Assembly (NCBI GenBank): GCA_002269645.1
Contig: NIVC01000834.1
Span: 186,001-250,000, forward strand
Direction: 5' to 3'
DNA: 64,000 nt
From: Macrostomum lignano
Lineage: Eukaryota
A program made the position numbers and the translations under genes. Each line of letters opens with the position of its first letter. Position 1 is the first letter of the stretch. Shown here piece by piece: positions 1 to 64,000 of this stretch. The notes beneath the pieces were generated by a model that had not been told where the DNA came from, did not search any database, and was given only the letters and a program-made list of their open reading frames with translations.

Positions 1-24075: not shown

Positions 24076-27000
24076 TTACACATTCTGCCTTTCGCTGCGA
24101 ATCTTCTGAACCATGCTGCAAGCCATGACTACGCAAATGATCTGCAATCGGTTTTATTGTATGATTGATCAGTGGTGTGTCTATACCTCATGACTGAGTG
24201 TGTCTATACCTCATGACTGAGTGTGTCTATACCTCATGACTGATTGTGTCTATACCTCATGACTGAGTGTGTCTATACCTCATGTCTGAGTGTGTCTATA
24301 CCTCATGTCTGAGTGTGTCTATACCTCATGTCTGAGTGTGTCTATACCTCATGTCTGAGTGTGTCTACTTCATGACTAAGTGTGTCTACTTCATGACTGA
24401 GTGTGTCTACTTCATGACTGAGTGTGTCTATACTTCATGACTGAGTGTGTCTATACTTCATGACTAAGTGTGTCTACTTCATGACTAAGTGTGTCTACTT
24501 CATGACTGAATGTGTCTACTTCATGTCTAAGTGTGTCTATCCCTCATGACTGAGTGTGTCTACTTCATGACTAAGTGTGTCTATACCTTTATGTCTGAGT
24601 GTGTCTATACCTCATGTCTGAGTGTGTCTATACCTCATGTCTGAGTGTGTTTATACCTTTATGTCTGAGTGTGTCTATACCTCATGTCTGAGTGTGTCTA
24701 CTTCATGACCGAATGTGTCTACTTCATGTCTGAGTGTGTCTATACCTCATGTCTGAGTGTGTCTACTTCATGACTGAGTGTGTCTATCCCTCATGACTGA
24801 GTGTGCCTACTTCATGACTGAGTGTGTCTATACCTTTATGTCTGAGTGTGTCTATACCTCATGTCTGAGTGTGTCTATACCTCATGTCTGAGTGTGTTTA
24901 TACCTTTATGTCTGAGTGTGTCTATACCTCATGTCTGAGTGTGTCTACTTCATGTCTGAGTGTGTCTATACCTCATGTCTGAGTGTGTCTACTTCATGAC
25001 TGAGTGTGTCTATACCTCATGACTGAGTGTGTCTATACCTCATGACTGAGTGTGTCTATACTTCATGACTGAGTGTGTCTATACTTCATGACTAAGTGTG
25101 TCTACTTCATGACTGAGTGTGTCTACTTCATGACTAAGTGTGTCTACTTCATGACTGAATGTGTCTACTTCATGTCTAAGTGTGTCTATCCCTCATGACT
25201 GAGTGTGTCTATACTTCATGACTGAGTGTGTCTATCCCTCATGACTGAGTGTGTCTACTTCATGACTGAATGTGTCTACTTCATGTCTAAGTGTGTCTAT
25301 CCCTCATGACTGAGTGTGTCTATACTTCATGACTGAGTGTGTCTATCCCTCATGACTGAGTGTGTCTACTTCATGACTGAGTGTGTCTATACCTTTATGT
25401 CTGAGTGTGTCTATACCTCATGTCTGAGTGTGTCTATACCTTATGTCTGAGTGTGTCTATATCTTATGTCTGAGTGTGTCTATACCTCATGTCTGAGTGT
25501 GTCTATACCTCATGTCTGAGTGTGTCTATACCTTTATGTCTGAGTGTGTCTATACCTTTATGTCTGAGTGTGTCTATACCTCATGTCTGAGTGTGTCTAC
25601 TTCATGACTGAGTGTGTCTATACTTCATGTCTGAGTGTGTTTATACCTTTATGTCTGAGTGTGTCTATACCTCATGTCTGAGTGTGTCTATACCTCATGT
25701 CTGAGTGTGTCTACTTCATGACTAAGTGTGTCTACTTCATGACTGAGTGTGTCTACTTCATGACTGAGTGTGTCTATACTTCATGACTGAGTGTGTCTAT
25801 ACTTCATGACTAAGTGTGTCTACTTCATGTCTAAGTGTGTCTATCCCTCATGACTGAGTGTGTCTACTTCATGACTGAGTGTGTCTATACCTTTATGTCT
25901 GAGTGTGTCTATACCTCATGACTGAGTGTGTCTACTTCATGACTAAGTGTGTCTACTTCATGACTGAGTGTGTCTATACCTTTATGTCTGAGTGTGTCTA
26001 TACCTCATGTCTGAGTGTGTCTATACCTTATGTCTGAGTGTGTCTATATCTTATGTCTGAGTGTGTCTATACCTCATGTCTGAGTGTGTCTATACCTCAT
26101 GTCTGAGTGTGTCTATACCTCATGTCTGAGTGTGTTTATACCTTTATGTCTGAGTGTGTCTATACCTCATGTCTGAGTGTGTCTACTTCATGACTGAGTG
26201 TGTCTATACTTCATGTCTGAGTGTGTTTATACCTTTATGTCTGAGTGTGTCTACTTCATGACAGAGTGTGTCTATACCTCATGACTGAGTGTGTCTACTT
26301 CATGACTAAGTGTGTCTACTTCATGACTAAGTGTGTCTACTTCATGACTAAGTGTGTCTACTTCATGACTAAGTGTGTCTACTTCATGACTAAGTGTGTC
26401 TACTTCATGACTGAGTGTGTCTACTTCATGACTAAGTGTGTCTACTTCATGACTGAGTGTGTCTACTTCATGACTGAGTGTGTCTACTTCATGACTAAGT
26501 GTGTCTACTTCATGACTGAGTGTGTCTACTTCATGACTGAGTGTGTCTACTTCATGACTAAGTGTGTCTACTTCATGACTAAGTGTGTCTACTTCATGAC
26601 TGAATGTGTCTACTTCATGTCTAAGTGTGTCTATCCCTCATGACTGAGTGTGTTTATACCTTTATGTCTGAGTGTGTCTACCTCATGACTGAGTGTGTCT
26701 ACTTCATGACTAAGTGTGTCTACTTCATGACTAAGTGTGTCTACTTCATGACTGAGTGTGTCTACTTCATGACTGAGTGTGTCTATACTTCATGACTAAG
26801 TGTGTCTACTTCATGACTAAGTGTGTCTACTTCATGACTGAGTGTGTCTTCTTCATGTCTGAGTGTGTCTATACCTCATGTCTGAGTGTGTCTACTTCAT
26901 GTCTGAGTGTGTCTACTTCATGACTGAGTGTGTCTATACCTCATGACTGAGTGTGTCTACTTCATGACTGAGTGTGTCTATACCTCATGACTGAGTGTGT

Positions 27001-30000
27001 CTACTTCATGACTGAGTGTGTCTATACCTCATGACTGAGTGTGTCTATACTTCATGACTAAGTGTGTCTACTTCATGACTAAGTGTGTCTACTTCATGAC
27101 TGAGTGTGTCTACTTCATGACTAAGTGTGTCTACTTCATGACTGAATGTGTCTACTTCATGTCTAAGTGTGTCTATCCCTCATGACTGAGTGTGTCTATA
27201 CTTCATGACTGAGTGTGTCTATACCTCATGTCTGAGTGTGTCTATACCTCATGTCTGAGTGTGTCTATACTTCATGTCTGAGTGTGTCTATACCTCATGA
27301 CTGAGTGTGTCTACTTCATGACTGAGTGTGTCTATACCTTTATGTCTGAGTGTGTCTATACCTCATGTCTGAGTGTGTCTACTTCATGACTGAGTGTGTC
27401 TATACTTCATGACTAAGTGTGTCTACTTCATGACTAAGTGTGTCTACTTCATGACTAAGTGTGTCTACTTCATGACTTAGTGTGTCTACTTCATGACTGA
27501 GTGTGTCTATATTTCATGACTGAGTGTGTCTATACTTCATGAGTGAGTGTGTCTATACCTCATGACTGAGTGTGTCTACTTCATGACTGAGTGTGTCTAT
27601 ACCTCATGACTGAGTGTGTCTACTTCATGTCTGAGTGTGTCTACTTCATGACTGAGTGTGTCTATACCTCATGACTGAGTGTGTCTACTTCATGACTGAG
27701 TGTGTCTATACCTCATGACTGAGTGTGTCTACTTCATGACTGAGTGTGTCTATACTTCATGAGTGAGTGTGTCTATACCTCATGTCTGAGTGTGTCTATA
27801 CTTCATGACTGAGTGTGTCTATACCTCATGACTGAGTGTGTCTATACTTCATGACTAAGTGTGTCTACTTCATGACTAAGTGTGTCTACTTCATGACTAA
27901 GTGTGTCTACTTCATGACTAAGTGTGTCTACTTCATGTCTGAGTGTGTCTACTTCATGACTGAGTGTGTCTATACCTCATGACTGAGTGTGTCTACTTCA
28001 TGACTGAGTGTGTCTATACCTCATGACTGAGTGTGTCTACTTCATGACTGAGTGTGTCTATACTTCATGAGTGAGTGTGTCTATACCTCATGTCTGAGTG
28101 TGTCTATACCTCATGACTGAGTGTGTCTACTTCATGACTGAGTGTGTCTATACCTCATGACTGAGTGTGTCTATACTTCATGACTAAGTGTGTCTACTTC
28201 ATGACTAAGTGTGTCTACTTCATGACTGAGTGTGTCTACTTCATGACTAAGTGTGTCTACTTCATGACTGAATGTGTCTACTTCATGTCTAAGTGTGTCT
28301 ATACCTCATGTCTGAGTGTGTCTATCCCTCATGACTGAGTGTGTCTATACTTCATGACTGAGTGTGTCTATACCTCATGTCTGAGTGTGTCTATACCTCA
28401 TGTCTGAGTGTGTCTATACTTCATGTCTGAGTGTGTCTATACCTCATGACTGAGTGTGTCTACTTCATGACTGAGTGTGTCTATACCTTTATGTCTGAGT
28501 GTGTCTATACCTCATGTCTGAGTGTGTCTACTTCATGACTGAGTGTGTCTATACTTCATGACTAAGTGTGTCTACTTCATGACTAAGTGTGTCTACTTCA
28601 TGACTGAGTGTGTCTACTTCATGACTAAGTGTGTCTACTTCATGACTGAGTGTGTCTACTTCATGACTTAGTGTGTCTACTTCATGACTGAGTGTGTCTA
28701 TATTTCATGACTGAGTGTGTCTATACTTCATGAGTGAGTGTGTCTATACTTCATGACTGAGTGTGTCTATACCTCATGACTGAGTGTGTCTACTTCATGA
28801 CTAAGTGTGTCTACTTCATGACTAAGTGTGTCTACTTCATGACTAAGTGTGTCTACTTCATGACTGAGTGTGTCTATACCTCATGTCTGAGTGTGTCTAT
28901 ACCTCATGTCTGAGTGTGTCTATACCTCATGTCTGAGTGTGTCTATACCTCATGTCTGAGTGTGTCTATACCTCATGTCTGAGTGTGTCTATATCTTATG
29001 TCTGAGTGTGTCTACTTCATGAGTGAGTGTGTCTACTTCATGACTGAGTGTGTCTACTTCATGAGTGAGTGTGTCTACTTCATGACTGAGTGTGTCTACT
29101 TCATGAGTGAGTGTGTCTACTTCATGACTGAGTGTGTCTACTTCATGAGTGAGTGTGTCTACTTCATGACTGAGTGTGTCTACTTCATGACTGAGTGTGT
29201 CTACTTCATGATAGGGTATGCCCAGGGTGGATATTGATGTGTCCATTTTATCTTTGGAGTTGCACGCCGTCACAAAACTTGATTGTCAACTCTTGTGGCA
29301 GGTTTTTTGCTGCATCAAGAATGCATCAAACTTGGCATCCTATATGGTTATTATAGATGTCGCTTACCTCAAACATTCCAACCAGAATTCCAACCACTAT
29401 GATGGCTAAGGTGTAGCGATCGATATAGGAATTCAGTTTATCGTAGCAGCCCTGAAAGTTGGCATAGAAATTTCGAATCTGATTGGGCCTAGTATCACTG
29501 ATTAAAAAGTTCTGAGCAAATCAGGCAGGCTTGCTTAGTTTTTTCTGCACTTGTGACATCCTTGATCAGCGCTCATCATCCCTCAAACCTGCAGGTGTTG
29601 AAACAGCTTTGGAAGTCGCTCGGACAGATCCGGTGAATTGGGGGCCGGGAGGATGCGGCACCCTTTCGTCAGTGCACACACGGTGTTTAGAGCATTGATT
29701 TTCAGCACTTACAATGTACATGTACCATCAGATCATGTGTCAGGCTCAAAACTTTTTAGTGAATTACTCTCGTAATTTAAAAATGATTTATAACCTACCT
29801 ACTACCCCAAAATCCGATCACAGCTCCACCACCCCGTAGCCTCAACACCCCGGTAGCCCCACCACCCCGGTAGCCCCACACCCCGTAGCCCCACCACTCC
29901 GGTAGCCCCACACCCCGTAGCCCCACCACCCCGTAGCCCCACCACCCCGTAGCCCCACCACCCCGTAGCCCCACCACCCCGGTAGCCCCACCACATCGGT

Positions 30001-33000
30001 AGCCCCACACCCCGTAGCCCCACCACCCCGGTAGCCCCACCACCCCGGTAGCCCCACACCCCGTAGCCCCACCACCCCGGTAGCCCCACACCCCGTAGCC
30101 CCACCACCCCGTAGCCCCACCACCCCGTAGCCCCACCACCCCGTAGCCCCACCACCCCGGTAGCCCCACCACCCCGGTAGCCCCACACCCCGTAGCCCCA
30201 CCACCCCGGTAGCCCCACCACCCCGGTAGCCCCACACCCCGTAGCCCCACCACCCCGGTAGCCCCACCACCCGTAGCCCCACCACCCCGGTAGCCCCACA
30301 CCCCGTAGCCCCACCACCCAGGTAGCCCCACACCCCGTAGCCCCACCACCCCGGTAGCCCCACCACCCCGGTAGCCCCACACCCCGTAGCCCCACCACCC
30401 CGGTAGCCCCACCACCCGTAGCCCCACCACCCCGGTAGCCCCACACCCCGTAGCCCCACCACCCCGGTAGCCCCACCACCCCGGTAGCCCCACCACCCCG
30501 GTAGCCCCACACCCCGTAGCCCCACCACCCCGGTAGCCCCACCACCCCGGTAGCCCCACACCCCGTAGCCCCACCACCCCGGTAGCCCCACCACCCGTAG
30601 CCCCACCACCCCGGTAGCCCCACACCCCGTAGCCCCACCACCCAGGTAGCCCCACACCCCGTAGCCCCACCACCCGTAGCCCCACCACCCCGTAGCCCCA
30701 CCACCCCGGTAGCCCCACCGCCCCGTAGCCCCACCACCCAGGTAGCCCCACACCCCGTAGCCCCACCACCCGTAGCCCCACCACCCCGTAGCCCCACCAC
30801 CCATAGCCCCAACACCCCATGGCCCCAACACCATTAGCCCCACACCCCGTAGCCCCACCACCCGTAGCCCCACCACCCCGTAGCCCCACCACCCCGTAGC
30901 CCCACCACCCCGGTAGCCCCACCACCCCGGTAGCCCCACCATCCCGTAGCCCCACCACCCAGGTAGCCCCACACCCCGTAGCCCCACCACCCAGGTAGCC
31001 CCACACCCGTAGCCCCACCACCCCGTAGCCCCACCACCCATAGCCCCAACACCCCATGGCCCCAACACCATTAGCCCCAACACCCCATAGCCCCACTACC
31101 CCATAGCCCCAACACCCCATAGCCCCAACACCCTTAGCCCCAACACCCCATAGCCCCACCGCCCCCGTAGCCCCACTACCCCGTAGCCCCAACACCCCAT
31201 AGCCCCAACACCCCATAGCCCCACCACCCCGTAGCCCCACCACCCGTAGCCCCACCACCCGTAGTTTCACCGCCCCGTAGCCCCACCTCCCTATGGGACT
31301 GCGAGCAACCCGACCCGTGAACTTACCTCCTTATTAATCTGCGAGCTGCTAGCATTGTAGGGACAATTCCTATCAATCAGATAGTCATCAATCCGAGTCC
31401 AATTCTGGTGGGACAGCAGCTCGTCTTTTTTGTTCATCTTGCAGCACGTGACCGGCACAACGATGGTCTTGCCATTGTACTGCCGACTGGAGTTGGTCCA
31501 CAGCGTGTTGACGCCAGTTATGTCTGACATGCTGGAGACACCGCAGCAAGACATCTGGAATGTAGGACATGCGCATAAATTCTGAGTAGTACATGTTTTT
31601 CAGCCTTGTACATTTAGTTGAATATGTGCAGAAAACTTGTGTAAATATTTATACGAGCTATTTATAGTCTTATTACCCGCAACAAATTACAAATGCTTAC
31701 ATCTACTTTCTAATAGGCCGAGAAAACAGTAATATTAGTTAAAATACAATTTACTCATAATATATATATCTAGCATTTTCATTATACCTTACTTGTAGTA
31801 ATAATTATAGAATGTTGCTTGTATAAAATTAATAATAATTAGAATTTACTAACTACAGTACTTTAAGTAGAAATATAGGGAAAATAGTTAGCGCAATTTT
31901 AAAACTTAACGATCTAAAATATTATGTACTTTACTAATAGTAAAATACTAGATTTTTATTATTCTGACTTTTTATTACAATAAAATTTTATATTTTTTCA
32001 AGTTTATTAAGTTGGTATTTTTACTTACCGACACCTGAGCGTAGTTAACTAGCGAGGAAAACACAGCGTTAGGATTGCTGTCGTTGCTGACGGCCAGGTT
32101 AATTGGCAGGTAGCGGGTGGCTTCCAGCCGCTTGAGTGTAGGCAGCATCTCTGTGCCAATCTGGGCCCTGAAGACTCCGGCAGCGATTCCACCGGCGATT
32201 TCCACGATCAGCACAATGCTGACGGCGCCAGCATACTGGGAATATTATAATAAGGTTTTATATAAAAGCACATACGCTTTTAGACTACTCTTAGTAGTTC
32301 ACCTAGTAGTTCGTAGGTCAAGGATGTTCCTACAAGTAAGTGGTCCAGAGGTCAAGGGTATTATTGTTCCCGGGAATTGGTTATCTTTCCCAACCTTAGT
32401 TACAAGGGAATCACAGCTGAAACAGAGGAAGATACGGCTAACCTTTTTGAAGACTTTCTCAATGATAAAATGCAGCCCCATCTGGATAAGAACTCGAATT
32501 TTTATCAGGATAAATTAAGGACGTTGAGTCTAATGAAACATTCCGCCCCCACGACAGCATTATATATTAGAGCTCTCTCGTACCGGGCTAGAGCAGATCC
32601 AAGCTACCCAGACAGGGAAGACACAGAATCCGAACTCCTCAACATCAATGTCCTCATGGAAACCAAAAAGCTCAGATCGGGATGGGCCCCTGGTCCTGAT
32701 AATTGCATTGCTTATAATTATGCTCGGGCTCAGCCCCGACTCTATCAAATTTTTAGCAAGAATCTTCAATGCTAGGATAGCTTTCTTCTGGGCTATTTTC
32801 CCAAAGCTTGGAGGAGGGCCATCATTAAGTTAAGCTAAATGATGAGGACGCACTTTTTTCCAAATCCCGCGCTAGCACATGGGCTCTAAACTTACTAGCC
32901 TACTAACAGTGGGCAATAGGCATTTTTATCCTTTTTCTGCGAATTGTCATAGAATCTATACTAGATATAATGTCTGGTCATACTAGTAGTCATAATAACA

Positions 33001-36000
33001 TAGGCGCAGCTTTTTGGGTCATAAATCATCGCTTTCGAAGCTGGTCTGACAGCCACCTGCGCCTCACTCAGTGTTGAGGCGGGCGCCAAATGGTCTGAGA
33101 GGACGCGGGCGGTAGCTCTTTTCTCATCATTTTGACAGGCCATCAAGATTTATGAGATGAGAGCCTATTGTTCATGTTCACTCAAGCGTGTGACAGCTTT
33201 GACAGCTAAGCGTTTTACCCCTAAAAGTACTTTGGGATTAGCGATTAGCGGTTTCTCTTCATTATCTTCACTTTCTATTTAATAAGAGCTTTCCAATGTA
33301 TATTTTTTCATTAACTTCTGTCAATCCTACGCGAAAAGTCATAAATCATTTTGTTGCGATTTTGATTGATTTATGGCCGCACCTGTCATCTTTTTACAAC
33401 CTTGTGGGAACTGATAGGATCTCCCGGTCACGTGATTCTGGGTAGCAACAAGCTTAGCCAATCAGAAAATTCGCCGCGCATTTTAACAAATCGGCTCAGC
33501 CAATCAGAATCGACGTGTTCCATTATAACAAACTGCGGTCCAGTTGGCGGCTATTTAAACCGGTGTTTTTGGCCCGCTTGGACCAACTCCTCCTGGGACC
33601 TTAGCCTAGATTGAGACGTCCCGGAGCGCGACCGTCGTTTCTTGATCCCCGGATTGCGACCTCCCCCATCATCATCAAGGACGAGTCCCCCGGTCATCAG
33701 CAGCGAACATCAAAGTTAAGAGCATCACCTGCTAGCTATCTGCGAAGACCGTGACATCAGCACCATCCCGGGTCTACAGCTGCGAAGCACTAAGCCGATT
33801 CGGTCACTGTGGATTACCTGGTCTCCGGCTGTTGAGTTTCTGATTGGTTGGGTGAGAGGCTGCCTAGACTTGCTTGATTGGGTGATTCCTTATCTGTCCC
33901 CTGTTTCAGTAGCTGGATTAGGCGCACACTTTTGCTCTTTTTGTTCAGTAGTGCTGTTGCTGAGGCAGAAGTCATTCAATAATACTGCTAGTAGTCTAAA
34001 ACTCCAATTCAATCTGAAGTGTGAAGTGATCTGAGGAGAAGGTTAAATCTGACAGTTATTTTTATCGGTTTTATTTCTTTGTTCGCCGATGGCTCAGATG
34101 AATAGCTAAGCTAGTAGCTATTAGCTACCTAGGTCCACTAGGTCCACTATTAGCTACCGGTTACAGTGGACCAATGGCAAGGCGGTTCTCAGTCGTGAGT
34201 CGATCAATCTATCAAATCAGTGAGCGAAATTGCCAATAGTGCAGAATCGGCTCCAGAGGTGTACACTGTGCACTCTAGGTTAGCTAAGCGGCTCGGGTGA
34301 TGAATCATGGGCCGAAAGGTCGAAACCCATCATAAAAATGGAATCAGCAGCTATACAGACCTACAAGTTTAACATCATGTTTGGGGAAACTATATGCAAA
34401 GGTAATTGCAAGAAACCTGTGCAGTATACTTGAAAACAAAGGTATAATAAATGAAGACCAATGTGCGTACCGACAAGACCATTGCACATTTGATAAAATT
34501 GTGCGGCTAACAGATGACGTACTTAAAATGCTCCAGCTCAAGAACTATACACTAGGTGTCTTTTTCGACGTTAATGGTGCTTTTGATGGTGTGTGACTTC
34601 GTGGGCAGGGCAAAGGCTTCAAACTGGCAGCTGGTGTTCCGCATGGTGGTGTCCTTTCCCCTCTACTCCTCATTGTCTACGTGAGTTCGATTCCTAGGCC
34701 TCTGGGTAGTCGGGTCAAAATCAGCGAGTTCGCAGATGACCTTGCCGTGTGGGCAAGCGCCAGGAAATCCGGCATGTCAACCAAGCGCCTTATGAGTATC
34801 TAAACTATCTTGAAACAATGGCTTGACGACATTGGTATTAGCATCAATCCGACGAAAGCCAAGGATGAAATCAAGTACTTCAACTCGGTCACATTCCTTG
34901 GAATCACGCTTGATAAAGAACTGGTATCACAATGTCCAAACTCGATGCTCCCAGAAGAATCGCACGCAACACTAGGATTTCTCAACTTGCGCTGAGACTT
35001 CTGGGTAGATCTCGTACATCGAAAGTAGCATGACTTATGCTGCTCCTGTTCTAATTAATGCCTCGGACTCGCTCGTGCAGAAACTCCAGGTCCTTCAAAA
35101 CCAAGCGCTTAGAATAACCCTTGACGCGCCCAGGTACACAAAAATTAGTTAGGTCTGCACGACATCTCTAAGACGCCCAGGTTCAAGGAGGGAATCTGGA
35201 TCCTGGGCAAGAGATGGTGTAAAAAAGCTATCCTAACAGGGGTGCACTGTTTTGACCTCGATTTAAAAGATTAGCGCAGACCAGGTCACAAAGTTCCTGT
35301 TACCACCAGACTTAGAAATGCCATTGCAGACTAAAATAGAGACTCCAGGACCTTGCAGAGAGAGCCTCCTCCCTGCCCACGAAATCAATACTTCTCAGAT
35401 TTAAATCCTCTTGCACTGTACATAATTTTACACCATTGAATATTTCTTTTAGTTTTATTATCTGTTTTCAGCTTTAATTGAAATTTAATTGAGACTTAAT
35501 TTGTTTTAACTGCCCGATATATTTAAAACTCTCAAGTCATACTGCTTCTATTTCTTCATCACCCTTTTTCCTCGATCCTTTTTATCCCTCAATATTTTGT
35601 ACTAGAACACGGTATCACTGGAAAATACTCTTTTATTTCGTCAAAACTGGAACTCAAATAAAAAATTAGCGTAAGAGCCCGGTTAGGCCTGGCGCGCTCG
35701 CTCTACTGAATGAGTACTAATGAATGAATGAATGAGGTCAAGTATATTTTCGCAGGGATTGGTTAAAGGTCAAGGATATTTTCCCAGGGAATTAATTAGT
35801 TAAAGGTCAAGGATATTTCCCAGGGAATTGGTTAAAGGTCAAGGATATTTTCCCAGGGAATTAGTTAAAGGTCAAGGATATTTTCCCAGGGAATTAGTTA
35901 AAGGTCAAGGATATTTCCCAGGGAATTGGTTAAAGGTCAAGGATATTTTCCCAGGGAATTAGTTAAAGGTCAAGGATATTTTCCCAGGGAATTAGTTAAA

Positions 36001-36820
36001 GGTCAAGGATATTTTCCCAGCGAATAGGTTAAAGGTCAAGGATATTTCCCAGGGAATTGGTTAAAGGTCAAGGATATTTTCCTAGGGAATTAGTTAAAGG
36101 TCAAGGATATTTTCCCCCATCGATCGAATCTGTTAAATTCCAAAGCTAATTTCCAGGGTTTGGTCAAAGGTCAGTGAATAGTCTCCCAAGGTTCAAGAAA
36201 CTGGCCCGAGGTAAAGGATATATTCTCCCAGGGAATTGGTCAGAGGTCAAGGATATTCTCCCAAGGGGATCGGTCAGAGGTCAAGGACATTCTCCCAGGG
36301 AATTAGTCGAAGGTCAAGGATATTCTCCCAAGGGGATCGGTCAGAGGTCAAGGACATTCTCCCAGGGAATTAGTCAGAAGTCAATCCGACGGCTCGGAAA
36401 TAATTTATTCACACGTTTTACTCAACGTAAGATTACAATGAAGAAACCTGTACTTAAAAAGTGGCGAGTTATTTTGCATATTTACAAGCATTAGGCATTA
36501 ACAGTTGGACTCACAATGCTGAGAAGGCAGCTGCTCTCCCTGATGGCGCCGCAGCAGCCGCAGAATCCGATTAAGAATGACAGGGCACCGAATACCAGTA
36601 TAACGTAAGCCGCTGCCACCAGTGTTGAAGTCGAACTCTTATAGCTCATCAGGGTTTCATTATTAATATTGTCAGAGCCCTGAGTGGCCAGGTGAACGAG
36701 TTTAAACATTGAGTCCGCAGACACGATCACCCAGATGGAGACGCCAACAATAGCCGCTCCAGCTAGTAGGAATACGATGTTGACAATCACCAGGACCAGC
36801 TTGTTGATGCAGTGGCACAT
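24076..36820 (-). CDS. Tetraspanin (296 aa), 5 exons
   Basis: Exons (-): 36820-36515, 32235-32029, 31554-31327, 29451-29368, 24141-24076; all phase-0 GT-AG. Four TM segments, GFCGCCGAIRES after TM2, QVSMSCCG (CCG motif), PVTCC, GCY, C-terminal ...SERQNV*. Confidence 0.93.
24172..29210. repeat. 5-kb minisatellite, 21/23/24-bp units (GAGTGTGTCTACTTCATGACT)
   Basis: Fills tetraspanin intron 4; interspersed variant units. Confidence 0.98.
29830..31292. repeat. 15-17-bp C-rich minisatellite (GTAGCCCCACCACCCC); G-rich on the transcribed strand
   Basis: Tetraspanin intron 3. Confidence 0.97.
32290..35716 (+). mobile_element. Decayed LINE (I/Jockey-like RT) in tetraspanin intron 1, split by a ~1.5-kb insert
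   Basis: APGPD (32686-32700), GYFPKAWRRAIIKL (32791-32832); resumes PKGRNP..YRPTSLTSCLGKL (from ~34313), FFDVNGAFDGV, GVPHGGVLSPLL (from 34633), FADD (34729-34740), KLQVLQNQALR; (AATG)n tail near 35700-35716. Confidence 0.82.
35750..36385. repeat. ~33-bp minisatellite (GGTTAAAGGTCAAGGATATTTTCCCAGGGAATT) with diverged right part
   Basis: About 11 close copies at 35750-36115 and diverged copies at 36150-36385. Confidence 0.93.
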
Positions 36821-48027: not shown

Positions 48028-49558
48028 AGTGCTGAATAACATTATGTACTTTAGAGAGCTGTTATTGAGTTTGTTTAAGTGAGCAGTCCTCTGGCTTAGC
48101 GGTTCTAGTCTCCTGTCGAACCAAATATCGGGCATGAATTTGGCCTTTCTTAGTTAGACAAAAATCTTTTCATCAAATACTCGCTACTTTCTACTTATAT
48201 CCGATTTGCAAGTAGTATTGTGTACGAATTATTACTATTATTATGAAAAACAATTATATTTTATCTGGCTTTTCTCTTGCGCGCCCGTATGTAATTAAAA
48301 AGTACAACCTGTCCTATTTAGTTATTTTGTTTCAAACTGTCATTTTGCACTTTTATATTTATTGCTTGAAAACGTTTTCTTCATTCATCGAGCTCGAACG
48401 GAAAACGGTGTTATTTGTACCTTTGAATTACAACGCCTTCCTAGCTTTTAGTTCGATTTAAATTCTGTTTCCAAATCTGCTTCTTTCTGTGCCCGGTTTT
48501 GCTTTTTTACGCTTCATTCTCTGCGGTATTAATTTAATTTAATTGCAAAAGGATCTCGAACATGCCCGCTTATGCTACTGTCTGTCAACAAGTAGTAGCA
48601 TGGCAACAAAAAAAAGTTTTTTATTTACGCATTTTTCATTTCTGCATATATAATGTGCAGTTTGGGCGCAAGAAACGTATTAATACGAACATCTTTGTCG
48701 ACCAAAATAGAACGGTAGTTGTACTTTTAACTTTCTAATTACATTTTTAGTGTCACTTTTAGCCTAGTCAAGTATTTGGCCCTTTTCAACAGCTGATTGT
48801 TTGTTTTGTTAATAATAAGCCATTAATGTTACTTGCAAAAGGTTATTATTCATCTAGAACTATTAATTTGCTCTTTTATGCTTATGTTACTACTAATTTG
48901 AAGTAGTTAATAAGTAGTTTCTACTCATTTTTGGTTTAGTCCATTCAACTCTGATCATACATTGATATTGCAAGTTTCTTTTTATATGCGCGTTTTTTTA
49001 TAAGTTTTTGCTAAGTACATGCTGTACTTTCTATTAGGCTTGTGTATTTATATGTTCTAAAAATCACAACTAATATGCCCAATTACTTATATTATAGCTT
49101 TTTTGCTTCTACTAATAGTAGCTTAATTACATGTTCAAATTGCAATCTCTGAACATTTCTTATCATGCGATTCGAAAGTTGAAAAATTTTAATCGCCATA
49201 TGAATTTACTCTTTTTTCTGTTAATTGCTACACTTATATACATCTACATATATTGCATGTAATATATATTTAAATATACGAAAAATGTATTAGTTCGTAT
49301 TATTTAATTATAGTTATTGTTTTTAAGTCTGATATTATGCCAAGTCATTGGCTTCAATTTGTTTATTTAGACTTTGTTGATTTTAATGAAGTTTTTATTT
49401 AGGCTGTTATACCAGCATTATTAGGTAATCGAATAACTTTATATCGCAGTCCTTAAAATAAAAAATTCAATTTATTGCATGCGATCGAGTATTTCCCAGT
49501 CCATACATTGATAATTTGGTAAAAAACAGACGGCTAAAAGCAATCGATTCACAGCTCA

Positions 49559-50662
49559 ATGTCTTCGGGTCTGCCATCTGGATGGAGCTCCAAGGTCAGC
49601 AGCAAAACTGGCCGGACCTATTATGTTAACGACGTCACCAAAGAGACCCAGTGGGAAGTGCCTACTCATCCGGCTACAGGTAATTATAAGTTTAAATGCA
49701 GCGTTTTTCTTTACATGTTTTGCCCATCTCTTCCCATCAAATACACAGGCCAGTCAATCCTTACCCCTCAATGTACACTAGCCAGTCAATCCTTACCCCT
49801 CAATGTACACTAGCCAGTCAATCCTTACCCCTCAATGTACACAGGCCAGTCAATCCTTACCCTTCAATGTACACTAGCCAGTCAATCCTTACCCCTCAAT
49901 GTATACTAGCCAGTCAATCCCTTACCCCTCAATGTACACTAGCCAGTCAATCCTTACCCCTCAATGTACACTAGCCAGTCAATCCTTACCCCCTCAATGT
50001 ACACTAGCTAGTCAATCCCTTACCACTAAAAATGTACACTAGCCAGTCAATCCCTTACCACTAAATGTACACTGGCCAGTCAATCCTTACCCCTCAATTA
50101 CACTAGCCAGTCAATCCTTACCCCTCAATGTACACTAGCCAGTCAATCCTTACCCCTCAATTACACTAGCCAGTCAATCCTTACCCCTCAATGTACACTA
50201 GCTAGTCAATCCCTTACCACTAAAAATGTACACTAGCCAGTCAATCCCTTACCACTAAATGTACACTGGCCAGTCAACCCCTTAACCCTCAATGTACACC
50301 TAGGCGACGGCGGACACGGCAGGGGCGGCACCGTGCGCTGCCTCCACCTGCTCGTGAAGCACCGCGGCTCGCGCCGCCCGTCCTCCTGGAAGGAGCAGAC
50401 GGTGACTCGCAGCCAGGAGGAGGCTGAGGCCATGGTGAAAGAGTTCCGCCGCCGGATCGTGTCCGGGGAAGCGAGTTTCGAGCAGCTGGCCGAGCTTGAG
50501 TCGCACTGCAATTCGGCCAAACGAGGCGGCGACCTCGGCGCTTTCGGCCGCGGCCAGATGCAGCCGCCCTTCGAGGAGGCCGCTTTCGCTTTGCAGGTTG
50601 GCGAGATCAGCGACCTGGTGTACACCGACAGTGGGGTGCACATTATCAAGCGGGTCTCCTGA
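49559..50662 (+). CDS. PIN1: Peptidyl-prolyl cis-trans isomerase Pin1 (WW + parvulin), 159 aa
   Basis: Exons 49559-49679 and 50304-50662 (phase 1). WW: LPSGW...[16 protein letters not shown]. PPIase: [52 protein letters not shown]. Confidence 0.95.
49741..50303. repeat. 32-bp minisatellite (AGCCAGTCAATCCTTACCCCTCAATGTACACT)
   Basis: Pin1 intron; runs right up to the acceptor. Confidence 0.95.
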
Positions 50663-51818
50663 GGAGACCGGACTGCCGCTGACTTCTCGGTGTTGTTAAT
50701 AAATTATTATTTGCTTTTAATAATCATAATTATACTTATAGCATTGCTGTTGTCCTGTTAGGCAGTTTAACCAAGTTTTTAAAGGACAAAACAAATAAAC
50801 AGTTTTTCTGTAACCATTTATAATATTTTCGAAAAAATATGGTTATTAGATTTTAATTTTACTCTATTTTATTAATTCTGCTGGAGATGCAGGTAAGTTT
50901 TAAGCAAAGCTCTTGGAAAAATATCCGACAGATAATTGAATTTGGATCTGAGCTTACAAATTAGGTATAAGCATCCATCACAATCACGAACCTAATAATG
51001 CTGTTATTATGGAATGTGGCATTCGCTGTTTTTCGTTGGAACACAGAAAGCTCAGGAATTCATAAATATGTATATGATAAAAGACAGCTCATAAATATAT
51101 ACGAGTATAAGCGCACCTTTGGAAAGAATCAGTTAAAAGTGCGATTGTAGAACACCCTTAGGTAGTATTATTAATACATTGAATCCAAATCATCATGGAG
51201 CTAAAGCCAAAACGAAGAAAAACACTTTGAATTTTTGAAAATAAACTTTTTTCAACGGTAAAACTGTTAGAAGTTAGCAAAATTACAAGCGTAAATTATT
51301 GGCAGACTAAGATAGCTAAATGAATCCACAAAAGCGCTAAACAAAGCATACATGTACTTTCCGCGTTGTTTTGGAGGCAATGTACATTGTTTCTATTTTT
51401 AGAAGCGACGTTATCTTGGACGGCGTGCGCCAGTCTAAATCCCCCAATGAACATTGGTTTTTTTAGACATGACGCGCGCATGAATGCAGCTTTTAGGCCA
51501 GTATATTTTCTATTTTTAGAATCGAGCATGCACAATACGTGTACATTTATAGCACATAATTGAGAGGTCTGTTCTTTTATGTAACAATGTACATTGTGTC
51601 TATTTTTAGAATCTGACCTACGCGCAAACTGGCTCGTAGAAGATAACTAGACGACAGAAAATAATGGACGGGTTTCCCCAATCAGGGATGCTATTTTTAG
51701 AAGCAACGCTTTCTAAGTAAGGATGATACAAAAGCAGTTTATGCGAACGGTTCTATGCTAATGTTGCAGCTCTACTCTGGTACATAAATCTTGTAAAAAA
51801 ACTTGCAAACTTCTTAGT

Positions 51819-56988
<5,170 letters not shown>

Positions 56989-57364
56989 TTTTGTTAGAAG
57001 TGCTGAAAATCGGGTAATGGAAAAAGCTATTATCTAAGTCTAGGCAGAATTGGAATCAAAATTTGGATGCAGCTGGGAAGAATTAAACAGAACAGGTGAT
57101 TGCTTCTTATGTCAAAATTTGAATTTAGACCTAGTTTGTCCTTTGACAATATGAGCTATGCTCATCAACATTTATCTAATATGGAAAAAAGCAAAATTTT
57201 TATGAGTACTAAATTGAAAATTCAAAATGATTTAAAAGTTTTAAGTCGAATAAATATGACTGATTTAGAGAAATTATTTTCTCTAAATTATTATTGAGCA
57301 TTCGTGTAAAGATTTTAACCAGCATTAAACAGAAGAGGCTTCTGTATGATTACTAATCATGTAA

Positions 57365-57368
<4 letters not shown>

Positions 57369-57400
<32 letters not shown>
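57369..57400. repeat. (AT)n microsatellite
   Basis: Short pure run. Confidence 0.9.
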
Positions 57401-57404
<4 letters not shown>

Positions 57405-59639
57405 TTACTTTACCAGGAATTCTAAATAAAATTTGGCAGTTCTGTGAGAAATATGCAATTTATGCTTAAAATTACAGTCGCGCTTTAGGTACTTCATAAT
57501 GGGCTGTTGTGTGCTGCCTATAGGCATTGAGGCAAAATCATTTTTTAGGTTTTTTACCTGTTTGGTCAGATTATTCAAGGCTAAAAATTACTTTTATTAA
57601 AAATAAAGAGCAGCCTGAGATTTTTCTACAAAATTCTACTAGATTAAACCGAATAAAGGGTATAAATCAATTGTATCGCTTAAGAAATTACAAAGTAAAA
57701 GAATCCTATTATATTGCACAAAAACTCATGTGCATATCATACAGAGCAGTAATGCAAGTGTCGAAGTGCGGGTTGTTTAACAAATAAGGAAATCAGGACC
57801 AATACTAAAGTTTTAAACGTTGAACTTCTCAGTTGAACTCTTTGACTCGTTTAGCATGATATATAAATGTATTTTACTGGATTGCTTCAAAGAAAACGAA
57901 TGATATCTAGCAGATCTATCTGATTTTATCGAGTTGAGCAACTGCTTCAAATTTGGAGACGGTTGTTAAGGCAAAATTAGTAAAACAAGAAAAAAAATCT
58001 TAAAATGCAAAGGATTTGCTTTTGATTTCCTGTTATTGTTGTTGCAGCTTATTCTTTATGGCACTCTTTTTTTAAACTGTCAAAAAGCTTTGTTTTACTA
58101 ATCCAAGCTAAAATCATAATAAATTCGTGAAGTATTGCTAAAGTAAGTAGTCAAATTGAGCTGTTTTACCATTTTTAGTTCTTGCGCTAAAGTCTGGCTT
58201 TTTATCACATCAAATCGAAACTATTTAGATTAGGTTCCTAATTAGATCTAAACTGCTATACATGTACGTATGTATAGCATGCATGCAGCATGCAATGAGC
58301 ATGCAATGATGCAATGAGCTGAATGAAAAAAAGGAGAAATTAATTATTTTCTTTCGTGAAATACTACAAATCCTTGCATTCAGAAGAATAAAAATCTGCG
58401 AGTTTCCTGGGTTTCCTTGCCCAGATTTTCTGGGCAATTTTCTTGCACGTTTTGAAGGCAATTTTTCTCTTAAAGATACTTTTGCAAGAAAAAGACCTGG
58501 GTAACATTTGAATAAAAGTAGGAATATCTCGCAAAATGTGAAAAAAACTTGAGTTGTTCGCGAGCACCTCATTTCGAAGCCTTCTTCCTTTGTTCGCCTC
58601 ACTTTGCCCGATCTTTTGTTGCTTTAAGTTGTCTAAAAGCATGTCAAAAATATGTTCGCTAACATCAGATCAGAAGAGAAAGGAATACCAGCCTTAGTGG
58701 GTATTGTATGGCCTTAGCCTTGCTGCTCTAGTCAACAAAATCGCATGTTTTGTCGACAGGACGTCGATGATGCAGTCTGCATCCTCTTCTTGCACTTGTG
58801 CGTCTTGCCCTTCCATTTGTGCATCTGCAGCCTCCGTTTTTCTTTTGCTAGACAAACGATTTTTAGCAAAATGCTATAGCAAGGCAAAAAACTTTTTTCC
58901 CGGTTCTGTACCCAGTCATGTTTGTGTCTCTCAAGATTCCACCCAAACCGACCCAAGAGGTTGGCCCATAGACGACGCTTTGCTTCATAAAATCTTATTT
59001 ATTTACTAATAGCTTTTTGCGTTCTAGTTTGGACTGCGGGCTTCTAATTTGGACACAGAGTTGAGCAAAGCCCAGAGAATGCTGGCTAATCTATGGCACA
59101 AACCAGAAGCAACTGACGGGCTTTTAAATTCGAGCGCAGCGAGCCAATAGGATTCCCTATTGGGAATAATTTTCGTTTTTTTTGTTTTATATTTATATTT
59201 CGAAAGTATATATTTGAAGGTTTTTTAAATGCATCACAATTAGAAAAGCAGTAATTAGCTGAGTATTAAGATTCTTCCTACGTGTGCATGTACTCGCGGT
59301 ACTTGTCTAATGCTAATAAATGTCATAGCGTTCAAATTAAATCGCTGAGCTACTTTTACATGCAGGGGCAAACCGGCAAAGCCAGGGATGCAAGCCGGCC
59401 GTGGCCCCATCGGCTGGCGGAAAGCACGCATATATTGGATGGAGACATTGCTCCTTGCGAAAGTTTTGAGCTGCACAAATTATAATCATTATGCAAGGTC
59501 AGATTTCAACACTATATAGATTTGCAATTTCCTCTGGACAAGTATCCGCAGCATTCTAGAAGCACATACATGTAATGCTGTATTCTCGATATGTTGTAAT
59601 TTGCTTCTCTTAAAAGTAGCCTAGCCTAGTAGCCTGCGA

Positions 59640-60452
59640 GATTGCTGCCGCCTCAGACACCCAACAAACTGCCGCCTCAGACACCCAACAAACTGCCGCC
59701 TTAGACACCCAACAAACTGCGCCTTAGACACCCAACAAACTGCCGCCTTAGACACCCAACAAACTGCCGCCTTAGACACCCAACAAACTGCCGCCTCAGA
59801 CACCCAACTAACTGCCGCCCCAGACACCCAACAAACTGCCGCCCCAGACACCCAACAAACTGCCGCCTCAGACACCCAACAAACTGCCGCCTCAGACACC
59901 CAACAAACTGCCGCCTCAGACACCCATCCCAACAAACTGCCGCCTTAGACACCCAACAAACTGCCGCCTTAGACACCCAACAAACTGCGCCTTAGACACC
60001 CAACAAACTGCCGCCTTAGACACCCAACAAACTGCCGCCTTAGACACCCAACAAACTGCCGCCTCAGACACCCAACAAACTGCCGCCTCAGACACCCAAC
60101 AAACTGCCGCCTCAGACACCCAACAAACTGCCGCCTTAGACACCCAACAAACTGCGCCTTAGACACCCAACAAACTGCCGCCTTAGACACCCAACAAACT
60201 GCCGCCTTAGACACCCAACAAACTGCCGCCTCAGACACCCAACTAACTGCCGCCCCAGACACCCAACAAACTGCCGCCCCAGACACCCAACAAACTGCCG
60301 CCTCAGACACCCAACAAACTGCCGCCTCAGACACCCAACAAACTGCCGCCTCAGACACCCATCCCAACAAACTGCCGCCTTAGACACCCAACAAACTGCC
60401 GCCTTAGACACCCAACAAACTGCCGCCTCAGACACCCAACAAACTGCCGCCC
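59640..60452. repeat. 24-bp minisatellite (GCCGCCTCAGACACCCAACAAACT)
   Basis: About 33 tandem copies. Confidence 0.96.
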
Positions 60453-60576
60453 TGAACACCCAGAAAAGTACTTAGAACATACAACTTTTCGAATTTTACC
60501 TACAAGGGCAATTTGCTATTTCTGTCATTTTCTGCGCTTGACTGGGAGGACACAGCAGCAATGAAAATCGCTGTCC

Positions 60577-60590
60577 GTTGCTATGACAAC
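60577..60590. promoter_or_regulatory. RFX X-box (GTTGCTATGACAAC)
   Basis: Exact fit to GTHNYYATRRNAAC; ~80 nt upstream of a minus-strand donor AG|gtaaaa at 60499; upstream of the AK5-like gene. Confidence 0.45.
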
Positions 60591-60934
60591 TCATTTTAAA
60601 CTTCCTGCAATAGAGCCGAAACGGCCATAAAAACATTTATGAGCCGAAATTTTGGCCCAGCCCAGGTGTTGAATTTTGCCGCATTGAAATTTTATTTATA
60701 GCTAAATTATTTTTTAAAACCACATTGTCAGGAGTTCTCTAACAAAAGTAAGTTTTTTGCCTTGTCCGGAAAACAACCAGGATTGAGTTTAGCTTTGTTT
60801 AAATTCAGCTTTTTTTATATTTACGACTGTTTTTCTTGCATCCATTGCTAGCGCGGTTCGCAAATACTTGTAAATGGAGCCGGATGCTTAGCTGCCTGCA
60901 CCACCGCATGAAATTTAGTTCAACACTTGTAGTT

Positions 60935-61594
60935 TGTGGCGCCAAAAATGGTTGGATCAGTGAGTGGCGCAAAAACTGTTTAAATCAGTGAGTAGCGCCG
61001 AAACTCTTTGGATCAGTGAGTGGCGCCGAAACTGTTTGAATCAATTAGTGGCGCCGAAACTGGTTCGATCAGTGAGTGGCGCCGAAACTGTTTGGATCAG
61101 TGAGTGGCGCCGAAAATGGTTGGATCAGTGCGTGGCGCCGAAAATGGTTGGATCAGTGAGTGGCGCCAAAAATGGTTGGATCAGTGAGTGGCGCCGAAAA
61201 TGGTTGGATCAGTGAGTGGCGCCGAAAATGGTTGGATCAGTGAGTGGCGCCAAAACTTGTTGGATCAGTGAGTGGCGCCAAAACTTGTTGGATCAGTGAG
61301 TGGCGCCAAAACTGTTTGGATCAGTGAGTGGCGCCAAAACTTGTTGGATCAGTGAGTGGCGCCAAAACTTGTTGGATCAGTGAGTGGCGCCAAAACTTGT
61401 TGGATCAGTGAGTGGCGCCAAAACTTGTTGGATCAGTGAGTGGCGCCAAAACTGTTTGGATCAGTGAGTGGCGCCAAAACTTGTTGGATCAGTGAGTGGC
61501 GCCAAAACTTGTTGGATCAGTGAGTGGCGCCAAAACTGTTTGGATCAGTGAGTGGCGCCAAAACTTGTTGGATCAGTGAGTGGCGCCAAAACTA
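60935..61594. repeat. 28-bp minisatellite (GTGGCGCCAAAACTTGTTGGATCAGTGA)
   Basis: About 23 copies, more homogeneous on the right. Confidence 0.95.
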
Positions 61595-62164
61595 AACTGT
61601 TTGGTGCAGGCAGAAACTACGTAAACCATCCAGATGGCATCTGGACGGCCACATAGATTTGGGGATTGCGCAAGAAAATTGATCTCCAGCTGGGTTGTTG
61701 TGAGATTTACACCAATGAGGGCAACCAGGATGGAGCAGTGATGGAACCATGATGGACTGATCCAGGATGGATGGTAAAATAATGTAATGGGTAGATCTAG
61801 CAGTAAAGTTTAGAGCTAGCTCACTTTGTTGTAGGAGCTCTAACGGTTTAATAAATAGCTTATTTTCAGGCTGAATTATTAGCTAAATAATAATATTTAG
61901 TAGCTGCAGCGCCCAGATATGACAGGAGCTGATATTATTGAAGTGTACAGCATTTCTATTTCACGCCTCGCTGCTCAGAATAAAAGATTTTTGTTTAGTA
62001 CCGTATAGCCACTGCGCCGAGCTCAACTTTCTCCGTAGAGCGGCAGGATAAATCGGCCTTTTATTACAGCTGAGCTACCGGGATCTATATGGGAAGTCGA
62101 TTGTATTTGAACTTTTCCAACTGCAATGAAGAAATACTCAGTAATAAGTATGTAAATGATTGAG

Positions 62165-63098
62165 GGGATTTAGAGTCGGAGATTTAGAATCTGGGATTTG
62201 GAATCTGGGATTTGGAATCTAGGATTTGGAATCTGGGATTTGGAATCTAGGATTTGGAATCTGTGATTTGGAATCAGGGATTTGGAATCTGGGATTTGGA
62301 ATCTGTGATTTGGAATATGGGATTTGGAATCTGGGATTTGGAATCTGGGATATGGAATCGGGGATTTGGAGTCTGGGATTTAGAATCTGGGATTTGGAAT
62401 CTAGGATTTGGAATCAGAGATTTGGAATCTAGGATTTGGAATCTGAGATTTGGAATCTAGGACTTGGAGTCTGGGATTTAGATTCTGAGATTTGGAATCT
62501 AGGATTTGGAATCTGAGATCAGGAATCTAGGATTTGGAATCTGAGATTTGGAATCTAGGACTTGGAATCTGGGATTAGGAATCTAGGATTTGGAATCTGT
62601 GATTTGGAATCTGAGAGTTGGAGTCTGGGATTCGGAATCTGGGATTTGGAGTCTGGGATTTGGAGTCTAGGATTTGGAATCTGGAATTTGGAGTCTGGGA
62701 TTTGGAATCTGGGATTTGGAGTCTGGGATTTGGAATCTGAGATTTGGAATCTAGGACTTGGAATCTGGGATTTGGAATCTAGGATTTTGAAGCTGGGATT
62801 TGGAGTCTGGGATTTGGAATCTGGGATTTGGAGTCTGGGATTTGGAATCTAGGATTTTGAAGCTGGGATTTGGAGTCTGGGATTTTTAATCTGGGATGTG
62901 GAATTTGAGATTTGGAATCTGAGATATGGAATCGGGGATTTGGAATCTAGGATTTTGAATCTGGGATTTGGAGTCTGAGATTTGGAATCTGGGATTTGGA
63001 GTCTGGGATTTGGAATCTAGGATTTTGAATCTGGGATTTGGAATCTAAGATTTTGAATCTGGGATTTGGAGTCTGTGATTTGGAATTTGGAATCTAGA
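62165..63098. repeat. 7/14-bp minisatellite (GGATTTGGAATCTG)
   Basis: Continuous tandem array. Confidence 0.95.
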
Positions 63099-63353
63099 AC
63101 CTAAGGAAAAATATTAAATGAAATTTTTAACGCACAATGAGCGCCAAGTCCTGTGCGAGGCTTTGGAGTTGCTTCACTCAATAAACTATCGTAAAGGTGC
63201 CCTATGCCGAATTTATTGATTAAGATTTTTTCAATGGTTTAATTGGAACTTATGATGTGGCGGCCTGGCTTAGTTTTATTTTTTATTGCCTCAGGTGTGC
63301 AGGCTTATCAGTCCGCCGATAGGTAATTATCAAGTAATCAGCTCGCAAGGCAA

Positions 63354-63562
63354 TTAGCGCTTCTTGTAGTCGGCAAATCGTTTGTAGTCGGCGAAACGTT
63401 TGTAATCGGCGAAGCGCTTCTTATAGTCGGCGAATCGTTTGATGTTCAGACCGACAGGCTGGCGGTCCAGCAGCTGCTTCAGGCTCAGGGACCGGAGAGG
63501 CTCAATTGCAGACCAGCGCTGACGGCCGGACGACTGCGGCTGCGGCATCCGCTCTGGGGGGT
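63354..63562 (-). CDS. Terminal exon of a probable neuropeptide precursor with four FADY repeats (gene continues beyond window)
   Basis: Acceptor actttcag| at 63562 (alternative ttttctcag| at 63581); ...VGLNIKR-FADY-KKR-FADY-KR-FADY-KR-FADY-KKR*; copies differ only at synonymous positions; two AATAAA ~70 nt after the stop (63275-63287). Confidence 0.72.
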
Positions 63563-63599
63563 CTGAAAGTTTTGTTGCTAACTGAGAAAACAAAATTCA

Positions 63600-64000
63600 C
63601 CTGCAGAGGGGAGTCAGCTGCAGGGGGGGGAGTCAGCTGCAGAGGGGGGAGTCAGCTGCAGGGTGGGGGAGTCAGCTGCAGGGGGGGAGTCAGCTGCAGG
63701 GTGGGGGAGTCAGCTGCAGGGGGGGGAGTCAGCTGCAGAGGGGGGGGGAGTCAGCTGCAGGGGGGGGAGTCAGCTGCAGAGGGGGGAGTCAGCTGCAGAG
63801 GGGGAGTCAGCTGCAGAGGGGGAGTCACCTGCAGAGGGGGGAGTCAGCTGCAGAGGGGGGGGAGTCACCTGCAGAGGGGGGAGTCACCTGCAGAGGGGGG
63901 AGTCAGCTGCAGAGGGGGAGTCAGCTACAGAGGGGGGGAGTCACCTGCAGAGGGGGAGTCAGCTGCAGAGGGGCGCCAGCTACAGAGGGGGGAGTCACCT
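63600..64000. repeat. 17-21-bp G-rich minisatellite (GGGGGAGTCAGCTGCAGA), truncated by window end
   Basis: Presumed intron upstream of the FADY exon. Confidence 0.95.

What the first reader, a model, noticed from the sequence alone, without database searches (positions are those of the whole stretch)
63354..63562. Candidate new neuropeptide precursor: four KR-flanked FADY peptides under synonymous-only divergence
Seen: the minus-strand exon ends KR-FADY-KKR-FADY-KR-FADY-KR-FADY-KKR-stop. Codons vary only silently (R CGA/CGC/CGT, F TTC/TTT, D GAC/GAT, Y TAT/TAC, K AAA/AAG). That is unlike every minisatellite in the window, where variation ignores frame. It has a proper acceptor and tandem AATAAA downstream. 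Established: repeated short peptides between dibasic sites are the hallmark of prohormone convertase substrates. Inference: it yields a non-amidated tetrapeptide FADY (no Gly donor), plus possibly a ...QPVGLNI peptide. I do not recognise it as a named family.
Basis: partly seen in the sequence, partly recalled or inferred. Interest (0 to 1): 0.82.

Follow-up and report, generated by a model that had tools for sequence, protein, structure and literature searches.

The report
Unannotated flatworm FADY multi-copy peptide exon
The last exon of an unannotated gene in the flatworm Macrostomum lignano encodes four identical FADY tetrapeptides between dibasic cleavage sites and is clearly under protein-level selection, so it is a credible but unproven candidate for a new lineage-specific secreted signalling peptide (neuropeptide-like) precursor.

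Summary
On the minus strand, 63354-63593 is an open frame ending ...QPVGLNI-KR-FADY-KKR-FADY-KR-FADY-KR-FADY-KKR-stop. All 5 variable nucleotide columns are at codon position 3, all 17 pairwise differences are synonymous, and both indels are one codon. Neutral simulation gives P about 1e-4 to 4e-4. None of 106 comparable blocks from the window's other tandem arrays shows this pattern, so this is selected coding sequence and not a minisatellite.

The window is Macrostomum lignano contig NIVC01000834.1, positions 186,001-250,000. No protein in the public collections contains this exon, there is no Pfam or PDB match, and no paper prints KRFADY.

The neuropeptide reading stays unproven. The exon needs an upstream exon to supply a signal peptide. 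The 400 nt of upstream sequence still in the window is a 19-nt minisatellite, and DNA beyond 64,000 could not be fetched. The internal ATG product has no hydrophobic core. No transcript evidence could be checked.

Best reading (about 0.5): the terminal exon of a convertase-processed multi-copy peptide precursor yielding non-amidated FADY. Main rival: a conserved basic/aromatic C-terminal tail of a non-secreted protein. If true, it is a new member of a known kind, of moderate interest.

The parts
63354..63356 (-). TAA stop codon directly after the last KKR
63357..63440 (-). 28 codons: KR-FADY-KKR-FADY-KR-FADY-KR-FADY-KKR. Four identical tetrapeptides separated only by dibasic or tribasic sites. 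Units are 18 or 21 nt and differ at 11-22% of nucleotides with no amino-acid change.
   Evidence: 5 of 5 variable columns at codon position 3; 17 synonymous and 0 non-synonymous differences; neutral P about 1e-4; 0 of 106 control blocks
63441..63461 (-). QPVGLNI, directly before the first KR. It could be released as (pyro)QPVGLNI only if the monobasic site LLDR|Q is cut (Lys at P6). This is inference.
   Evidence: sequence; monobasic-site rule from general knowledge; not tested
63462..63581 (-). Non-repeat, P/Q/S/R-rich part of the exon (LATKLSDPPERMPQPQSSGRQRWSAIEPLRSLSLKQLLDR), a putative propeptide spacer. Codon usage is best in this frame (+7.3 bits versus -12 to -29 in the other five frames) but not significant against random open stretches (28% score as high).
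63546..63548 (-). Only in-frame ATG in the exon, in a weak Kozak context (C at -3). The 64-aa product that would start here has no hydrophobic core.
   Evidence: max 9-residue Kyte-Doolittle mean 0.5 versus 2.5-3.4 for real signal peptides
63582..63596 (-). Stronger candidate 3' splice site A (aattttgttttctcag|), phase 0, for cis- or SL trans-splicing
63563..63565 (-).
63597..63599 (-). In-frame TGA that closes the reading frame upstream, so the exon cannot extend further 5' in this frame
63275..63287 (-). Two tandem AATAAA poly(A) signals, 66 and 73 nt after the stop
   Evidence: P of at least 2 in 100 nt = 0.009
63608..63997 (.). 19-nt minisatellite (about 20 copies) filling the putative upstream intron to the window edge. 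It contains no ATG. Confirmed introns of neighbouring genes are likewise filled with minisatellites.

Best explanation
Window 63354-63581 (minus strand) is the terminal coding exon of an unannotated Macrostomum lignano gene for a multi-copy peptide precursor. The proposed mechanism has four steps. First, an upstream exon beyond the window supplies the start codon and signal peptide (inferred, not seen). Second, in the secretory pathway a PC2-type prohormone convertase cuts after each KR/KKR (inferred from the architecture; M. lignano has a nervous-system PC2 homolog). Third, a carboxypeptidase trims the basic residues, giving four copies of the free-acid tetrapeptide FADY. There is no Gly, so no amidation. 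The Asp-Tyr context would also allow Tyr sulfation, which is speculative. (Pyro)QPVGLNI might be released as well. Fourth, the peptides act as secreted signalling molecules, most likely neuropeptides. Shown here: the sequence, its frame-specific purifying selection, the dibasic tiling, the stop, the acceptor and poly(A) signals, and the lack of any known homolog. Inferred: secretion, processing, and signalling function.
For: Peptide string and codons. Selection on the peptide and on the basic sites: 17 synonymous and 0 non-synonymous differences, 5 of 5 variable columns at position 3, codon-sized indels, neutral P 0.8-4e-4, and 0 of 106 control blocks from other arrays. The exactly antisense frame is open, but the same differences change its amino acids. 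The look-alike minisatellite RR-QFVGCL has near-identical nucleotide copies, frame drift and stops, which shows what a non-coding array looks like here. The copies are separated only by KR/KKR and the ORF stops right after the last KKR. Acceptors are comparable to real ones and tandem AATAAA follows. Codon usage is best in this frame. M. lignano has a PC2 homolog expressed in the nervous system and required for development (PMC4490696). Absence from the annotation is explicable. Gene models come from transcript assemblies with TransDecoder ORF calling (PMC5730564), and TransDecoder by default ignores ORFs under 100 aa (my own knowledge). No similarity to any non-prohormone protein.
Against: No signal peptide is visible. 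The in-window sequence has none, and the upstream exon is only hypothesised. No transcript, EST, peptide or in situ evidence could be consulted. No ortholog or paralog was found among 1.84 billion representative proteins or in the planarian prohormone catalogue, so there is no cross-species conservation yet. A non-amidated tetrapeptide is an unusual, though not unprecedented, neuropeptide. The dibasic-tiled architecture also arises by chance from a minisatellite in this same window. Codon usage of the non-repeat part is not significant against random open frames.
Confidence: 0.5

Rival explanations
1. The exon is the conserved C-terminal tail of a larger protein that is not convertase-processed. 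Examples would be a basic/aromatic KRFADY repeat acting as a nuclear-localisation, nucleic-acid-binding or protein-interaction motif, or a secreted structural or adhesive protein. The KR pairs would then be functional residues and not cleavage sites.
For: Purifying selection is equally expected under this reading. The rest of the exon is P/Q/S/R-rich and looks disordered (composition). The exon must be joined to unseen upstream exons of unknown size. No signal peptide has been seen.
Against: Perfect identity of four very short units separated only by dibasic sites, with the stop directly after the last KKR, is typical of prohormones and unusual for structural tails. There is no similarity to any known protein or domain. 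No annotated protein ends in this exon, although proteins of 100 aa or more from transcripts were annotated.
Confidence: 0.25
2. It is a stand-alone small gene. The acceptor is an SL trans-splice site, and translation starts at the internal ATG (63548) to give a 64-aa non-secreted basic protein.
For: 38.8% of M. lignano genes are SL trans-spliced and about 7% of transcription units are polycistronic (PMC5730564). The exon has an in-frame ATG 14-34 nt downstream of the candidate acceptors. An ADK-like gene lies downstream on the same strand.
Against: The ATG has a weak context (C at -3). The 64-aa product has no recognisable domain or hydrophobic segment. A cytosolic protein has no evident reason to keep exact KR-FADY tiling.
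Confidence: 0.1
3. It is not a gene. It is an old 18-nt tandem repeat whose open frame and third-position variation are coincidental, or a dead exon.
For: Tandem repeats are about 15% of this genome and fill this window. One of them mimics a dibasic-flanked peptide array. About 10% of random 47-codon stretches are open. There is no annotation and no homologs.
Against: Neutral P of the synonymous-only pattern is 1e-4 to 4e-4, and 0 of 106 control blocks show it. Indels are whole codons. Unit divergence is high (TRF 77% matches, versus 85-96% for the neighbouring arrays) yet peptide identity is 100%. The stop, the acceptor and the tandem AATAAA all coincide.
Confidence: 0.08
4. It is a divergent flatworm ortholog of the achatin family (Gly-Phe-x-Asp/Asn tetrapeptides such as GFAD or GFGN).
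For: Tetrapeptide copies lie between dibasic sites and share the F-A-D core with achatin-I GFAD (my own knowledge for GFAD). Achatins are usually tetrapeptides (PMC6188537).
Against: The defining N-terminal Gly-Phe is absent. Here Phe is residue 1 and the peptide ends in Tyr, so the register is shifted by one. Planarians have no recognisable achatin ortholog (PMC3890597). A three-residue match in a four-residue peptide is easily chance.
Confidence: 0.03

Closest known systems
Multi-copy neuropeptide precursors (MCPs) of flatworms and other spiralians, such as the S. mediterranea npp/spp prohormones of Collins et al. 2010 (PMC2953531)
   Same: Several identical short peptides are tiled between KR/KKR sites at the C-terminal end of a small ORF. 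The host has PC2. The sequence is lineage-specific with no detectable homologs, as with many spp genes.
   Different: Signal peptide, total length, cDNA and peptide detection are all unverified here. The peptide is only 4 residues and not amidated. FADY-like strings are absent from that catalogue and its supplements.
Achatin family (GFAD / GFGD / GFGN tetrapeptides)
   Same: Non-amidated acidic tetrapeptides containing Phe, repeated between dibasic sites. The F-A-D core is shared with achatin-I.
   Different: There is no N-terminal Gly. Phe is at position 1 and not position 2, so the position-2 D-Phe isomerisation logic does not apply. The C-terminal residue is Tyr and not Asp/Asn. No orthology evidence exists.
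Yeast alpha-factor and TRH-type precursors (general convertase-processed repeat precursors)
   Same: They share the mechanistic logic: tandem copies of one short peptide released by Kex2/PC cleavage at KR, followed by carboxypeptidase trimming.
   Different: Those precursors have spacer peptides and other post-translational marks. There is no sequence relationship, so this is an analogy of mechanism only (my own knowledge).
Non-coding minisatellites of the M. lignano genome, such as the 24-nt array at window 59,645-60,451 that reads RR-QFVGCL-RR...
   Same: A short-period tandem array that translates into identical peptides between dibasic residues, embedded among other arrays.
   Different: The control array has near-identical nucleotide copies, drifts through all three frames, and contains stops and amino-acid changes. 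The FADY array has diverged nucleotides, one frame, whole-codon indels and no amino-acid change.

Membership tests
Neuropeptide / peptide-hormone prohormone (criteria of Collins et al. 2010, PMC2953531) | N-terminal signal sequence | not testable with these tools
The in-window part has no hydrophobic core.
Neuropeptide / peptide-hormone prohormone (criteria of Collins et al. 2010, PMC2953531) | Basic cleavage sites flanking the predicted peptides | tested here: met
   KR or KKR lies on both sides of all four FADY copies, and the basic codons themselves are conserved with only synonymous change.
Neuropeptide / peptide-hormone prohormone (criteria of Collins et al. 2010, PMC2953531) | Precursor shorter than 200 amino acids | not testable with these tools
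   Only the last 69-75 residues are visible.
Neuropeptide / peptide-hormone prohormone (criteria of Collins et al. 2010, PMC2953531) | No similarity to genes annotated as something other than a prohormone | tested here: met
   No hit among 5.8 billion clustered proteins. Only two spurious repeat-driven hits among 1.84 billion representatives. No Pfam family. No PDB chain.
Neuropeptide / peptide-hormone prohormone (criteria of Collins et al. 2010, PMC2953531) | Verified by cDNA or transcript, and by peptide detection (MS) | not testable with these tools
   No transcript or peptidome resource for M. lignano is reachable. The protein collection holds only NCBI genome-annotation proteins for this species.
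Achatin family | Tetrapeptide with Gly at position 1 and Phe at position 2, ending in Asp/Asn (G-F-x-D/N) | tested here: not met
   The peptide is F-A-D-Y, with no Gly, Phe at position 1 and C-terminal Tyr. Family definition from PMC6188537.
C-terminally amidated neuropeptides (FLP / NPF / FMRFamide-like peptides of flatworms) | Gly immediately before the basic cleavage site as amide donor | tested here: not met
   Every copy reads ...ADY-K(K)R, and there is no Gly.
Non-coding minisatellite | Copy-to-copy variation and indels independent of reading frame | tested here: not met
   All 5 variable columns are at codon position 3, there are 17 synonymous and 0 non-synonymous differences, and indels are 3 nt. 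0 of 106 control blocks behave this way, in contrast with the array at 59.6-60.4 kb.

The most novel reading that the evidence does not exclude
FADY is the founding member of a previously uncatalogued, Macrostomum- or flatworm-specific family of non-amidated (possibly Tyr-sulfated) tetrapeptide transmitters. It would be encoded by a small precursor that transcriptome-based annotation missed, and it would act through an orphan GPCR.
Probability: 0.35. Interest if true: 0.5.

Novelty: new member of a known kind. Interest (0 to 1): 0.4.

Why it matters
If confirmed, it adds an uncatalogued signalling peptide to Macrostomum lignano, the transgenic flatworm model for regeneration and reproduction. 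Very short non-amidated peptides like this escape the amidation-motif and homology-based screens used to build flatworm neuropeptide catalogues. It would give a concrete ligand for receptor deorphanisation and RNAi. It would also show that synonymous-only divergence between repeat units can separate real peptide arrays from the minisatellites that make up about 15% of this genome. It does not challenge any concept, because lineage-specific multi-copy precursors are found in every phylum examined.

Tried and rejected
1. Extending the locus past 64,000. Exact-sequence look-ups of the window ORFs found nothing.
   - The septin neighbour gave the homeologous contig NIVC01001981.1 (L001) and the window's own contig NIVC01000834.1 (L003). 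The 10-kb flanks stop at about window 58,000.
   - I rebuilt the annotated ADK-like proteins from splice sites. The L001 gene gave a unique 553-aa model and the window gene gave a 556-aa model.
2. My third and last homolog search, with an ADK exon at an E cut-off of 1e-10, returned nothing although the annotated protein contains that exon. That was a wasted call, and it shows the word index can miss proteins. I therefore rely on the exhaustive HMMER search for the negative result on FADY.
3. A degenerate DNA pattern for FADY-KR-FADY in metagenome contigs gave one hit (L002). It is a two-copy 18-nt repeat in AT-rich DNA inside a 15-codon ORF, so I rejected it as chance.
4. The two HMMER hits were both rejected.
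   - P0121 is a 955-aa Logan repeat protein that matches only the spacer region.
   - P0122 is an ENA ORF with NIKYFVDYQP repeats and no dibasic sites.
5. Literature strings FADY, KRFADY, RFADY and FADYK return only author names, a bryozoan GPB5 fragment and FLAG-tag constructs. McVeigh et al. 2009 (PMC2749192) is not held.
6. Codon-usage scoring of the spacer gave the right frame but was not significant against open-frame nulls.
7. Rfam found nothing in the window.

Full report
**What is there.** Reading the minus strand, 63593..63354 is an open frame of 79 codons. It ends ...LLDRQPVGLNI-KR-FADY-KKR-FADY-KR-FADY-KR-FADY-KKR-TAA. An in-frame TGA at 63599-63597 closes the frame upstream.

Two AG acceptors precede the coding part:
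- aattttgttttctcag|TTA, with the exon starting at 63581 (phase 0).
- aaaactttcag|AC, with the exon starting at 63562 (phase 1).

Compared with the eight confirmed acceptors of the septin and ADK-like genes in this window, both candidates are at least as good, and the first has the best polypyrimidine tract of all.

Two overlapping AATAAA motifs lie 66 and 73 nt after the stop, at 63287-63275. Two such motifs within 100 nt occur at 0.9% of random window positions.

**Is it more than chance?** This genome is saturated with minisatellites (67 TRF rows in 64 kb), so chance is the real question. Three tests bear on it.

- *Variation within the array.* Among 21 aligned nucleotide columns, 5 vary, and all are at codon position 3 of the open frame. 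All 17 pairwise differences between the four units are synonymous. The only transversions fall on the four-fold-degenerate Arg codon. Both length differences are a whole AAG codon. Placing the 6 minimal mutation events at random gives an all-synonymous outcome with P = 0.8e-4 to 4e-4.
- *Empirical null.* I aligned the copies of the 10 other arrays in the window whose period is a multiple of 3. Of 106 four-copy blocks with at least 4 variable columns, none has all of them in one phase.
- *Look-elsewhere check.* A regex scan of all six frames for identical peptides tiled between dibasic sites finds only one other locus, the 24-nt minisatellite at 59.6-60.4 kb, which reads RR-QFVGCL-RR-QFVGCL. 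So the "prohormone architecture" by itself can be produced by a minisatellite here. That array, however, has virtually identical nucleotide copies, slips through all three frames, contains stops, and shows RR>GR and F>L changes. The FADY units differ at 11-22% of nucleotides (TRF 77% matches) with no amino-acid change.

The exactly antisense frame is also open, but the same differences change its amino acids.

My conclusion is that the repeat has been maintained by selection on this peptide sequence, including the basic residues. The non-repeat 47 codons score best in the same frame by codon usage (+7.3 bits versus -12 to -29). That is not significant against random open stretches, 28% of which score as high.

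**Where it is.** The septin exon at 45.7-46.6 kb is 100% identical to M. lignano proteins. The window's septin equals BOX15_Mlig003072g4. The window maps to NIVC01000834.1, positions 186,001-250,000, of assembly GCA_002269645.1.

Annotated neighbours are a tetraspanin, the septin (43,766-48,027, + strand), a Pin1-type rotamase, and an ADK-like gene (51,819-56,985, - strand). Their introns are filled with minisatellites. A 19-nt minisatellite between this exon and a further-upstream exon would therefore be normal for this genome.

Two further homeologous or allelic copies of the locus exist in the same assembly. One of them, L001, is collinear with the window at 91-99% identity.

**Is it known?**
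- No protein among 5.8 billion clusters shares significant similarity with the exon.
- An exhaustive HMMER scan of 1.84 billion representatives gives two hits. Both turn out to be repeat-driven coincidences without dibasic sites.
- There is no Pfam family and no PDB chain.
- KRFADY, RFADY and FADYK appear in no paper as a peptide.
- The planarian prohormone catalogue and its supplements contain nothing FADY-like.
- A degenerate DNA scan of metagenome contigs gives one chance hit.

Absence from the M. lignano annotation is not strong evidence against expression. Gene models there derive from transcript assemblies with TransDecoder ORF calling (PMC5730564). TransDecoder by default discards ORFs under 100 aa (my own knowledge). 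The protein collection holds only genome-annotation proteins for this species and no RNA-seq-derived ones.

**What could not be tested.** A prohormone needs a signal peptide. The only in-frame ATG in the exon (63548) has a weak context, and its 64-aa product has no hydrophobic core. Its maximum 9-residue Kyte-Doolittle mean is 0.5, against 2.5-3.4 for reference signal peptides.

The 400 nt upstream to the window edge is pure 19-nt minisatellite without any ATG. The start codon and any signal peptide must therefore lie beyond 64,000. I could not fetch that DNA. No transcript data are reachable.

**Mechanism proposed.** I put the probability of this reading at about 0.5.
1. An upstream exon provides the Met and signal peptide.
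2. The precursor enters the regulated secretory pathway.
3. A PC2-type convertase cuts after each KR/KKR. M. lignano has a nervous-system PC2 homolog whose knock-down is lethal (PMC4490696).
4. Carboxypeptidase trimming leaves four FADY free-acid tetrapeptides. There is no Gly, hence no amidation.

Asp at -1 of the Tyr makes sulfation conceivable. The K-x-x-x-x-R|Q context makes a (pyro)QPVGLNI product conceivable. Both points are my inference. Only the architecture and the selection are shown here. Secretion, cleavage and signalling are inferred.

**Rivals.**
- A conserved basic/aromatic C-terminal tail of a non-processed protein (0.25). Selection is equally expected under this reading, and the upstream exons are unknown.
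- A trans-spliced stand-alone 64-aa ORF (0.1). 38.8% of M. lignano genes are SL trans-spliced.
- Not a gene (0.08). This is disfavoured.
- A divergent achatin (0.03). Achatins are G-F-x-D/N tetrapeptides. FADY lacks the Gly and is shifted by one register, so the defining feature is not met.

**Verdict.** The exon is genuine selected coding sequence with the form of a multi-copy, dibasic-processed peptide precursor, and it is uncatalogued. Calling it a neuropeptide precursor remains a reasonable hypothesis. It is missing three of the standard criteria: signal peptide, cDNA, and peptide or expression evidence. If true, it is a new member of a well-known kind and of moderate interest.

Noticed in passing
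window 59,645-60,451 (minus strand): A 24-nt minisatellite translates as RR-QFVGCL-RR-QFVGCL..., mimicking a prohormone. Nucleotide copies are near-identical, the reading drifts through all three frames, and stops occur. It is a ready-made false positive for motif-based neuropeptide mining in this genome.
   Followed up: yes
window 51,819-56,985 (minus strand); L001 12,540-15,831: This is an ADK-like gene with two adenylate-kinase-type P-loop regions, an RIIa/Dpy-30-like N-terminus (KDYITKREIPQLFE...) and an IQ-like C-terminus (IQAGFRGYQVRK). The annotated models start without Met (5'-partial), so at least one 5' exon is missing between about 57 and 59 kb. One intron holds about 102 copies of a 20-nt repeat (53,545-55,555).
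   Followed up: partly
The word-indexed protein search returned nothing for an ADK exon that is 98% identical to an annotated M. lignano protein on record. Negative results from that tool alone should not be trusted.
   Followed up: partly
window 38,977-58,891 versus L001 (NIVC01001981.1 1-17,726): A second copy of the locus in the same assembly is collinear at 91-99% identity, with different minisatellite lengths. A third copy exists (BOX15_Mlig003072g2 on a 200-kb contig). This fits the known partial genome duplication of the DV1 line. These copies should carry FADY homeologs useful for dN/dS analysis.
   Followed up: partly
window 63,357-63,570 (plus strand): The exactly antisense frame of the FADY exon is open for about 70 codons (LALLVVGKSFVVGETFVIGEALLIVGESF...). 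Its repeat residues are not conserved, so it is probably a by-product of the codon composition of the sense strand.
   Followed up: yes
window 16,998-18,935 (plus strand): A 645-codon open frame has unique, coding-looking N- and C-terminal parts joined through a 14/26-nt minisatellite (17,657-18,267). It is probably two exons of an unidentified gene with a repeat-filled intron that happens to stay open.
   Followed up: no
window 1-2,311: This is a (TAGA)n microsatellite of about 578 copies at 96% purity. Other very long arrays lie at 24,175-29,211 (23-nt, about 228 copies) and 13,738-15,526 (15-nt, about 119 copies).
   Followed up: no
P0122 (ENA metagenome ORF, 313 aa, 4-kb contig): This is a repeat protein with (D/I)TNIK(Y/D)FVDYQP(M/I) units that shares NIK-F-DY with GLNIKRFADY (E = 9e-4 across the whole library). 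It has no dibasic sites and its origin is unknown. I judged it coincidental.
   Followed up: partly
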